Assembly (NCBI GenBank): GCA_041738615.1
Contig: JBGSPL010000001.1
Span: 92,071 to 156,070 of the forward strand
Length of the DNA stretch: 64,000 nt
Source of the DNA: Patescibacteria group bacterium
GTDB lineage: Bacteria; Patescibacteriota; CPR2; UBA1875; CAIMLA01
Reading direction: 5' to 3'
A program made the position numbers and the translations under genes. Below, piece by piece: positions 1-64,000 of this stretch (position 1 is the first letter of the stretch; every line of letters starts with the position of its first letter). The notes under the pieces are model-generated. The model did not search any database. It had not been told where the DNA came from and saw only the letters and a program-made list of their open reading frames with translations.

Positions 1-1
1 T

Positions 2-244
2 GCTGGAAAAACAGGGACTGCTCAGGTAATCAAGGCAGACGGCACTGGATACGAGGACGGTAAGAATATTGGTACTTTCATCGGCTTTCCAGTCGCACCT
101 GATGCAAATTTTGTGGTTCTCGCCAAGATCGATAATCCAAAAGGAGTCGATTGGGCGGAAAGTACGGCGGCACCTGTCGTGGGACAGATGTTGGATTTCT
201 TGCTAAAGTACTACCAAATCCCGCCGACTGAGCCGGTAAACTAA
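2..244 (+). CDS. ftsI: 3' end of a penicillin-binding protein transpeptidase (FtsI/PBP2-like); partial, truncated at window edge
   Basis: Frame-2 translation ...AGKTGTAQVIKADGTGYEDGKNIGTFIGFPVAPDANFVVLAKIDNPKGVDWAESTAAPVVGQMLDFLLKYYQIPPTEPVN*. The KTG(T) box and the position immediately upstream of mraY fit the end of a PBP transpeptidase. Confidence 0.6.
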   Translation, partial: AGKTGTAQVIKADGTGYEDGKNIGTFIGFPVAPDANFVVLAKIDNPKGVDWAESTAAPVVGQMLDFLLKYYQIPPTEPVN

Positions 245-261
245 TAGTAAATTGTGCTCAT

Positions 262-1356
262 TTGTGGGAAAATACTAATGAAAATGGAGATAAACAGATG
301 ATTAATTCCGCAATATCTTTCAACGAACAGGCGATTATCCCGCAACTAGTTCGCATCCTTACTTTTACTTCGTTGAGCTTTATCTTTGCGCTTCTCGTTA
401 CGCCGATATTTACCTATTTTGCCTATAAGTTCAAATGGTGGAAGCAACCCCGTGAAACAACGATGGGGAAGCACAACGAGATGGCAACTGTGTATAGTAG
501 TCTACACGCCGAGAAGCACCTACGTAACATCCCGACGATGGCGGGGATGATTATCTGGGGAGTGGTGGGAATTATTACTTTATTTTTCAACTTCGACAAG
601 TCGCAAACCCTCCTCCCTGTATTTACCCTGATTTCAGTGGGGCTTCTGGGTCTCATAGATGACTACATTAATATCAATTCGCTAGGTGGCATCGCCGGGC
701 TTCGGGCCAAGGTAAAGTTCTCCTGGCTTACGGCGTTTGCCGCTCTAGGGTCCTGGTGGTTCTTCGTAAAGCTTGGTTGGAATGTAGTACATATTCCGAT
801 GGTGGGAGACTTGAGCATTGGTTGGCTCTATATACCGCTATTTATCTTGGTAGTGGTCTCTACGGCTAGTGCCGTAAATATCACTGACGGACTCGATGGC
901 CTCTCTGGAGGACTTCTCTCGGCATCATTCGGTGCCTATGCAATCATTGCCTTCTTTCAGGGAAACTTTGGGATTGCCGCCTTTTGCGGTACCGTCGTGG
1001 GGGCAGTTCTCGCCTACACCTGGTTCAATGTCTATCCAGCAAGGTTCTTTATGGGAGACACTGGTGCTGTGGCACTAGGGGCTACCCTGGGTGTGGTGGC
1101 AATGCTAACGAATACAGCGCTGGTGTTACCAATTATCGGTTTTGTCTTCGTCGTTGAGACCCTCTCGGACATCATCCAGATTGCTTCGAAGAAACTCCGT
1201 CACGGAAAAAAAGTGTTTCACTCCGCTCCTATCCATCATCATTTTGAAGCCATGGGCTGGCCAGAGACCAAGGTAACCATGCGTTTTTGGATCATCGGCG
1301 CAATAACAGCCTTTATGGGCGTGGTGGTTGCTCTTGTGGGGAGCGGTCCGAGGTAA
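262..1356 (+). CDS. mraY: phospho-N-acetylmuramoyl-pentapeptide transferase
   Basis: 364-aa polytopic membrane protein with MraY signatures (DDYININSLGG, VNITDGLDGL, HHHFE). Lies in a division/cell-wall gene context. The true start may be the internal Met at 298. Confidence 0.9.
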   Translation: MWENTNENGDKQMINSAISFNEQAIIPQLVRILTFTSLSFIFALLVTPIFTYFAYKFKWWKQPRETTMGKHNEMATVYSSLHAEKHLRNIPTMAGMIIWGVVGIITLFFNFDKSQTLLPVFTLISVGLLGLIDDYININSLGGIAGLRAKVKFSWLTAFAALGSWWFFVKLGWNVVHIPMVGDLSIGWLYIPLFILVVVSTASAVNITDGLDGLSGGLLSASFGAYAIIAFFQGNFGIAAFCGTVVGAVLAYTWFNVYPARFFMGDTGAVALGATLGVVAMLTNTALVLPIIGFVFVVETLSDIIQIASKKLRHGKKVFHSAPIHHHFEAMGWPETKVTMRFWIIGAITAFMGVVVALVGSGPR

Positions 1357-2586
1357 ATGGCATTAACAAGAAGTAAAATCAAAGAAGGACGTGAGAGTGG
1401 AGGGACTGGTCGCCCTGATTATTTGTTGATTTTACTTATTTCCGCTCTTCTTGTTTTTGGTATCATCATGATTTCTTCGGCTTCTGTCGTCATGAGCAAA
1501 ACAGGAACCGGCAAAGAGAACTTCTACTTCTTTTCTCAGCTTCAGGCTGCGGGAATTGGGCTCGTACTTCTGTATGTCGCAAGTAGGATCAACTATGGCT
1601 TTTGGCGCAAGGCAGCTCTGCCTTTTTTTGTCCTAAATTTCGCGATGCTCGTGGCTGTTTTCGTGCCAGGTATCAGCTTCAGTCACAACGGCGCGACGCG
1701 CTGGATCCACCTGGGATTCATTAATTTTCAGCCTTCAGAATCGATTAAGCTCGCCCTAATCATCTTCCTAGCCTACTGGCTGGAGAATAAAGGTGATGAT
1801 ATCAAGGATCTCTACAAGGGAGTTTTGCCTTTTGCCGCCATTACGGGCTCTGTCGTCGGTCTTGTTCTCTTGCAGCCCGATATGGGGACTTGCTCAGTAC
1901 TAGCCGTGAGCGCTGCAGTGATGTTTTTCGTTTCTGGAGCAAGATTTCGTCACATCATAACGGCGGTAGGGGCGGGGATCGCTTCACTCACAGTACTTAT
2001 CGCGATGGCGCCGTATCGTATGGCACGTCTTACTATCTTTTTGCATCCGGCCACTGACAAAAGCGGCGCAGGTTATCAGATTTCACAGGCCTTGCTGGCT
2101 ATCGGCACGGGGGGGCTCACGGGCCTTGGTTTCGGACGTAGTCGTCAGAAGTTCAATTATCTTCCCGAGGCAGCCACGGACTCGATCTTTGCGGTGATCT
2201 CCGAAGAGCTGGGCCTCATTCGTGCGGGGCTTGTGGTAGTGGTCTTTTTGCTTTTTGGGGTCAGGGGATATAAAATAGCAAAGGGCGCACCAGATACTTT
2301 CTCGCGTCTCATGGCTACCGGGATTACGACCTGGATTATCGCTCAGGCATTTATAAATATCCTAGCAATCCTGAGCCTAATGCCACTTACCGGCGTCCCG
2401 CTGCCATTTATAAGCTACGGCGGCACATCGCTGGTAATGATTTTATTTGCTTGCGGTATACTACTGAGTATTTCAAGACATGTTGAACAAGGAGGAATGG
2501 ATGCGAATAGTCGTCTCGGGCGGTGGAACTGGTGGTCACATTTCGCCGGTTCTCGCGGTCGTCGCAGAACTGCAAAAGCTAGATAG
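1357..2586 (+). CDS. ftsW: SEDS-family peptidoglycan glycosyltransferase FtsW/RodA
   Basis: 409-aa protein with about 10 TM helices and a SEDS-like central region (PSESIKLALIIFLAYW, QPDMGT). Lies between mraY and murG. Its Arg-rich 3' tail overlaps the murG start by 86 bp. Confidence 0.85.
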   Translation: MALTRSKIKEGRESGGTGRPDYLLILLISALLVFGIIMISSASVVMSKTGTGKENFYFFSQLQAAGIGLVLLYVASRINYGFWRKAALPFFVLNFAMLVAVFVPGISFSHNGATRWIHLGFINFQPSESIKLALIIFLAYWLENKGDDIKDLYKGVLPFAAITGSVVGLVLLQPDMGTCSVLAVSAAVMFFVSGARFRHIITAVGAGIASLTVLIAMAPYRMARLTIFLHPATDKSGAGYQISQALLAIGTGGLTGLGFGRSRQKFNYLPEAATDSIFAVISEELGLIRAGLVVVVFLLFGVRGYKIAKGAPDTFSRLMATGITTWIIAQAFINILAILSLMPLTGVPLPFISYGGTSLVMILFACGILLSISRHVEQGGMDANSRLGRWNWWSHFAGSRGRRRTAKAR

Positions 2587-3700
2587 TACGGTAGAGCTTT
2601 TATATATTGGATCCAAGGAAGGTCTGGAGAGTAAAATTATTCCTCAGACAGGGCTCAAGTATGTCGGCATCAGTGCAGGCAAATTTCGTCGTTACCACAC
2701 AGCCACTTGGCTTAATATTATCGACCCCACCACTTTGTACAAGAATGTTGTCGATTTCTTTCGTTTTGTGAGAGGTTACTTCGAGGCCAAGGAAATCATT
2801 GCTGAATTCGATCCAGATGTGGTCTTCACCAAGGGTGGCTACGTCAGTTTGCCAGTAGGGCTAGCGGCACATTCTCTCGGATATCCGGTAGTGGTGCATG
2901 AAAGTGACAGTGTGATGGGTCTTTCCAATCGCATCCTCGCAAAACGCGCCGACAAAGTTTGTGTTTCGTATCCACTAAAGTCATATACCGAAGTCGAAAA
3001 GGATAAACTCGTGTATACTGGCAACCCAGTAAGGAACGATATTTACGACGGTAGCAAAGAGCGCGCTATCACCGAATTTCGGCTTCACGACAAGTTGCCA
3101 ATACTTTTTGTCATCGGCGGCAGCCAGGGGTCTCTAGTGATCAATCAAGTGGTTTCCGAGTCGCTTGCGAAGCTCCTCGCCAAGTACCAGATTATCCATG
3201 TTTCTGGTGAGAGAGACTATGACTGGTTAGGTTTTCAGGCGAGTAAGCTGGCTCCAGAGCTTTCGGCAAACTATCATTTGTACAACTTTCTTTCGGGGAA
3301 CCTAAAGGATGCCCTTGCAGTTTCCGATCTAGTAATTTCGCGGGCCGGGAACAACGTCATCGCCGAGATTGCTGCCCTCGAAAAGGCGGCAATTCTGATT
3401 CCACTGGCATCATCGGCAAACGGTCATCAGGTTTCAAATGCCAAGATCCTTTCCCGTATGGGCGCAGCTATGCTGGTCCTTCAGGAGAGTCTTACTCCCC
3501 GAATCCTTGAGCGTAAAATCGATTATCTCTTCGAGAATCCAGAGGAGCGTGCTGGCCTGGCAACGAAGCTTTCCAAGCTTGCTTCCCCAGAGGCTGCAGG
3601 CGCCGTCGCCGACATTATCTACGACTTAGGTACCAATTTTGTTCTAGAAACAAAGGCGGAGGAGGAAACCCCTGAGGAAAAGACTGAGGAAACTGAATAG
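2501..3700 (+). CDS. murG: UDP-GlcNAc:lipid I N-acetylglucosaminyltransferase MurG
   Basis: MRIVVSGGGTGGHISPVLAV G-loop, GT28 N- and C-terminal domains. Start chosen at the ATG at 2501, which is preceded by AAGGAGGAA. The ORF track's upstream ATG at 2480 lacks a ribosome-binding site. Confidence 0.9.
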   Translation: MRIVVSGGGTGGHISPVLAVVAELQKLDSTVELLYIGSKEGLESKIIPQTGLKYVGISAGKFRRYHTATWLNIIDPTTLYKNVVDFFRFVRGYFEAKEIIAEFDPDVVFTKGGYVSLPVGLAAHSLGYPVVVHESDSVMGLSNRILAKRADKVCVSYPLKSYTEVEKDKLVYTGNPVRNDIYDGSKERAITEFRLHDKLPILFVIGGSQGSLVINQVVSESLAKLLAKYQIIHVSGERDYDWLGFQASKLAPELSANYHLYNFLSGNLKDALAVSDLVISRAGNNVIAEIAALEKAAILIPLASSANGHQVSNAKILSRMGAAMLVLQESLTPRILERKIDYLFENPEERAGLATKLSKLASPEAAGAVADIIYDLGTNFVLETKAEEETPEEKTEETE

Positions 3701-3806
3701 GCCAGCAAGCGCCAGGAGGCTAAGGCAGCCTTCGATATATTCCCGGACCGAAGAAGTAAAGGAGAGGCGGAGCAGTAAGGGTATTTGGTACCCGCTTCTT
3801 TTTGTT

Positions 3807-4481
3807 TTGCTGCTTGGGGCACTGATCTATCTCGTATTTGTTTCGGGGATTTTTGGTGTCACCCAGGTGGAGTTCTCAGCCACGAAATTTGTAAATAGGG
3901 GAGAGCTAGCGAGCGCTGCTAAGAGTGGCGAGACATTTTTGGATAATAATATTATTACTTATGGTGTTTTTGGCCTCGCTGGCAGGCTGCGAAAGGTGAC
4001 TGGGGTGGATAAAATCTCCGTTACCAGGCTAGGGCAGCATAGCGTTCGTGTGGAGATAGTAGAGAAGAGTCCCCTTCTTGTCTGGCAAACGCTGGATCAC
4101 AAGTACCTTGTCGACGATCTTGGCTACATTTGGGCGAACTACCAGGATAAGTATGCTACTCTGCCGGTGTTCGTAGACACTAAGAACCTCCCTGTGCGGG
4201 TGGGTGACAAGGTCTTGCCTCAAGCCTCCGTGGTCTTCTATAAGGACCTCCAGGGCCTTTTCCCCGAGACTGGTGCCAAACAGGTGCGCTACGAGATTAT
4301 GGACATCATCAGTGACCTCAAAGTTACTACCGACCAGGGATGGTATGTATACTTCGATACGAGCCGTAGTGCCAAAGGCGAGGTGATCAGTCTCAAGCGG
4401 GTTCTTGCCGACGCCAAGAGTAGTGGGGCGAAGTTAGAGTATATAGATCTCCGCATTGCTAATCGCATCTTTTATAAGTAA
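3807..4481 (+). CDS. ftsQ: cell division protein FtsQ/DivIB (POTRA domain)
   Basis: TTG start, N-terminal TM helix (LLGALIYLVFVSGIFGV), then a POTRA-like segment (ISVTRLGQHSVRVEIVEKSPLLVWQ). Positioned after murG. The start codon is uncertain and the in-frame ORF continues upstream. Confidence 0.65.
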   Translation: MLLGALIYLVFVSGIFGVTQVEFSATKFVNRGELASAAKSGETFLDNNIITYGVFGLAGRLRKVTGVDKISVTRLGQHSVRVEIVEKSPLLVWQTLDHKYLVDDLGYIWANYQDKYATLPVFVDTKNLPVRVGDKVLPQASVVFYKDLQGLFPETGAKQVRYEIMDIISDLKVTTDQGWYVYFDTSRSAKGEVISLKRVLADAKSSGAKLEYIDLRIANRIFYK

Positions 4482-4487
4482 TGTCTA

Positions 4488-4511
4488 GATACTTTTGTCC
4501 GTAGTCACAAA
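4488..4511 (+). repeat. direct repeat A, copy 1 (gatacttttgtccGtagtcacaaa)
   Basis: A 24-nt motif 23/24 identical to 10113-10136. It lies 7 bp after the ftsQ stop. Together with repeat B it brackets the 5.6-kb accessory segment. Confidence 0.8.
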
Positions 4512-4692
4512 TCCTTACCACTTTTGGCAGCAAAAGTGGTGCAAAACTGCCGACTCCTTGCAAAATCGCAAGTGTCACTCCTACTTCATTCCCTCATAAA
4601 AACCAAAACTCACTGCGTTCAAACATTGTCTTTTATGATAGTCACTCAGGTCGTCGCTCGCTGTATTTTGCAGGTCGCGGTAAAAGAACTTC

Positions 4693-4729
4693 TACGTCAT
4701 TGCGAGGAGCGCAGCGACGCGGCAATCTC
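4693..4729 (+). repeat. direct repeat B, copy 1 (aagaact..tacgtcattgcgag..gcggcaatctc hairpin element)
   Basis: Matches 10243-10280 (aagaactatacgtcattgcgagcgagccgcggcaatctc). A member of the CGTCATYSC-plus-hairpin repeat family. Confidence 0.7.
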
Positions 4730-5318
4730 ATTATTGAAAATTGAAAACTGTAATTTGAAATTTTGGGGGAGACCTGGGGGAGTGGGCAAGTGGGCAAAAG
4801 AATTAACTAATAATATATTAAATGCTAATTAATTATTATTGTGCTGGCCGCGCTCTAAACTTTCGGTAGGCGAGCGGAAACTGTTTATAGCCCGGGTTCG
4901 TTGGCCGATTTTCATGCCTGTAATTTGACCAAAACTTTGGCACGGAAACCAGCCGACAAAAGGCCTCTTGTTCGCGGGTGCAACCCTTCGATTAAGACTT
5001 ACTGTAGGGAAAATACACGCACAAAACACGTTTTGGATGACCAACTACACCCGGGGATTTCAGAATGCGCAATGTCGTCCAAGATATATTGTGCGACACA
5101 GTATCAATCGCTGAGATGACAGGCTACAAAGCAGTACGGATGTGAAATATTTACTCAAAAATTATATTCCCCTGGGCCTTCCGCTTCCTCGGCGTTGGCC
5201 CCTTCTGTTTTAGTATATATCCAAATATTCACAAATATTGGGCCTCCCGGTTCGGGCCTGTTTTAGACAAAATTACAGCCCATATTGTATGAGCTGTAAA
5301 GATTGCCGAATCGGCAGA

Positions 5319-8300
5319 TTATGGTTTTGTTAGGTGAACAGTCTCCCCTGGCCTTAGCTCTTTGGCGACCACCTTGATTCGTTCGTGAGGTTCTATTGTC
5401 TTTAGGTTGTGAAAATCCTCTGGTGTGATCTGCTTCTCTATTTTTTCACGGTAAATAGGGGTTTCTTTGGGGTGGGAGACAGAGAGTAGCACGTCTTTGA
5501 TCTCGGCCAGGCTCTTCCCTATCGGCTCAGCCTGTACAGGTTTTTCTGGCTTAGGAGTTTCTTTTGGTTCTACTTTTTCGACCACTGCAGGCTGCTCTGC
5601 TGCTACAGGTTCTTTTGGGGTTTCTATTTTCTTCATTGGTGCCTCAGGTGCAGGTTTTCTGGTCTCTTCCTGGGGTTTTTCGGGCACGCTGACGGCCTTC
5701 TTTAGACTAGATAGTGTATCTACCCCAATTTTGTCTGCAATCGTCTCTCGCGCCTTCTCAGAGGGGGTGGCTTTGAGCTTGGTGAGTAGCTCTTCTAGGA
5801 TTGCTTTCGTATCTGTATGGTCCTCAACACCGAGGAACTTGCTTCCGCCTCCAAGACCAGCCCCGATGGCTTGTAGCTGATCGATCATTTCTGCAGTTGT
5901 ACCTACCCAGACGTCTGGAGCGCGACCGTCTCCAAAGAGATCGTGCTCGCGGGGCTCGTACATACTAATCTTTACTTCATAAATCTTCTGGCCATTCTTT
6001 TTGTAGTTATTGCCCTTTTGGCGACCACGCTTATCAGGGATGAGCCCCTCGGGTTTATTGTCTGGCAGGAAGACGTATTTATCGTCCTTATCTTTGTGGC
6101 GGACGATATAGTCGGCACTCTTCTCGAGCTCCGCGATTACTTTTTGTTTCTCGGTCATAGGTTTATCGGCTACTTTCTTCGTATTTTTAGTATTTGCAAT
6201 AATCGCAAGCTGCAAGTCGCTTTTCTTCTGGAGCTCGGAAGGCTTGCTGGCTGGTGGATTAATATTAGTTTCTTTCTTTTCTCGTAGCGGCTGCGTGGGG
6301 GCACTCCCCTGCTCAGATTTTTCGCGGATGATGGTAGGTTTTGGCTTGGTCATGATAGGATCGTCCTTCTCATTGGCGTTGATACCAGCGACCACTGAGT
6401 CCACGTTGTACCAGTGCTTTACCTCTTCCTCTACGATCTCCCGTTTCTTACCGTACTTTTCACGTGATACCGCCTTCACGATTGGAGAGCAGTCCTCTAT
6501 CATCTCAGGCGTGTTTAGGGACATTGCGGAGAAAGGGATACTGGTGACGCCATTGATCAGCATGTTTAGGTACATATGTCTGTTATCTAGGTTTATCAGA
6601 TCGTTTTGGGTAAATACCGGCTCAAATTCCTTCTCTAGGTAGGAGGCGTCAGTAGCCCCGACGCGGAAAGATACTAGCGTACCGACGTTACCAAAGACAG
6701 CGTCACGGACGGTTTCTTCCATCTGGGCAATGTACTGATTGGCTACGCAGAGAGATAAGCGATATTTACGCGCCTCAGAAAGAATAGTCGCAAAGGAGTC
6801 GGTGGCAAAGTTCTGGAACTCGTCGACGTATAGGTAAAAGTCCTTGCGTTCCTCTTCGGGGATGTAGGCGCGTTGCATCGCGGCAAGCTGCAGCTTGGTA
6901 ATAATCAGGCTTCCCAGCAGCTCGGAGTTTACCTCGCCAATCTTGCCTGTCGAGAGGTCCACTAGGAGAATCTTGCCTGTATTCATAATCTCGCCAAAGT
7001 CGATGCTGCTCTTGGGCTGGCCGACGATGTTGCGGATTATCGCAGAAGCCGTAAACTGCCCCACCTTATTTAGGATAGGAGCGACGGTTTCGGTGGCCAT
7101 CTTGTCATTGTAGGTCGAGAATTCCTTGAGCCAGAACATCTGCACTACTGGGTCTGTCACCTGTTCTACGATGCGCTTGCGATAGCCCTTGTCGGTAAGA
7201 AGGCGAACGATACCGAGCATGGTAGAGCCTTCGACTTCAGAGAGCGCTAGTACTGTATGGTTTAGGACGTATTCCAAACGAGGACCCCAGGAGTAGCCGA
7301 ACATACGCTTCAGTACTGAGATAAAGCCCTTGGCCGTTTCCTCGCGCATCCCCTCGGGGCTCTCTAGTGGATTGAATCCGATCGGGAAGTCCTTGTCCGC
7401 AGGGTTTAGGTAGATTACATCATCTATGCGTTCCTTCGGGATGTATTTCATGATCAGCTCTATTAGCTCGCCATGAGGATCCACGACAGCTACACCCTCG
7501 CCATTTATAATGTCGTTAATCGCAAGGTTTGCCATCATGCGTGATTTACCAACACCACTCTTACCGATGATGTACATGTGACGTCTGCGGTCGTCTCGAG
7601 TAATACCGAAGGTACGCTTGCCGTTACGGAAGGTCGTCGTGCCCATCGGAGTAAGCTCTATATCTACAGCATCCTCGGCATCGATTATGTGCAGGCTGCT
7701 TGGTGGCTCGCCCTTTTTGGACGAGGTCCACAAGATGTTTGGAGTCTCTACAGAAACGTGAGGCAAGTGGTATAGGCTGGCCAGCTCCTCGATGTTTAGT
7801 GTGTAGCCGTGGTTATTGAAAAGACGAGCACGGTAGGCGTCCAGAAAGTCCTGGCCTGTATAGAGCCCACTTCCCTGGAAACCGTTTAGATTAGTCGTAT
7901 TGAACTGTTTGAAGGCACCGATTACGGCCTGGATACGTTCCTTGGCCTTCTCGGGGCTCTTGGCGAGATAACAGATGCGGATGATTACCTTGTAGCCAAG
8001 CTTGTTGGCCTTCTCTTCAATTGCAGAGAGCTCCGTTTCCTCTGAGTGGGAAAGCTTCGGTACTTCCTTCTCCTTCTTCTCTTTTTCCTTTTTCTCCTTC
8101 TCTTCCTGCTTTTTCTTTTGCTCGGGGGTCATCGGAGAAATAACCGTATTTATCACATACGGAATCGCTTGCAATGGCATGATGAGGACGTCGATTAGTT
8201 TGTGAACCCAGGTATCTTCACCACCGGCCCCACCCTTTTTGCTAGCGATGTGCCCTAGGGAGCCATCTCTCCATTCGTCATCCACTGGCTTGGCGAGAAT

Positions 8301-8894
8301 TTGAATCCACACTTGCTCGCTCTTCTGCTCAATCTTGGAGAGCATTCCTGTGATTCCGGCTAGCGGGTCTACGTCAAAGTTTAGAAAGGTCTTAATCGGG
8401 TAGATTTCATCCTTCGTGAGGACCAACTCGGTTCCGACCACGGCGTCGTCTACCTTGTCGTCGTCGATATCGATATCTAGTGAGTAGTCAGGGACGGTAG
8501 TAATCTCTGCTGTCGGGTACTGGGCGTATACTTGCCCCTCTACAAAGTCCTTTAGATGGGTTGGTACCCAGATAAAGAACTCGATGGCATTGAGGGTCGA
8601 TACTATCTCGAAGCTCAGGTGCTCCTGTACCGAAAGTCCTTTCTTCTGCTGGCTCTTGGGATGTAAGATACCATGAAGAGCCGCGAGCATCATCTCCGCA
8701 GCTACCGGGCCTTTTTCGTTATTTTTAGGGATTTTGATCGAGAGAACGACCGTTTCAATCGCCTCGACATACTCTGCTTTTTTGTAGTTCTTCCAGGTGA
8801 GGTAGGCCATAATCGGTACTACTATCCACCATGTCCAAACCACGACGGACCACATGCCGCCGAGTATCGCCAGGCTAATATCTTGAATCAGCAC
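5319..8894 (-). CDS. type IV coupling-protein-like DNA translocase ATPase (TraG/VirD4/TraD family, FtsK/HerA superfamily) with N-terminal TM anchor and a roughly 420-aa low-complexity K/E/P-rich C-terminal tail
   Basis: 1191-aa protein. One or two N-terminal TM helices (ILGGMWSVVVWTWWIVVPIMAYLTW). Walker A is IIGKSGVGKSRMM and Walker B is YLYVDEFQNF. A coupling-protein C-terminal motif is present (ARKYRLSLCVANQYIAQMEE..FGNVGTLVSFRVG). There is a (KE)n run (KKQEEKEKKEKEKKEKE) and a PKE/PE-rich tail. Confidence 0.75.
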   Translation of the reverse strand: MLIQDISLAILGGMWSVVVWTWWIVVPIMAYLTWKNYKKAEYVEAIETVVLSIKIPKNNEKGPVAAEMMLAALHGILHPKSQQKKGLSVQEHLSFEIVSTLNAIEFFIWVPTHLKDFVEGQVYAQYPTAEITTVPDYSLDIDIDDDKVDDAVVGTELVLTKDEIYPIKTFLNFDVDPLAGITGMLSKIEQKSEQVWIQILAKPVDDEWRDGSLGHIASKKGGAGGEDTWVHKLIDVLIMPLQAIPYVINTVISPMTPEQKKKQEEKEKKEKEKKEKEVPKLSHSEETELSAIEEKANKLGYKVIIRICYLAKSPEKAKERIQAVIGAFKQFNTTNLNGFQGSGLYTGQDFLDAYRARLFNNHGYTLNIEELASLYHLPHVSVETPNILWTSSKKGEPPSSLHIIDAEDAVDIELTPMGTTTFRNGKRTFGITRDDRRRHMYIIGKSGVGKSRMMANLAINDIINGEGVAVVDPHGELIELIMKYIPKERIDDVIYLNPADKDFPIGFNPLESPEGMREETAKGFISVLKRMFGYSWGPRLEYVLNHTVLALSEVEGSTMLGIVRLLTDKGYRKRIVEQVTDPVVQMFWLKEFSTYNDKMATETVAPILNKVGQFTASAIIRNIVGQPKSSIDFGEIMNTGKILLVDLSTGKIGEVNSELLGSLIITKLQLAAMQRAYIPEEERKDFYLYVDEFQNFATDSFATILSEARKYRLSLCVANQYIAQMEETVRDAVFGNVGTLVSFRVGATDASYLEKEFEPVFTQNDLINLDNRHMYLNMLINGVTSIPFSAMSLNTPEMIEDCSPIVKAVSREKYGKKREIVEEEVKHWYNVDSVVAGINANEKDDPIMTKPKPTIIREKSEQGSAPTQPLREKKETNINPPASKPSELQKKSDLQLAIIANTKNTKKVADKPMTEKQKVIAELEKSADYIVRHKDKDDKYVFLPDNKPEGLIPDKRGRQKGNNYKKNGQKIYEVKISMYEPREHDLFGDGRAPDVWVGTTAEMIDQLQAIGAGLGGGSKFLGVEDHTDTKAILEELLTKLKATPSEKARETIADKIGVDTLSSLKKAVSVPEKPQEETRKPAPEAPMKKIETPKEPVAAEQPAVVEKVEPKETPKPEKPVQAEPIGKSLAEIKDVLLSVSHPKETPIYREKIEKQITPEDFHNLKTIEPHERIKVVAKELRPGETVHLTKP

Positions 8895-9977
8895 TTATTC
8901 CCTCCCGTTAGATACAGTATACGTTGCTCTCGCTACCCTTTTGAAGCGCTTTTTTTGTAGGTTTAGTAAAATAGTTGTTTCTTTTACCATGCGACGCTTG
9001 AGAACCTCAACAATAATGTCGTCCTTGTGCATTGGTCGCCCTGCTTCTACGAGGACAGTTTCGATCACTTCCTCGACCACGCCAGAGGCGTATCCCCACT
9101 CAGAGAGTGCGTAGATACCGCGACCGATCAGGACGAAGCGCTCATCACGAATCAGCTCGTTGTGAACGGCTTGCTTTGTCACATGCTTCTCTTTGCCACC
9201 AAAATTCTGGATATGATCGGCGATGGCTGTATAGTGCAGGGGCTTACTATGTTTCTTTAGAATGTAATAAGTCTTGTCCTTGATGCTCTTGGGGTTGATG
9301 TCACGCCAATGAGAAAGACCTAGATGACCAGACTCGGTACGCAGGATAACCTTGCTGATAGCAACGATAGCAACTATCGTCTTGGGCTCTAGTTCTTGGA
9401 CTACCTTGCGGATCTTGGCAACTAGCGATTTTTCCTCGACAGGTTTATCTTCGCTCTTAAGTATTGCAACTGCTTCCTTTAGGACCTTGTCGACTATCGT
9501 AGCTGTGATTGGCTCCGTGAAGTAGCTGCGATGCGCGTGATTGCTCTCGGTATATAGTGAGATATCACTTGAACAAGCGACGATAAAACTGAGCTGATGC
9601 TTTGCCTTGGCACTAGCGTTCTCCCCGAGGATACTATTGTCTAGAGTGGTGGCACGGACTACCCCGCCCTCGCTCTTTATAGCGCCGAGGATTACGGAAG
9701 AGATCTCCTGACCCCTCATGTCAGTAGAGACAAAGTCAGAGAGCTTCTTCAGGGTATTCTTCTCAATCTGGCGAACACGCTCTCGAGTAATTCCGAGCGC
9801 CTTCCCTATTTCTTCTAAAGTTTTTAGTTTGGCTCCAGAGAGCCCAAAGCGATCAGTGATAACTTCTTGGTCACGCTCTTTTTTTAGCTTTGGAGCAGCA
9901 AAAATAAACTCAACTTCTGCATTTACGTCGAGTTTTTGGCCTTTCATATTTGTATTTTGTGGGTTTGCTGTTTTCAT
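8895..9977 (-). CDS. DNA-binding protein: sigma-70 region-4 helix-turn-helix (N-terminal) plus HARE-HTH winged helix (C-terminal)
   Basis: 360-aa protein. The N-terminal segment [37 protein letters not shown] is a canonical sigma region 4.2 HTH. The C-terminal ..[17 protein letters not shown].. matches the HARE-HTH signature (compare B. subtilis RpoE delta GRFLALSDQTWGLRSW). Its stop abuts the start of the coupling-protein gene, consistent with one operon. Confidence 0.6.
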
Positions 9978-10053
9978 TTACAGTGCAATTATAGCACAAA
10001 AGACGCAATGCGTCAACGATTTTATAACACATTTATTCTATGCATTTTCTCAT

Positions 10054-10079
10054 GTCATTCCTGGTCGTAAGCCAGGAAC
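10054..10079 (+). repeat. hairpin repeat (gtcattcctggtcgtaagccaggaac)
   Basis: 7-bp stem (ttcctgg/ccaggaa) with a GTCATTCC lead. Nearly identical to the reverse complement of 25267-25293. Confidence 0.7.
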
Positions 10080-10112
10080 CCAAACTTTGCCTTGCTAAAG
10101 CAAGGCGCTCTC

Positions 10113-10136
10113 GATACTTTTGTCCATAGTCACAAA
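10113..10136 (+). repeat. direct repeat A, copy 2 (gatacttttgtccAtagtcacaaa)
   Basis: 23/24 identical to 4488-4511. Confidence 0.8.
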
Positions 10137-10242
10137 AGTATCCAAAAAGACACTTTAAATGCGGCGGTCTGCTGACCTTCGCAGTAGGTATTCGTCAATG
10201 TTTTATCTCTATCATAAAGCCATCAAGGCAGACACATCCATA

Positions 10243-10280
10243 AGAACTATACGTCATTGCGAGCGAGCCGCGGCAATCTC
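10243..10280 (+). repeat. direct repeat B, copy 2
   Basis: Matches 4686-4729, including the flanking aagaact. Confidence 0.7.
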
Positions 10281-10311
10281 TTCCCCCGCCATTTCAGCAT
10301 GGGCGGGAATC

Positions 10312-11034
10312 TTATCCCGCAAGGATTGTAGCTAGAAATATGACGGCCATACCGACTACGGTCATGATGGATGTCCATATGGCTGGATGTCGGTGGTGAC
10401 TCTCTGGTATGAGGTCACTGGCGCTAATATATAGATATAGGCCGATAAATACGGAGAGGATAAGTCCAAGGGTTGGCTCAGAGACGGTAAAGAAAAATGC
10501 CGCCGTAACACCTAGGGCTGGAGCTATAGCTACGGCCGCAAGCCACCTTAGGGTTTCCTTTCGGTCGCTCTCTTTGTTGAAAATCATACTTACAGTATTG
10601 ATTCCATCTGAAAAATCATGAGAAAGAACGGCTAATGCGACCACCCAACCGACGGTTGGTGAAACTTGGAATGCTAAACCGATACCAAGACCATCGAGAA
10701 AACCGTGGAGGATGAGGGCCGAGGCACCAAGCTTTCTATTGTGAGCCGGATTTTCACATTCATGGTCTTCAGAGTGTGCATGGATAGAGAAAAATCGGTC
10801 CAGAAGCATGAATATAGAGAAACCAACCGCGATAAGAACAGTTACAAGCTCTATGCTGTATCTGTCCTTTGTCAGATTCAGTGCTTCCGGCAGCAGATCA
10901 AAAAGTGCTACTCCGAGTACCGTACCGGCGCTGAACCCCAGGATCAGGTGGAGCTTGTCTTTTAGCTTAATCGCAAAGAGCCCACCTAGAGTGGTGCTGA
11001 CGATCGCTGCAATAGTAATGATAAATATAATCAT
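10312..11034 (-). CDS. ZIP-family divalent metal (Zn/Fe) transporter
   Basis: 240-aa protein with 8 TM helices, His-rich loop (HAHSEDHECENPAHNRK) and HGFLDGLGIGLAFQ / LSHDFSDGINT motifs typical of ZupT/ZIP. Confidence 0.8.
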   Translation of the reverse strand: MIIFIITIAAIVSTTLGGLFAIKLKDKLHLILGFSAGTVLGVALFDLLPEALNLTKDRYSIELVTVLIAVGFSIFMLLDRFFSIHAHSEDHECENPAHNRKLGASALILHGFLDGLGIGLAFQVSPTVGWVVALAVLSHDFSDGINTVSMIFNKESDRKETLRWLAAVAIAPALGVTAAFFFTVSEPTLGLILSVFIGLYLYISASDLIPESHHRHPAIWTSIMTVVGMAVIFLATILAG

Positions 11035-11103
11035 AGTTTTTTCTTCGCTGATGTTTCGTTCATGGCTTTATTCTACTCCCGTTTTGTGCTTAGGGCAAGG
11101 CAA

Positions 11104-11185
11104 TGAGAAGCGCCCCGGAGGGCGCTCTCGAGATGAGAACGTCCTACGGGGCGTGTGGTTAGCGCGGCTGGTAGGCGCTAGAAGA
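11104..11185 (+). repeat. about 80-bp gene-end repeat, copy 1 (contains palindrome gcgccc-cgga-gggcgc)
   Basis: Aligns with 11786-11868 (4 mismatches over 52 bp, then a degenerate tail). The stop codon of ORF 11178..11717 falls inside it. Confidence 0.8.
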
Positions 11186-11717
11186 AGGTCTTCGCGATAC
11201 GCGGATCGACCTTTCGAGATTCGTCGATACCTCCGAAGTGGGGATTCTCTATTGTGGCCTGATAAGCACCCCAGAGCCTGTTCCCTTCTTCTTCGGTGAT
11301 GCTGACGATGATGTCGCTGGCACTGTAGCCCACTCTACCTATCGTAGTCTTGAATGAGCAGGTTGCGTACCAGACGTCAGTGGTCGGGTAATTCTCCCTT
11401 TCATTGCCAGTGTCATCTATCCGGCTGTAGGCCGGAACGTGGGCTATCTGTTCTACCCGCAGGTGGGTTTCTCGCTTCAACGCTTCGGTGGCATATGCCA
11501 CCGACTTATCGAGTACTTTCTGTGCCCACCGGTTGAAGGCCTTTGCGACTCCCTTCCAGAAGTAGTTTGCCACCACGATCATGCAGATCATGGCGATGAC
11601 GATGAAAGCTGCTTTCGGTGTGAACACGGTTCGACCTCCAGTCGGTCCGAGGATGCTAACAAAGGCACCTGCTGATTTGCTCGGAGATATAATAACATAA
11701 TATTCCAATATAGTCAA
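11178..11717 (-). CDS. hypothetical protein with one predicted TM helix (GC-rich island)
   Basis: 179-aa ORF with a TM segment (AAFIVIAMICMIVVANYFW) and no recognisable domain. GC content well above the window background. Confidence 0.4.
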   Translation of the reverse strand: MTILEYYVIISPSKSAGAFVSILGPTGGRTVFTPKAAFIVIAMICMIVVANYFWKGVAKAFNRWAQKVLDKSVAYATEALKRETHLRVEQIAHVPAYSRIDDTGNERENYPTTDVWYATCSFKTTIGRVGYSASDIIVSITEEEGNRLWGAYQATIENPHFGGIDESRKVDPRIAKTFF

Positions 11718-11785
11718 TACAAAGTAGGCCGCAGCTGCATTGGGCTTCTATCCAGCACGACATGAGTACTTGTGTCGAGATTACC

Positions 11786-11868
11786 ATGAAAAGCGCCCCG
11801 TAGGGCGCTCTCGTGATGAGAACGTCCTACGGGGCGTGATGTGGCCCGGACTTCTAGGCGAAATCCAT
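11786..11868 (+). repeat. about 80-bp gene-end repeat, copy 2 (palindrome gcgccc-cgta-gggcgc)
   Basis: See copy 1. The stop codon of ORF 11854..12231 falls inside it. The stem is preserved while the loop differs. Confidence 0.8.
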
Positions 11869-12231
11869 GGCTTCTTGGTTGTCTCCACTGGCATGCAGAA
11901 TGCGCATCAGGTTTGCGACCATTCCGGTCTCCGGGAACCCCTTCGGCTGGAAGGGACCTTTGGGCCGCAGGTCCGGAGGGAGCTCGTGCGGACCGCTGGT
12001 GTCCTTGCGGACGGTAGGACCGAGAGCTTCCCCACCGATAGCGATGGTAGGGACGATCCGATGTCTCTCGGCAAGGCTGCGACGCTTTTCTTTCCGTGCG
12101 TCGCGACGCGCCTCGGCCGCAAGGTGTTCCCGCCTAGCAGCAGCTACGAAAACCTGCTCGAGCTGTTCCACCGATTTGGCCGGATTCCGATTACTCGGGT
12201 GTCTCGCCTTATTGCGGTTCTTCTTCGTCAC
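11854..12231 (-). CDS. hypothetical basic protein (GC-rich island)
   Basis: 125-aa ORF with a Lys/Arg-rich N-terminus (MTKKNRNKARHPSNRNPAK). GC-rich. Competing overlapping ORFs exist on both strands, so coding status is uncertain. Confidence 0.35.
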   Translation of the reverse strand: MTKKNRNKARHPSNRNPAKSVEQLEQVFVAAARREHLAAEARRDARKEKRRSLAERHRIVPTIAIGGEALGPTVRKDTSGPHELPPDLRPKGPFQPKGFPETGMVANLMRILHASGDNQEAMDFA

Positions 12232-12253
12232 AGCTATACCCCCTCGGTAGAGC

Positions 12254-12631
12254 TTACGATGTCGTGTCGGTAGTCCAGACGCCGATTCCCTTGTTCTTGG
12301 CGTACCAGACCGGCTGGCCAGTGGCCTCAGGCAGCTCGCTCGAGCGAACTAGGCTCCAACGCTCGTTGCCGTTTTTGGCGACTCGACAGTAGGCACTGAC
12401 GTTCACCGAGATGCGGCCGGTCTCATCGGACTGGATGATTGCCACCCTCTCGTTCACGGAAACCAAGGTACCCTCGATGAGGATCAGGTTGTCCTTGTGA
12501 TGGCGGGCCGGCTGCCGACCATGTTGGCTCGCGGGCTCTGCCAGTACTACCTCGGTCTTCGCTGAATCACGCTTGCCGGGGACACTAGATACCCAGCCTT
12601 GGTGCTTTCCCACGAGGAACCTCCTACACAT
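12254..12631 (-). CDS. hypothetical protein (GC-rich island)
   Basis: 125-aa ORF lying 22 bp upstream of the previous one on the same strand. No domain recognised. Confidence 0.35.
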   Translation of the reverse strand: MCRRFLVGKHQGWVSSVPGKRDSAKTEVVLAEPASQHGRQPARHHKDNLILIEGTLVSVNERVAIIQSDETGRISVNVSAYCRVAKNGNERWSLVRSSELPEATGQPVWYAKNKGIGVWTTDTTS

Positions 12632-12707
12632 CGGCTACGGTGTAGGTATTATATACAAAAAAGACGTAATTACAAGAGAATATCTATGTTATATCGGCTA
12701 TTATGGC

Positions 12708-12736
12708 TTGACAAAAGTGTTACAGGGTTGTAATAT
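12708..12736 (+). promoter_or_regulatory. sigma-70-type promoter (TTGACA-17-TAATAT)
   Basis: TTGACA at 12708-12713, a 17-nt spacer, and TAATAT at 12731-12736. It lies about 90 nt upstream of ORF 12827 in an AT-rich divergent intergenic region. Confidence 0.6.
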
Positions 12737-12826
12737 CGGAAGCCTTATCTTGCTTCGTTTGTTGGGGCAGGATCACATATACTTCAGTTACATATTTGTC
12801 GGGACGATGCACGGGAAGGGAATCTC

Positions 12827-13153
12827 ATGTGTGCTTCGGGTAAGACGCTCGCGCAGGTCAATGTCGTGGTACCTATCGCAATCCTCGGGGTTAGAAGCAC
12901 CGCGGTGGCCGCTGCAGATGCTTACGCTTTGCAGCAGTCGATGTGGGGCCGTCACGCCGCCGAGTTTGCGAGGGTTCTCGGAGACGAGGTAACATCTGCG
13001 GATGTTGCTATCAGCGTCGAGCCTACCGACTCGTCCACGATCAGCGCTACCGTGAATCACGGGAACGCGTGCAAGTCGCAGCAGCTCGCCGAGTACGTCG
13101 AGGAGGTCCTGACCTTCGGCTTTGGCCGACCGGTAGCGGTTTTCGCCATCTAG
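12827..13153 (+). CDS. hypothetical protein (GC-rich island)
   Basis: 108-aa ORF with a GGGAAGGGAA ribosome-binding site before the ATG and the consensus promoter upstream. No domain recognised. Confidence 0.35.
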   Translation: MCASGKTLAQVNVVVPIAILGVRSTAVAAADAYALQQSMWGRHAAEFARVLGDEVTSADVAISVEPTDSSTISATVNHGNACKSQQLAEYVEEVLTFGFGRPVAVFAI

Positions 13154-13249
13154 ATCGGCCGCGCAGTAGCTATGGAGTATTTGAGACCCGGAACGGAAGG
13201 AACCTGAACTGGTTTATCCGGTTCGGGTCTCTTTCCGTTAAGCTAGATA

Positions 13250-14338
13250 CTATTGTGACTCGTTTTTCTTGGCCATGGCAATAGCTGGGATACCAGCAAG
13301 TTGTACGATACCGCCAACAAGCCAGGCGAATGGTATACTGATTGCTTTGGACATATAGCCAAAACCAAGCTGACCGATAGTTCCCCCACCGTCTGCAAAA
13401 AGTGCATCCAAAGAGATTAGGGTGGCTCTTTCCGATGATGGTATTACACTATTGAACCAGGTAGCCTTTACTGGTCCCAGAATACCAAAAGCAGTTGTTG
13501 CTAGTATGTAAAGACCGACCGCGAGGTAGAAGTCGCCGGCGATAGCGGCCCCGATTATTGCAACGGCTTGTATAAAGATCAGTATTTTAATTAGGCTTGC
13601 ACGCTCTTTTACGATCTCCGTTGCCTTCTTTACCAGTAGGTTGCCTAGTATCTGGGAAAGGCCTATGAGAGCTGCAATGACTCCGGAGACCCATACCAGG
13701 TTTTGATTCAGAAGGTCTAGAAAATATTTTTGCCAAGAGTAGAAGCCGTAGATGAAGAAGAGGCTTTGCGCGAAGGTGGCAAACATGAGGTAGCGTGCCG
13801 TTTTGTTTTGCAAACCATATTGTGTCCCGACCCTTGCTATCCTGGCAGTCTCAGCTCCGAATTGTGATATTTGGAATTTTTTTGGAGTAAATCCGATATC
13901 TTTCATAAAGAAGAGGCCTAGCAAAAAGGCTGGTATGAGGAGTACGGCTCGTGCTATATAAGGCAATACTAGCTGATATTGCCCAAGCAAGCCCCCCGCG
14001 ACAGTACCAAGTAGCATGGAGATACCAAATACTACACCAGCACGGGCAAAGATTATTTCGATTTTGCCTTTGTAGTCTATCGATTTCAGGGCGTCTATCA
14101 TCCAAGCGTCTACCGCTCCTGTGTAGAAGGTAAAGCCAAGCCCTAGTAGGACTGATGATAGCATAAAGAGTAGAATTCCCCCGTGGACGAACCCAACATA
14201 ACCATACAAGAGAGTGGAGATAAGTATGATGGCAACCGAAAGGAGGTATGAGGTTCGCCGTCCTAGCGTATCTGCCACGACTCCGGTAGGAACCTCGAAA
14301 ACTACCTGGCCTGCGGTAAACGCCGCATTTATAATCAT
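13250..14338 (-). CDS. MFS transporter
   Basis: 362-aa protein with about 12 TM helices. The N-terminal motif VADTLGRRTSYLL (MFS motif A, G-R-R) is present. Confidence 0.8.
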   Translation of the reverse strand: MIINAAFTAGQVVFEVPTGVVADTLGRRTSYLLSVAIILISTLLYGYVGFVHGGILLFMLSSVLLGLGFTFYTGAVDAWMIDALKSIDYKGKIEIIFARAGVVFGISMLLGTVAGGLLGQYQLVLPYIARAVLLIPAFLLGLFFMKDIGFTPKKFQISQFGAETARIARVGTQYGLQNKTARYLMFATFAQSLFFIYGFYSWQKYFLDLLNQNLVWVSGVIAALIGLSQILGNLLVKKATEIVKERASLIKILIFIQAVAIIGAAIAGDFYLAVGLYILATTAFGILGPVKATWFNSVIPSSERATLISLDALFADGGGTIGQLGFGYMSKAISIPFAWLVGGIVQLAGIPAIAMAKKNESQ

Positions 14339-14373
14339 ATCATGTCTACTTTCGTTTATTGCGCGGATCGCAG

Positions 14374-15120
14374 TTATTTATACAGATCTTGGTAATTTAG
14401 CCAACCTGCAAGTTCTCTCTGATTTTGGACGTAACCACGGCATTCTATACCACTGCCGATGTGGATGCCCAGATGTAGGTGCTTTCTTTCTCCTGCGGTC
14501 TGGGTGCTGTATCCAGCACCAAGATTTGCAACGAAATCTCCCCGTACAACGGTATCGCCATTTGAAAATGTAGCGGATGTGACATCAACGTGGCCATATA
14601 GTACAGTTACTACCTGCTCTGAAATAGTACAGCCTAGTATTACAACCCCTCCGTAACCGTCTACAATCCCTTTGTATCTGACAGTTCCATCACAGATGGC
14701 TTTTGTTGGTATGGGTGTGTTCGCTTCTGATATGGTGGCTTCGAAATCCGTCCCTGTATGAAAGCCAGTAAACTTCTCAGGCTGGACAAGAGATTTAGCC
14801 GGGGTGACGTATGTGCCAAAAAGTTTTTTTGTAATCCGGGAGACGGGGTTGTCTATGGGCTCAGATACGGTCTTAATCTCGGCCGGTTTCACAATGGGTA
14901 AGCTCTTCTCCTTGGAAAAAGTCTTGCCATTCACCACGCACTTCGACGGATTTGAATTTTGTACCTGCAGACCAGCGGCAACGCATCCGTCATAGCTGCC
15001 TATCTGGCTCTTCTTGTAGAGCCCGTATCCGTATATAGCAAGCAGGGCCAATGGTATTACTAGGAGTAGAACCACAGCCCTTTTTATGAAGAAATTGTGA
15101 ATATTATTCCTTAGATCCAT
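14374..15120 (-). CDS. M23-family (LytM-like) peptidoglycan endopeptidase
   Basis: N-terminal TM/signal segment, then HTGTDFEA (HxxxD) and HLHLGIH (HxH) metal-ligand motifs. Confidence 0.75.
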   Translation of the reverse strand: MDLRNNIHNFFIKRAVVLLLVIPLALLAIYGYGLYKKSQIGSYDGCVAAGLQVQNSNPSKCVVNGKTFSKEKSLPIVKPAEIKTVSEPIDNPVSRITKKLFGTYVTPAKSLVQPEKFTGFHTGTDFEATISEANTPIPTKAICDGTVRYKGIVDGYGGVVILGCTISEQVVTVLYGHVDVTSATFSNGDTVVRGDFVANLGAGYSTQTAGERKHLHLGIHIGSGIECRGYVQNQRELAGWLNYQDLYK

Positions 15121-15187
15121 ATGTATATTTTACCACTCATTGATAGGGCTTCATCGGCTAGCTCTAAATTCAAGCTGTAAGATATAG

Positions 15188-16495
15188 CTATTTCTTTATG
15201 TCTCTCAGTCCATCTAACCGTTTTTTAATCTCGGCCTCTCCCCCGTTCTCTGTCGGTTTGTAGTATTTCTTGTCGATTAGCTTTGGGGGTAGGTAGTCTT
15301 GTTTCACGTGATGTCCAGGATAGTCATGAGGGTACTTATACCCAGATGATTTTCCTTGCATTTTATCGAAAGTTGTTGGTGCATTTACAATATGCTTCGG
15401 GACGCCGCTAAAGGCTTCGCTTCGCACGTCTCCAAGGGCCGCATCGATTGCTAGATATGAGGCGTTGGATTTGGGGGCACTGGCCAGATAGGTCACACAC
15501 TGGGCGAGGTTGATGCGGGCCTCTGGGAGGCCAATCTTCGTCACTGCCTCGAAGGTAGCGTTTGCAAGAACTAGTGCCATAGGGGCTGCGTTGCCGATAT
15601 CCTCGGAGGCAAATACTAGCATCCGGCGAGCGATAAATTTGGGATCTTCCCCGCCCTCAATCATGCGCGCTAGCCAGTAGATGGCCGCATCTGGGTCACT
15701 GCCGCGCATCGATTTGATAAATGCAGAGATGATGTCGTAGTGATTTGCCCCACCCTTATAGGCGCTAACAAAACGTTTGCTGAGGGCCTGCTCCACAACT
15801 TCTTGAGTAATTTTGTTGTTCACAAGCTTTGCCTTGGCGGCAATCTCTAGAGAGTTTAGGGCGACGCGAGCATCCCCTGCCGAGAAGGCAGCAAGCTGGT
15901 CCACGGCCTTCTTCTCAATCTTCAGTTTCTGCTCCCCGAGACCGCTGATCTTGTTTTTTAAGGCAAGGGCGATAATGTTGCGAATGTCATCTTCTGTGAG
16001 GGGCTTTAGCTCAAAGAGTTTGGAGCGCGACATGATGGCAGAGTTTATCTCGAATCCTGGGTTCTCGGTAGTAGCGCCGATGAGGACGATAGTGCCATTT
16101 TCGATATGCGGCAAGAAGCCGTCCTGCTGGCTCTTGCTGAAGCGGTGAATTTCGTCCACAAAGAGGACGGTCTTTTGCTGGTAGAGCTCACGTCTTTCGC
16201 GAGCTTCCTTGACCACACGGCGTAGGTCTGCAATCCCACTGGTCACAGCGCTAAACTCCTCGAAGTGGCTCTTGGTCTGGTTTGCGATAATCCTTGCAAG
16301 CGTTGTCTTGCCCGTCCCTGGTGGTCCCCAGAGGATGATGGAACCTAATGTGTCATTCTCTATAAGCTGTCGAAGCAAGGCCCCCTCGCCCACAATCTCC
16401 GCTTGCCCATAGAAATGTGCAAAGTCCGTCGGGCGCATCCTCTCCGCCAGCGGTTTGTGGGCATTGTTATTATCAAAAAGTGATTTTGCAGTCAT
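15188..16495 (-). CDS. rarA: replication-associated recombination protein A (AAA+ ATPase MgsA/RarA)
   Basis: LWGPPGTGKTTLARIIA Walker A, DEIHRF Walker B, and a conserved MgsA C-terminal domain. 435 aa. Confidence 0.9.
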   Translation of the reverse strand: MTAKSLFDNNNAHKPLAERMRPTDFAHFYGQAEIVGEGALLRQLIENDTLGSIILWGPPGTGKTTLARIIANQTKSHFEEFSAVTSGIADLRRVVKEARERRELYQQKTVLFVDEIHRFSKSQQDGFLPHIENGTIVLIGATTENPGFEINSAIMSRSKLFELKPLTEDDIRNIIALALKNKISGLGEQKLKIEKKAVDQLAAFSAGDARVALNSLEIAAKAKLVNNKITQEVVEQALSKRFVSAYKGGANHYDIISAFIKSMRGSDPDAAIYWLARMIEGGEDPKFIARRMLVFASEDIGNAAPMALVLANATFEAVTKIGLPEARINLAQCVTYLASAPKSNASYLAIDAALGDVRSEAFSGVPKHIVNAPTTFDKMQGKSSGYKYPHDYPGHHVKQDYLPPKLIDKKYYKPTENGGEAEIKKRLDGLRDIKK

Positions 16496-16649
16496 AAGCT
16501 CATTCTAGGGGAAAGCTTTCGCTGTTTCAAGTAGACAGCGCCAGTCATGCCCCTCATGAATGTATTGACAAAATGTACTCAATATACTATAATGTTGCAC
16601 GATAAGTTGTACCCGCAAAAGCAAGTTCGAGGTCTCGGGGGGAGACAAA

Positions 16650-17261
16650 ATGAACACCAGTAAGCCTGATCTTCAGCTTGTATTGGCTGCCCGCGAGGGC
16701 GACCAAGACGCTTATGACGAGATATTTCGGCGTTACCGGGGGCTCGTTCGATCCAAGACCCGCAGCTACTTCTTGGTAGGTGCAGACCGCGATGACGTGA
16801 TCCAGGAAGGCAATGTCGGCCTTTGCAAGGCCGTTTGGGACTACTCTCCCGACAAGGGAGCTTCGTTCCACAGTTTTGCCGAGCTTTGCGTGACGCGTCA
16901 GGTCATCACGGCGGTGAAAGGAGCGACTCGCAAGAAGCACCACCCGCTCAACGGATACGTTTCGCTCAGTAGAACGGTTGATCACAACGACGAAGGTGAT
17001 CGTGTTCTGAGCGATGTGCTCACAGGTGATTTTCTCGCATTTTCCGCGGAGGATGTCTGCCTGGCGGCGTTGTCACGAGAGGCGGTGTTCTCGGGACTTG
17101 CAGAGTCTCTAACACCTCTGGAGGCGGGCGTACTTCGTCTCTACCGTGCTGGCCGTACCTATGACCAGATTGGCTTGGAACTCAATGCTCCGCCCAAGCG
17201 GGTAGACAACGCCTTGCAGCGAGCCAAACGCAAGATGGAAGCTCTGATAAGAGCAAACTGA
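16650..17261 (+). CDS. sigma-70-family RNA polymerase sigma factor, SigH-like
   Basis: 203-aa protein with region 2 (DDVIQEGNVGLCKAVWDY) and region 4 (LTPLEAGVLRLYRAGRTYDQIGLEL). The FHSFAELCVTRQVITAVKGATRKKH stretch closely resembles Bacillus SigH. Locally GC-rich. Confidence 0.7.
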   Translation: MNTSKPDLQLVLAAREGDQDAYDEIFRRYRGLVRSKTRSYFLVGADRDDVIQEGNVGLCKAVWDYSPDKGASFHSFAELCVTRQVITAVKGATRKKHHPLNGYVSLSRTVDHNDEGDRVLSDVLTGDFLAFSAEDVCLAALSREAVFSGLAESLTPLEAGVLRLYRAGRTYDQIGLELNAPPKRVDNALQRAKRKMEALIRAN

Positions 17262-17325
17262 CCCACTTCTGAGTGGCTCCGAGAGGACCTACCCGGCAGT
17301 GGGTTCTTTCGTATTTAGAGCTCTA

Positions 17326-17544
17326 TTATAGTTCGGGACAAGCGCTAAACTCACACTTAGGACCTGTGCGGCTGACGTAGCTGCCGTCAGGACATTGCTT
17401 CGCCTCCATAGTGCAGGCAACCCCGCCATTTGGCGGCGTAGGGCTTTCTTTGGTTGGCTGTTTCATGAGGAGGATGCCGCCAATTACAAGTAGCAAAAAT
17501 AGCACCGCAGTGAGAAGTGAGAAAAACAGTTTCTTGTAGTCCAT
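17326..17544 (-). CDS. small secreted/membrane-anchored Cys-rich peptide
   Basis: 72-aa protein with an N-terminal hydrophobic helix, then 4 Cys (CTMEAKQCPDGSYVSRTGPKCEFSAC). Its ATG lies 1 nt after the stop of the upstream 32-aa ORF. Confidence 0.45.
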   Translation of the reverse strand: MDYKKLFFSLLTAVLFLLLVIGGILLMKQPTKESPTPPNGGVACTMEAKQCPDGSYVSRTGPKCEFSACPEL

Positions 17545-17545
17545 C

Positions 17546-17644
17546 TTAGCTAGGGTTAACGCTCGAAGTTACCTGGATGCCCTTCGGCTTTTTTGCCTTC
17601 TTTGGTTTCTTCACGTTCTTTTGTGAATCTTTTCCTTTAGCCAT
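17546..17644 (-). CDS. 32-aa Lys-rich peptide (MAKGKDSQKNVKKPKKAKKPKGIQVTSSVNPS)
   Basis: Not in the ORF track. A GGAGGGG ribosome-binding site lies 4 nt before the ATG. The gene is tightly coupled to the downstream 72-aa gene and sits in an otherwise empty 190-bp gap after topA. Confidence 0.3.
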   Translation of the reverse strand: MAKGKDSQKNVKKPKKAKKPKGIQVTSSVNPS

Positions 17645-17731
17645 GTTCCCCTCCAATTGATTAAGTTCAAAATAATTATCTATATTATACGCTTTTCCCC
17701 TCTGTGCGGGAATGGAAGAAAGCGACTGAGA

Positions 17732-19891
17732 TTACGCCCTATGCGGGTTATGCCCGAGACATTCCTTGTCGCTGCAGCGCTCGGGAATGGTCTTGGTCCC
17801 TTCCATCATCAGCGAGCCACAAATCTTGCAAATATTACCGGTAGGCTTGGCCTTAATGGCGTATTTGCACTTAGGGTAATTGTTACATGAGTAGAATACA
17901 CCAAAGCGACCACGTTTCTCTGTCATCTCGCCCTTTTTACATTTCGGACAAGCGACGCCGGTGCCTCCAGCTTTTTCTTCGTTCTCGTCCTTGCGGATGT
18001 ACTTACACTTAGGGTAGTTGCTGCAGGAGATAAACTTGCCGTACTTGCCTTCACGTTCGATGAGGGCTCCACCACATTCTGGGCAGGATTCCCCTATCTC
18101 CTTGGGGCCCTCCATCTCTCGACCCTCCATAGTCAGGGCGCCTTCGCACTCTGGGAACCGGGCGCAACTCATGAATTTTCCATTTTTCCCCAGCTTGATA
18201 ATCATGTCGCTACCACATGTCGGGCACTTGTACTGAGGGTCGGCAGGCACCGGCTCTGCTGGCCGGGCAGTCTCTTCTTTTACTCGATCACGGAAAAGTC
18301 CGTAAAAATCGGATAGTATCTGGGCATATTTTGCCTGACCATTGGAAACTAAGTCTAGCTCGTCTTCCATTTCAGCGGTAAACGTGTCGCTAATGTACTC
18401 GGCAAAGTACTTCTCGAGGAAACTACTGACTACGTCACCAGTGTCTGTAGGAAAGAGGGTTCGCCCTTCTTTGGTAACGTATCCCCTATCTTCGATGGTC
18501 TTCATGATGCTAGCGTAGGTACTCGGGCGGCCAATACCACGTTTTTCGAGCTCCTTGATCAGTCCCGCCTCGGTGTAGCGTGATGGTGGCTCGGTTTGCT
18601 TTGCAAAAGTAATAAAGTCGATAAGTCTCAGCGGTTCGCCTTCTGTTACTACAGGTAGCATCACTTCCTCGCCCTTGGCGGCCGGGTCTGCGAGGAGCCA
18701 TCCCGGAAATTGTAATTGGCTGCCGTTGGCTGTAAATGCCGGCATTAGCTTGTCGGTGGTGTATGTTGCCGTAATCTTGCTGCGTAACATCCTAGCATCT
18801 GCCATCTGACTAGCAACAGTGCGGGACCAGAGGAGCTGATAGAGCTTCTTCTGCTCTTCATTATGTCCAGCGTGCTCATGTTCGAAGTTGGTGGGGCGAA
18901 TAGCCTCGTGCGCTTCCTGGGCATTCTTGCTGTTGGTTTTGTATACATGCGGTGACAGAAATTCCTTACCGTACTTGGCGGTAACTACATCTTTGATCTG
19001 GCCTACTGCTGTCTCGGAGAGATTGGTGCTGTCTGTACGCATGTAGCTGATGAGACCAGCCTCGTAAAGTTTCTGAGCGACTCCCATAGTACGAGAAGGT
19101 GAAAAACCAAGCCTTGTACTCGCTGTCTGTTGCAAGGTAGAGGTGGTAAAAGGTGCCTTAGGGGCGCGTTTTGCCTCGGCACTACTAACCTTGGATACCT
19201 TCCACTCACCAGCAGTTGCTACCCGCTCTATCTCGTCTAGACGCTCTTGGCTCCTCGGCTCCTCGGTACATATAAGTGAAAGTTTGGCGCCGGAGTTAGT
19301 TTTTGTTTCTGCGGTAAGGGTCCAGAAGTCCTCAGAGATAAAGGCGCGAATCTCGCGCTCGCGTTCCATGATGATGCGCAACGCAGGTGATTGTACACGG
19401 CCTGCAGACAGACCATAGCGGACTTTCTTCCAGATCACACCAGAGAGGTCGTACCCAACCAGGCGGTCTAGTATTCGTCGCGCTTGCTGGGCATCCACGA
19501 GATCCATATTGATCTTGCGTGGGTTGGAAGCGGCCTTCTCTACTGCGCCTTTGGTAATCTCGTGGAATTCGATGCGGTCGTAATCTTTATCTTTTAGTTT
19601 TAGAACCTCTGCGAGGTGCCAGGAAATCGCCTCCCCTTCGCGGTCCGGGTCGGTAGCGAGCAGAACCTTGTCTGCTCCAGCAGCCGCGGCTCGAAGCTCA
19701 CGGACTGTTTTGCTCCCCCTGGGAGTCATGATGTATTTTGGTTTAAAACCGTGCTCTACATCTACGGCGTCCTTGTTGCTTTTCGGCAAATCACGAACAT
19801 GGCCAAAAGAGGCCATCACTTTATGTCCTGGTCCGAGATATTTTTCTATTGTCTTTCCCTTTGCGGGTGACTCAACGATTACTAGCTTCAT
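17732..19891 (-). CDS. topA: DNA topoisomerase I
   Basis: TOPRIM N-terminus (MKLVIVESPAKGKTIEKYLG), topo IA core, and four C-terminal C4 zinc ribbons. Confidence 0.92.
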   Translation of the reverse strand: MKLVIVESPAKGKTIEKYLGPGHKVMASFGHVRDLPKSNKDAVDVEHGFKPKYIMTPRGSKTVRELRAAAAGADKVLLATDPDREGEAISWHLAEVLKLKDKDYDRIEFHEITKGAVEKAASNPRKINMDLVDAQQARRILDRLVGYDLSGVIWKKVRYGLSAGRVQSPALRIIMEREREIRAFISEDFWTLTAETKTNSGAKLSLICTEEPRSQERLDEIERVATAGEWKVSKVSSAEAKRAPKAPFTTSTLQQTASTRLGFSPSRTMGVAQKLYEAGLISYMRTDSTNLSETAVGQIKDVVTAKYGKEFLSPHVYKTNSKNAQEAHEAIRPTNFEHEHAGHNEEQKKLYQLLWSRTVASQMADARMLRSKITATYTTDKLMPAFTANGSQLQFPGWLLADPAAKGEEVMLPVVTEGEPLRLIDFITFAKQTEPPSRYTEAGLIKELEKRGIGRPSTYASIMKTIEDRGYVTKEGRTLFPTDTGDVVSSFLEKYFAEYISDTFTAEMEDELDLVSNGQAKYAQILSDFYGLFRDRVKEETARPAEPVPADPQYKCPTCGSDMIIKLGKNGKFMSCARFPECEGALTMEGREMEGPKEIGESCPECGGALIEREGKYGKFISCSNYPKCKYIRKDENEEKAGGTGVACPKCKKGEMTEKRGRFGVFYSCNNYPKCKYAIKAKPTGNICKICGSLMMEGTKTIPERCSDKECLGHNPHRA

Positions 19892-19985
19892 AACTAAGGA
19901 CTAATGGTACTGGTTAAAGCGGGTGGTGTCAAATCTTTGAAAACTTTGTATAAATGTTTTATTCAATTGCTGCTAGCGATTAATC

Positions 19986-21080
19986 TCAAAAGTTTAAGCG
20001 AAAGACGTTGCCACCGAGCTGTTTCACCTTTGCCGATATTTCCATAATGGTGACAGTGGAACCTACCACGCTCTGCGAAAGACCTGTCTCTTTGATGATG
20101 TCATCTATATGTTTCGGCTCAGCACGCAGGCATTCTATAATTATTGTTTCTTCTGGAGTGTTTCCGGCGATTTTGCGGATGGAGGCTACGGCCTCGGGGC
20201 AAGTAATCCCAAATTCGTCCAGGACATCTTGGGCGCTGGTGCAGACATGGGCTCCGTTGCGGATCAAGTTGTTTGTTCCCCTACTGTTTAGGTTGAAGAT
20301 ACTTCCTGGTACCGCAAAGACCTCCCGGTTTTGGTTCAGTGCCGCAAGAGCCGTAATCAAGCTTCCGGAACTCTCCGCGGCCTCTGTAACCACTAAACCT
20401 TGAGAAATGCCGCTGATAATCCGGTTTCTAGCCGGGAAATTGTATTTTGCAGGGATGGTGTCAAAGGGAAACTCGGTAATGATGGCTCCACCTTGTGCAA
20501 TAATTTCTTTGGCCACACCCAAGTTACTACTGGGATAGATTCTACCTAGTCCGCACCCGAGCACAGCTATTGTAATCCCGCCTTCGTTAATGGTAGCTTG
20601 ATGTGCGATAGCATCTATGCCCAGGGCGAGCCCGCTGACTATCGTAATCCCACTAGCGGCAAGGTCGGAGGCTAGCTTCTCGGTAGCGCGAACGCCATAA
20701 TCGGTGAGCCTCCTACTGCCGACAATCCCAACGCAGAGTGCATTTAGATCTGCAGACCCCTTCTTGTATAAGATAAACGGAGGGTCGTATATTTGGAGTA
20801 ATATTTGGGGAAAATCGTTTTCAAAGATAAATATTGGTTCTATTTCGTTGCCACGCAGCTCCTGTAGCACTTTTTCTGGAGTGTATTTCTCGCGGGCAAC
20901 GATCAGCTCGCGCATACAACGTTCGCTGAGACCAAGTGACCCCAGCTTGGCTTTCGGGTAAGAAAAGAGCTCCTCGATAGGAATGTTGAGAGCGTAGAGT
21001 TGGTGAAAAAGAGCAGCGGTAAACCGGACGTTTCTACCTAAAGTAAGCCAATATTTATAGTCTTCCAGTGACTTTTCCAC
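19986..21080 (-). CDS. dprA: DNA processing protein DprA (Smf)
   Basis: Rossmann-like DprA core (GSRRLTDYGVRATEKLASDLAASGITIVSGLALGIDAIAHQ). Start placed at the GTG at 21080, which is preceded by GGAGGG. The ORF track's longer N-terminus (to 21206) looks non-native. Confidence 0.8.
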   Translation of the reverse strand: MEKSLEDYKYWLTLGRNVRFTAALFHQLYALNIPIEELFSYPKAKLGSLGLSERCMRELIVAREKYTPEKVLQELRGNEIEPIFIFENDFPQILLQIYDPPFILYKKGSADLNALCVGIVGSRRLTDYGVRATEKLASDLAASGITIVSGLALGIDAIAHQATINEGGITIAVLGCGLGRIYPSSNLGVAKEIIAQGGAIITEFPFDTIPAKYNFPARNRIISGISQGLVVTEAAESSGSLITALAALNQNREVFAVPGSIFNLNSRGTNNLIRNGAHVCTSAQDVLDEFGITCPEAVASIRKIAGNTPEETIIIECLRAEPKHIDDIIKETGLSQSVVGSTVTIMEISAKVKQLGGNVFRLNF

Positions 21081-21098
21081 AATCCCTCCAAAAAATGC

Positions 21099-21127
21099 TT
21101 GACAAAACCTACGTATGGTGCTAGAAT
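21099..21127 (+). promoter_or_regulatory. strong sigma-70-type promoter (TTGACA-17-TAGAAT with TGn extended -10)
   Basis: TTGACA at 21099-21104, a 17-nt spacer, and tgcTAGAAT at 21119-21127. It is divergent from dprA and fires into the 280-bp non-coding gap before pth. Confidence 0.55.
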
Positions 21128-21134
21128 GATATGT

Positions 21135-21378
21135 CAGCCTAAATCGGGCAGACATTTGACAATAAGTTCCCCTACACAGCACATGTTGCCGTGAGTGTCC
21201 TATCAATGAGTAAGGCCTTAAACACCCTCCTTTAAGCTTACTTGTTGGTAGGGTTCTCCCTGCAACCGCCAGCCAATATTTTGGGCTAGGTCAAGTCTTC
21301 GGGCAGTGTTGCAACCTCGGGAGAACTTTGAAACAAAAGTAAAGGAGTCGTACTTGTACGGCTCCTTTACTTTATTAT
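21135..21378 (+). ncRNA. candidate small RNA (about 240 nt) of unknown class
   Basis: Delimited by the promoter at 21099-21127 and an intrinsic terminator (14-bp stem at 21339-21370 plus TTTATT). No ORF of 40 aa or more with a ribosome-binding site. The 330-bp non-coding gap is unusually large for this genome. Confidence 0.35.
21339..21378. terminator. bidirectional rho-independent terminator
   Basis: gtaaaggagtcgtac-ttg-tacggctcctttac forms a 14-bp stem with one G-U pair. It has a T-run on the plus strand (tttatt) and a T-run on the minus strand (ttttgttt), so it also terminates pth. Confidence 0.7.
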
Positions 21379-21409
21379 AGGTATTTAATTACTACAAGTA
21401 GACAAAATG

Positions 21410-21964
21410 CTAAAGGCTGGTGTGTTCGATTCCCTCTTTGAGGGCTTTCTCCAGCTCTGCTACTGTCTTGTTGATTCCGCTCTCCACAACTTTCAGTTCA
21501 TCTTTGTTGAAACACTTGAGGACCACATCTTCTGTTGATAGGTAGTCACAATGATCGTCCTTGATGCCCATACGGAAGCGCGGGAATTCTTGAGTACCGA
21601 TATTGTCGATAATCGATTGCACCCCTTTGTGACCGGCAGAGCTGCCTGTACGACGCACGCGCACAGTGCCAATTTCTAAATCGATATCGTCGTATAGTAT
21701 CCACACGCGATCTGTCGTAATGTTGAAGTACCCCATCATAGCCTGCACGGAAACGCCTGATTTGTTCATGAATGTTTGGGGCTTAGCTAGAATAATCTTC
21801 TCACCATTGATAAACGTCTCTGCCGTTTCTGCGTTGAATTTCTTGTTCAGGGTAAACTTGGCATCGTATTTTGCAGCGAGTGCGTCAATAGCGGCAAAAC
21901 CGAGGTTATGCCGGGTGCAGTCATATTCTTTACCTGGGTTACCGAGTCCTACTATAAGTTTCAT
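21410..21964 (-). CDS. pth: peptidyl-tRNA hydrolase
   Basis: MKLIVGLGNPGKEYDCTRHNLGF N-terminus. 184 aa. Confidence 0.92.
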   Translation of the reverse strand: MKLIVGLGNPGKEYDCTRHNLGFAAIDALAAKYDAKFTLNKKFNAETAETFINGEKIILAKPQTFMNKSGVSVQAMMGYFNITTDRVWILYDDIDLEIGTVRVRRTGSSAGHKGVQSIIDNIGTQEFPRFRMGIKDDHCDYLSTEDVVLKCFNKDELKVVESGINKTVAELEKALKEGIEHTSL

Positions 21965-21973
21965 GGGTGTTTC

Positions 21974-23368
21974 CTATTTGTGTTTCTTCTTGTCATAATT
22001 ATAGGCGATATTTTTGCGTTTCACAACGATGTTCACGGCGGCTCCTTCGAAGTTCCAACGCTCTCGAATACGGTTTTCGAGATATCTCTTGTATGAAAAA
22101 TGGATCAGCTCAGGATGGTTCGAGAAAAAGACGAAAGTAGGCGGATTCACATCGGCCTGAGTAAAATAGTTTATCTTTGGGAGCTTGCCCTTCACGGCCT
22201 TCGGACTCTTTTTTAGGATATCATCACCCAGCAGCAAATTTAGCTCGGCTGTTGGGACACGGCGATTCCGATTCTCTGCGATTTCAAAGATGATGTCTGG
22301 TAATTTCTGTAGGTTCTTGCCGGTTTTTGCGGAAACGAAGATTACTGGGGCATAGGCTAGAAAAGAAATCTTAGCGTGCAGATAGGCTAGGTATTTAGCC
22401 ATATCCTTGTCGTCTTCCTCCACAGCGTCCCACTTGTTGACCACGATCACGATACCTTTGTGGGTATCGCGGGCAAAACCTGCAATATGTAGGTCTTGAG
22501 CCGTGAGGCCCTCAGTCGGGTCGATAAGAATCAGAACAATCTCGGCGTTTTCTACCGCGCGGAATGAACGTAATACCGAGTACTTCTCGATTTGACCCTC
22601 GGTGCGACCTCCTGTCATCTTGCCTACCTTACCGCGGCGGCGGATACCAGCCGTATCGATAAAGTTTATCGTCCCCTTCTCGTTTGTAAGGGTCGAGATA
22701 GTAAAGTCCCTAGTGGTGCCAGCAACATCAGAGACTACGGCTAACTTTTGGCCCAGGATGGCATTAAATAGGCTAGATTTGCCCACATTTGGACGTCCTG
22801 CAATGGCCACATTGATTCCCTCGCGGGACTCGAGGTTTACCTCCTTGGTCGGTTCTACAGTCTTCGCTGATTTAGCGACAGCGTCTAGTAAATCGCCAGT
22901 ACCGCGGCCGGTGAGGGCGGCAATAGGGATAATCTCCTCTGCGCCCAACTGGTAAAGCTCTGAAATATTACAAAAATACCTTTCACTGTCGTATTTATTG
23001 GCGGCTACAACAAAAGGTTTCTTTGACCTATGTATAATTTTCATGGCGCGCATATCCTGTTCTGTTGGGCCTGTGGTGACATCAACAACGAATAGGAGGA
23101 TGTCTGCTTCGTCGATGGCTAGCAGTACTTGTTCTTGGACGTCTTCATCGAGGTGTTTGTAGCTAGGAACCAATTCGTTGCCTACCTCGATACCGGCAGT
23201 ATCAACAATCACAAAATCAACGCCAGCCCAGGAAGCTTCTGAGTAGAGACGATCACGAGTAGTGCCAGCATAATCCGCAGTAACTGCTTTGCGCTGTCCG
23301 ATAACCCGATTGAAAAGTGTACTTTTGCCGACGTTCGGCCGGCCGATAATAGCGACGATTGGTAACAT
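21974..23368 (-). CDS. der: ribosome-associated GTPase Der (EngA), tandem GTPase domains plus KH-like domain
   Basis: Two G domains (GRPNVGKSTLFN, DTAG and GRPNVGKSSLFN, DTAG) followed by a C-terminal KH-like domain. 464 aa. Confidence 0.92.
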   Translation of the reverse strand: MLPIVAIIGRPNVGKSTLFNRVIGQRKAVTADYAGTTRDRLYSEASWAGVDFVIVDTAGIEVGNELVPSYKHLDEDVQEQVLLAIDEADILLFVVDVTTGPTEQDMRAMKIIHRSKKPFVVAANKYDSERYFCNISELYQLGAEEIIPIAALTGRGTGDLLDAVAKSAKTVEPTKEVNLESREGINVAIAGRPNVGKSSLFNAILGQKLAVVSDVAGTTRDFTISTLTNEKGTINFIDTAGIRRRGKVGKMTGGRTEGQIEKYSVLRSFRAVENAEIVLILIDPTEGLTAQDLHIAGFARDTHKGIVIVVNKWDAVEEDDKDMAKYLAYLHAKISFLAYAPVIFVSAKTGKNLQKLPDIIFEIAENRNRRVPTAELNLLLGDDILKKSPKAVKGKLPKINYFTQADVNPPTFVFFSNHPELIHFSYKRYLENRIRERWNFEGAAVNIVVKRKNIAYNYDKKKHK

Positions 23369-23387
23369 TGTTGTTAATACTCTCTGA

Positions 23388-23412
23388 CGTCATCCTGAAC
23401 TTGATTCAGGAT
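23388..23412 (+). repeat. hairpin repeat (cgtcatcctgaa-cttga-ttcaggat)
   Basis: 8-bp inverted repeat with a CGTCATCC lead. Same family as 38874, 25224, 10054 and 4693. Lies in the intergenic region between dacA and der. Confidence 0.6.
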
Positions 23413-23629
23413 CTCCGGCGTGTCATTTCGACCGCTACGGAGAAATCTCTTAATTATTGTTCTTTTCCATTTTCTCTTGAAAGAAAACGGAGCTAAGTTC
23501 AAGAATAATCGAACTCACAACGACCCGGTACGAAATTTTGCTAAAGCAATAATTTCTAGCATTCGTCGATAGTCGGGTGCGTGGCGCCGAGCGATTTTTC
23601 GAGGAATTAGGAGCGAAGCGACGTATATT

Positions 23630-24526
23630 TTACCATAAAAAGTGGTCGTTTGTCCAGGTATTTAGTGTAGATGTTTCCCCGAATCGGTCAGTACTCCCGA
23701 GTACTACCGTGAGAGTTTCGTGGTCGTTGGTCTTCTTTAGCGAGACTAGGCATTCTAGGGCGCCATAGGTATACCCCGTCTTGACCCCCTCATATCCATT
23801 GCCCCCAAGCAGCTGGTTCGTGGTCGTAAGAGCAATGGTTCTTCCTCCTTCGGTAGCAATAGCAGCGTTACTTTTTGTAACAGTAGCCTTAAAATACTCA
23901 TTTCCCAGTAATATTCTCGTGAGATTGGCAATATCACGAGCACTAGAATAATTATCTGCTGAGTCCCATCCTACTGGGTTCGCAAAATGAGTGTTGGTAA
24001 GACCAAGCTTGGTTGTGGCGAGGTTCATTTTAGCTACGAAGGCTTCTTGCGATCCGGCATCGAGCACCGAGAGCGCTTGCGCCGCGTCTGAGCCCGAATT
24101 TATGAGCATTGCCGTCAGTATATCTTCTTTGGATAGCCTTTCCCCGGCTGAGATTCCCGCAACGGCGTCCCCTTCTCGAAGAGTAAAACTTGGCACAGTC
24201 ACCACTTCTTGCAGGTTTGGGTTATCTTTTAGGTAAACATAGGCTGTCATTAGTTTCGTCAGACTGGCGACCTGAAGCTTGTCGTCTGGGTTTTTGGTGG
24301 AAAGAACGGTGTTTGATGCAAGATCCACACTATAGACGGCTCTTGCGCTGCTCACATAGTCATCGACAGAAGCCTTCCTAGGAGGTACCTTGATGCTAGG
24401 AAGGAGCTGCTCTACCCTAAGTTTCGTAGGGACGGGGCGAATAACATCGTAGGCTGCAGCCCTCAAATTACTCATGTACCCCCAGTTTGGGAGCAAAAGA
24501 AGAGCTAGGACGGCTATCTCACGCAT
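23630..24526 (-). CDS. D-alanyl-D-alanine carboxypeptidase (S11, PBP5/6-like), copy 1
   Basis: Signal peptide, SxxK (ASLTK), SxN-like (NSGSDAA) and KTG motifs. 298 aa. Confidence 0.8.
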   Translation of the reverse strand: MREIAVLALLLLPNWGYMSNLRAAAYDVIRPVPTKLRVEQLLPSIKVPPRKASVDDYVSSARAVYSVDLASNTVLSTKNPDDKLQVASLTKLMTAYVYLKDNPNLQEVVTVPSFTLREGDAVAGISAGERLSKEDILTAMLINSGSDAAQALSVLDAGSQEAFVAKMNLATTKLGLTNTHFANPVGWDSADNYSSARDIANLTRILLGNEYFKATVTKSNAAIATEGGRTIALTTTNQLLGGNGYEGVKTGYTYGALECLVSLKKTNDHETLTVVLGSTDRFGETSTLNTWTNDHFLW

Positions 24527-25229
24527 TCTTGAGCCCTTCTAGCTCCTTTGCGGTGAGGGGGCGGTATTTTCCCTCAGCGAGCCCACTGAGCCCCAGGTTG
24601 CCTATCCTGACACGCGAGAGGTGCATCACCTGCTTACCAAAGTGCTCGATGGAGCGCCTAATAAGTCTGTTCCTCCCTTCGTGAATGATCATCTGGTATT
24701 TTCCTGGCGAAATTTCACTAAACTTATCTGGTTTAAAGGGCCCGTCTTCCAGGGTGATTCCCTTCGTCATCTTGCCTACCTCGGTAGTCGAGAGCGGCCG
24801 ATCTACTGTAATCTGGTATTCTTTTTCCTTGTTGTAGCGCGGATGGGTCATCTTGTTCGTAAAGTCACCGTCGTTACTCATAATAATAAGTCCCGAGGTC
24901 TCACGATCGAGTCTACCGACGGGCCATACAGGAATTTCTTTTGGGACTAGCTCCGCGATTAGTTTCTCTGCATGGAGGTCAAAAACACTACAGGTATACC
25001 CGGTAGGCTTGTTCACTAGATAATAGACTAGCTTGTTTGGCACTACGGGTTGGTCGTCGATGGCAATGGTCTCGCTGCCGATCACGTTTGTCGCCACATC
25101 GGTAACAATCTTTCCATCTATGGTCACATAGCCGCTTTTTATAATGTCCTCCGAGGCGCGCCGAGAGGCGACCCCGCAGGAGGCTAGATATTTAGCTAGT
25201 CTCATGAATTTGTTCACCTTTTTCGTCAT
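24519..25229 (-). CDS. rluB: rRNA pseudouridine synthase (RsuA/RluB family) with S4 domain
   Basis: S4 domain (MRLAKYLASCGVASRRASEDIIKSGYVTIDGK) and catalytic GRLDRETSGLIIMSNDG. Confidence 0.8.
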   Translation of the reverse strand: MTKKVNKFMRLAKYLASCGVASRRASEDIIKSGYVTIDGKIVTDVATNVIGSETIAIDDQPVVPNKLVYYLVNKPTGYTCSVFDLHAEKLIAELVPKEIPVWPVGRLDRETSGLIIMSNDGDFTNKMTHPRYNKEKEYQITVDRPLSTTEVGKMTKGITLEDGPFKPDKFSEISPGKYQMIIHEGRNRLIRRSIEHFGKQVMHLSRVRIGNLGLSGLAEGKYRPLTAKELEGLKNA

Positions 25230-25293
25230 TCCAGCGCAGGCTGGAATCTTGCGAATATTTTAATTGGGTTCCTGGCTTGCGACCAGGGATGAC
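25224..25293 (+). repeat. inverted pair of hairpin repeats (cgtcattccagcgcaggctggaatc ... ggttcctggcttgcgaccagggatgac)
   Basis: Arm 1 is near-identical to arm 1 at 38874. Arm 2 is the reverse complement of the 10054-type unit. Lies in the intergenic region between rluB and scpB. Confidence 0.7.
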
Positions 25294-25297
25294 AAGG

Positions 25298-25840
25298 TTA
25301 TTGGCTTTCGGTATTTTCTTCAAACAGGCTGAGCTCAGAGAGTTTAGGGAGGTTTTCTTCCTTGTCCAGTCCGAAGAACTGCACGAACTCCATAGTAGTA
25401 CCATACATGATCGGTTTACCCACGGTTTCTTTACGTCCAACTTCGGCAATGAGCCCACGAATCAGTAGATTGCGCACGATAGAATCACTGTTCACCCCGC
25501 GGATTTCCTCGATCTCACTGCGAGTAAGTGGTTGTTTGTAGGCAATGATCGCTAGGGTTTCTAGTGCTGCAGTTGAGAGGTCGTGACGAAGTTCTTCATT
25601 GAGCAGCAGGCTTACTTCTTTCGCATTCTCTGGGGCTGTCACAAACGAGAAATACTCCCCCTTGCGGATAAGTCGGATACCGCGTTCGCGGAAGTCCTCT
25701 TCAATCTCTTTGAGATGACGCTGAATCTCCCCCACCATCACACCGGTAGCATCGGCAATTTCTTTACTACTAATCGGTTTCTCGGCGACGAAAAGCAGGC
25801 TTTCAATGATAGATTTAGGGTTTTTTGTTTCGGTTGTCAT
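25298..25840 (-). CDS. scpB: segregation and condensation protein B
   Basis: SLLFVAEKPISSKEIADATG, tandem winged-helix domains. 180 aa. Confidence 0.85.
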   Translation of the reverse strand: MTTETKNPKSIIESLLFVAEKPISSKEIADATGVMVGEIQRHLKEIEEDFRERGIRLIRKGEYFSFVTAPENAKEVSLLLNEELRHDLSTAALETLAIIAYKQPLTRSEIEEIRGVNSDSIVRNLLIRGLIAEVGRKETVGKPIMYGTTMEFVQFFGLDKEENLPKLSELSLFEENTESQ

Positions 25841-25886
25841 GTTTTTATTATATCAGCTAAAGTGTGCGTCGTCATCACGCTCCGCC

Positions 25887-26444
25887 CTACGAGAGCTTAA
25901 ATGTCGTGAGATTCTCAGGGCTCATTCTCTCCTCAGCACTTTCATCGGCAACGATGGCAAGAGTAACCTCGCTGACGTCGACCGTAATAGTCAGGTCGGA
26001 TGGCAGCTCTGCGGTAGCTGCTTCAAATATATTTCTAGAAAGGTCTCTGGCGATGGTAATGTGTGGGACAAACTCCTTTTCGTATGATACGTACTTGTGA
26101 TCTCGAAATTCGTAGCCCGTACCTATAACCGCAACAAGATCCTGCTGAAGGTTTTTTAGCTGTTGCGATTCCTGGGCGGCAATCATGACGCAACCATCAT
26201 TTGTAGCGTCTTGTCTATCTAGGTGTGGGACGTCGCACGTTATTGTGAAAGCCTGGAATTTGTTCCTTTCGAAATATTTGGTGATAGCCTGTTTTAGGTT
26301 TTCGATGTCACATTCTCGTATATATCGTGGCTGTGTCAGTGTAAAGTGCTCGGCGTACGAAATGTCATATTTCGCACGAAAACTATCCAGCCACTCTGGT
26401 TTGTTGACGATTGTCGCATTCGTATAAATGGCGAAAAACTTCAT
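25887..26444 (-). CDS. 2H phosphoesterase superfamily protein (LigT/ThpR-like RNA 2',3'-cyclic phosphodiesterase)
   Basis: Two H-x-T-x motifs (HFTLT, HITIA), each in a half of about 90 aa. 185 aa. Confidence 0.6.
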   Translation of the reverse strand: MKFFAIYTNATIVNKPEWLDSFRAKYDISYAEHFTLTQPRYIRECDIENLKQAITKYFERNKFQAFTITCDVPHLDRQDATNDGCVMIAAQESQQLKNLQQDLVAVIGTGYEFRDHKYVSYEKEFVPHITIARDLSRNIFEAATAELPSDLTITVDVSEVTLAIVADESAEERMSPENLTTFKLS

Positions 26445-26449
26445 AGAAC

Positions 26450-27148
26450 TTACCTTAGACCAGAAACCGTAAAGTCGGCAAAGTTCGCGTCCTGCTCTAC
26501 TTTGATTTCCCTTTGTTTTATCATCTCGAGGATTGCCAAGAATGTCACAATTACATCGGATTTGGTGCGGCTGCTTGCGAGGATTGAACGGAAGCTGGTT
26601 TTCTTGGAGTTTTTGATGTGGGTCAGGATTTCAGTACGCCTTTCCTCTAGGGTAACCTTCTTTTCCGTCTTGATTTCTGTCTGCTCTGGAATTTCCTCCG
26701 CTGCCTTGTTCATGACCTCGGAAAAAATAGCAAAGAGGCCCGCGCTATCCAAATCCTTTGGTGGGGAGAAAGTGGTCACTACTTCTGGTTTTCCGCGTTT
26801 CGTGAAGGAGCGATTCAATGTGGAGAGCATCCCATCGAAGTGCAGAGCGGCTTTCTTGTAGGCCTGATATTCTCGTAGTCGTTCCTCGAGATCAGCAATC
26901 TCCTCTTCTTCTTCCGCAGTTTCTACGCCAGGAATCAGCTCCTTGGATTTGATGTATAGGAGCTTGGCTGCAATCAGGAGAAAGTCGGCGATTTCGGAGC
27001 TTTCGCCTGTCATTTCCCCAATTTTCTCTAGGTAGGCCCCGGTTATCTTTGCTAGGGAGATTTGAGTAATATCAAGTTTCTCCTTCTCGATAAGAGAAAG
27101 AAGAAGGTCTAGCGGCCCCTCGAACTGTTCATCCCTCACGGAGTACAT
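26450..27148 (-). CDS. scpA: segregation and condensation protein A
   Basis: FEGPLDLLLSLIEKEKLDITQISLAKIT N-terminus. 232 aa. Confidence 0.85.
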   Translation of the reverse strand: MYSVRDEQFEGPLDLLLSLIEKEKLDITQISLAKITGAYLEKIGEMTGESSEIADFLLIAAKLLYIKSKELIPGVETAEEEEEIADLEERLREYQAYKKAALHFDGMLSTLNRSFTKRGKPEVVTTFSPPKDLDSAGLFAIFSEVMNKAAEEIPEQTEIKTEKKVTLEERRTEILTHIKNSKKTSFRSILASSRTKSDVIVTFLAILEMIKQREIKVEQDANFADFTVSGLR

Positions 27149-28452
27149 TATGGGGTGAGTCGATTAATGTCTCGTGGGAAGAGGCTGGCCTCCTTGGCAT
27201 TATCGAGACTTAAAATCTTTGCTGTGATGCGTTCACAGCCGATGGCGAGGCCACCATGCTTTGGCATGCCAAACTTAAATGCTACTAGGTAGTCGGCGAA
27301 GTCCTCTGTATTCATCTTTCGTTTTTTCATCACTGCAAGATACTCTTCATACAAGTTTAATCTCTGGCCACCAGTTGTTATCTCGACACCACGGAAAAGC
27401 AAGTCGAAGCTCAGTGTCTCTTCCGGGCTCTTTGGGTCAGGCATAGTATAGAAAGGTCGTTTCGCTACAGGATAGTGAGTGACAAAAACAAATTCACTTC
27501 CGAGATTCTTGGCAGCGTATTCGCAGATCTGACGCTCGTGCAGGGGCTCCAGGTCTGGCTCGCCAAGACACTTCTCTTTGTATTCTTTTTCAAGGATTTG
27601 CTGGACTTCAGATAGCTTGAGTCTAGGTATTTTCTTATCCATGGTCGGCAAGGTAGCACCGAGAAGCTCGAGCTCTTTGGCGCAGGTCTTCACCAGACGA
27701 CTAATAATGTGCTTTAGCATTTCTTCCTCAAGGTCCATGATGTCAGTCCAGGAGTTGATAAAGCCCATCTCGAGGTCGAGACTCAGGTATTCATTGAGGT
27801 GCCTAGAGGTGCTGTGTTTCTCGGCACGATAGATAAAGGCCGTCTCGAAAACACGTTCGTATACTCCGACCATGATTTGTTTGTACATCTGTGGGCTCTG
27901 TGAAAGGTAGGCTTTTTTACCGAAGTATTTGAAGTCAAACATCTCAGCTCCCCCAGTTTCGAGCCCTGCTTCTACAATCTTGGGAGTATTGATTTCGGTG
28001 AAGTGTTCGCCACTCAAATATTCGCGAAATCCTGCCAGGATTTCTCCCTGCACCTTGAAGATGGCTCTCTGGGATGGGGCTCGCAGGGTCAGTGGCCTAT
28101 TATCAAAAAGAGTATCTAGGTTTACGTTTAGGTCCTTCTTGTTTAGGGAAATGGGCACATCCTCGGTCACTGGCGAGATTATGTCCACTGCGGTTACATG
28201 GATTTCGGCTCCTTCAGGAGCGCGCTCCTCGGCAACCACAGAGCCCGTAACGCTAACGACAGATTCGGTAGTTAGGTCTTTTAGTTTGTCGTTTTCGGCG
28301 CCAGCATCAATAATTGCCTGCACTAGTCCGTCACGATCTCGAATCACCAAGAAGCTGATAGCACCGAGTTTACGGAGCTTGTGTACCCAGCCTTTTACCG
28401 TGATTTCTTTGCCGATGTATTTTGATATCTCTGTTGAGTAGACTCTTTCCAT
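27148..28452 (-). CDS. aspS: aspartate--tRNA ligase, archaeal/eukaryal-type class IIb (possibly non-discriminating)
   Basis: N-terminal OB anticodon-binding domain. Motif 2 is YRAEKHSTSRHLNEY (archaeal AspRS-like FRAEEHNTTRHLNE) and motif 3 is GGLAIGCERI. 434 aa. Confidence 0.8.
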   Translation of the reverse strand: MERVYSTEISKYIGKEITVKGWVHKLRKLGAISFLVIRDRDGLVQAIIDAGAENDKLKDLTTESVVSVTGSVVAEERAPEGAEIHVTAVDIISPVTEDVPISLNKKDLNVNLDTLFDNRPLTLRAPSQRAIFKVQGEILAGFREYLSGEHFTEINTPKIVEAGLETGGAEMFDFKYFGKKAYLSQSPQMYKQIMVGVYERVFETAFIYRAEKHSTSRHLNEYLSLDLEMGFINSWTDIMDLEEEMLKHIISRLVKTCAKELELLGATLPTMDKKIPRLKLSEVQQILEKEYKEKCLGEPDLEPLHERQICEYAAKNLGSEFVFVTHYPVAKRPFYTMPDPKSPEETLSFDLLFRGVEITTGGQRLNLYEEYLAVMKKRKMNTEDFADYLVAFKFGMPKHGGLAIGCERITAKILSLDNAKEASLFPRDINRLTP

Positions 28453-28518
28453 GGTTTTCGCTTTCTTGATAAGTTGATTTCAAAGCTTATTCTAACAAAA
28501 AACGACCTTATAGTAAAC

Positions 28519-28550
28519 GAAAAGAGCCAGCATGCGCTGGCTCTTTTCGA
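28519..28550. terminator. rho-independent terminator after the response-regulator/histidine-kinase operon
   Basis: aagagccagc-atgc-gctggctctt forms a 10-bp stem, with a T-rich flank on the minus strand. Confidence 0.55.
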
Positions 28551-28560
28551 ATGCAGATGG

Positions 28561-28929
28561 CTACCGAGCCAGCACTGCCTTTGCCTTATCTATAACATCG
28601 GTCAAAGTGACCTGTGATTTTACTAGGTATTCATCGGCTCCAAGGGACTTACCCTTGTCCACGTCTGTCTCCTGAGAGAGAGCCGTCATCATGATTACTT
28701 TTGTGTCCTTCGTCTCTGGTGTCGCGCGCAAGATGTCGAGCACGTCAAAACCACTAATCTTCGGCATCATCACATCTAAAATAATTAGGTCAGGTTTTTC
28801 TTTAACGGCTTGTGTGAGGGCCATTTCGCCGTCAGAGGCGGTAACTACGTCATACCCTTCTGCCATAAAGCGGGCAGAATAAATGTCCCTTAGGGCAACG
28901 TCATCTTCTACTAGTAATACTTTTGCCAT
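28561..28929 (-). CDS. single-domain response regulator (CheY-like receiver)
   Basis: VLLVEDD...DLIILDVMMPKISGFDVL with a conserved Asp pocket. 122 aa and no output domain. Confidence 0.85.
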   Translation of the reverse strand: MAKVLLVEDDVALRDIYSARFMAEGYDVVTASDGEMALTQAVKEKPDLIILDVMMPKISGFDVLDILRATPETKDTKVIMMTALSQETDVDKGKSLGADEYLVKSQVTLTDVIDKAKAVLAR

Positions 28930-28959
28930 ATTTCCCTCAGTTACTTTCTGTCTTTAATC

Positions 28960-30627
28960 TTAATCCAAACTCCTTGGTATTGTAAAGTAAAACTTGGTCC
29001 CCTTGTTCACCTGGCTCTCAAGCCAGATGGAACCGCCAAACATTTCTACAATCGAACGAGTAATAAAGAGACCTAGGCCGGTACCACCTACCTCACGAGT
29101 CGCGGTATTGTCGTAACGGTAGAATTTCTCGAAGATGTGTTTTTGGCCATCTGCTGGGATTCCCATGCCGGTATCAGCGACACAAACCGTGGCAAAGTCT
29201 TTGTCGTAAGCTATAGAGATTGTCACTTCGCCCTCGCTCGTGTACTTCAGGCCATTCTCCACTAGATTGTATAGAACCTCTCTGGCCTGTTCTTTGTCGG
29301 CAACAACATTCAGCGATCTTCCCACAGCTTTCTCTCCCTTGATTGAGCTGCCAGTAGTCTCTTGTAGTTTTAGACCCAGATTTCGCGACTTGGCATTCTG
29401 CCCCATGGCTTCTACTACCTCGGCCGCAAGTTCGTGGATGCTAAACTTCGTAATGTCAGTTTGAATCTTCCCTTCCTCAATCTTGGTCACCGTAAGCAAG
29501 TTTTTCACTAGGTTCGACATCCCGAGAGCTTGGCCACGGGCCTTGGTGACGTATTCGCGGGCTTTGTCGTCAATCTTACATATCTTCTCATTTTCGATAA
29601 GTTCCATGTAACCTTCCATAGCGGTAATTGGGGTGCGGAGCTCATGCGAGGCCGTAGAAACGAACTCATTACGAAGCCGTTCCACCTCTTTCTTGGAGGT
29701 AATATCACGGAAAACGCAGATGGCACCGGTAAGTTTGCCGTTCTTGTCCTTGATCGGAGAGTAAGAGCTAGAGATTACAATTTTCTTATTACCGCGTTTT
29801 TTGTTGAAGCAAGTATCGTCACGGAGAACGTTTTCGCCCGTGTTCCAGACGTTTAGAGCCGGGCAATCCTTTTGACAGACACTGATGTCGGTTTCGTTTT
29901 TTAGGTTCATTGCGGTCCAGCATTTGAGTCCTATAGCTTCGCTGGCCTTCCAGCCGGTCATTTCCTCGGCAGCGCCGTTGAACATGGTCATGTTACGGTC
30001 CATATCGACTACATATACTCCATCCGCAATGCCAGCGAGTAGCGCCTCTTCCTTGTTTTGTGAGGCAGAGAGCTGCAGATTGGAGCTCTCTAGGTCGCAT
30101 TTTTCTTGCAAGGCCCCGCGATATTTTTCTCCAATGTAATAAAAAAGAATCGATATCATGGCAGCAGCCACAAAAACTGTTGTAGTGGCACTTAGGTCTA
30201 CGCCGAGAAGCACCACGGACAGCACTAGATAAGTAATGAGCAGCAGGTCAAAACCTACCCCCCACCATGGACCAAGGATAAAGCCTGCCACTATCAGCGG
30301 TACAATAATAATGATATAGAGAGAATCGGCCCCACCGAGAAAGTCGGCCAAGAACATTGGCATTAGTGAACCTAGCAAGTAGAGTATGCCGACTGCTAGC
30401 TCCTCGTGTTTTTCTCGCAAAGAAGTAAATACGAGGGAGTACAGAAAAAGCAGGGCTGCTCCACCTACCGCAAACCTCATTCCTTCATAGTAAACTACAT
30501 CCGAGTGAGTAAATATGGCCAGAACCACAAATATCGCTATCAGCGCCGCACTGAAAATCCCGGCTGCGAGCGCCAGCTTATTCTCTACATCTTTTGAAAT
30601 TAAAAGCACTAGTCCCCTCCGTTTCAT
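28960..30627 (-). CDS. membrane sensor histidine kinase (multi-TM N-terminal domain, PAS, HisKA, HATPase_c)
   Basis: About 6 N-terminal TM helices, a PAS-like middle, an H-box (ASHELRTPITAMEGYMELI) and a G-box (GGTGLGLFITRSIVEMFGG). Confidence 0.85.
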   Translation of the reverse strand: MKRRGLVLLISKDVENKLALAAGIFSAALIAIFVVLAIFTHSDVVYYEGMRFAVGGAALLFLYSLVFTSLREKHEELAVGILYLLGSLMPMFLADFLGGADSLYIIIIVPLIVAGFILGPWWGVGFDLLLITYLVLSVVLLGVDLSATTTVFVAAAMISILFYYIGEKYRGALQEKCDLESSNLQLSASQNKEEALLAGIADGVYVVDMDRNMTMFNGAAEEMTGWKASEAIGLKCWTAMNLKNETDISVCQKDCPALNVWNTGENVLRDDTCFNKKRGNKKIVISSSYSPIKDKNGKLTGAICVFRDITSKKEVERLRNEFVSTASHELRTPITAMEGYMELIENEKICKIDDKAREYVTKARGQALGMSNLVKNLLTVTKIEEGKIQTDITKFSIHELAAEVVEAMGQNAKSRNLGLKLQETTGSSIKGEKAVGRSLNVVADKEQAREVLYNLVENGLKYTSEGEVTISIAYDKDFATVCVADTGMGIPADGQKHIFEKFYRYDNTATREVGGTGLGLFITRSIVEMFGGSIWLESQVNKGTKFYFTIPRSLD

Positions 30628-30646
30628 ATGTAACGATACCTTAGAT

Positions 30647-31627
30647 TCAGCTTGGATTCAAGAAAAAGCCCTGTTCTAGCATCGTCGTGGCATCGTAAGT
30701 CTTTGAATTCGCATTAAAGTAAACGATGATTACTCGGCGGCCATCCTTTTTGGCGACACCAATATAGGTGTTTCCAGCCTCGTATGTAAATCCCGTCTTC
30801 GCGCCCTCCATCCCGGTGTAGGTTTTGAGCAGAGTGCTGAGCTGATAGTAGCTATGTGGCTCGTTGTGGCTAGTACCCGCCACACTATAGTCATCTACCC
30901 GCCCCATATACTTCAAAAAATCAGGCTGAGTGCGAATGGCATACTCTGTGATGGCGGCCATGTCGAAGGCACTACTATAGTGCTTCGGGTCATCAAGACC
31001 GTTTGGAGTCACGAAATGGCTATTTGTAAGGCCAAGCTCCTTCACCTTCTGGTTCATTTTGTTCATGAAGGCTGCTCTGCCACCTGGGTCGCACTCGGCT
31101 ATTACCTCAGCTGCGTCGTTGGCGCTGATCATCATCATCCCATAAAGCAGATCTTCGACACTTAGTCTCTCCCCTGCCTTCATCACAATCTTGTAGGGTT
31201 CGGTGTCGGCAGCCTCCTGCGAAACGGTGCAGAGCTTATCGGTTTTGAAAGTTTCTAGCGCCACAACGGCGGTAAGCACCTTGGTGATGCTTGCCGGGGG
31301 TAGCTGGGTATGCATATTGTTGTCGAGAAGTACTTGCCTAGTATCGTAATCTAGGATTACAGCACCCTTTGAGGAGACGGCAAGCGATTGTGGGTTCTTG
31401 GTGAGCCAATCAGTCTTGGGATAATATTTTTCTTTGTTTGAAGTAATAATCTTTGCCAACTCGCGAGCCGAGATGTCATCCCCTCCGGTTTTGTAGCGAC
31501 CTTTGCCGCTGGTACCCTGTGACAGCCCAATTCCGGCGACGATAGCAACTATCAAAAAAGCTCCGGCGACCACTTTCCCCTGCTTGGAGCGGAGGATATT
31601 TGCTAGAGCTGTAAGTACTTTTTGCAT
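30647..31627 (-). CDS. D-alanyl-D-alanine carboxypeptidase (S11), copy 2
   Basis: TM/signal segment, SxxK (ASITKVLTAVVAL), SxN (ISANDAA) and KTG (AKTGFT). 326 aa. Confidence 0.8.
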   Translation of the reverse strand: MQKVLTALANILRSKQGKVVAGAFLIVAIVAGIGLSQGTSGKGRYKTGGDDISARELAKIITSNKEKYYPKTDWLTKNPQSLAVSSKGAVILDYDTRQVLLDNNMHTQLPPASITKVLTAVVALETFKTDKLCTVSQEAADTEPYKIVMKAGERLSVEDLLYGMMMISANDAAEVIAECDPGGRAAFMNKMNQKVKELGLTNSHFVTPNGLDDPKHYSSAFDMAAITEYAIRTQPDFLKYMGRVDDYSVAGTSHNEPHSYYQLSTLLKTYTGMEGAKTGFTYEAGNTYIGVAKKDGRRVIIVYFNANSKTYDATTMLEQGFFLNPS

Positions 31628-31687
31628 GAGTAATATTGTAATGGAAAAGAAGGGTGAGGTAAAGAATCTATTTATAAAAGCAGAAAA

Positions 31688-31954
31688 CTAAAACCAGGAA
31701 TTGGGTCTATGATTCTTTCCCTGCTCGTGATCATGTCTTTTTGTCTCAGCTTCTTGTTCTCTAATTTCAGCCTGAACTTCCTGTTTGTGGCGTTCTAACT
31801 CTCTTTCTGCCCTCCGGGCTTCCTCTTTCTCTTTCTGCGCGTGCTTTTCGGCCTCTCGTAAATCGACTCTAGCTTCTTCTGCGACGAGCTCTGCACGTTT
31901 TCGGGTCTCTTCAGCCTCCTTGTCAAGCAGCCTTTCTTCTTCGGTAATACTCAT
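31688..31954 (-). CDS. small highly charged coiled-coil protein
   Basis: 88-aa protein, mostly E/K/R with a heptad-like pattern. No domain recognised. Confidence 0.4.
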   Translation of the reverse strand: MSITEEERLLDKEAEETRKRAELVAEEARVDLREAEKHAQKEKEEARRAERELERHKQEVQAEIREQEAETKRHDHEQGKNHRPNSWF

Positions 31955-32017
31955 TTTGGCTCCTTTCTTCTATATCTATTATACATCTAGTGCATAGCAC
32001 AGAACTCGAATCTATCC

Positions 32018-32046
32018 TTGAAGTACGCGGCTAATTCTGGTATAAT
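32018..32046 (+). promoter_or_regulatory. sigma-70-type promoter of tRNA-Glu (TTGAAG-17-TATAAT)
   Basis: -35 at 32018-32023 and -10 at 32041-32046. The tRNA 5' end is 15 nt downstream. Confidence 0.6.
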
Positions 32047-32060
32047 TTCTCGGTAATTAT

Positions 32061-32135
32061 GGTCCCATCGTCTAGCGGTTAGGACATCTCCCTCTCACGG
32101 AGGAAACAGGGGTTCGATTCCCCTTGGGACTACCA
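32061..32135 (+). tRNA. tRNA-Glu (anticodon CUC)
   Basis: Cloverleaf: 7-bp acceptor (ggtccca/tgggact), D arm gtct..ggac, anticodon stem tctcc/ggagg with loop cuCUCac, T arm gggg-ttcgatt-cccc, encoded CCA. Confidence 0.85.
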
Positions 32136-32138
32136 AAA

Positions 32139-32181
32139 GAAGCACAAATTTCTTAGCGATATTTGTGCTTCTTTATTTGTT
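32139..32181 (+). terminator. rho-independent terminator after tRNA-Glu
   Basis: gaagcacaaat / atttgtgcttc forms an 11-bp stem, followed by tttatttgtt. Confidence 0.75.
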
Positions 32182-32208
32182 AACTATATAGCCATTTTTG
32201 CCTAATCG

Positions 32209-32631
32209 TTATTCTTCGAAGGAATCAATCTCGTATTCTTGGGCTAGATTGTGTAGGATTTTTCTGACATCTTCATGAACCTTATTATCGTCAGATTCAA
32301 GTCCGAAGGTGTCTTCGAAAACGACTTCTACGTACAATGGGAAGCCTTCAGCGTCCTCTTCCTCGGCCAATCCTTGTTTTTGTGAGTAAATTTCTGCTCC
32401 TAATCGATTAGAAATCTCATCGATATCACCCTGGGCTACTAGATTTGCAAACAGCTGTCGCCTAGTATATTTTGCCAGAGCTAGTATCCTGTCTGATTCG
32501 TTTTGGGTTCGTTTTTCTGCCTTCATACCATCCTGCATGGCAGCTAGTTGTTCGTTGAGATTAGTAATATTAGTTTCTAACGCAAGTTGCTCGCCCCTTG
32601 GGCTCTCTGGTGACAAGATATTTTCACTCAT
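32209..32631 (-). CDS. hypothetical acidic protein
   Basis: 140-aa ORF with a good ribosome-binding-site context and no recognisable domain. Confidence 0.5.
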   Translation of the reverse strand: MSENILSPESPRGEQLALETNITNLNEQLAAMQDGMKAEKRTQNESDRILALAKYTRRQLFANLVAQGDIDEISNRLGAEIYSQKQGLAEEEDAEGFPLYVEVVFEDTFGLESDDNKVHEDVRKILHNLAQEYEIDSFEE

Positions 32632-32716
32632 ATTGGTCTCCTTATTCCATATTTTATCATAAATTAAATAACTCCCCGACGAATCAAGGAGTTATTTATA
32701 AAAGTAAGAAAAGTGA

Positions 32717-32861
32717 CTATGCACCAATCTTGAACATCTTAGTTCCGCAAACAGGACAAGTGCCTTTAGTAGCTGGACGACCATTCTTCATGGTGATCTT
32801 CTCTTCAGCCTTCATTTCCTGTTTAGCTTTGCATTTTACGCAATAACCTACTGTTGCCATT
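32717..32861 (-). pseudogene. DUF5679-type dual CxxC zinc-ribbon small protein gene with apparent +1 indel
   Basis: Not in the ORF track. GGAGGTGG ribosome-binding site, then ATG. Frame 1 gives MATVGYCVKCKAKQGNEG*. The shifted frame continues EMKAEEKITMKNGRPATKGTCPVCGTKMFKIGA*. Only the joined reading has both CxxC knuckles. The extra base is in the a-run aaacaagg near 32818-32824. Confidence 0.4.
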
Positions 32862-33008
32862 CTACGCCACCTCCTTCCATCTGGATTTGTAACACGTGGC
32901 TACAGCTATAATTTGGACCATGCTGCTTAGCTTGTCAAGCACAACCTGTGAATAATCGTGCTCAAAGATTTTCGGAAGACATATATTATGCCTTTGTACG
33001 GGCAAAAA

Positions 33009-33953
33009 CTATTTTTGAGATTTTTTGTCTAAGTAGGCGCCATAAGTAGCTACCGAGCCCTCTGCAGCAGCGACGATAATTTGCTTTAGCTTATTGTTTT
33101 TATTGGTAATGTCGCCTGCAGCCCAAACCCCAGGCACGCTAGTAGATTGGTCGTCGTTGACTACGATGTAGCCCTTTTCGTCAGTTTTGATTCCTAACCC
33201 GGCGGTAATAGCTTTTCCGGGGGTGGTGCCAATCTCGACAAACACGCCATCGGTTTTTAAGGTTTCGCCATTATCAAGCACGAGGCCGGTGACTGTTTGC
33301 TCTCCGATAATCTCTGCAGGATTAACGTTTAACACGAGCTCTATCTTTTCATTTTTCTTCACCTCATCCACCCATGAAGGCTCGGCACGAAGTTCGCCTT
33401 GTCTGTAAACCAGGTATACCTTTTTGGCGATATCAGCAAGCATCAAGGCTCCCGTGCAGGCGCTATCCGAGCCGCCAATAACTACGACAGTGCGCTCGCG
33501 AAAGAAGAATGCGTCACAGGTAGTGCAGTACGAAACACCCTTTCCGAGAAAGGCATCTTCGCCCTTGATGCCGAGCTTATTGCGTTCAGTGCCAATCGCT
33601 AGGATCAGACGTTCTGATTCTATGTTTTCACCGTCCTTTACAACTGTAAAGACTTTGTCTTTCTGGGAGATGCCCCTAACGTCTGTGGTAAAAACATCCA
33701 CCGCCATGCTCTTCACGTGGTCTAGGAATTGCCCTACTAGTACCGGGCCTGTGATGGTCTTGATTCCCAACCAGTTCTCTACTGCATGCGCTTCGTTTAC
33801 ATATCCGCCAGGCAGTTTGCCTACCATGGCCACTTTCATCTTGTATCTGGCTGCATAAACTGCTGCCGACATAGCCGCAGGACCAGCACCCACTATTATA
33901 AGATCATACATATCGTTCTCCTTGCTTATTGTCGTATCAATATATTTTACCAC
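33009..33953 (-). CDS. trxB: thioredoxin-disulfide reductase-like flavoprotein
   Basis: FAD motif DLIIVGAGPAAMSAAVYAAR, redox CTTC, NADPH motif VVVIGGSDSA. 314 aa. Confidence 0.8.
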   Translation of the reverse strand: MVKYIDTTISKENDMYDLIIVGAGPAAMSAAVYAARYKMKVAMVGKLPGGYVNEAHAVENWLGIKTITGPVLVGQFLDHVKSMAVDVFTTDVRGISQKDKVFTVVKDGENIESERLILAIGTERNKLGIKGEDAFLGKGVSYCTTCDAFFFRERTVVVIGGSDSACTGALMLADIAKKVYLVYRQGELRAEPSWVDEVKKNEKIELVLNVNPAEIIGEQTVTGLVLDNGETLKTDGVFVEIGTTPGKAITAGLGIKTDEKGYIVVNDDQSTSVPGVWAAGDITNKNNKLKQIIVAAAEGSVATYGAYLDKKSQK

Positions 33954-33971
33954 AAGGAGAGTCTGAAGCAG

Positions 33972-34097
33972 CTACTCTGTATCGCTACCAGGCGAACCGT
34001 CGCTATCAAGGAGCTGTTCTACGAGAGACACAAACTCCACAGGTGTGATGAGACCTGCCTTGTAGTGGTCGAGAAAACGCTGGATTTTGGCTTTCAT
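33972..34097 (-). CDS. 41-aa small ORF upstream of trxB (MKAKIQRFLDHYKAGLITPVEFVSLVEQLLDSDGSPGSDTE)
   Basis: Not in the ORF track. AGGAAGGAA ribosome-binding site. Coordinates are approximate to about 1 nt. Confidence 0.25.
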   Translation of the reverse strand: MKAKIQRFLDHYKAGLITPVEFVSLVEQLLDSDGSPGSDTE

Positions 34098-34326
34098 CTT
34101 GTTCCTTCCTGCCCTTTCGAAGTCTTAGCGAAGACGGGTCATTTCGCTTAACAAAAAAGAGAGAGTCGTGTACTCTCCCCATTTGTCTCAATGAAGTTTC
34201 TATTCATAATCACAAAAATTAGTGATATCGTTTTCATCTTTGTGACTACAATAATGAAACTATATATTACTAATGTCAATACCCAGATACCCGATAGGCT
34301 GTGCATAACTACCTACTATCCACAGG

Positions 34327-35691
34327 CTAATTTTGAACTAGTTCGTCCCCTACTTTATAGACGGGACCGGCTCCAATCGTAAGGATTATGTCGTTTGACT
34401 GGGTATTTTGAATTAGATACTCCAGAGTTTCTGGAAAATCGGTGAAGAAGAGGGCCTTTCCTGGAGTGGTTACATTGAGGCTATCTACGATATCTTTGGA
34501 GGAAATGCTCGCTACGTCTTCGGCAGTATCACGCACAGCATATATCTCAGGCATGATTACGAAATCAGCAGCACTGAGTGCACTCACGAAGTCACTTTTT
34601 AGTAGTCTGGTACGGCTATGCTGGTGTGGCTGGAAAACTGCCACTATTCTTCTGGACGGATAACGATCTCGGGCGGCACTAATAGTAGCCGCAAGCTCCG
34701 TAGGATGGTGTGCATAGTCATCAATTACCGGAGCCCCCTGGTACACCCCCTTGAGCTGAAAACGTCGCTCAGCGCCCCTAAACACGGCTAGAGAGCCTTT
34801 CACAGCCTCCATCTCGGCCTTTGTCTCCCGAACGGCTGCAATAGAGGCTAGGGCGTTTAGGATATTGTGCTTTCCGGGGACAGAAATAGTAAAATCTCCT
34901 AGTCCCTGGACTGTGAAGCGAGAGTCATTTTCGGAAATTACTACATTCTCGGCCACAAAGTCATTGTTTGAGTTAAACCCGTAGCTAATCTTTATTCCTT
35001 CGTAATGACTCGCGACTTCGCGTGAATTTGTATCATCACCGCAATATACCAAGAAACCAGCTGGATCTACCTGTTCTATAAACTGGGTAAACGCTGCCTT
35101 GATGTCGTCTATATCTTTGTAGCAATCGAGGTGATCAGCGTCGATATTGGTAATGATTGCTGCGTATGGGTGGATATCTAGAAACGCACGCTGGTATTCG
35201 CAGACCTCGGCGACCGAGTACTCCCCTTTCCCCAGGCGACTGTTACTACCAATGCTATCGATTTCGGCGCCCACTACGACCGTAGGGTCGAGACCGGCGG
35301 CAATTAGTGCTTCGGCGAGCATACTAGAGGTGGTAGTTTTGCCATGAGTGCCAGTAACTGCGATTGCCCGGCTTTTGGTAATAATCTCGTTTAGTAGCTC
35401 GGGGCGTTTTACTATATTTAGTCCTAGCTCCGTAGCCTTAGTAAGTTCGGCGTTGTCCGTGGGTATTGCCGCCGAGACTACGACGACGTCGATATCTGGA
35501 GTGACGTGTCCTGCCTCCTGGGAATCATAAAAAGTGGCTCCTATATCAGTAAGAGCTTTGGTTTCCTCGTTTGGGACAGGGTCGGAGCCAGAGACCTTAT
35601 GGCCTTCCTGAAGTAGAATTTTGGCCAGGCCGCTCATCCCGATTCCACCAATCCCGATAAAAAAGTAGTGCTTTCTGTCCATATTAAGCAA
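34327..35691 (-). CDS. murC: UDP-N-acetylmuramate--L-alanine ligase
   Basis: FIGIGGIGMSGLA N-terminal Rossmann, TGTHGKTTT P-loop, Mur ligase middle and C-terminal domains. 454 aa. Confidence 0.9.
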   Translation of the reverse strand: MLNMDRKHYFFIGIGGIGMSGLAKILLQEGHKVSGSDPVPNEETKALTDIGATFYDSQEAGHVTPDIDVVVVSAAIPTDNAELTKATELGLNIVKRPELLNEIITKSRAIAVTGTHGKTTTSSMLAEALIAAGLDPTVVVGAEIDSIGSNSRLGKGEYSVAEVCEYQRAFLDIHPYAAIITNIDADHLDCYKDIDDIKAAFTQFIEQVDPAGFLVYCGDDTNSREVASHYEGIKISYGFNSNNDFVAENVVISENDSRFTVQGLGDFTISVPGKHNILNALASIAAVRETKAEMEAVKGSLAVFRGAERRFQLKGVYQGAPVIDDYAHHPTELAATISAARDRYPSRRIVAVFQPHQHSRTRLLKSDFVSALSAADFVIMPEIYAVRDTAEDVASISSKDIVDSLNVTTPGKALFFTDFPETLEYLIQNTQSNDIILTIGAGPVYKVGDELVQN

Positions 35692-35890
35692 AAATGTAGA
35701 TTAGGGCGCTGAGGCCGTGGATCAAAGCTAGTCCTAGTAGGACAAAGGCTATGATCTTGTGATATTTAAAATCAATTTTGAGCACCCTCGTACCGATCAG
35801 TATTTGGATAATTAGTACGGTGAGGACTGTAAGTCCGCCCCAAGCGACAAGGGGCATTCCAAGTACTGTGCTTGCAACTAGTGTTTTCAT
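35684..35890 (-). CDS. small two-TM membrane protein
   Basis: 68-aa protein with two hydrophobic helices. It sits between the desulforedoxin-like gene and murC. Confidence 0.45.
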   Translation of the reverse strand: MKTLVASTVLGMPLVAWGGLTVLTVLIIQILIGTRVLKIDFKYHKIIAFVLLGLALIHGLSALIYIFA

Positions 35891-35891
35891 T

Positions 35892-36014
35892 TTACTTTTG
35901 AACCTTCATATCTTCACCGCAGCAGACTAGTGTACCACCTCCCGCTACAGTCACGGTGACTTCATTGCCACAGATCTCGCAGATGTATTTTTCACCAACT
36001 TCTTTTACAGACAT
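35892..36014 (-). CDS. desulforedoxin-like rubredoxin-type Fe(Cys)4 small protein (40 aa)
   Basis: Not in the ORF track. Translation MSVKEVGEKYICEICGNEVTVTVAGGGTLVCCGEDMKVQK. It matches D. gigas desulforedoxin (KCELCGQVVKVLEEGGGTLVCCGEDMVKQ), including the CxxCG and adjacent-CC ligands. GAGAGGAG ribosome-binding site. Confidence 0.65.
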   Translation of the reverse strand: MSVKEVGEKYICEICGNEVTVTVAGGGTLVCCGEDMKVQK

Positions 36015-36067
36015 TTTACTCCTCTCGGGCGTTAATGTAATGCAATTATAACCTATATGGGGCGTAA

Positions 36068-37558
36068 TTAAGAGACTAGGGCTGCAAGGTATTCGTATAT
36101 CCGATACATCGCAAAGGTATCGAGTTCGCAGTATTTTAGTAGGTTGTCATAAATCGTCTGGCGTTTACTCTCGGCCATTGGTTTGGCTACGCTCTCGTAC
36201 CACCGCAAAGTCGCGATGCCACCGTTTTGGATTCCTTCCAGGTTCTTGTAGCTGAGATCGGGAGCTAGGACTGGTAGAACGTATTTGATGGAGACGCTGC
36301 CGCGGAAGTCGGGGTGTACGTGAAGCTGGGTAGAGAAAATCTCCATTAGATCATAAACTCGTTCGTTTACACCTAGCAGAAAGTCTGAATACTCTGGATA
36401 ATCCTTTGCCATCTCGCGGTTGCGCCCCATCTCGAAGCCCTTGTTCCAGACGATAACGCTGCCTACGGAGCCTATATCGGTCTTCATTTGAGCCAGAAGG
36501 CCTGGTATCGGGTGTCCGTCTTTCTTTTGTGCCAGATACTCCTTATGAATCAGCTCGGCGCTTGGCTCTTCCTGGATATGAAGCGAGTACTGAAAACATA
36601 CTTGTTGATATGGCCAGGTGCCATCAAATATCGGAACTGCGGTGCTGCAAGTCTCGTAGTCGAGGAAATAGAGTGGGAACTTGAGCTTTCCCAGTTCTTC
36701 GCGGATACGGTCCTTGTCCACTAGGGCCTCCCCTACTTTGTGCGCTGTCACTTGGTTCTGCTGTTTTTCTGTAAGTTCAAAATCCTCGGGGATGTCGGCG
36801 AGATGAAAGACCTCCATATCGACAAGTCCATTCACCTTCTTTTCGCTAATACGAGTGAGGTTATAGATAGAATATTCTGGTACATCAGAATTGTAATAAT
36901 TAAACGTAGGACAGTGATTGGACTTGGTTTTGTGGCGGCAGCTGCAAGTTTTAGGCTCCTCTTCACGATGAATGTAGGCAGCGGCATCCTTGGTCATTGC
37001 CTCAACGTCTGGCTTGAGCTCGCGGAGTTTCTCGGTAACTTCCTCGTTTTCGAATAGGTGTTTCGGATTTACTTTGCCATGTCGGCGGTACTCCTTATTC
37101 AGGTGAATTAAGTTCACGGAGTTTATTTTGTATCCAGCGGCTTCGAAAGCAACTAGCTGAAAAGTACTGTCCATAAGGTGTTCTTTTTTGATCTCAGTGG
37201 TCGATTTAACCTCAAAGATATCCCAGCCATCGCCGTTTTTCTGTATTACGTCTGCCATTGCCAGGAGGCGGTCCCCTGTAATGACGGTTGCTTGAAATAT
37301 GGTCTTGGTTCCTGCGGCAACAAGTTCCTCGGTTTTCGCCTTGGCTGCCTCTAGGCGGTCATTTACAAGTACTCCATCCGGGAAAAGCTTGCGTGCGTAA
37401 TCCTCCACCTCTATACCCTGCTCGATGCGGCGCTCGACGTCTTCGGTCATTTCTTCTGGTACTATATCGCGTTTGTTTTTCCACGCCCAAAGATAAGCCG
37501 GACAGGTCTGGTACTTCAGGAAGTCAGATTTGGATAAGTAGTGCTTATGCTGGGGCAT
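36068..37558 (-). CDS. DUF2779-family protein (predicted PD-(D/E)xK/Cas4-like nuclease fold with Cys cluster)
   Basis: 496-aa protein. N-terminus SKSDFLKYQTCPAYLWAWKNK is typical of DUF2779. A Cys cluster (CSCRHKTKSNHC) is present. The C-terminal domain shows acidic motifs (FLDYETCS). Confidence 0.55.
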   Translation of the reverse strand: MPQHKHYLSKSDFLKYQTCPAYLWAWKNKRDIVPEEMTEDVERRIEQGIEVEDYARKLFPDGVLVNDRLEAAKAKTEELVAAGTKTIFQATVITGDRLLAMADVIQKNGDGWDIFEVKSTTEIKKEHLMDSTFQLVAFEAAGYKINSVNLIHLNKEYRRHGKVNPKHLFENEEVTEKLRELKPDVEAMTKDAAAYIHREEEPKTCSCRHKTKSNHCPTFNYYNSDVPEYSIYNLTRISEKKVNGLVDMEVFHLADIPEDFELTEKQQNQVTAHKVGEALVDKDRIREELGKLKFPLYFLDYETCSTAVPIFDGTWPYQQVCFQYSLHIQEEPSAELIHKEYLAQKKDGHPIPGLLAQMKTDIGSVGSVIVWNKGFEMGRNREMAKDYPEYSDFLLGVNERVYDLMEIFSTQLHVHPDFRGSVSIKYVLPVLAPDLSYKNLEGIQNGGIATLRWYESVAKPMAESKRQTIYDNLLKYCELDTFAMYRIYEYLAALVS

Positions 37559-38271
37559 TACTTTACCAGAGTTCCTATCTGCTTGCCCTTTATGGCCGCC
37601 AGGATGTTTCCTTTTTTGAAGAGGTTTAGTACTATCATTGGGATTTCATTGTCCATACAGAGGGAGGTTGCTGTGGAGTCCATTACGTTTAACCGGTTTC
37701 CCAGGACATCCATGTAGGTAAGATTGGGGCTCATGACAGCGTCTTTGTGCTTCACCGGGTCTTTGTCGTAGACACCATCCACCTTGGTTGCCTTTACGAT
37801 TACATCGCATTCTGTTTCAAGCGCCCGGAGGGCTGCTGCGGTATCGGTAGAGAAGAATGGGTTCCCTGTACCTGCGCCAAAGATCACGACCATGCCCTTT
37901 TGTAGATGGTGGATAGCCCGCCGCCTGATATATGGCTCAGCTATCGCATCAATTTCTAGTGCTGTCATAACTCGAACTTCCTGGCCCATTTTTTCGATAG
38001 CGTCCTGGAGCGCTAGCGCGTTCATGACAGTCGCAAGCATCCCCATATAGTCTGCGGTAGTTCTATCCATCCCGTTTTCAGACGCAGAAAGCCCACGAAA
38101 GATATTGCCCCCACCAACCACTATAGAGACTTGTGCTCCCGCGTCTCTGAGCCCTATAACTTCATTTGCAATATACGTTGCCATCTTGGGGTCAATGCCG
38201 TATTCCCTATCCCCGAGAAGGGCTTCACCCGAAACTTTTAATAGGACTTTTTGGTACTTTAGCTTTGACAA
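37558..38271 (-). CDS. pyrH: UMP kinase
   Basis: [11 protein letters not shown] glycine-rich loop and amino-acid-kinase fold. Start set at the TTG at 38271, preceded by AGGAGA and just after the stop of the upstream gene. The ORF track extends to 38358. Confidence 0.88.
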
Positions 38272-38284
38272 TTTATCTCCTAAC

Positions 38285-38848
38285 TTACTTTTCGATATTC
38301 TCGCGCCCATCCCTAAGAGTCTGAGCCAACCAGATGAGCTCGCGGTAGCTGTTTTCAACGCGTTTAATGTAACTTTCGTCTAATAGTTTACCTTCATCGT
38401 CAAAGATTGTGGTGACTCTAGCAAAGTTTACGTCTGTTGCTGTTGATAGCATGTGGAGTTCGCGGATTACGGGTTGGAGCGCCTCGATGCAACGGGCACC
38501 ACCGAACATCCCGATTGAGACGCCAGCAAGGGCTACTGCCTTGTAAAAGTAGTTCTTGTATTCGGTGTCGAGCATTCGTTTTAGGCTCCCAGGGTAGCCG
38601 TGATTGTACTCCGGTGTGACAATAAAGAAACCGTCTGCCCAAGTAGTAATTTCGGTATAACCTGTGTCCTGAGTTTCAGGGTTGTTACCATCCAGGGAGA
38701 AGCTGAACTCCTTTGGGTCGACATATTTGATCTCGATTTCAGAGATCTGTTCCCCAATCTTTTTTACAAGTAAGGCTGCATTTTCTGAACGACGTCCTGT
38801 ACGAGTAGTGCCAAGAAGAATGGCGATATGAATTTTATCTCTTTTCAT
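38285..38848 (-). CDS. NAD(P)H-dependent FMN reductase-like flavodoxin-fold oxidoreductase
   Basis: [16 protein letters not shown]-terminal FMN-binding loop (SsuE/ArsH/YieF type). 187 aa. Confidence 0.7.
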
Positions 38849-38873
38849 TTTCTACTCTTTCTTTTACCAATCT

Positions 38874-38947
38874 CGTCATTCCAGCGAAGGCTGGAATCTA
38901 GCCTCTCGGCGACTTGTCTCTGGATTCCAGCCTTCGCTGGAATGACG
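38874..38947. repeat. perfect 25-bp inverted repeat (cgtcattccagcgaaggctggaatc ...24 nt... gattccagccttcgctggaatgacg)
   Basis: Each arm is itself an 8-bp hairpin. Lies in the intergenic region between the DUF2207 gene and the FMN reductase gene. Spurious ORF-track calls overlap it. Confidence 0.8.
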
Positions 38948-38960
38948 TGTGTGAGAGGTT

Positions 38961-40748
38961 TTACCAACTTCCGCCCCCGCCGCCCCCGCCGCCACCGCCA
39001 CCAAAGCCTCCAGAACTACCTGCAGCTTCCATGGACGCTTGCGCCATTGCCTCGGTGGCAACACTAGAGAAGTCGCCGATATTGTTGACAAGAGCAAGGA
39101 CAGTGAAAGCTTGTAGGTTCCCGTCGTACCAGGCGGGGTCATCCTTGTAGACATCTTCAAACTGTTTACCCCACTCTTTTTCTAATCCGAAAATAATGGC
39201 ATACGGGAGGAGCTCTTCAAATTTCTGTGGATCTTTCTTTGGCGCATTATGAAACTTGATGCGGTCAATCTCGGCCGTCTTGATATACATCTGAAGCCCC
39301 AGGAGATTTTCCTTCGCAAGCATCCCCTCTCTTGTCTTCACCGGTAAGACTAGAGCAAAGAGCAGTCCCATAGTTCCAGGGAGTGCTAACACGAAGTACT
39401 GGAGCGGTGTGCTGAGCATATAGATAGCAATAAATACTCCTAAAACAAGCAAGATTATTCCGATGGCGGCAAAAATACCCTTTGTGAACCAAGGGTTGAT
39501 TGTGTAGTAGCCCTTCTTCGTTACGTCTTTGTATGCAGCTTGATGGGCGGCGTAGTTTTGCGAGGTAAAGTCAGCGGAGATGTCAGATAGGCTGGTGACA
39601 CTGATTGGTTTGGTTTCTGGAGGCAGCGGCTTTAGGATTGCCTTCAGCACATCAGCGTTTAAATCGTTAGGCAATGTGAATTTGGTGAAAAGAGCAGAGA
39701 ATAGCAAGCTCTGGTTTGTGGATAGCATATCGTCAGGGTTCTTGAGCTTGATCAGCTGGTAGTCATCTTTTGTAAAAGGAAGTTTGAAGCCCGTTCTCTC
39801 GACACGTCTGATTTTGATATAACCCTTTATTGCCAGATAGATGATCTCGGCGGCCAGGGCTTTTTTTTCGACATAGTCGTGCAACACGATTGATGCTTCT
39901 GTCGGGGGTAGGTCACGCGGCGCATCGTAGATGGGTACGATGGTTCCCCTCCCTCTTGCGCCCAGAGCTCGTCGTATCCAAACTGTAAGATACACAATTA
40001 ACGAAATTATCGGAAGGGCGAAGTACCATGGCTGTTCCCAGAAGAAATGCTCAAACCAGCTAGGATCCGGAAAGGTGCCTTTGTTGAAACCGGCATTTAC
40101 AGTAATTCCTTGTGATGGTGAAAGTTTGTTGAGGATTAGGGATATCTTCCCTTCTTCACGGGTCAAGTTGCAGGCGCTCGAGCTCTCGACGGTGCCACGA
40201 AAACACTTGAGATCCGTAAGGGCGGCTGCCACTTCGCTTGGCATCGTGAGTTGCACGGAAACATTATTTAGCGGCACGTCCCAGCCTGTACCAATAGCGT
40301 CCCAAGCGAAGAAGTCCTCGTTTTGGTTACTCGAAATCGCATTCTGTACCAAATAGCTGATTTTGTAAGTTTGGATGCCGCTAACTAGTTTGTCTGGATT
40401 CCCGATTACTAGATTTAGATAGTAGTTATTGTCTTCTATATTTACAGGTTGTATTTTTCCTGCTGTATCAGTTACTTTCAGGCCACTAAGCGATTGCCTG
40501 GGGCTTCCATGACGAGCTCTATAGACTGTGGGTACATAACGGTATATGCCATGTTTCTGATTGTCACCAAAGTCATAATTGATAATCTCGTTTACTGCAA
40601 GCGTTCCGTTGTCCTTGAGATTCATGTCTACAGAAAATCCTGTAATGCGCTCGTTGTAGCCGTTATCGATAGACTCAACAGCTGCGCTTACGGGTGCACC
40701 GAATAGAAGACAAATAGTGATAGCAAGAAGGAGTTGTAGATACTTCAT
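38961..40748 (-). CDS. DUF2207-family membrane protein with C-terminal poly-Gly tail
   Basis: Signal peptide, a DUF2207 N-terminal domain (DNGTLAVNEIINYDFGDNQKHGIYRYVP), TM helices, and a terminal GSSGGFGGGGGGGGGGGSW. 595 aa. Confidence 0.65.
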   Translation of the reverse strand: MKYLQLLLAITICLLFGAPVSAAVESIDNGYNERITGFSVDMNLKDNGTLAVNEIINYDFGDNQKHGIYRYVPTVYRARHGSPRQSLSGLKVTDTAGKIQPVNIEDNNYYLNLVIGNPDKLVSGIQTYKISYLVQNAISSNQNEDFFAWDAIGTGWDVPLNNVSVQLTMPSEVAAALTDLKCFRGTVESSSACNLTREEGKISLILNKLSPSQGITVNAGFNKGTFPDPSWFEHFFWEQPWYFALPIISLIVYLTVWIRRALGARGRGTIVPIYDAPRDLPPTEASIVLHDYVEKKALAAEIIYLAIKGYIKIRRVERTGFKLPFTKDDYQLIKLKNPDDMLSTNQSLLFSALFTKFTLPNDLNADVLKAILKPLPPETKPISVTSLSDISADFTSQNYAAHQAAYKDVTKKGYYTINPWFTKGIFAAIGIILLVLGVFIAIYMLSTPLQYFVLALPGTMGLLFALVLPVKTREGMLAKENLLGLQMYIKTAEIDRIKFHNAPKKDPQKFEELLPYAIIFGLEKEWGKQFEDVYKDDPAWYDGNLQAFTVLALVNNIGDFSSVATEAMAQASMEAAGSSGGFGGGGGGGGGGGSW

Positions 40749-40810
40749 ACAATCATTTTAGCACCGGCAGGAAACAAAAAGAAGCTCCCCAGCGAGTGAG
40801 AAACTTCTTT

Positions 40811-40885
40811 TGGTTCGGGAGGAGGGATTCGAACCCCCGAATGCTGGTACCAGAAACCAGTGCCTTACCACTTGGCGACTCCCGA
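40811..40885 (-). tRNA. tRNA-Gln (anticodon CUG)
   Basis: Reverse complement tcgggag-tc-gccaagtggtaaggca-ctggt-uuCUGgu-accag-cat-tcggggg-ttcgaat-ccctc-ctcccga-a-cca. Canonical cloverleaf with encoded CCA. Confidence 0.85.
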
Positions 40886-41003
40886 TTATTGTACTTTGTA
40901 CGCGGTTAATATTACCATTTTAGCTACATATTTTCAATCAAAACGTGCAACGCCGCCCTCCCCGTACGGGAAAGGCGGCGCCTGTGTGTAGATCGAGCGA
41001 AGC

Positions 41004-41366
41004 CTATGGCTGCGAGCGAATGCCGACAAAGGCCTGAGCGAGCGCCACGGTCATGGACTCTGGCAGCAGTCGGAACCAGGCCAGAAGGCCCTCGTACTCG
41101 TCGTCGCTCGGGAATCCTTCGCACCTCGTGAGTGCAACCGTGAGGTTCACCTCGGCCGCTTCGATGCCCCGGAGCTCACTGACAAACTCGGAGGAAGGCA
41201 CGTCGCCGGAGTCAGAGGCGCTCTTGATTGCGTCAAGGAGTTCCTCGTGGCAACAGGACAATCGAGAACCAGCCTGGGTACCTCGAGACTCGGTTATCCT
41301 TGTTTCGACAAGTTCGAGCAGGATGGCAGTGCGGGCAAGTACGGCCTCAAGGGCATTTTCGCGCAT
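41004..41366 (-). CDS. hypothetical protein in GC-rich islet next to tRNA-Gln
   Basis: About 120-aa ORF (MRENALEAVLARTAILLELVETR...). The ORF track's longer version (to 41588) overlaps gltX and has been trimmed. Locally GC-rich. Confidence 0.35.
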   Translation of the reverse strand: MRENALEAVLARTAILLELVETRITESRGTQAGSRLSCCHEELLDAIKSASDSGDVPSSEFVSELRGIEAAEVNLTVALTRCEGFPSDDEYEGLLAWFRLLPESMTVALAQAFVGIRSQP

Positions 41367-41407
41367 GGCGCACCTCTTTCTAGAGGAAGGAGCGTTGTCT
41401 TGACAGG

Positions 41408-41453
41408 CGTTATTATATAACAAAACAGAGGATTTGTCTAGCAAATCCTCTGT
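41408..41453 (-). terminator. rho-independent terminator of gltX
   Basis: cagaggatttg-tctagc-caaatcctctg forms an 11-bp stem, followed on the minus strand by TTTTGTTATAT. Confidence 0.65.
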
Positions 41454-41463
41454 GAACAGTAAG

Positions 41464-42882
41464 CTATTTGGTGGCCCCGAGCCTTTTGAGTGATTCTTCC
41501 CTGCCGAGGGCCCAGAGTAGCTCTGCGGGACTCGCTGACTTCTCGCAACCCGAAAGGGCGACGCGTACCGGCCAGAAAACATCAGCATTAGTTAGCGAGT
41601 TCGCGCTAACGACTTCAGTAAGGAATTCATTCCACTCCTCTACTGTTTTGGCCGTCCAAGCGGTGCTATTTAGAGCATTAAGGGCCTCAGAAATAGCACC
41701 TAGGCCCTTCTGGGTGGCCTCTGGCGTGCTTTTTTTGAAGACTAGTATATCTGGGCGGTATGTTGGTATCTGCCAGTAGGATGCTGCTATTTCGCCAAAT
41801 TCAGCCAGGGTTTTGATCCGGGTTTGCTCTACAGTTACCACGCGCTCGAGAAGGCCCCTCTCGTGTTTATCAAGGCTAGAATCGAAAGCAATTAGGCGAT
41901 CTGTAAGCTCGGGTACCGTAAGGTTGCGAATGTAAACCCCATTTAGATAATTGAGTCTCTCGACATCAAAGACCGCAGGAGCCCTACCGATACGGTTGAT
42001 TCCAAAGGCTTTCTCTAGCTCAGGTAATGTAAATATCTCCTCGGTTGTACCAGGGTTCCACCCGAGAAATACCAAAAAGTTTAGGAGTGCTTCTGGCAGG
42101 TATCCGTTCTCTTTGTACTCAGTAAGAGCGGTGTCTCCGTTACGTTTCGACAGTTTCTTCATGTCAGAACCAACAATCACAGGTACATGAGCGAATTCGG
42201 GGTGTTTCCAGCCTAAAGCCTTGTATACCAAAATATGTTTTGGGGTAGAGGGCACAAATTCGTCACCACGAATAACGAGATTGATGTTCATTTCGTGATC
42301 GTCGATAACATTTGCGAAGTTGTAAGTAGGCCAACCATCTGACTTGATAAGAATGAAGTCTTCTAACGGACGGGTAGGTATCGCAATTTTTCCACGGACT
42401 TTGTCATTCCAGCTTATTTCTGTAGGGTTTGGTGGTATTCGAAAACGAATAACGTGCTGAGCTCCCGATTTTTCAAACTCCGCTACTTCATCTGGAGACA
42501 ACTTTAGGCACTTCCTGTCGTATACAGGGGGTAACTTATCGGCAATTTGTTTCTCTTTTAACTGCGAAAGTCGCTCCTGAGAACAAAAACACCTGTAAGC
42601 CGCACCAGTTTTTAAGAGGCTGTAAACGTAAGATTGATAAAGAGGTACTCTGTCGGACTGAGAAATCACTTCCCCATCGTAGTTTAGTCCGAGCCATTTG
42701 AGACCTTCGTGAATAGCCTCTACTGCCCCTTCGACAAAACGCTCTCGATCGGTGTCTTCTATCCGGAGATTGAACTCACCATCCGAACCTTTGGCAGCTA
42801 GATAATCAAAAAGAGCGGTTCGGACTCCGCCAATGTGTAACATCCCAGTAGGACTGGGGGCAAAACGAGTTCTATATTCCAT
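41464..42882 (-). CDS. gltX: glutamate--tRNA ligase
   Basis: HIGG motif (FAPSPTGMLHIGGVRTA) and KMSKR (KLSKR) motif. 472 aa. Confidence 0.9.
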   Translation of the reverse strand: MEYRTRFAPSPTGMLHIGGVRTALFDYLAAKGSDGEFNLRIEDTDRERFVEGAVEAIHEGLKWLGLNYDGEVISQSDRVPLYQSYVYSLLKTGAAYRCFCSQERLSQLKEKQIADKLPPVYDRKCLKLSPDEVAEFEKSGAQHVIRFRIPPNPTEISWNDKVRGKIAIPTRPLEDFILIKSDGWPTYNFANVIDDHEMNINLVIRGDEFVPSTPKHILVYKALGWKHPEFAHVPVIVGSDMKKLSKRNGDTALTEYKENGYLPEALLNFLVFLGWNPGTTEEIFTLPELEKAFGINRIGRAPAVFDVERLNYLNGVYIRNLTVPELTDRLIAFDSSLDKHERGLLERVVTVEQTRIKTLAEFGEIAASYWQIPTYRPDILVFKKSTPEATQKGLGAISEALNALNSTAWTAKTVEEWNEFLTEVVSANSLTNADVFWPVRVALSGCEKSASPAELLWALGREESLKRLGATK

Positions 42883-42949
42883 ATGTATATTTTAGCACAA
42901 AATTAGCACTTTGTCACTTGTGCGGAAAGATGAATGACCTTTATTGTAC

Positions 42950-43615
42950 TTAGTTTTTCTTGCTAAAAAAAATCTTTTTCTTTGGCTTTTCTGCGTTTAC
43001 AGCAGCGATTACTTGCTCTTCCAGGTTAGCTGACTTGGTGGTTAGTGGCTGTTCCTGGGTCTCAGAAGGTTTCGCAAGCTCTGGCTTCTTGGCAGTTTGC
43101 TTATTGTTGCCACGATAACCCAAAAGATAGGTGTTGGAGTCTTGGTCCATATCCACAAAGTCATCCGCTTCGTCCTGCAGCTTTGCCGAGGTGCTCTTAC
43201 CAAATGAAATTACCTCCGCTCTGCAGCCCTGGCTTTTGGCGTGATGTAAAAGTATCTGAAAGTCGCCGTCTCCAGAACAAAGCACGATAGCATCTACCTT
43301 TGGTGCCATTGTAAGAACGTCAACTGCAATCCCGACATCCCAGTCGGCCTTCTTCTGGCCGCTGACAAATGTTTGAAGCTCCTTGGTCTTTACTTCTATC
43401 CCCGCTTTTTCGAGTGCATCAAAAAAGTTCTGTTCTTCTGGCATTTCGGCCTTCACGGCGTAGGCGATGGCGCGAACCAGCTTCCTACCAGAGGTGGCGG
43501 TTTCTAGGATTTTACTAAAATTTACTTTATTACCGTATAAAGCGCGAGCTGAGTAATAAAGGTTTTGAACATCGATAAATACGGCTATTCTTTGATCGGG
43601 ATTCTTTAGAGTCAT
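42950..43615 (-). CDS. NYN-domain (LabA-like, PIN-fold) protein
   Basis: IAVFIDVQNLYYS, CSGDGDF and a conserved Asp pattern. 221 aa with a basic low-complexity C-terminal tail. Confidence 0.75.
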   Translation of the reverse strand: MTLKNPDQRIAVFIDVQNLYYSARALYGNKVNFSKILETATSGRKLVRAIAYAVKAEMPEEQNFFDALEKAGIEVKTKELQTFVSGQKKADWDVGIAVDVLTMAPKVDAIVLCSGDGDFQILLHHAKSQGCRAEVISFGKSTSAKLQDEADDFVDMDQDSNTYLLGYRGNNKQTAKKPELAKPSETQEQPLTTKSANLEEQVIAAVNAEKPKKKIFFSKKN

Positions 43616-43627
43616 ATAAGTGCCTTT

Positions 43628-43969
43628 CTAAAATGATAAGTTATCGGTTTTTACTTCTTCCCATTCGTCGCCGTCTTTCTTGAAGACACGAATCTTGGTG
43701 GTGGTTTCTGTATCAGAGAGAACATATTCTACGGTGGTGTGGTTGCCACTGCCGTGAGAGTAGTGGGTCTTTTTGTCCAGGATCATCGGAGTGGTTACCT
43801 TTTCTACCCGAAATTCATTTCCTTCCATCTCGAAATCCACGTAGTCTATATCGGAGACAAGCTCGTTCCCTAGATCGTCAGACCTAGATTCTTGTCGTTT
43901 TTGAACATCTACCTCACCGTGCTTCATTTCTAGCCGGTCCAGTAGGTCATTCCATACTCTGTCTTGCAT
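43628..43969 (-). CDS. hypothetical acidic protein
   Basis: 113-aa ORF lying between the NYN gene and the zinc-ribbon membrane protein gene on the same strand. Confidence 0.45.
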   Translation of the reverse strand: MQDRVWNDLLDRLEMKHGEVDVQKRQESRSDDLGNELVSDIDYVDFEMEGNEFRVEKVTTPMILDKKTHYSHGSGNHTTVEYVLSDTETTTKIRVFKKDGDEWEEVKTDNLSF

Positions 43970-43971
43970 TT

Positions 43972-45849
43972 CTATCCTAACGACAGCGCCATCTTGTATA
44001 GAAGATCCGACGCAAAGTCATATTTTACTGTCTCTATAGTAAAGAGGAAGTCGTCTTTTGTCCAGGCAAGAGCACCCGTGGACAGCTCGGTAAAGGACAC
44101 CCCGTCTTGCTCACGTGAAACATAGGTGGCCTTGTCGTTTGATTTTATGTACTCTGCGAGAGCGTTAGCGGAATCCTTCTGCTGGGTTTGACTATAGGTG
44201 ATACTCTTGTCCTTGTCATTGACGAAAGTGAATTTAACGGTAAGCTTCTTTTTGCCTTCGTTGTAATTGCTGCTAGACATTTCGTAGCCAGGTGGTAGCG
44301 TCGCTGGGATTATCGAATCAAAGTTTGAGACTTCGGCAGCTTGTTGGGTTCTAGATTGCTGCGCGGAAGGTTTATAGAAATAGACCAGCGAAAAAGTGAT
44401 CGTAAGTATTACGAATAGTCCCCCGGCGATAGCTAGGCCTACAAGTAGCCAAAGTGACAGTTTCTTTTTTTGTCCTTTTTCTCTGATTTTCTGAGGTACC
44501 GGTGTTTGTACTGCTTTCTTGCGGGACTTTGGAGATTTCTTGAAAATGCTGTTTAGCAAGCCACTCTTCTTACGCTTTTTTGGACCTTCTATTTTGTCTT
44601 TGAAGAAGGATTTGATGACTTCTTGCTTCACGCCAGATGCTGGTGTCTCAGGTTCGTCTTCCTTTGTGTCCGCGGGCGTCTGTGGCTCGGTAGCCGAGAC
44701 AGTTGGGTGATAATTTGCTACCACTTCCTTTGCCAGTGGTGCTACTGCATCTGGATCGAAGTCCTTAGAATTTGTAACCTCCGGGCCTACTTCTGGGTCT
44801 TCTAGCGTAGCTAGCTTCTTTTCTGCTGCTTCGATTTCTGCGCTTGAAGATTCGTCCGGATGTGTCGCGGCGGTACTACCCAATTCGTGAGGTAATGTAT
44901 AGAGTTCATCGGCAGGTTTGTCGGGTGTGTTTGACTTCTCGGTCTCTTCGTTGGAGACGGTGGTCGCCACTTCCTTCTCGTCTTCTGGCTCTGGTTCGTC
45001 GCTAACCTCAGGCTCGGGTTTTATGGAGTTAGTGGGTTCGGTTATTTCTGGGGCAGCGATTTCGATCGTATCTAGAGGTGAGGCTATCTCTGGGTTTTCG
45101 ATGGGATTTGCGGGTTTATCTAGGAGCACGCCGGCATGTACCTCCGCTTTCACAGGGTCGTGGATTTCGTCCATGAGTTCCTCGGCAGCTTCTAGTGCTT
45201 TTACTTCATCTTCTCGGTCGGCTGCTTGATAGTTTTCGTTCAAGATATCCAAAAGTATGCCGCTGGCGCCTAGGGTATCGACTTCCTTTACCTTTTCGTC
45301 TAGTGACCTTGTGCTCTGAACATCTTCGGCAGGTGCTTCGAAATCATTTTCGGTAGGTATATCAATAGTTTGCCCGAGAGGTGGTATCTCTTCTAGGTCT
45401 TGAATAGGTTTTGGCGCTTCTGGAACCCCAATCGTTTCCTTTGTGGTTTCAGCTTCGGCAGGAGCGGCAGTGTAGAACCCTTTTTGGTCCAGCGCAGGAT
45501 CATCTCCAGTCCCAACAGATAGTTTGACTGGTTGCTGAGGTTCCGCGATATCAGCCACTACCGGCTCAGCCTGGTCGACTTTTGCTATAATCAAATCGTC
45601 AGCCTCATTTACTGGTAGGCCTAGATCTGACTTCATGCCGTCCTTAATCGGTGTTTGCGGTAGGAGTGGAGCTGTAGGCCTGTCAGTCGGCACTGGCGTG
45701 ACTGGAGTGGTGGGCCTGGCAATGTCGGTATTGATCATAACTCTAGCCTGCGAGTTCGCAGCGCCTACTGTGAGACCACAATTAGAGCAGAATGTTTTAC
45801 CACCCAGCTCAATCGGTTCCATATCGGTACTGCAGTATGGACAGACCAA
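43972..45849 (-). CDS. membrane protein: N-terminal C4 zinc ribbon, about 400-aa acidic/Pro-rich disordered linker, basic patch, single TM, extracytoplasmic C-terminal domain (anti-sigma-factor-like topology)
   Basis: MVCPYCSTDMEPIELGGKTFCSNCGL zinc ribbon, long D/E/P-rich linker, KKRKKSGLLNSIFKKSPKSRKK, TM helix LWLLVGLAIAGGLFVILTITFSLVYFY, then a globular domain of about 150 aa. Confidence 0.5.
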   Translation of the reverse strand: MVCPYCSTDMEPIELGGKTFCSNCGLTVGAANSQARVMINTDIARPTTPVTPVPTDRPTAPLLPQTPIKDGMKSDLGLPVNEADDLIIAKVDQAEPVVADIAEPQQPVKLSVGTGDDPALDQKGFYTAAPAEAETTKETIGVPEAPKPIQDLEEIPPLGQTIDIPTENDFEAPAEDVQSTRSLDEKVKEVDTLGASGILLDILNENYQAADREDEVKALEAAEELMDEIHDPVKAEVHAGVLLDKPANPIENPEIASPLDTIEIAAPEITEPTNSIKPEPEVSDEPEPEDEKEVATTVSNEETEKSNTPDKPADELYTLPHELGSTAATHPDESSSAEIEAAEKKLATLEDPEVGPEVTNSKDFDPDAVAPLAKEVVANYHPTVSATEPQTPADTKEDEPETPASGVKQEVIKSFFKDKIEGPKKRKKSGLLNSIFKKSPKSRKKAVQTPVPQKIREKGQKKKLSLWLLVGLAIAGGLFVILTITFSLVYFYKPSAQQSRTQQAAEVSNFDSIIPATLPPGYEMSSSNYNEGKKKLTVKFTFVNDKDKSITYSQTQQKDSANALAEYIKSNDKATYVSREQDGVSFTELSTGALAWTKDDFLFTIETVKYDFASDLLYKMALSLG

Positions 45850-45902
45850 GTAATTCCCTCCTAGTTGTATTGATTATAAAATACTTTTACTTAACTTAAA
45901 AG

Positions 45903-46871
45903 CTAAAATGGCAAATCTTCGTTTACCAGCTCGTCGAGATATGGCGACTTATAGATTTCCGTGCCAAGCTGTCTGTGGTAGGCGCTGAACTCGACTCCGT
46001 CTCCAAGGGTCTGAATCATATGATACGAGGCATTGGTTTTTGCTGAAACATTATCTAGCATGGCGACGGCGAATGCCTCGGGTGTCTTTGGTTTTACGGG
46101 GCTGCCGAACTCCAGCTCTCCGTGATGTGAAAGAATTACATTCACAATCTCGCCTTGTAAATCAGACGGAATCCCCGTTGGCATATTCTGAGCGATATAG
46201 TTTGCTCCCAGGAAGATATGGCCCTGCAGTTTTCCTTGAGTGGTCATTTTGATCGTAAGTCCTGTCTGGTATTCAAATATCTTGCCTATGTCATGTAGGA
46301 TGATTCCCGTGACAAGCAAATCTTTGTTCAGTTTGGGAAAGGTACCACCGAGCCCGTCACTCATTCGCAGCATTTCTAGGGTGTGCTCTAGTAGCCCCCC
46401 GTTATAGGCATGATGGACAGAGATTCCTGCAGCAGAGAGTCGAAAAGAGGCAGCTGTTTTTTCGTCAAAAACACTCTTGAGGAGCTGTCTGAGGTGTTTG
46501 TTTTTAACCTTATCCATGTAATCTACAAGCTCTTGCCACATCTTGTCACAGTCAAAGTCGCTCTTTGCCATAAAGTCGGCGTCGTTATATTCAGTGGAAG
46601 CTGCAAGTGAAGTGATCTTGATTTGAGGCTCGTCTCGGTAGCTCTCGATCGAAGCATTCACGGCGGCGATTTTCCCTTCGGTCGTAATGTCCGTGTTTGG
46701 GAGAGCGTCTGGCCAGATTTTGCCCTTGATGGATCCAGTCTTGTCTGTGAGTTCCACGTTGTAATACGTTCGGCCGTCACGAGAGGTAGCTGCGGCTAAG
46801 CTTTTTACCGCAAAGTCCTCACCAAATACCGACATTCCAGGTTTTAGGTCTGTAACAAATAGGTTCTTCAT
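45903..46871 (-). CDS. OB-fold plus HD-domain 3'-5' exoribonuclease, YhaM-like
   Basis: N-terminal OB fold, then HD motifs (HHAYNGGLLEHTL, ILHDIGK). 322 aa. Confidence 0.75.
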   Translation of the reverse strand: MKNLFVTDLKPGMSVFGEDFAVKSLAAATSRDGRTYYNVELTDKTGSIKGKIWPDALPNTDITTEGKIAAVNASIESYRDEPQIKITSLAASTEYNDADFMAKSDFDCDKMWQELVDYMDKVKNKHLRQLLKSVFDEKTAASFRLSAAGISVHHAYNGGLLEHTLEMLRMSDGLGGTFPKLNKDLLVTGIILHDIGKIFEYQTGLTIKMTTQGKLQGHIFLGANYIAQNMPTGIPSDLQGEIVNVILSHHGELEFGSPVKPKTPEAFAVAMLDNVSAKTNASYHMIQTLGDGVEFSAYHRQLGTEIYKSPYLDELVNEDLPF

Positions 46872-47872
46872 TATTTTGCGAGTACGCTCCTCTTATAATC
46901 ATCTAAATTTTCAAGTGCAATCCCGGTGCCTTTGGCGACGCAATATAGGGCGTCGTCGGCGACGTAGCTAGGGATTCCAGTAGCCTTGGTCAGAAGTTTG
47001 TCCAAGTTTCTCAGGAGTGAACCGCCACCTGTCATGACCATACCGCGGTCGATAATATCCGAGGAAAGCTCCGGTGGAGTTTCAGTAAGGACATTGCGAA
47101 CGGCAAGTACAATCTTCTCGATTTCGTTCTGCATAGCTTCGGTAACTTCATTCGACGAAATCGTAATAGTCTTTGGCAGGCCAGCAATCATATCTCGGCC
47201 CTTGATCTCCATCGTCTTTTCTTTTTCTGTAGGGAGCGCGCTGCCAAGCTTGATTTTGATTTCTTCTGCAGTGCGATCACCGACAGCTAGGCCGTATTTC
47301 TTGCGGATATAGTCGGCAATAGCTTGATCTAGTTTGTCACCACCGATGCGGACAGAATTCTTGGCGACAATCCCGCCAAGTGAAATAACGGCGATTTCGG
47401 TAGTGCCACCGCCGATGTCGATGACCAGGTTTCCGGCAGCTGTATCGATTGGGATATCAGCACCGATGGCAGCGGCTACAGGCTCTGGGATTATGTATAC
47501 TTCTTTGGCACCAGCGGCCTTGGTAGCGTCAATAACTGCACGACGCTCGGTAGAGCTTGCAGTAACGGGTAGGCAAACCATTACTTCAGGGCGAAAAAGT
47601 CGGATGTTTCCACTGACTTTGTTGATAAAGTAATGGATCATGGCTTCTGTCACGCGATAGTCTGCAATTACGCCATCTCGGATAGGACGAAAAGCGGTGA
47701 TGGTGTCTGGAGTACGGCCGACCATTTCTTTGGCCTCGTTACCAACCGCAAGTACCTTGTTGTCCTCTGAGACGGCCACAACTGAGGGTTCATTAATAAC
47801 AATCCCCCTCTTTGGTACGTAGACGAGGATGTTGGCTGTGCCGAGATCGATTCCGATGCGATTATTTAACAT
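46871..47872 (-). CDS. mreB: rod-shape determining actin homologue MreB
   Basis: IGIDLGTANILVYV phosphate-1 motif and DIGGGTTEIAVISLGG. 333 aa. Confidence 0.92.
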   Translation of the reverse strand: MLNNRIGIDLGTANILVYVPKRGIVINEPSVVAVSEDNKVLAVGNEAKEMVGRTPDTITAFRPIRDGVIADYRVTEAMIHYFINKVSGNIRLFRPEVMVCLPVTASSTERRAVIDATKAAGAKEVYIIPEPVAAAIGADIPIDTAAGNLVIDIGGGTTEIAVISLGGIVAKNSVRIGGDKLDQAIADYIRKKYGLAVGDRTAEEIKIKLGSALPTEKEKTMEIKGRDMIAGLPKTITISSNEVTEAMQNEIEKIVLAVRNVLTETPPELSSDIIDRGMVMTGGGSLLRNLDKLLTKATGIPSYVADDALYCVAKGTGIALENLDDYKRSVLAK

Positions 47873-47915
47873 ATTGGCCTTATTCTAGCACGAAACGGCC
47901 TTTGTAACAAGCTGG

Positions 47916-49175
47916 CTACTCTTCGTTGACGCGAACGATTTTTGCGCCAAGTGCATTGAGTCGCTCGTCGATTCTTTCATAGCCACGATCAATAAGCTCG
48001 GCTCGCTCGATTGTGCTCTCCCCCTCTGCGATGAAGGATGCAATAAGGAGGGTGGCACCAGCCCTGAGATCGTAGCTCTCGATAGTCGTTCCGTATAGCG
48101 GGGTTGGTCCGCAAACAATAGCTTCATGCGAATTTTTAACGATACAGTCAGCCCCCATCTTGTTGAGTTCGTTTAAATAATTAAGCCTGCCTTCGTATAC
48201 TGTTTCATATATCTCGCTGATCCCCTCGGCTTGAGTCATGAGAACGCCGAAAGGCGCCTGAATATCAGTAGGAAGACCAGGGTAAACACTCGTTTTAATG
48301 CTTACCGGCTTTATGGCTGTAGTTTGTCCGACAAAAATGGTTTCTTTGTCTAGTATCTCAAAGTTGACGTTCGCTTGTGAAATCTTTTGCAAGAAGGAGT
48401 AGTGGTCATCTTTTACAAATCCTTTGATCTTTAGTTCACCACGAGAAGCTGCCGCCGCAAGGACAAAGGTTTCTGCTTCTATTTGGTCGTAAATGACCTT
48501 GAAAGAAGTCGGTCGCAGCTTTTTCTTGCCTTTTATGAGGAGATTGTGGGTGCCAATACCGCTGATGTCCGCACCCATGCGTCTTAGGAAATAACAGAGA
48601 TTAATGACGTGGGGTTCACATGCTGCTAGGTTGATATGCGTGTAACCCTTGGCAAGAGTGGCCGCCATAATAATGTTTTCCGTACCGGTAACACTAAAAT
48701 CAGCAACAACCTCGGCTCCCACGAGCCCCTTGGTCTTGAACAGGTAGGTCTCCTCATTTTCTTCGAAACTGACCCCTAGCTTCTCAAGTCCATCCACTGT
48801 AATGTCGATCGGCCTGGCACCGATAAAACAACCGCCAGGGTGCGCCAGCTCGACTCTCCCAAACCGTGCGAGAAGCGGACCAGCAAGCAGGATAGAGGCG
48901 CGCATGTTTTTGACCATTCGCTCATTCGGCGTAGTAGAAGTGGCCTTTGTAGTATCAATCTCGACGACGTGGTTCTTGAAAGCTACTTTGGCGCCTAGGT
49001 CTACGAGAATATTCAAAAGGTTCTCAATGTCCGTAATCATCGGTACATTTGTAATTCGATATTTGCCCTTAGCAAGTAAAGTAGCGGCGATAATCGGCAG
49101 GGCGGCGTTTTTGCTACCACTTACTGTTACCTCGCCCTCTAGCTTACAGGGACCTTGTATAATAAATTTGCTCAT
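47916..49175 (-). CDS. murA: UDP-N-acetylglucosamine 1-carboxyvinyltransferase
   Basis: MSKFIIQGPCKLEGEVTVSGSKNAALPIIAATLLA, EPT family. 419 aa. Confidence 0.92.
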   Translation of the reverse strand: MSKFIIQGPCKLEGEVTVSGSKNAALPIIAATLLAKGKYRITNVPMITDIENLLNILVDLGAKVAFKNHVVEIDTTKATSTTPNERMVKNMRASILLAGPLLARFGRVELAHPGGCFIGARPIDITVDGLEKLGVSFEENEETYLFKTKGLVGAEVVADFSVTGTENIIMAATLAKGYTHINLAACEPHVINLCYFLRRMGADISGIGTHNLLIKGKKKLRPTSFKVIYDQIEAETFVLAAAASRGELKIKGFVKDDHYSFLQKISQANVNFEILDKETIFVGQTTAIKPVSIKTSVYPGLPTDIQAPFGVLMTQAEGISEIYETVYEGRLNYLNELNKMGADCIVKNSHEAIVCGPTPLYGTTIESYDLRAGATLLIASFIAEGESTIERAELIDRGYERIDERLNALGAKIVRVNEE

Positions 49176-49221
49176 AAGGACATTTTACCAGAGCGCGATA
49201 CAGCTTGGCAACATCAAATAA

Positions 49222-50679
49222 ATGTTCTATAATTACTTCTTAGAAATGACAAAAAAGACACCTAGTAGAAAGCCTTCCAGAAAAGTTCGATTGATACTTT
49301 ACCCCATCATCGGCACTCTTTTTGTATTTGTGCTGGGCGCCCTACTGATGTTAGCCAATGGGTTTTGGCCAGAGATGAGCGAGGGAAAACTAGCTTTTAA
49401 GAAAACTGGGATGATAATCCTGGCGGCCAGACCGCTCGATGCCAGCATCTATGTGAATGGTAAGTACAAGGAGAAGACCTCTTTCTACCTTCTGCCTAAC
49501 AAGCTAAACAACCTGCTCCCCGGCGATTACAAGATACGCATCGAGAAGAAGGGTTACCGTACATGGGAGAAAACTATCAAGGTGGAGCCGGGCCTTGTTG
49601 CGTGGGCAAACTACATCTTGATGTTTGCTGACAAGCTGGACATTCAGCAGGTAAAAGATTTTAGCGGGACTCCGGCAGCAACGTCTGATAACGGAAGGTA
49701 TCTACTCTATACTGGGACAAAAGAGGGCAAGTTCTTTTCCACCTCCCAGGAGGCAAATGGTTTGTCCACGCGTTCTTTCTGGCCCAAGGACTCATCGACC
49801 TTGCCAGATTGGCTGAAGAGCCCTACAATAACCGCCGCCAGTTTTAGTCAAAACAGCGACAAGGTGCTATACACCATCAAAAACGGAGAAGTAACAGAGT
49901 ATGTGGTCGCTGAGGCCAACGGCAGTGACGTAAAGCTGGTTATTTTGAATGAGCAGTTCAAGGTTGCACCAGTTCGCGCAAGTTGGAACCCGTATGACAA
50001 CGAAGGTCTTTTTGTAACTGTTGCTGAGAAGCTATACCACGCCAAGATTACCGCTTCGACGCTTGGTAACGCGATTGCAACAAACGTCGTTTCGTACAAA
50101 TATGAAGCGAATCGTCAGCTCTACTTTGCGGTAAGGATGGCGAGCGGTAATGTGCAAATAGAGAAATCCAACCTAGACGGCAACAATAAAGTGATAATTC
50201 TGGACTCCATCGTGCCAGCGGCGGGGTATCAATTTACTCATACATCTCAAGGTGATATGCTGGCTGTTCGTAGCGCAGACACAGGGGATCTCTTGCTTGT
50301 ATATCCTGCAAACGGCGAGAATAATGTCGTACTGCGCCTCGGCAAGTCCTATAAAGATATTGCCTGGTCCAAAAATGGTTTGAAGCTCCTTTACTACGAT
50401 GGTACTACCATTTATCGCTATGATTCTGAGAAGAAAAAGGAGAGCCATTTTGCTTCCCTTGGCGCGATTACTTCAGTTCGTTGGTATTATGACGACTGCC
50501 ACTTCCTTGTCAACGGAGATGATGGACTTCGGATTAGCGAATATGACGGAGGGAACCCATTGGCTCTTTCTTTCTCTCCACAAAAGATAGTCGCTCTCGA
50601 CACTCAAAACTACAGCCTGGTCTATGGTGAAACCAAAGACTCCGCGGTGGAGTACTTCCGCTTTACGAGTCAGTACTAA
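49222..50679 (+). CDS. membrane-anchored PEGA-domain protein with C-terminal beta-propeller-like region
   Basis: N-terminal TM helix, PEGA signature (ARPLDASIYVNGKYKEKTSFYLLPN...GDYKIRIEKKGYRTWEKTIKV), then a repeat-rich C-terminal region. Confidence 0.6.
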   Translation: MFYNYFLEMTKKTPSRKPSRKVRLILYPIIGTLFVFVLGALLMLANGFWPEMSEGKLAFKKTGMIILAARPLDASIYVNGKYKEKTSFYLLPNKLNNLLPGDYKIRIEKKGYRTWEKTIKVEPGLVAWANYILMFADKLDIQQVKDFSGTPAATSDNGRYLLYTGTKEGKFFSTSQEANGLSTRSFWPKDSSTLPDWLKSPTITAASFSQNSDKVLYTIKNGEVTEYVVAEANGSDVKLVILNEQFKVAPVRASWNPYDNEGLFVTVAEKLYHAKITASTLGNAIATNVVSYKYEANRQLYFAVRMASGNVQIEKSNLDGNNKVIILDSIVPAAGYQFTHTSQGDMLAVRSADTGDLLLVYPANGENNVVLRLGKSYKDIAWSKNGLKLLYYDGTTIYRYDSEKKKESHFASLGAITSVRWYYDDCHFLVNGDDGLRISEYDGGNPLALSFSPQKIVALDTQNYSLVYGETKDSAVEYFRFTSQY

Positions 50680-51671
50680 TTTTTTGTAGTAAAAAGACCG
50701 ATTAGCCAGTCCACAATTGGGTTGGAGTCGCTGGCCGGTAATTGAGAGGATTGCTTCGAGGTTGTATCTGCAGAGTCTTTTGAATCAGGTTTTGCTACAA
50801 TCGCCGCTTTATAAACTGGTGCAATCTGATCAAAGGATACGATAAGTCTCTTCCAGCTGGTGCCCGGTGGAGTACAGGTCATTAGTGTCATTGTGGGCTT
50901 TATTGTTTGATCCAGCACGCTCATCTCGGTGGGTTCCACTACCTTTACGTTATTTACTTGGTAAAGATATTTGTTCCCTTTGTAATAAATCTTGGCCTGG
51001 TCTCCTACTACCAGCTTATCCAGGTTTGCAAAGATATAGTTGTACGCTCCCTTGTCCCACCAGTAGTTGGAGCTATGCCCTGTAATGAAACTGTTCCCTA
51101 CCTTGCCTGGCTCAGCGGTTTGGTAGTAATGTACGACACCGCTCTGTAGGCCCGTTTGGATGTCTGCCTCCTCGGTACTCTCGGTAAAGACTATAGGTGC
51201 AGTGACACCAATCTTTTGCACCACGAGAGTTGGCGTCTCTGGGATTGTCTCACCCGGTTCCAGTGGGGCCGTAGTCAGGGATGCCGTCTTCTTTAGTTCG
51301 TTTGGCGTGACAACCTGTTTTTTGTAGTCGAGCGGTTTAGACTTAGTGAAATAGAGCGGCAGGTTCGCAAGGCCAAAAATTACACCAAAAACGCCGATAA
51401 ATATAATCGGATATTTTACATACCAACGGCGCCAGGTATTTGATATGGCCTGGTGTAGAGGTTTTTTGCCGTCATTTTTAAATCTAAAAATTTTGTCTAT
51501 ACTTTCGTGGCTGGCTTTTTGAAACACTTTTTCAACTGGACGGACTTCGTCCGGACAGTAATCACGAATAATATCATGCGCCAGGGCACTTATCTCGGCA
51601 TCACTGCCACCCTGTAGGCGAAAAGAATGTAATAGCTGCTCGATTTGATGAATTGTAGGTTCGTCTAACAT
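50676..51671 (-). CDS. sortase-family transpeptidase (membrane anchored)
   Basis: N-terminal cytoplasmic segment plus TM helix, then a catalytic region with TLMTCTPPGTSWKRLIV (TLxTC motif). Confidence 0.75.
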   Translation of the reverse strand: MLDEPTIHQIEQLLHSFRLQGGSDAEISALAHDIIRDYCPDEVRPVEKVFQKASHESIDKIFRFKNDGKKPLHQAISNTWRRWYVKYPIIFIGVFGVIFGLANLPLYFTKSKPLDYKKQVVTPNELKKTASLTTAPLEPGETIPETPTLVVQKIGVTAPIVFTESTEEADIQTGLQSGVVHYYQTAEPGKVGNSFITGHSSNYWWDKGAYNYIFANLDKLVVGDQAKIYYKGNKYLYQVNNVKVVEPTEMSVLDQTIKPTMTLMTCTPPGTSWKRLIVSFDQIAPVYKAAIVAKPDSKDSADTTSKQSSQLPASDSNPIVDWLIGLFTTKN

Positions 51672-51692
51672 GCTCTAATGATACCGTTATTA

Positions 51693-51721
51693 TTGACCAA
51701 AATCTATATCAGCGCTATAAT
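51693..51721 (+). promoter_or_regulatory. sigma-70-type promoter of tRNA-Leu (TTGACC-17-TATAAT)
   Basis: -35 at 51693-51698 and -10 at 51716-51721. There is a leader of about 45 nt before the tRNA. Confidence 0.6.
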
Positions 51722-51773
51722 ACCTGGGTTGCTGGTGCAGTGTTGGGCTCCCAGTTGAGATGAAATATGATGT

Positions 51774-51858
51774 GCCGCTGTGGCGGAACTGGTATACGCG
51801 CACGACTCAAAATCGTGTGGAGCAATCCATGTCGGTTCGATCCCGACCAGCGGCACCA
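51774..51858 (+). tRNA. tRNA-Leu (anticodon CAA), class II with long variable arm
   Basis: gccgctg acceptor (pairs with cagcggc), anticodon stem cacga/tcgtg with loop cuCAAaa, 13-nt variable arm, T arm gtcgg-ttcgatc-ccgac, encoded CCA. Confidence 0.85.
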
Positions 51859-51876
51859 ATAATCGAAAACCCGGGG

Positions 51877-52824
51877 TTATTCTTCCTCGGCTTTTTTAAT
51901 TGACTTTGGTAGATAGCGGACGATGTCCGATGCAATTACGCTCCGTTCCCCTATTTCTTCCTTGGCTATTTTCCCAGCCAGACCATGGAGATAAACAGCA
52001 GTTGCAATGGCTTCCAGGTGATTATCGGGGTTTTGTCCAACAAAGGACCCGATAATGCCAGAGAGGACGTCACCAGAACCCGCTGTGGCTAGTTCTGGGC
52101 CTCCTAGGCGGTTAATTATGACATCCCCCCTACTTGTAGCTATTGTCGTGTCATGGCCCTTTAAAACGACGGTACAGGATAGTTTTTTTGCAATAATCGG
52201 CCCAACTTCTTCTTTGTGATTTTCGATGTAGTGTGAGGTGAATTTCTTGTCTAGACCAAGAGCGCTAGCTACCCTAGCAGCTTCACCTGGGTGAGGTGTG
52301 ATGATTAATTCGCAAGATTTTCCTTGGAAATATTCTATCAAGTAGTCCTCACTTTCTTTAGAAAGCATGACTTCGATTCCTTTGGCCAGAGCCGTAAGTC
52401 CATCTGCGTCAAGAACGACCGCCTTGTCGAGTGCAAAGACGAGTTCCCAGACAAGCTGGATAGTCTCCGCATTTTGCGATAATCCAGGACCAATAACGAC
52501 GACGTCACAAGAGCGAGCATTGTCTAGGATGGGCTTTTCGGCCTTCTTGGCCAGAGAGTGCCCAGGGGTTTCTGGTAACTCCAGGGTCATGGCCTCGGGT
52601 AGGACCCCTCTGTAGATACCCTTTAGGCTTTCAGGAAACCCAAGAAGTAAGATGCCTGTTCCACTACGGAAAACTGCTTCACAGATGAGGATAGCAGCAC
52701 CAGTCATCCCTTTCGATCCCGCAAGGACCAAAATCTTGCCGGCCTCGGATTTGTAAAAGTGTAGTGGCCTGGACCATAGTAGTTTTGGATAAAGTACTTT
52801 GTCTTGGTAAATCGGTTTTGCCAT
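51877..52824 (-). CDS. nnrD: ADP-dependent NAD(P)H-hydrate dehydratase (YjeF C-terminal-type carbohydrate kinase fold)
   Basis: GSGDVLSG motif and ribokinase-like fold. 315 aa, with no YjeF N-terminal epimerase domain. Confidence 0.78.
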   Translation of the reverse strand: MAKPIYQDKVLYPKLLWSRPLHFYKSEAGKILVLAGSKGMTGAAILICEAVFRSGTGILLLGFPESLKGIYRGVLPEAMTLELPETPGHSLAKKAEKPILDNARSCDVVVIGPGLSQNAETIQLVWELVFALDKAVVLDADGLTALAKGIEVMLSKESEDYLIEYFQGKSCELIITPHPGEAARVASALGLDKKFTSHYIENHKEEVGPIIAKKLSCTVVLKGHDTTIATSRGDVIINRLGGPELATAGSGDVLSGIIGSFVGQNPDNHLEAIATAVYLHGLAGKIAKEEIGERSVIASDIVRYLPKSIKKAEEE

Positions 52825-52825
52825 A

Positions 52826-53668
52826 TTAATCCTTTCGGAGAGAACGGATATGGTCTATCATCCCCTTCGTACCGGTACCGTCCTTGATTTCTGGTGTTTC
52901 CATCACAAAGGGGATATCCCTTAGCGCTGGGTGGTTGATGATCCTTGTGAGACCTTCCTCTCCGATAAATCCCTGTCCGTAATTCTCGTGCCTATCGCGG
53001 CAACTGCCGAGCTCGGTCATAGAGTCATTAAGATGAATAGCGCGGAGCCTGTCTAGCCCAACGTTCTCGTCGATTTCAGCAATCATTTTGTCTAAACCTG
53101 CTGCAGTGTGCAGTTCGTAACCCTGTTCAAAGGCGTGCGCGGTATCTAGGCAGATGCCTAGCCTGTCGGAGCCGGATTGCTTGATGATGTTACCAAGTTC
53201 CTTGAAATTCTTGCCTACCAGATTGCCAGCCCCAGCAGTATTCTCTAGTAGTAACAAGCTTTTACCACTATTTTCAGTCAGGATTTGGCCAAGAGCCTCT
53301 ACCACCCTCTCGGTTCCAATTTCTATGCCATTTCCTTGATGAGAACCGATGTGAGTGACAAGACCCACAAGACCTAGTCGTTCAACATTTCTTAGCCCAG
53401 AAACAAGAGAATCTATCCCTTGCTCGCGCAATGTTTCGTTGGGAGACGCAAGATTTATGAGGTATATGCTGTGTGCAAAGGCATCTTGCATTTTGTTTTC
53501 ATCATATTTCTGCCTAAAAGCGGCTACGCTTTCGTCTGGAATTTCAGTGATCTTCCAGCCGCGGGGGTTGGAAATAAATATCTGAAAAGTATTGCATCCG
53601 AGAGCTACCGCCCTGTCGACTGCCTGATCTACTCCCCCGGCTGTTGATACGTGTACACCTAATTTCAT
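52826..53668 (-). CDS. nfo: endonuclease IV (AP endonuclease family 2)
   Basis: MKLGVHVSTAGG start, HSIYLINLASPNE, TIM-barrel metal ligands. The ORF track extends 46 aa further upstream to 53806, which is probably non-native. Confidence 0.85.
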   Translation of the reverse strand: MKLGVHVSTAGGVDQAVDRAVALGCNTFQIFISNPRGWKITEIPDESVAAFRQKYDENKMQDAFAHSIYLINLASPNETLREQGIDSLVSGLRNVERLGLVGLVTHIGSHQGNGIEIGTERVVEALGQILTENSGKSLLLLENTAGAGNLVGKNFKELGNIIKQSGSDRLGICLDTAHAFEQGYELHTAAGLDKMIAEIDENVGLDRLRAIHLNDSMTELGSCRDRHENYGQGFIGEEGLTRIINHPALRDIPFVMETPEIKDGTGTKGMIDHIRSLRKD

Positions 53669-53786
53669 AACATCATTATAGTCTAGATTGGCAATAACAA
53701 AAAGCTCGCCTGATGGAGGCGAGCTTTTGGACGATTTCCATCTTGTTGCTCCAGCAACAACTTTACCACCTTGGTCTAGGACAGGC

Positions 53787-54248
53787 CTATTTGGTGTATT
53801 TTCCACGAATTTGAAAAAGCACGTAGAAGCCGATCAGGGCTCCGATAAGCGCTCCCACGATAGAGCCGCTAACTAAGCTGTATACCAGGCTTACAATCTG
53901 TGAGTAGAATAACAGTGTCCACCCAGAGAGCTTACGCGCAAACAGCCCTGGTAGTGCTGCTACCTGTAGGGCAAGTTGGACAGCCATGATGGCAATGCCA
54001 ACCCAATAAAGACTCGAGAGGCCATATCCGCCCATCATGGCGTACGGTGAAAGCACGGCGGTAAAGCCAAGTGCGGTTAGGATAATAGGGAGTGAGATAA
54101 CGAGTAAAACTACGTTAATCCATGGACCCCATTTTACAATCCATTCTTTGGCGCTCTCAGGAATCTGAAAAGGTGCCTTTTTTACTAACCAAAACTCCAA
54201 AAACCCCATCAGGTCCTTTGGTGCCTGGTCGTTCTTTGTTTCTGCCAT
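53787..54248 (-). CDS. small polytopic membrane protein
   Basis: 153-aa protein with 4 predicted TM helices and no recognisable domain. Confidence 0.45.
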   Translation of the reverse strand: MAETKNDQAPKDLMGFLEFWLVKKAPFQIPESAKEWIVKWGPWINVVLLVISLPIILTALGFTAVLSPYAMMGGYGLSSLYWVGIAIMAVQLALQVAALPGLFARKLSGWTLLFYSQIVSLVYSLVSGSIVGALIGALIGFYVLFQIRGKYTK

Positions 54249-54299
54249 AATATCCCCCTATGACTTAGGTTACTATTAACTTTACTATACGCCTGCCGT

Positions 54300-54785
54300 C
54301 TAGGGCTTGCAAGAGCTCTTCTCGAGTAAATAATAGAGCGCTATTCCTGTAGCGGTAGCCACATTTAACGATTCTTTGGCGCCAAGCATGGGCAGATGTA
54401 CTATCTCGTCACAGATTGCTTGAATTTCTGGGTCTATCCCTTTTATTTCATTCCCCACAACGAGGACTGTGGGGAAGGTAGGCTCCACCTCCCAGATACA
54501 CTTAGATTCAGGCGTAAGCTCCAGACCGTAAATTGTTTTCCCTTGTGACTTGAGATTTTGTAACAACTCTATTGTATTAGAAACATATTCCCAGGAAACA
54601 GTGCTTTCTGCTCCCAGGGAGGTCTTGGCCACTTTCGGGTGCTCTGGGGTAGCAGAGTATCCGCAAAGATATATCTTCTCCGCCCCCATAGCGTCCGCCG
54701 TGCGAAAAATAGCGCCAATATTCATGGCACTCCGAATGTCCGGCAAGACTATGGTAATGGGTGTCTTCTCTTTCATATTAACCAT
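54300..54785 (-). CDS. SpoU/TrmH-family RNA 2'-O-methyltransferase (TrmL-like)
   Basis: SPOUT motifs (NIGAIFRTADAMG, LVVGNEIKGI, LNVATATGIALY). 161 aa. Confidence 0.72.
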   Translation of the reverse strand: MVNMKEKTPITIVLPDIRSAMNIGAIFRTADAMGAEKIYLCGYSATPEHPKVAKTSLGAESTVSWEYVSNTIELLQNLKSQGKTIYGLELTPESKCIWEVEPTFPTVLVVGNEIKGIDPEIQAICDEIVHLPMLGAKESLNVATATGIALYYLLEKSSCKP

Positions 54786-54821
54786 TCTATCAAAAAATCC
54801 CCCTTTCGGGGGATTTTGAAA

Positions 54822-55115
54822 TTACTCAGTGATCGGGGTGATTGGGTCGACGTGTACGATAGTTTTGCGCACGCGGTGGCCTGTGAATTTCATGACGCGT
54901 TTCTGAGTGTAGCGGATAACCCCAGCAACCTTAGCGTAAAGTGAGTCGTCGCCAGAAACAGCTACGTTTGTACCTGGCTCCCATTTGAGGCCACGTTGAC
55001 GCAGAATAATCTGACCAGCATTTGTAGTCTGTCCACCATATAGTTTTACACCCAATCTTTGTGATCTAGAGTCGCGGCCATTTCTAGTGGAACCGCCTGC
55101 CTTTGTATGTGACAT
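54822..55115 (-). CDS. rpmA: 50S ribosomal protein L27
   Basis: [29 protein letters not shown]. 97 aa. Confidence 0.92.
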
Positions 55116-55205
55116 CTTGGAGTCTCCTTAGTAGCTTTTGTTATGCACCTTCGGTGCGAAATACCAGAAAATTATACCTGAAAATGCGTTTCGAGTCAAG
55201 GATTA

Positions 55206-55649
55206 TTATGCTGCGCGCTCGACTGTTATCTTCATGGTGGCATGTACCCCGTGGCCAAGCTTGACGGTAGCCTCATGTTCTCCAAGGTCGTGAATCGGTT
55301 CTAGAATTTCAATATCGTGCTTATCAACTGCAAACTTTTTCGTCGCAAGGACCTCTGCCAGGTCGCGATTCGTGACTGCGCCAAAAAGTTTTCCTTCGTC
55401 TCCTGCCTGGGCGGTAACCGTAAAGGTAGCGGATTCTATCTTTTCTGCAAGAGTAGTAAGCTCTGCGGTAGCCTTCTCCTCCTCCTTCTTGATTTTTTCG
55501 ATCTTGGACTCTAGTTCTTTGACCTTATCTTCACTCGCAGGTACGGCAATCCCCTTTTTCAGAAGGTAGTTACGAGCATAACCGTCTGGAACTTCTTTGA
55601 TGTCCCCCACTTTGTGGTTCTCTTGGTTCTGTAGAAATAATACTTTCAT
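55206..55649 (-). CDS. rplI: 50S ribosomal protein L9
   Basis: MKVLFLQNQENHKVGDIKEVPDGYARNYLLKKGIAVPAS. 147 aa. Confidence 0.9.
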   Translation of the reverse strand: MKVLFLQNQENHKVGDIKEVPDGYARNYLLKKGIAVPASEDKVKELESKIEKIKKEEEKATAELTTLAEKIESATFTVTAQAGDEGKLFGAVTNRDLAEVLATKKFAVDKHDIEILEPIHDLGEHEATVKLGHGVHATMKITVERAA

Positions 55650-55658
55650 GCGTTTCTC

Positions 55659-56918
55659 CTATCTTATCTTGTCTAATAAATAACTAATTGCCTTCGCAAG
55701 TTGAGGGTCCTTATCAGCTTTGGCGTCTTCTTCGCTAAGCTTAACCTCAATATCTGGGCTGATACCTTCCTTGCTTATGTTCTTGCCCTTCGGCGTAAAC
55801 CAGTGTGCAACTGTGATGCGGATGCTCGCGCCTCCTGCTAAAGTATCCACCGTCTGTACCGAGCCTTTTCCAAAGGTCTTTTCTCCTATCAGCGTGCCTC
55901 GTCCGTTGTCCTTAATCGCACCAGCGACAATTTCTGATGCCGATGCTGAGCCGCCGTTTACGAGAACTACTAGAGGAATTTTGTTTTCGATCAGGTTTCC
56001 CTTGCCAGTAGCAAAGTATTTCTGCTCGGTACTGCTCTTTTCTGTTGCCTTCTCTGAAACAACGATTCCAGATTTCACAAACTCGCTCGCCACATCTACG
56101 GCAGCATCTAGGTAGCCGCCAGGATTGTTTCTTAGGTCCAGAATGATAGCCCTCAAGTTTTTGCCAGAAAGGTCCTGTGTCGCTTGCTTGATCTGGGATG
56201 AAGTGTTCGCGTCAAAACGAGTAATCTGGATGTAGCCTACGTTATTTTCTTTTAACTCCCATTTGACACTTTTGGTATCTACCTTGGCTCTAGTAATTTC
56301 GTAGTCAATCTTTGCAAACCCTCTTTGGATAGAAAGCTTTACCTTAGTTCCAACCTCACCGCGAATCTTAGACACAGCAGTGGCAAGGTCCATTCCGGTA
56401 GTATCGGCACCATCTATTGTGAAAATGATGTCGTTTGCCATAATGCCAGCCTTGATTGCTGGGGAGCCGTCAATAGGCGCGATTACGACGACCCTATTAT
56501 CTTTGATACCGACCTCAGCACCGATACCATTAACGCTGCCTTCTAGCTCCTGGCTAAATGATTTGGCCTCCTCGGGAGTCATAAAGACCGTGTATGGATC
56601 TCCGAGTGACTTTACCATTCCGTTTATGGCGCCATACACCATTTCCTGTGCATCTATCTTGCCGTCAAAGTTTTTTGCCAAACGATCCCAAACCTGCCAG
56701 AAAAGTGAGAAATCTACAGAGTTTGTAGTGGCTGTCTTTCCGGCAATATTAATCGAATTTATTCCCTGAGTTTGGAAATCCATATGACCAAATGCCCAGC
56801 CGAAGATAAAGGAAATAAAGATAACAGCACCAATTAATATTTTTGTGTTGCGCTGATCGTTACATTCTTTGGTTTGTTTGGTAGATTTACTAATCATAAA
56901 AGGCGCCTTATTTAGCAC
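55659..56918 (-). CDS. ctpA: carboxyl-terminal processing protease (S41) with PDZ domain
   Basis: N-terminal TM helix, PDZ domain, and S41 catalytic region (GGSASASEIVAGAIKDNGRGTLIGEKTFGKGSVQ). Confidence 0.85.
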   Translation of the reverse strand: MLNKAPFMISKSTKQTKECNDQRNTKILIGAVIFISFIFGWAFGHMDFQTQGINSINIAGKTATTNSVDFSLFWQVWDRLAKNFDGKIDAQEMVYGAINGMVKSLGDPYTVFMTPEEAKSFSQELEGSVNGIGAEVGIKDNRVVVIAPIDGSPAIKAGIMANDIIFTIDGADTTGMDLATAVSKIRGEVGTKVKLSIQRGFAKIDYEITRAKVDTKSVKWELKENNVGYIQITRFDANTSSQIKQATQDLSGKNLRAIILDLRNNPGGYLDAAVDVASEFVKSGIVVSEKATEKSSTEQKYFATGKGNLIENKIPLVVLVNGGSASASEIVAGAIKDNGRGTLIGEKTFGKGSVQTVDTLAGGASIRITVAHWFTPKGKNISKEGISPDIEVKLSEEDAKADKDPQLAKAISYLLDKIR

Positions 56919-56958
56919 CTTTTATTGTAACGTAGATTAAGCGTGGTGGCAATTTGTT

Positions 56959-58119
56959 CTAATGGATGAAGTATGCACCATAACTGTAAGGATTTACCGT
57001 TCTCATCGTGAACGAGTCTGGAGTCCAGTTGTATTCAGAAATATTTACAGTGCCGTCACCGTTGACAGAATCCACGAATGCAACGTGGCCATAGCTCCCA
57101 AGATTTGGGAAGATCATCGCGTCTCCCGACTGAGGCGTGTAGCTTTGAGGATAGCCAGCTGCTCCCCCTGTCCATTCACCCCCATTGCCGATAGCTGGTG
57201 GGATAGGCTTGCCAATCTTTCGTCGTTTCCAGGCGACATAAGAGGTACACTGGCCGATATAGTAACCCATTCCGTCCTCGGTACATGTTCCATAATTACA
57301 GCTAAGAGAACGGGGTACAGGGCTTCCCCATGGATAGTCGCTGGAACCGTTCAGGATTGTCTCCCCGTAGGCTACAGAAAGTCGCGCTTTCTTCTGGTAA
57401 AGGGCATCTTTTTGGCTCGCAAGATCGTTGTTGGAGGCATTTACGCCAGCGATCACGGAGTTCCTATAGGCTTGCTGTGAAGCCAGGGCGTTCTTTTGGG
57501 CAGTCTGTGATGCAAGCAGTGATTCTGCGTTTGCTTTCGTAATCTCGACTTCATTTTTCTGCTTCGTCAGCTCGTCTTTTAGGGCAACAATCTTTTTCAC
57601 AGTATCTGTAACCTTTGCCTGCATAGTATTTAGATACTCAGAGCGATCTACAAAGTCGGAAAAGTTTTTCGCGGTAAGTACCAGCTGAACTTGTGATACT
57701 TGACCGTCTATGTACATCTGACGCACGTACTCACCAAGAAGTGTTTTTTGTTTTGTTATATTATCTTCAGATTCAGTAATCTTCGCGGTCAATGTTGCTA
57801 TTTGTTCGTTGGCTTGGTCTAGCTGCAGCTGGGTAGAGTTTACCTGGAGCCGAATTACCTCTACTTGAGAGTCTATGGTAGCAAGCTCGCTCTCTGCCGT
57901 TTGTTTTTTTGCCAGATTGTCACCGATAGACTTATTGATGCCTTCAATCTGCTGGTTGATTTTATCAATCTCGCTAACCGCCTTTACAGGCTTGGCATCA
58001 TAAAGAGAGACTGGCATTGCTAGAGTAACCATCAAAAATAGCACGCCAATAAATTTGCCGAGCTGCTTAATATTCATTTTTATATTTGAAAGTTGAATTT
58101 TTGAATCACGATGAGGCAT
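56959..58119 (-). CDS. PcsB-like secreted peptidoglycan hydrolase: N-terminal coiled coil plus C-terminal CHAP domain
   Basis: Signal peptide, about 230 aa of heptad-rich coiled coil, then CHAP (GQCTSYVAWKRRK...GHVAFVDS). Lies immediately upstream of ftsX-ftsE. Confidence 0.75.
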   Translation of the reverse strand: MPHRDSKIQLSNIKMNIKQLGKFIGVLFLMVTLAMPVSLYDAKPVKAVSEIDKINQQIEGINKSIGDNLAKKQTAESELATIDSQVEVIRLQVNSTQLQLDQANEQIATLTAKITESEDNITKQKTLLGEYVRQMYIDGQVSQVQLVLTAKNFSDFVDRSEYLNTMQAKVTDTVKKIVALKDELTKQKNEVEITKANAESLLASQTAQKNALASQQAYRNSVIAGVNASNNDLASQKDALYQKKARLSVAYGETILNGSSDYPWGSPVPRSLSCNYGTCTEDGMGYYIGQCTSYVAWKRRKIGKPIPPAIGNGGEWTGGAAGYPQSYTPQSGDAMIFPNLGSYGHVAFVDSVNGDGTVNISEYNWTPDSFTMRTVNPYSYGAYFIH

Positions 58120-58160
58120 TTACCCTCCTACGGGTTATTTTATCACTTTTGACACCCTTG

Positions 58161-59075
58161 TCAAGACTGGAGCTTTAGATGCTTACGAATAGCGAGCCAG
58201 CTGGAGAAAACTCCAATCGCGAAACCGACAACTAGCTGGGCCAGGGTGATAATTACAACGTTATCTCTCATATAATCTGTGAGGCTGGTCCCGGCATCAC
58301 TAAAGTAGTTTGCGAGAGCGGGAGCCGCAAAGTATAGCAGAGATGACATGATCGTTAGCGTAATGAGGGTTGCCACGAAACCGTAGATAGCACCTTCTAT
58401 CAGGAAGGGCCCCTTGATGAAGCTCGGCGTTGCTCCTACCAGTTTCATAATCTCAATCTCTTCCATGCGGGAGAAGATAGCGATGCGAACAGTATTGAAT
58501 ATTATGACCAGAGAAACGATGGTGAAAACAATAGTAATTCCGATACCCAGCTCTCGGCTGAAGTTAGTCGCCTTAAGTAGATTCTGGATAATGACCTTGT
58601 TGTCTTGGTAGCTGATTTTGTCGATGGCAATTTTGTACTTGTTCTGAGCCAGGATATCGCTAATACTGTTTAACTTATCGGGGTTGTAAACCTTGATTTC
58701 TAAGCTAGCAGGCAAAGAGTTGCCGATGCTATCGATAGATTCTATAAGGGCCTTGTTGTTGGCGTTCTGTTTCTTGAATTTTGCAAGGGCATCGTCCTTG
58801 GATATGTACTTTATAGATCTTACATCCGGCAGGTTTGCTAGGTCGTTTTGCATCCCGACGACAACAGACTGCTTCACGTCTTCTTTGAGATAGACGGACA
58901 TGTCAATCTTGTCCTGTATCGTTTTGATTCCGGTATTGAGAGCCATGTTGATAACAAAAAACATAGAGAGCGTTAGTAGGGTTAGTACCATAACGGTTAT
59001 GGAGGCTACCGAGAGCCAACCATTTCGAAAGAAGCTGGAGACGCCGGCTTTAAATACACGTAAAAATGCTTGCAT
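58161..59075 (-). CDS. ftsX: cell division permease FtsX
   Basis: 304-aa protein with TM1, a large extracellular loop, and 3 C-terminal TM helices. Its stop overlaps the ftsE start codon region. Confidence 0.85.
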   Translation of the reverse strand: MQAFLRVFKAGVSSFFRNGWLSVASITVMVLTLLTLSMFFVINMALNTGIKTIQDKIDMSVYLKEDVKQSVVVGMQNDLANLPDVRSIKYISKDDALAKFKKQNANNKALIESIDSIGNSLPASLEIKVYNPDKLNSISDILAQNKYKIAIDKISYQDNKVIIQNLLKATNFSRELGIGITIVFTIVSLVIIFNTVRIAIFSRMEEIEIMKLVGATPSFIKGPFLIEGAIYGFVATLITLTIMSSLLYFAAPALANYFSDAGTSLTDYMRDNVVIITLAQLVVGFAIGVFSSWLAIRKHLKLQS

Positions 59076-59767
59076 TAGTTGTCGTACCTCCCCATTTTTT
59101 CGTCGCGCACAATTTTGCCATCCTGGATCTTTATCACGCGTTTCTTGAGCTTATTTACGATGTGGGAGTTGTGCGTCGTCATGATGACAGTAGTCCCCAT
59201 CTCGTTGATCTTGGTAAGAATCTCTACAATGTCCCACGAAGTCTTTGGGTCCAGGTTTCCTGTAGGCTCGTCGGCAATAAGTATTCGTGGCTGGTGAACA
59301 AGTGCACGCGCAATTGCCACGCGCTGTCTCTCACCACCCGAGAGCTCTCTAGGAAAGCAGTTAATCTTATCGGATAGCGCCACTAGCTCGATGATCTTTG
59401 GCACTCGCTCATTGATTTCCTTAGTTTTTACGCCAGCTACCTCGAGGGCATAAGCAACGTTCTCAAAAACGGTTTTCTTTGGCAATAGCTTATAGTCCTG
59501 AAAAACCACACCGATCTTGCGACGTAGGTATGGGATATCACGTTTTTTAAGTTCGGCATAATCAAGACCACCCACGTAAATACGGCCCTCATCAGGGACT
59601 ATTTCTCGGTTTATCAGCTTTATAAGTGTGGATTTACCGGCTCCAGATGAGCCAACAACACTGACGAATTCGCCAGGTTTTATATGCATTGAGACGTTGA
59701 CGAGAGCATCCGATTGTGTGCCCTCTTTTGTCTTATAAATTTTTGATACTTTCTCAAAATATATCAT
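59075..59767 (-). CDS. ftsE: cell division ABC ATPase FtsE
   Basis: GSSGAGKST Walker A, LSGGERQRVAIARAL signature, ILIADEPTGNLD Walker B. 230 aa. Confidence 0.92.
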   Translation of the reverse strand: MIYFEKVSKIYKTKEGTQSDALVNVSMHIKPGEFVSVVGSSGAGKSTLIKLINREIVPDEGRIYVGGLDYAELKKRDIPYLRRKIGVVFQDYKLLPKKTVFENVAYALEVAGVKTKEINERVPKIIELVALSDKINCFPRELSGGERQRVAIARALVHQPRILIADEPTGNLDPKTSWDIVEILTKINEMGTTVIMTTHNSHIVNKLKKRVIKIQDGKIVRDEKMGRYDN

Positions 59768-59873
59768 TGAGATGTAGTTTCCCTCTCTTGGTTGGTGCGT
59801 TTACATAAATAGTTTAAACTTATCTCTAGTTGAGGTCAAGGCTGAATCTGTATAAGATATTTATTCAAATAAG

Positions 59874-60962
59874 TTACTTTTTACTGTCACGTAGCCAAGC
59901 CTCAATAAACTCGTCGATTCCGCCTTCTAGTACTTTTTGAACATCGGCAGTTTCATAGTTTGTTCGATGGTCCTTCACGAGCGTATAAGGCTGGAGAACA
60001 TAGGAACGTATTTGATTTCCCCACTCGGCTGAGATGTTTTCGCCTTTGATCCTTGCAAGCTCTGCCGCTTTCTCTTTCTCCTCAAGGTCGATAAGCTTGG
60101 CTACCAATACTTTCATGGCTGTTTCTTTGTTTTGGAGTTGGCTTCGCTCGTTTTGGCAGGTGGCAGTAAGTCCGGTTGGAAGATGAGTAATGCGGACAGC
60201 CGAGTCGGTGGTATTCACACTCTGCCCGCCGTGGCCACCAGAGCGGTAAACGTCTATTCGAAGTTCTTTTTCATCCAGTTTGTAGTCCGTAGCAATAATC
60301 TCAGGCACCACCTCTAAGAGGGCAAAAGAGGTGTGTCTGGCTTTTGCAGCATCATAAGGGGAGATTCGTACCAGACGATGAACTCCATGTTCACTGCGTA
60401 GATATCCATAGGCTTGTGGGCCCCTAACCTCAATGGTCATCCCCTTGATTCCCGCTTCATCCCCCGCAGTTTCACTAATGATAACTATTCCAAATCCATT
60501 CTTTTCGGCAAACTTGAGGTACATTCTACCGAGCATCTCGGCCCAATCTTGGGCGTCGACTCCCCCGCTTCCGGCACTGATAGAGAGAATTGCATTCTCA
60601 TGATCATGGGGACCGGTAAATAGTAGTTCAAACTCAAGAGTCTCAAAGGTTTTCTCGGCTTTTTCGATACCAGCTACGATCTCTGATACCATCTCGTGGT
60701 CACTTTCGGTTGTATTGGCTGTTAATTCTGTAAGGTCATTGATATCAGTGGTAATCTGATCCCAGCTCTTAAGTCGGTTCTCTATATTACCAATAAGCTG
60801 CATTGTTTCCTGAGCGGCGGAAACGTTGTCCCAGAAGCCCTCGGTAGAGGCTTTTCCCTGGAGGTCTCCAAGTTCGGTTCGGTCCACTTCAAGGTTCAGC
60901 ATTAAAAATGCTTTTTCGAGTCGCTCGGATAAGTTCTTGAGGCGTTCTTTAATCTCATTCAT
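59874..60962 (-). CDS. prfB: peptide chain release factor 2
   Basis: GGQ motif (RSGGHGGQSVNT) and SPY/SPF-type tripeptide (RISPYDAAKARHTSFA). It is a single uninterrupted ORF with no programmed +1 frameshift site. Confidence 0.88.
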   Translation of the reverse strand: MNEIKERLKNLSERLEKAFLMLNLEVDRTELGDLQGKASTEGFWDNVSAAQETMQLIGNIENRLKSWDQITTDINDLTELTANTTESDHEMVSEIVAGIEKAEKTFETLEFELLFTGPHDHENAILSISAGSGGVDAQDWAEMLGRMYLKFAEKNGFGIVIISETAGDEAGIKGMTIEVRGPQAYGYLRSEHGVHRLVRISPYDAAKARHTSFALLEVVPEIIATDYKLDEKELRIDVYRSGGHGGQSVNTTDSAVRITHLPTGLTATCQNERSQLQNKETAMKVLVAKLIDLEEKEKAAELARIKGENISAEWGNQIRSYVLQPYTLVKDHRTNYETADVQKVLEGGIDEFIEAWLRDSKK

Positions 60963-61011
60963 GAGGGTATTATACGGGAAATGTGCCTCTAATGCGAGCG
61001 CCTAGATATCA

Positions 61012-61041
61012 AAAAGACCCCTCTTGCGAGGGGTCTTTTAG
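61012..61041. terminator. rho-independent terminator (bidirectional)
   Basis: gacccctc-ttgc-gaggggtc forms an 8-bp G/C stem flanked by A-run and T-run. It lies directly after the stop of gene 61049..62047. Confidence 0.7.
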
Positions 61042-61048
61042 TAAAAGA

Positions 61049-62047
61049 TTATTTAATCTTTTTGAGGGCGCCGAGTAAGTTCTTCTTACTTCGGAGGTAA
61101 GCCCATGCGGCACCACCTGTAGAGGTAAGACCGATGGCACCAGCAGCTGCTTCCGCAGGACCAGAGGTTGGCATGTTGCCCTTACCAGTAGTTATCACTA
61201 CTGGTGTCTCTGGGTGCTTAGGCTCTTCTGGTATGACCGGCTTTTCAGTTACGGTTACAGTGGCGTCACAGATGACTGTGCCACCCTCACCGTTGGCTGT
61301 TAGAGTGTAAGTAGTGGTAGACGCAGGAGTAACCTGATTAGAACCAGAACCTACGACCACGTTGCCTACACCTTGGTCGATGCTAGCTGAAGTAGCATTT
61401 GTAGTGGTGTAACTAAGAGTTGAGCTGTTGCCCTTCTTGACTGAGGTCGGGTTAGCCACGAGCGTACAGACTGGCTTAGGCTTTTCAACTTCGATTACTT
61501 TAACCGTAATTACGATTGACTCCTCGAAGTTGTAGCAAGGTTTCTGTGATGCTATGTTGTAACCACCTCCGACAATGCTGTCGTCGACGCTCACTACTTG
61601 CCAGTTTGGAACAGCGTTCGTACCGGTGTTGAACTTGCGTGTAGCAGATCCAGCAACATACTCTAGCTTTGTTTTCACGTTCGTATTGATAACGGCCGTG
61701 TCAACTATAGTGGCGATGTTCGAACCGCTTACAGTAGCGGTAGAAACATGTCCAGTACCTTCAGTCGTTGGTAGAGCTACCTTGATGTTTAGATTCTGGG
61801 CATTGATCCCAGAATTCTCATTTTCTTTGTTGTGGTAGTAAACCATCACCCTCATCTCATCTCCAGGCTTGGCGCTAGCCGCAGCTCTGTAGGTGGTTTC
61901 GTTGTTGGTTTTGTTACGCACCGTGTGCATAGCTTCGTAGGAGATGTTTCCAGCAGCACTAGCTACAGTACTTACACCAAACATGGCGAGTAATGCGTAG
62001 ACCGCTAGAATTCTCTTACCTTTTAGTTTTGTTGGGTTTTTTTTCAT
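61049..62047 (-). CDS. cell-surface protein with signal peptide, Thr/Ser/Val-rich repeat domain and C-terminal sortase-type sorting signal
   Basis: MKKNPTKLKGKRILAVYALLAMFGVSTVASA signal. C-terminal NMPTSG motif, hydrophobic stretch (PAEAAAGAIGLTSTGGAAWAYL) and basic tail (RSKKN). 332 aa. Confidence 0.55.
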   Translation of the reverse strand: MKKNPTKLKGKRILAVYALLAMFGVSTVASAAGNISYEAMHTVRNKTNNETTYRAAASAKPGDEMRVMVYYHNKENENSGINAQNLNIKVALPTTEGTGHVSTATVSGSNIATIVDTAVINTNVKTKLEYVAGSATRKFNTGTNAVPNWQVVSVDDSIVGGGYNIASQKPCYNFEESIVITVKVIEVEKPKPVCTLVANPTSVKKGNSSTLSYTTTNATSASIDQGVGNVVVGSGSNQVTPASTTTYTLTANGEGGTVICDATVTVTEKPVIPEEPKHPETPVVITTGKGNMPTSGPAEAAAGAIGLTSTGGAAWAYLRSKKNLLGALKKIK

Positions 62048-62192
62048 CTTATACCTCCTTAAGGTATATTAATAATTTTGTTGCCTATCCCAGGAACATT
62101 TCAAGCTTTGCCTGTGATGTTCCAACGATACGGAATTTTATTGGGGGTGCCAGGTTGCGCGATTGCGCAACCTGGCGTAGACACCCATGACA

Positions 62193-62951
62193 CTACTCTT
62201 GCCCAGCCCCACCGCTGGTACCGATTGTCTTCTGGACTGTGTCAGCGGTTGACCCGCTGCTCTTCTTGTTGCCACAGCCCTTGACGACTTTCTTGTGCTT
62301 CTTGACCACCTTCTTGATGACCACCTTCTTGATGATCACCCTCCTGGTGATGCGGGTCGGTGCAACGTGCACCGACTTGCGAGGGGTCTTGCCCGCATAG
62401 AAGCTGACGGGGTTCAGGCATCCGATACGGAGGGCCGGGGTTCCATCCGTCCACGTTAGGAACTTCTGCCCCTTGGTGGTCGTGTTATGGAACGGCTTCC
62501 AGCGTCCGTCCTCGCGATTGCTTCCGAGGTCGGTGTCGATGAAAGTCATCCCTGCCCGCGGCGCCTTCCACGTGTGGAAGATGCCGTGGTCGTAGTCGTA
62601 CTCGAGCCGAGCAAGTTCCTTCTTGACGAAGTTCTTGCCTTTGAGCTGGTACATCCTCTTCAGGATGTCCGAGTTCTCCGGGCTGTTGAGAGCCCTGATG
62701 GCTCCTTTCCAGCTACGGACGTCGAGCGTTCCTACAGGAAGCGGCGGGACCGTCTCCGTCGTCGACGCCGGAACTACTGCAGACTGAGTCTGCTGCACCT
62801 GCGTCGCTGTCGTAGACGTCGGCTCGGGAACAACCACCGTAATCGGGGGGTTGTTCACTTTGACGCACCCAGAGGTAAGCAGCAAAGCTGCCACCACCAG
62901 GCCTACAAGAGCGTTCTTGGCCGCGTGGGCGGCCGTTTTGTTGCGTGCCAT
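62193..62951 (-). CDS. putative lipoprotein (GC-rich island) with Lys/Val-rich repeats
   Basis: Lipobox LLLTSGC, Thr/Pro-rich linker, and C-terminal IIKKVVIKKVVKKHKKVVKG repeats. The ATG at 62951 overlaps the stop of a 35-aa upstream ORF (TAATG). A GTG start at 62960 is an alternative. Confidence 0.5.
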   Translation of the reverse strand: MARNKTAAHAAKNALVGLVVAALLLTSGCVKVNNPPITVVVPEPTSTTATQVQQTQSAVVPASTTETVPPLPVGTLDVRSWKGAIRALNSPENSDILKRMYQLKGKNFVKKELARLEYDYDHGIFHTWKAPRAGMTFIDTDLGSNREDGRWKPFHNTTTKGQKFLTWTDGTPALRIGCLNPVSFYAGKTPRKSVHVAPTRITRRVIIKKVVIKKVVKKHKKVVKGCGNKKSSGSTADTVQKTIGTSGGAGQE

Positions 62952-63138
62952 TACTGGCACCCCCTTTCAGGGATCTTGCGACCGCCGGCCGCTTGTTTAG
63001 GATAACTCTCATCGCCTTCGGCAATTTGAGGTGTCAAGGTGTAGGTCGACGAACTCATGGTTACCCAGATTTCTGGTCGACTGAACAATATATCACAAAT
63101 ATTTAAACTTGTCAAGTACTTTTCAGTCGATATGAAAC

Positions 63139-63164
63139 AAAGAAAAGAGAGGGTGTCCCTCTCC
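63139..63164 (-). terminator. rho-independent terminator of the ccdA-like gene
   Basis: gagaggg-tgt-ccctctc forms a 7-bp stem, followed on the minus strand by TTTTCTTTGTTT. Confidence 0.6.
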
Positions 63165-63227
63165 TTACATATATATTATAGCACTGTAGTCAAATAAAGT
63201 GCGGTTTTGCTTGGTATCTTTGTTGCG

Positions 63228-63923
63228 TTATTTCGTAAACCAGAGAATGACAACCCCGAGGATCAGCATCATAAACGCCAGAAATAAGTGAAGTTTGCGA
63301 CCATGCTTTTCTTGAAGGTTGATAAATTTCTCTGTTGTAAGTTTGTTCGTTGTGAGCGCAAAAATACCAATTAGGGGCAAGACAAACATTAGGTTGTAAA
63401 GAAGCAGGTACCCAACTCCTACAAAAAAGTTTACCTGAGTATGCAGGAGGCTGATGATGGCGAGGTATATCGCTCCAGAGCATGGGAATTCGTAGATTCC
63501 GATAAGAAACCCTACCACAACAGCAGATGTAATTGTCGCTTCATAGGCGTATTTGCTCACATAGCCGCGGACCTTTAGTGGAATGCGCACGCTAAATGGT
63601 AGATTCGGGAAAAAGTACTCCTTGATGTTCATTGCACCAAAGAAAAAGACCAGCGCTGCCCCGAGCTTTGCTACGAGGTTTGGAATCGGCAAGCTAGAAG
63701 CCCGCATAAAATCGAGTATTTTGAGTCCAGAGATGCCAATAAGGAAGTATGTAACATAAATAGAAATGATGTAGGCAAGAGCAAAGGCCATGATGTCTTT
63801 GCGGTCCTTCTTGAGAGTAAACATCAAGGAGATATATATCAGTAAAAGTGAGATAGCACATGGATTGAAGCTGTCAACAAAGCCCGAGGTTAGAACGACT
63901 GATAATAATGGTGGCTGAATCAT
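63228..63923 (-). CDS. CcdA/DsbD-family thiol-disulfide transporter (cytochrome c biogenesis protein transmembrane region)
   Basis: 231-aa protein with 6 TM helices and membrane-embedded Cys in TM1 (SFNPCAISLL) and TM4 (YEFPCSGAIYL). Confidence 0.65.
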   Translation of the reverse strand: MIQPPLLSVVLTSGFVDSFNPCAISLLLIYISLMFTLKKDRKDIMAFALAYIISIYVTYFLIGISGLKILDFMRASSLPIPNLVAKLGAALVFFFGAMNIKEYFFPNLPFSVRIPLKVRGYVSKYAYEATITSAVVVGFLIGIYEFPCSGAIYLAIISLLHTQVNFFVGVGYLLLYNLMFVLPLIGIFALTTNKLTTEKFINLQEKHGRKLHLFLAFMMLILGVVILWFTK

Positions 63924-64000
63924 AGTAGCTCCTGTATTTTCTCTAGTGAATCAATTTTACATATACTATCATCGGCTACTTTGTGTTCACGGTCAATAAG

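Follow-up and report, generated by a model that had tools for sequence, protein, structure and literature searches.

Ten hairpin units in five intergenic gaps

The intergenic gap between a DUF2207 gene and an FMN-reductase gene is occupied by two short hairpin repeats in inverted orientation (38874-38947), located 13 nt past the DUF2207 stop codon and 25 nt ahead of the FMN-reductase ATG. They belong to a dispersed set of ten units (Table 1) distributed over five intergenic gaps of the window, that is, the whole 64-kb stretch of Patescibacteria DNA analysed here. All ten lie inside the non-coding fraction, which makes up 11.8% of the window. Over the 64 kb their density is about 1 per 6 kb, and they do not concentrate near particular surface-protein genes. 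In four of the five gaps the two neighbouring genes share a strand, and one of these gaps, holding 10053-10314, has in addition a promoter-like site at its border. The six singleton units, found in three gaps, are all on the + strand next to genes on the - strand, a number too small to interpret; GC skew is flat. The initial annotation had described these repeats as a REP/BIME-like family of dispersed hairpins, always intergenic and sometimes arranged as inverted pairs, and all of this is borne out. Every copy that it listed is present, exactly or within 2 nt of the position given, but two were missed, a tagged unit (23421-23449) and a tag-less hairpin (10281-10314). The latter may be a degenerate or dRS3-like unit devoid of the CGTC tag, and its membership is less certain than that of the other units.

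Table 1. Repeat units of the window, with their anatomy and surroundings
Feature	Coordinates	Strand	Anatomy (tag-stem-loop-stem-tail)	Context
unit	4695..4729	+	CGTC-ATTGC-(18-nt structured loop)-GCAAT-CTC	between convergent FtsQ and TrwB-like genes
unit	10053..10082	+	TGTC-ATTCCTGG-TCGTAAG-CCAGGAAC-CCA	upstream of the promoter-like site of the sigma-like gene
unit	10252..10280	+	CGTC-ATTGC-(GA GCG AGC CGC G)-GCAAT-CTC; 5-bp outer stem and inner stem	
hairpin	10281..10314	+	tag-less, bulged, TTCCCCCGCCAT-TTCAGC-ATGGGCGGGAA-TCTTA	abuts the 10252 unit
unit	23388..23415	+	CGTC-ATCCTGAA-CTTGA-TTCAGGAT-CTC; 8-bp stem, 5-nt loop	20 nt upstream of the Der start codon
unit	23421..23449	+	TGTC-ATTTC-(GA CCG CTA CGG A)-GAAAT-CTC; 5-bp outer stem and 3-bp inner stem	
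unit	25224..25250	+	CGTC-ATTCCAGC-GCAG-GCTGGAAT-CTT	left half of HH heterodimer 25224-25294
unit	25265..25294	-	TGTC-ATCCCTGG-TCGCAAG-CCAGGAAC-CCA; 7-nt loop, two stem mismatches	right half of HH heterodimer 25224-25294
unit	38874..38900	+	CGTC-ATTCCAGC-GAAG-GCTGGAAT-CTA; 8-bp stem, 4-nt loop	left half of HH homodimer 38874-38947
unit	38921..38947	-	CGTC-ATTCCAGC-GAAG-GCTGGAAT-CCA	right half of HH homodimer 38874-38947

At the structural level, each unit spans about 27-35 nt and consists of an unpaired 5' (C/T)GTC tag, a hairpin, and a 3' C followed by a short tail; the unpaired tag at one end and the C and tail at the other make the unit directional. The tag is CGTC in six units and TGTC in three, so that nine of the ten are tagged. 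The first stem pairs are A-T/T-A in seven of these nine, while the two CCTGG-type units pair at position 2 only because their last stem base is a C. An 8-bp stem is closed by a 4-nt loop in three units and by a 5-nt loop in one; two units display a 7-nt loop, and three combine a 5-bp outer stem with a structured loop of 12-18 nt. A C directly follows the stem in all nine tagged units, and the 3-nt tail reads CCA in three and CTN in six. At least four stem types are present in the window. They were compared by a table of stem pairs in place of a MAFFT alignment, where the differing loop lengths set the stems out of register, and the types were found to differ by compensating changes at stem positions 3-8 with complementarity retained. 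Compensatory changes, proposed earlier as a sign of selection on RNA structure, thus do exist between types, but they cannot tell an RNA structure from one formed by single-strand DNA.

The abundance of the units exceeds what is expected by chance within the window. A tag followed by a stem of at least 7 bp was found 5 times against 0.15 in 200 dinucleotide shuffles, and the published pattern of Ssn-related motifs (SRM), HGTCWYN(0-2)YYVSBRHN(0-5)WNVSBRGN(0-2)RNCYNB (PMC11893778), 4 times against 0.27 in 200 shuffles. A chance origin of the repeats is thereby ruled out. The SRM pattern captures three of the ten units (25224, 38874 and 38947) and leaves the other seven outside; its fourth match, inside a gene, is probably due to chance. 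The lead motif CGTCATYSC proposed in the initial annotation yields 8 matches versus 1.46 expected, but it was rejected as a definition of the family, given that three of the eight (CGTCATCGC at 3355, 11593 and 16789) are coding and lack a hairpin. The conserved lead comprises (C/T)GTC and AT only, and the bases beyond already belong to the stem.

Inverted pairs

Two of the five sites are inverted pairs with their tags pointing outward (HH), namely the homodimer at 38874-38947 and the heterodimer at 25224-25294. In agreement with the earlier description, the arms of the homodimer form a perfect 25-nt inverted repeat (25/25 complementary, or 28 nt at 96%) around a 24-nt spacer, and the heterodimer joins two different subtypes in opposite orientation. 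The folding energy of the homodimer is -33.6 kcal/mol (z -11.1) for DNA and -54.9 kcal/mol (z -9.1) for RNA. The right-hand unit of the heterodimer begins 3 nt past the ScpB stop codon and is a 94% match to the 10053 unit, and a short-loop type is joined to a CCTGG type in a relative (L135) as well. The HH arrangement prevails in loci from other genomes as well, where HH dimers account for 114 units, TT dimers for 15 and HT dimers for 18. The 74-nt homodimer was considered as a possible MITE and rejected: its inverted ends measure 25-28 nt, and its flanks (..ACCAATCT and TGTGTGAG..) show no direct repeat that would represent a target-site duplication. The flanks of a dimer in the relative L125 likewise lack a target-site duplication.

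Turnover among relatives

This L125 dimer occupies the orthologous DUF2207/FMN-reductase gap and is a perfect HH pair (26/26) of a different stem type, accompanied by a decayed unit. The perfection of the arms at both loci points to recent formation or ongoing homogenisation, since the intergenic DNA around them is too diverged to be aligned. Named homologs of the DUF2207 protein (31-36% identity) all come from Patescibacteria. Other gaps are devoid of units in related genomes. The relative L121 carries none in the ScpB/RluB gap nor in the DacA/Der gap, and the sigma/ZIP gap measures 64 nt in L128 and 56 nt in L130, compared with 334 nt and three units in the window. In L126, an exact ATTCCAGC unit is located at a different site, and the stem of the 23388 unit is also present. 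Altogether, relatives lack units at three orthologous gaps and carry other unit types at two, and therefore the units undergo fast turnover. Related lineages differ in unit density, with values between 0 and about 1 per 5 kb.

Genes follow the order FtsQ / TrwB-like / sigma-like / ZIP in L128 (61% FtsQ identity) and L130 (54%) too, and L126 (74%) maintains FtsQ, TrwB-like and sigma-like genes with ArsP_2 in place of ZIP. This conserved synteny in three relatives rules out that the units act as borders of an accessory island. Two units do sit close to the limits of the stretch at 4.5-10.3 kb that had been taken for a 5.6-kb accessory segment, but the stretch itself is conserved core synteny. 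Two other short modules, one of about 107 nt (23471-23577) and one of 168 nt (4515-4682), recur in L126 at other sites or inverted; the 4695 unit is not part of the 168-nt module common with L126.

Distribution across phyla and association with ssn

The exact 24-nt core GTCATTCCAGCGNAGGCTGGAATC is present in more than 120 GTDB species genomes among the matches listed, which cover about a dozen phyla, while the chance expectation is about 0.02 matches in 596 Gb. The record titles include Chloroflexota, alpha-, beta- and gamma-Pseudomonadota, Bacteroidota, Cloacimonadota, Saccharibacteria/Patescibacteria, KSB1, Planctomycetota, Actinomycetota and Campylobacterota. Conservation across 130 copies of the core ends exactly at Y-GTC...ATC-CA-(G/T), and the tail is CCA in 179 of 247 cross-phylum copies of the core-type unit. 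The ATTGC...GCAAT type, represented by the 10252 unit, is also present in other phyla, and a MAG recorded as Pseudomonadota bacterium (L032) contains 32 nt that match the 4695 unit at 97%.

A single-domain GIY-YIG ORF (about 90 aa; Pfam PF01541, E 1e-13 to 1e-18) was found in five of 120 loci that had been chosen by the 24-mer core alone, independently of PMC11893778. In four of these five (L015, from Saccharibacteria, L027, L047 and L115) the ORF adjoins units or is flanked by them. The same holds for two ssn loci of Patescibacteria that were retrieved via the protein (L132 and L133), where ssn is likewise flanked by units. Both carry CTTGA-loop units, L132 with the very stem type of the 23388 unit, and the CTTGA-loop type flanks ssn in L015 and L132. 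The Ssn family is common in Patescibacteria among the homologs listed. No GIY-YIG/Ssn ORF was detected in the 64-kb window by regex, tblastn (E <= 100) or a four-sequence profile with filters off, nor in about 150 kb of the relatives' loci. It is important to remark that the association between ssn and SRMs is a genome-level one and extends to just 71% of the ssn genes (PMC11893778), so the absence of ssn from one 64-kb stretch does not exclude SRM membership.

Relationship to known repeat families

The repeats represent a known cross-phylum family and a new example of it in a genome of the candidate phyla radiation, not a new kind of element. The superfamily of CGTC repeats has been defined by a CGTC, TGTC or CCTC tag, a stem of 8-9 bp whose first pairs are A-T/T-A, a loop of 4-5 nt, the tail consensus CCA and dimers that are predominantly HH (PMC3733652). 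The window units resemble its CGTC-1 family (Di Nocera, De Gregorio and Rocco 2013, PMC3733652) in the 5' CGTC tag, at times TGTC, and in the 3-nt tail, and four of them also in the 8-bp stem with A-T/T-A first and the 4-nt loop (5 nt in one unit). They share with CGTC-tagged REPs in general the HH homo- and heterodimers, the intergenic location, the coexistence of several sequence types in one genome and the lack of an adjacent transposase (PMC3733652). They differ in their tails, mostly CTN versus the consensus CCA, and in three units with a 5-bp outer stem and a structured loop of 12-18 nt, loops that are mere exceptions in PMC3733652. Patescibacteria is not among the five phyla given there for CGTC repeats. 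Repeats of the dRS3/NTS type, called SRM since 2025, are hairpins of single-strand DNA that a GIY-YIG nuclease of about 95 aa binds and cuts (Chenal et al. 2025, PMC11893778). The Neisseria NTS is CGTCATTCCCGCGMAVGCGGGAATCYRG, and the main type of the window, CGTCATTCCAGCGAAGGCTGGAATCYAG, differs from it by compensating stem changes only. The likeness to SRMs lies in the three units that fit the pattern and in the same unit types flanking ssn elsewhere, including Patescibacteria; the difference, in the lack of ssn in the window and the seven units outside the pattern.

Looser parallels exist with other systems. As in Neisseria NIMEs and E. coli BIMEs, units stand beside other short repeated modules that recur in a relative, and the heterodimers of two distinct types recall the Y and Z REPs of BIMEs; however, the module sequences are unrelated to Neisseria RS elements, and few mosaics are visible in 64 kb. 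GTAG REPs and REPINs also combine a directional tag with a hairpin, occur as inverted doublets, flank the gene of their enzyme and are recognised as single-strand DNA, but they carry a GTAG tag and rely on an HUH/Y1 (RAYT) enzyme instead of a CGTC tag and GIY-YIG. A scan of the window at Rfam gathering thresholds returned three tRNAs only, and a permissive scan added hairpin-shaped noise (miRNA models) and a sub-threshold hit to the Wolbachia sRNA WsnRNA46 (RF02625). The consensus of this model is a TGTC-tagged inverted pair ending ...GGAUCCAG, to which the window dimer aligns end to end, with a score of 36.7 bits (gathering threshold 65.3) and unrelated stem sequences. The match reflects a common repeat architecture and not membership of the sRNA family.

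Proposed mechanism and alternatives

The reading that we consider probable as a whole is that these repeats are CGTC-tagged REPs, of the superfamily that includes Neisseria dRS3/NTS and Ssn-related motifs, related to unit-ssn-unit cassettes and acted on by an Ssn nuclease. The mechanism is most likely that of the characterised family, from which it is taken by analogy. SsnA binds NTS as single-strand DNA only and not in its RNA form, cuts upstream of the tag and requires the palindrome to be followed by a C; Wolbachia and other Neisseria have homologs that cut motifs of their own, and recognition is sequence-specific as well as structural (PMC11893778). By analogy, a unit would fold when its strand is exposed during replication, repair or the entry of transforming or conjugative DNA, and the single-domain GIY-YIG nuclease Ssn would bind the hairpin and the 3' C and cut the single strand a few nt 5' of the tag, with no action on duplex DNA, RNA or the opposite strand. 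The window encodes DprA and a TrwB/VirD4-like coupling protein, from which we infer that entry routes of single-strand DNA open to such nuclease action are plausible. The cognate Ssn would be encoded outside the window. The units would be non-autonomous copies related to unit-ssn-unit cassettes that spread and build up in intergenic gaps as singletons, HH pairs and mosaics with short modules, under fast turnover. Since Ssn is sequence-specific and at least four stem types coexist, several enzymes, one of broad specificity, or relics of past invasions have to be envisaged. The initial annotation came close in proposing a recognition site for a dedicated enzyme, but in place of a transposase or recombinase, the enzyme demonstrated for the family is the GIY-YIG single-strand DNA nuclease Ssn (PMC11893778).

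It is decidedly unlikely that the units work primarily at the RNA level, as transcribed hairpins that terminate transcription or shield the upstream mRNA from 3' exonucleases. Roles at transcript ends and in mRNA protection have been shown for some E. coli REPs. In the window, the prevalence of gaps between same-strand genes, the great stability of the dimer as RNA, its end-to-end alignment to WsnRNA46 and stems that vary between types yet stay complementary would all agree with such a role, which had also been suggested earlier. However, the sequence after the stem is CYN, no T/U run follows any unit on either strand and a terminator scan found none in register, so that a Rho-independent terminator is rejected. 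Relatives with the same gene order dispense with the units at orthologous gaps, and 53 singletons in other genomes (by crude gene calls) are distributed as 14 sense-tandem, 12 antisense-tandem, 15 convergent and 12 divergent, an orientation unrelated to genes. The asymmetric conserved tag and tail have no explanation at the RNA level either, and the RNA form is not a ligand of SsnA. A side effect of the units on mRNA stability is possible. A classical REP/REPIN system served by a RAYT of the IS200/IS605-type Y1 class, or a target or attachment site of an IS110/Piv-type recombinase, is highly improbable. The tagged hairpins and the pairs with tags outside parallel GTAG REPs and REPINs, and dRS3 offers a precedent as the integration site of Neisseria filamentous (Nf) prophages. 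Against this, the tag is CGTC/TGTC and not GTAG, no Y1, IS110-type or integrase domain was found in the 58 main ORFs and two further ORFs of the window, no CGTC family was seen to flank a RAYT gene in PMC3733652, and the genes found flanked by these units are GIY-YIG genes.

The units might instead be orphan selfish or neutral DNA, relics of past unit-ssn-unit invasions or of DNA taken up from other bacteria, on which no enzyme of this organism acts today, an explanation that we regard as unlikely. It would fit with the lack of ssn in the window, with degenerate units such as the mismatched 25265-25294 and the tag-less 10281-10314, with the decayed unit of L125, with the variable density among related lineages and with the notion that CGTC families may be heading for extinction (PMC3733652). 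The perfect arms of both homodimers amid unalignable intergenic DNA speak against it, as do the frequency of Ssn in Patescibacteria and the fact that Ssn is encoded in 81% of the genomes where SRMs number more than 200 (PMC11893778). Quite unlikely, in turn, is the most far-reaching proposal, namely that unit-ssn-unit cassettes constitute a mobile element that is active, spreads horizontally and represents a new mechanistic class, in which the GIY-YIG nuclease would drive transposition or templated copying of hairpins and the heterodimer of two types would be the functional non-autonomous form. If true, such an element would shape the intergenic DNA of minimal CPR genomes that depend on DNA uptake.

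Implications

The assignment to the CGTC/SRM family adds a Patescibacteria lineage to its hosts. That identical units and a GIY-YIG partner are common to very distant phyla, as found here with tools independent of the 2025 paper, sharpens the question of how they spread. In practical terms, intergenic hairpins of this kind should be annotated as CGTC-type REPs/Ssn-related motifs and not as terminators, and the fast-evolving intergenic mosaics that they mark are useful in strain typing. Units also give rise to spurious ORFs and false starts: a mechanically called RluB start (25229) falls in the tag of one unit, and an ORF at 4524-4832 reads through another. In addition, they probably break assemblies; the ssn-bearing contigs recovered are mostly of 0.5-3 kb.

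Anatomy and context of the hairpin units

Tagged units of the window, located by a search for (C/T)GTC-AT plus a following hairpin, and one adjoining tag-less hairpin
Position	Strand	Form	Gene context
4695-4729	+	tagged	between FtsQ and the TrwB/VirD4-like gene, convergent
10053-10082	+	tagged	downstream of ZIP, upstream of the promoter-like site of the sigma-r4/HARE-HTH gene
10252-10280	+	tagged	same gap
10281-10314		tag-less, adjoins the 10252 unit	same gap
23388-23415	+	tagged	between D-Ala-D-Ala carboxypeptidase and Der
23421-23449	+	tagged; absent from the initial annotation	same gap
25224-25250	+	tagged	between ScpB and RluB
25265-25294	-	tagged	same gap
38874-38900	+	tagged	between DUF2207 and FMN reductase
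38921-38947	-	tagged	same gap

The family of hairpin repeats proposed in the initial annotation is real, since ten units were found and their number exceeds chance: the window has 5 tags followed by a stem of 7 bp or more, versus 0.15 in shuffles, and the published pattern of the Ssn-related motif (SRM; PMC11893778) matches three units, with 4 matches in all versus 0.27 in shuffles. As had been claimed, the copies are intergenic, all ten lying in five separate gaps within the 11.8% non-coding fraction of the window. The lead CGTCATYSC, put forward as the family signature, is indeed enriched (8 matches versus 1.46 expected), but three of these matches (3355, 11593, 16789) are coding sites without a hairpin and, therefore, the lead motif alone cannot define the family. 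At 42402-42413, within the glutamyl-tRNA synthetase gene, a tag and 5' half-stem (TGTCATTCCAGC) lack a 3' arm; this half-unit, either a coincidence or a relic, was left out of the unit count.

In tagged units an unpaired tag, CGTC or TGTC, precedes a stem with its loop, and directly after the stem come a C and two further bases, this three-base tail being CCA in three units and CTN in six. The outer stem pairs are A-T and T-A, with two CCTGG-type units pairing at position 2 only. At least four stem types are present, with compensating differences between them: ATTCCAGC/GCTGGAAT (three units, loop of 4 nt), ATCCTGAA/TTCAGGAT (loop CTTGA), AT(T/C)CCTGG/CCAGGAAC (two units, loop of 7 nt) and, in three units, an outer stem of 5 bp (ATTGC/GCAAT or ATTTC/GAAAT) around a small inner hairpin. 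Both pairs in the window carry their tags outside. The homodimer at 38874-38947 reads CGTCATTCCAGCGAAGGCTGGAATC, 24 nt, GATTCCAGCCTTCGCTGGAATGACG, which bears out the annotated 25-nt perfect inverted repeat with its 24-nt spacer (96% over 28 nt), and its folding energy is -33.6 kcal/mol (z -11.1) for single-strand DNA and -54.9 kcal/mol (z -9.1) for RNA. The pair at 25224-25294, described as two inverted subtypes, is a heterodimer of two stem types; a relative's locus, L135, holds two more (13879-13949 and 20623-20696). In each of the three, one half carries the stem ..C[CT][ACGT]GC and a short loop, which is GAAT at L135 20623 and GNAG in the other two dimers, and the other half is a CCTGG-stem unit with a 7-8-nt loop, suggesting a defined two-type composite like the Y/Z REPs of E. 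coli BIMEs.

The window is an ordinary housekeeping region encoding MraY-FtsW-MurG-FtsQ, topoisomerase I, DprA, Der and ScpA/B, together with tRNA synthetases, MreB, ribosomal proteins and RF-2. Pfam annotation of its 58 main ORFs and two further ORFs returned no transposase, integrase, Y1/RAYT, IS110-type or GIY-YIG domain. Mechanical ORF calls are disturbed by the units: for RluB the called start, 25229, is an ATG within a unit tag (CGTCAT, other strand) that lengthens the protein by 8 codons relative to the start conserved with the relative L121 (25205), and a spurious 102-aa ORF (4524-4832) runs across the 4695 unit (...RHCEERSDAAIS...). The promoter-like site at 9988-10016 (minus strand; TTGACG, 17 nt, TG-TATAAT; 11/12 matches), upstream of the sigma-r4/HARE-HTH gene, is 97% conserved in the relative L126 (10492-10527).

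Relation to known repeats and distribution across phyla

Two REP superfamilies have been distinguished by their tag, GTAG or CGTC (PMC3733652). CGTC REPs have 8-9-bp stems "almost invariably" beginning with complementary A-T residues, loops of 4-5 nt, a 3-nt tail that is mostly CCA, and TGTC tag variants; they form homo- and heterodimers mainly with tags outside, have no associated transposase, and include CGTC-1, which is Neisseria dRS3 and Rickettsia RPE-6 (PMC3733652). The window units share the CGTC/TGTC tag, the 3-nt tail and the tags-outside homo- and heterodimers, so the REP/BIME-like character with inverted pairs initially assigned to them holds (PMC3733652), and their membership in the CGTC-tagged REP family is secure. 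In stem and loop the agreement is partial, with both A-T first pairs in seven of nine tagged units and with 7-nt loops and inner-hairpin loops besides those of 4-5 nt; the tails are mostly CTN versus CCA. What is new here, for an already known family, is the host lineage and some variant unit types.

The exact pattern GTCATTCCAGCGNAGGCTGGAATC occurs in at least 120 stretches from GTDB species genomes, against about 0.02 matches expected by chance (simple arithmetic from 23 specified bases and 596 Gb). By record title, hosts among the matches listed include Dehalococcoidia, Chloroflexia, alpha-, beta- and gamma-Proteobacteria, Aquimarina and other Bacteroidota, Cloacimonadota, Saccharibacteria/Patescibacteria, KSB1, Ignavibacteriae, Planctomycetota, Acidimicrobiales, Sulfurovum and Bdellovibrionota; copies of the ATTGC...GCAAT type are found in these genomes as well. 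In 130 copies from the matches listed, conservation stops exactly at Y-GTC...ATC-CA-(G/T) and, therefore, the 27-30-nt unit is the whole element. The 10 nt 5' of the tag are depleted in G (8-17%) and otherwise unconserved across phyla (L001-L120, loci picked by the exact unit core). SsnA is reported to cut in this region, and the depletion may reflect a cleavage or insertion preference. Among copies in the matches listed, 114 units are paired with tags outside (HH), 15 are TT and 18 HT, the partner tag lying most often 40-60 nt off, and the orientation of singletons is unrelated to that of the neighbouring gene (14, 12, 15 and 12 across the four configurations).

Association with Ssn-type nucleases

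The NTS (CGTCATTCCCGCGMAVGCGGGAATCYRG), which is dRS3 in its oriented form, is reported to be the site of SsnA, a GIY-YIG nuclease of 94 aa with a single domain (PMC11893778). SsnA binding is restricted to the hairpin in single-strand DNA, and its cut falls a few nucleotides upstream of the tag; the enzyme does not act on duplex DNA, RNA or the reverse strand, and it reduces transformation by NTS-bearing DNA (PMC11893778). SsnA homologs across phyla are flanked by SRMs, and NTS-ssnA-NTS has an insertion-sequence-like layout, although mobility was not shown (PMC11893778). The link to ssn was tested on the 120 listed loci picked solely by the 24-mer. A GIY-YIG ORF of about 90 aa (E 1e-13 to 1e-18) is present in five of them, and in four of these loci it is bracketed or adjoined by units: L027 and L115 have the arrangement unit(+)-ssn-unit(-), in L015 (Saccharibacteria) a unit precedes the ATG by 6 nt and a dimer lies past the stop, and in L047 a unit lies 30 nt upstream. 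The Ssn family is very large, with many Patescibacteria proteins among the matches listed. Two Patescibacteria ssn loci found via the protein, L132 (GCA_041666325.1) and L133 (Doudnabacteria), are embedded in TGTC/CGTC units; both contain CTTGA-loop units, and the L132 stem type is that of the window unit at 23388. No ssn-like GIY-YIG ORF was found in the 64-kb window or in the relatives' loci. Contigs with close Ssn homologs, among the matches listed, are mostly 0.5-3 kb, as would be expected if multi-copy genes flanked by repeats break metagenome assemblies.

As a working model, based on the literature and on the associations with ssn in other genomes, each unit would be a hairpin recognised in single-strand DNA by an Ssn-type nuclease whose gene lies elsewhere in the genome, and the copies would be non-autonomous relatives of unit-ssn-unit cassettes. 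The gene for DprA, the protein that loads RecA onto transforming single-strand DNA, lies at 19986-21206, and that for a 1191-aa TrwB/VirD4-like coupling ATPase, whose conserved partner has the sigma-r4/HARE-HTH architecture, at 5319-8894, both near units; the two proteins point to single-strand DNA traffic in the organism, relevant to such a nuclease. Since operon transcripts would include the dimers, side effects at the RNA level may occur, but they leave the tag and tail, the turnover between relatives and the missing orientation bias unexplained. The terminator role initially suggested is not sustained, since a terminator scan of all window units found no T-run after any of them and no in-register terminator score.

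Turnover at orthologous gaps

Comparison with relatives shows, at the sequence level, rapid turnover of units at orthologous gaps. L121 (70-76% nucleotide identity) is without the ScpB|RluB dimer and the DacA|Der units, its gaps measuring about 10-40 nt, and the sigma|ZIP gap is 64 nt in L128 and 56 nt in L130 versus 334 nt with three units in the window. The named DUF2207 homologs are all from Patescibacteria. In the relative L125 (58% DUF2207 identity), the orthologous DUF2207|FMN-reductase gap holds a dimer of another type (CGTCATTCTGAACTTGTTTCAGAATC, 17 nt, perfect complement) with a decayed unit alongside. L126 (74% FtsQ identity) has a ATCCTGAA-type unit 35 nt past the FtsQ stop and an exact ATTCCAGC-GAAG unit at another site, and stretches of about 21 kb from L130 and from L137 contain no units. 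The most notable results are the identity across phyla of the unit and its GIY-YIG partner, and the way one perfect dimer type takes the place of another in an orthologous gap; both bear on how CGTC repeats spread.

The gene order FtsQ/TrwB-like/sigma-like/ZIP is kept in L128 and L130, and in L126 except for ArsP_2 in place of ZIP. The stretch at 4.5-10.3 kb is thus lineage core synteny and not, as the initial annotation had it, a 5.6-kb accessory segment bounded by units.

Other repeats in the same gaps

A module of about 107 nt (23471-23577) lies beside CGTC units in the window and, twice, in L126 (4936-5038 and 10634-10736), in non-orthologous gaps, forming NIME-like mosaics. A part of it, GGGTCGTTGTGAGTTCGATT (minus strand), bears a faint likeness to a tRNA T-arm. 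The FtsQ|TrwB gap contains a non-coding module of 168 nt (4515-4682), with copies in L126 (5114-5282) and L127 (3671-3839). The L126 copy is inverted and 92% identical, against only about 74% for the proteins on either side, and in the window the module ends just short of the 4695 unit. These gaps are therefore mosaics of independent modules. The 168-nt module has no Rfam match; it may be mobile or encode a small RNA.

In the same 0.5-1 kb gap, GTCGTCCAAGATATATTGTGCGACAC (5074-5099) is almost unchanged across four lineages whose FtsQ identity falls to 54%, the single difference being in L130, and a second conserved block lies at about 4774-4825 (GGGGAGTGGG...AAAAGAATTAACTAAT...ATTAAAT). Neither block has an Rfam match at E<0.1, and they may be an unrecognised RNA or the regulatory region of the TrwB-like operon. 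A 28-nt direct repeat (26/28) occurs at 4484-4511 and 10109-10136. The palindrome is complete in the 10109 copy (GATACTTTTGT-CCATAGTC-ACAAAAGTATC), and the 4484 copy ends early, after ACAAA. The repeat is probably another family of small hairpins and not an attachment site, because the DNA between the copies is core synteny. Finally, a 75-nt direct repeat (83%; 11103-11177 and 11786-11860) flanks a 179-aa ORF without a Pfam match (11178-11717, minus strand), each copy bearing two GC-rich hairpins preceded by ATGAGAA.
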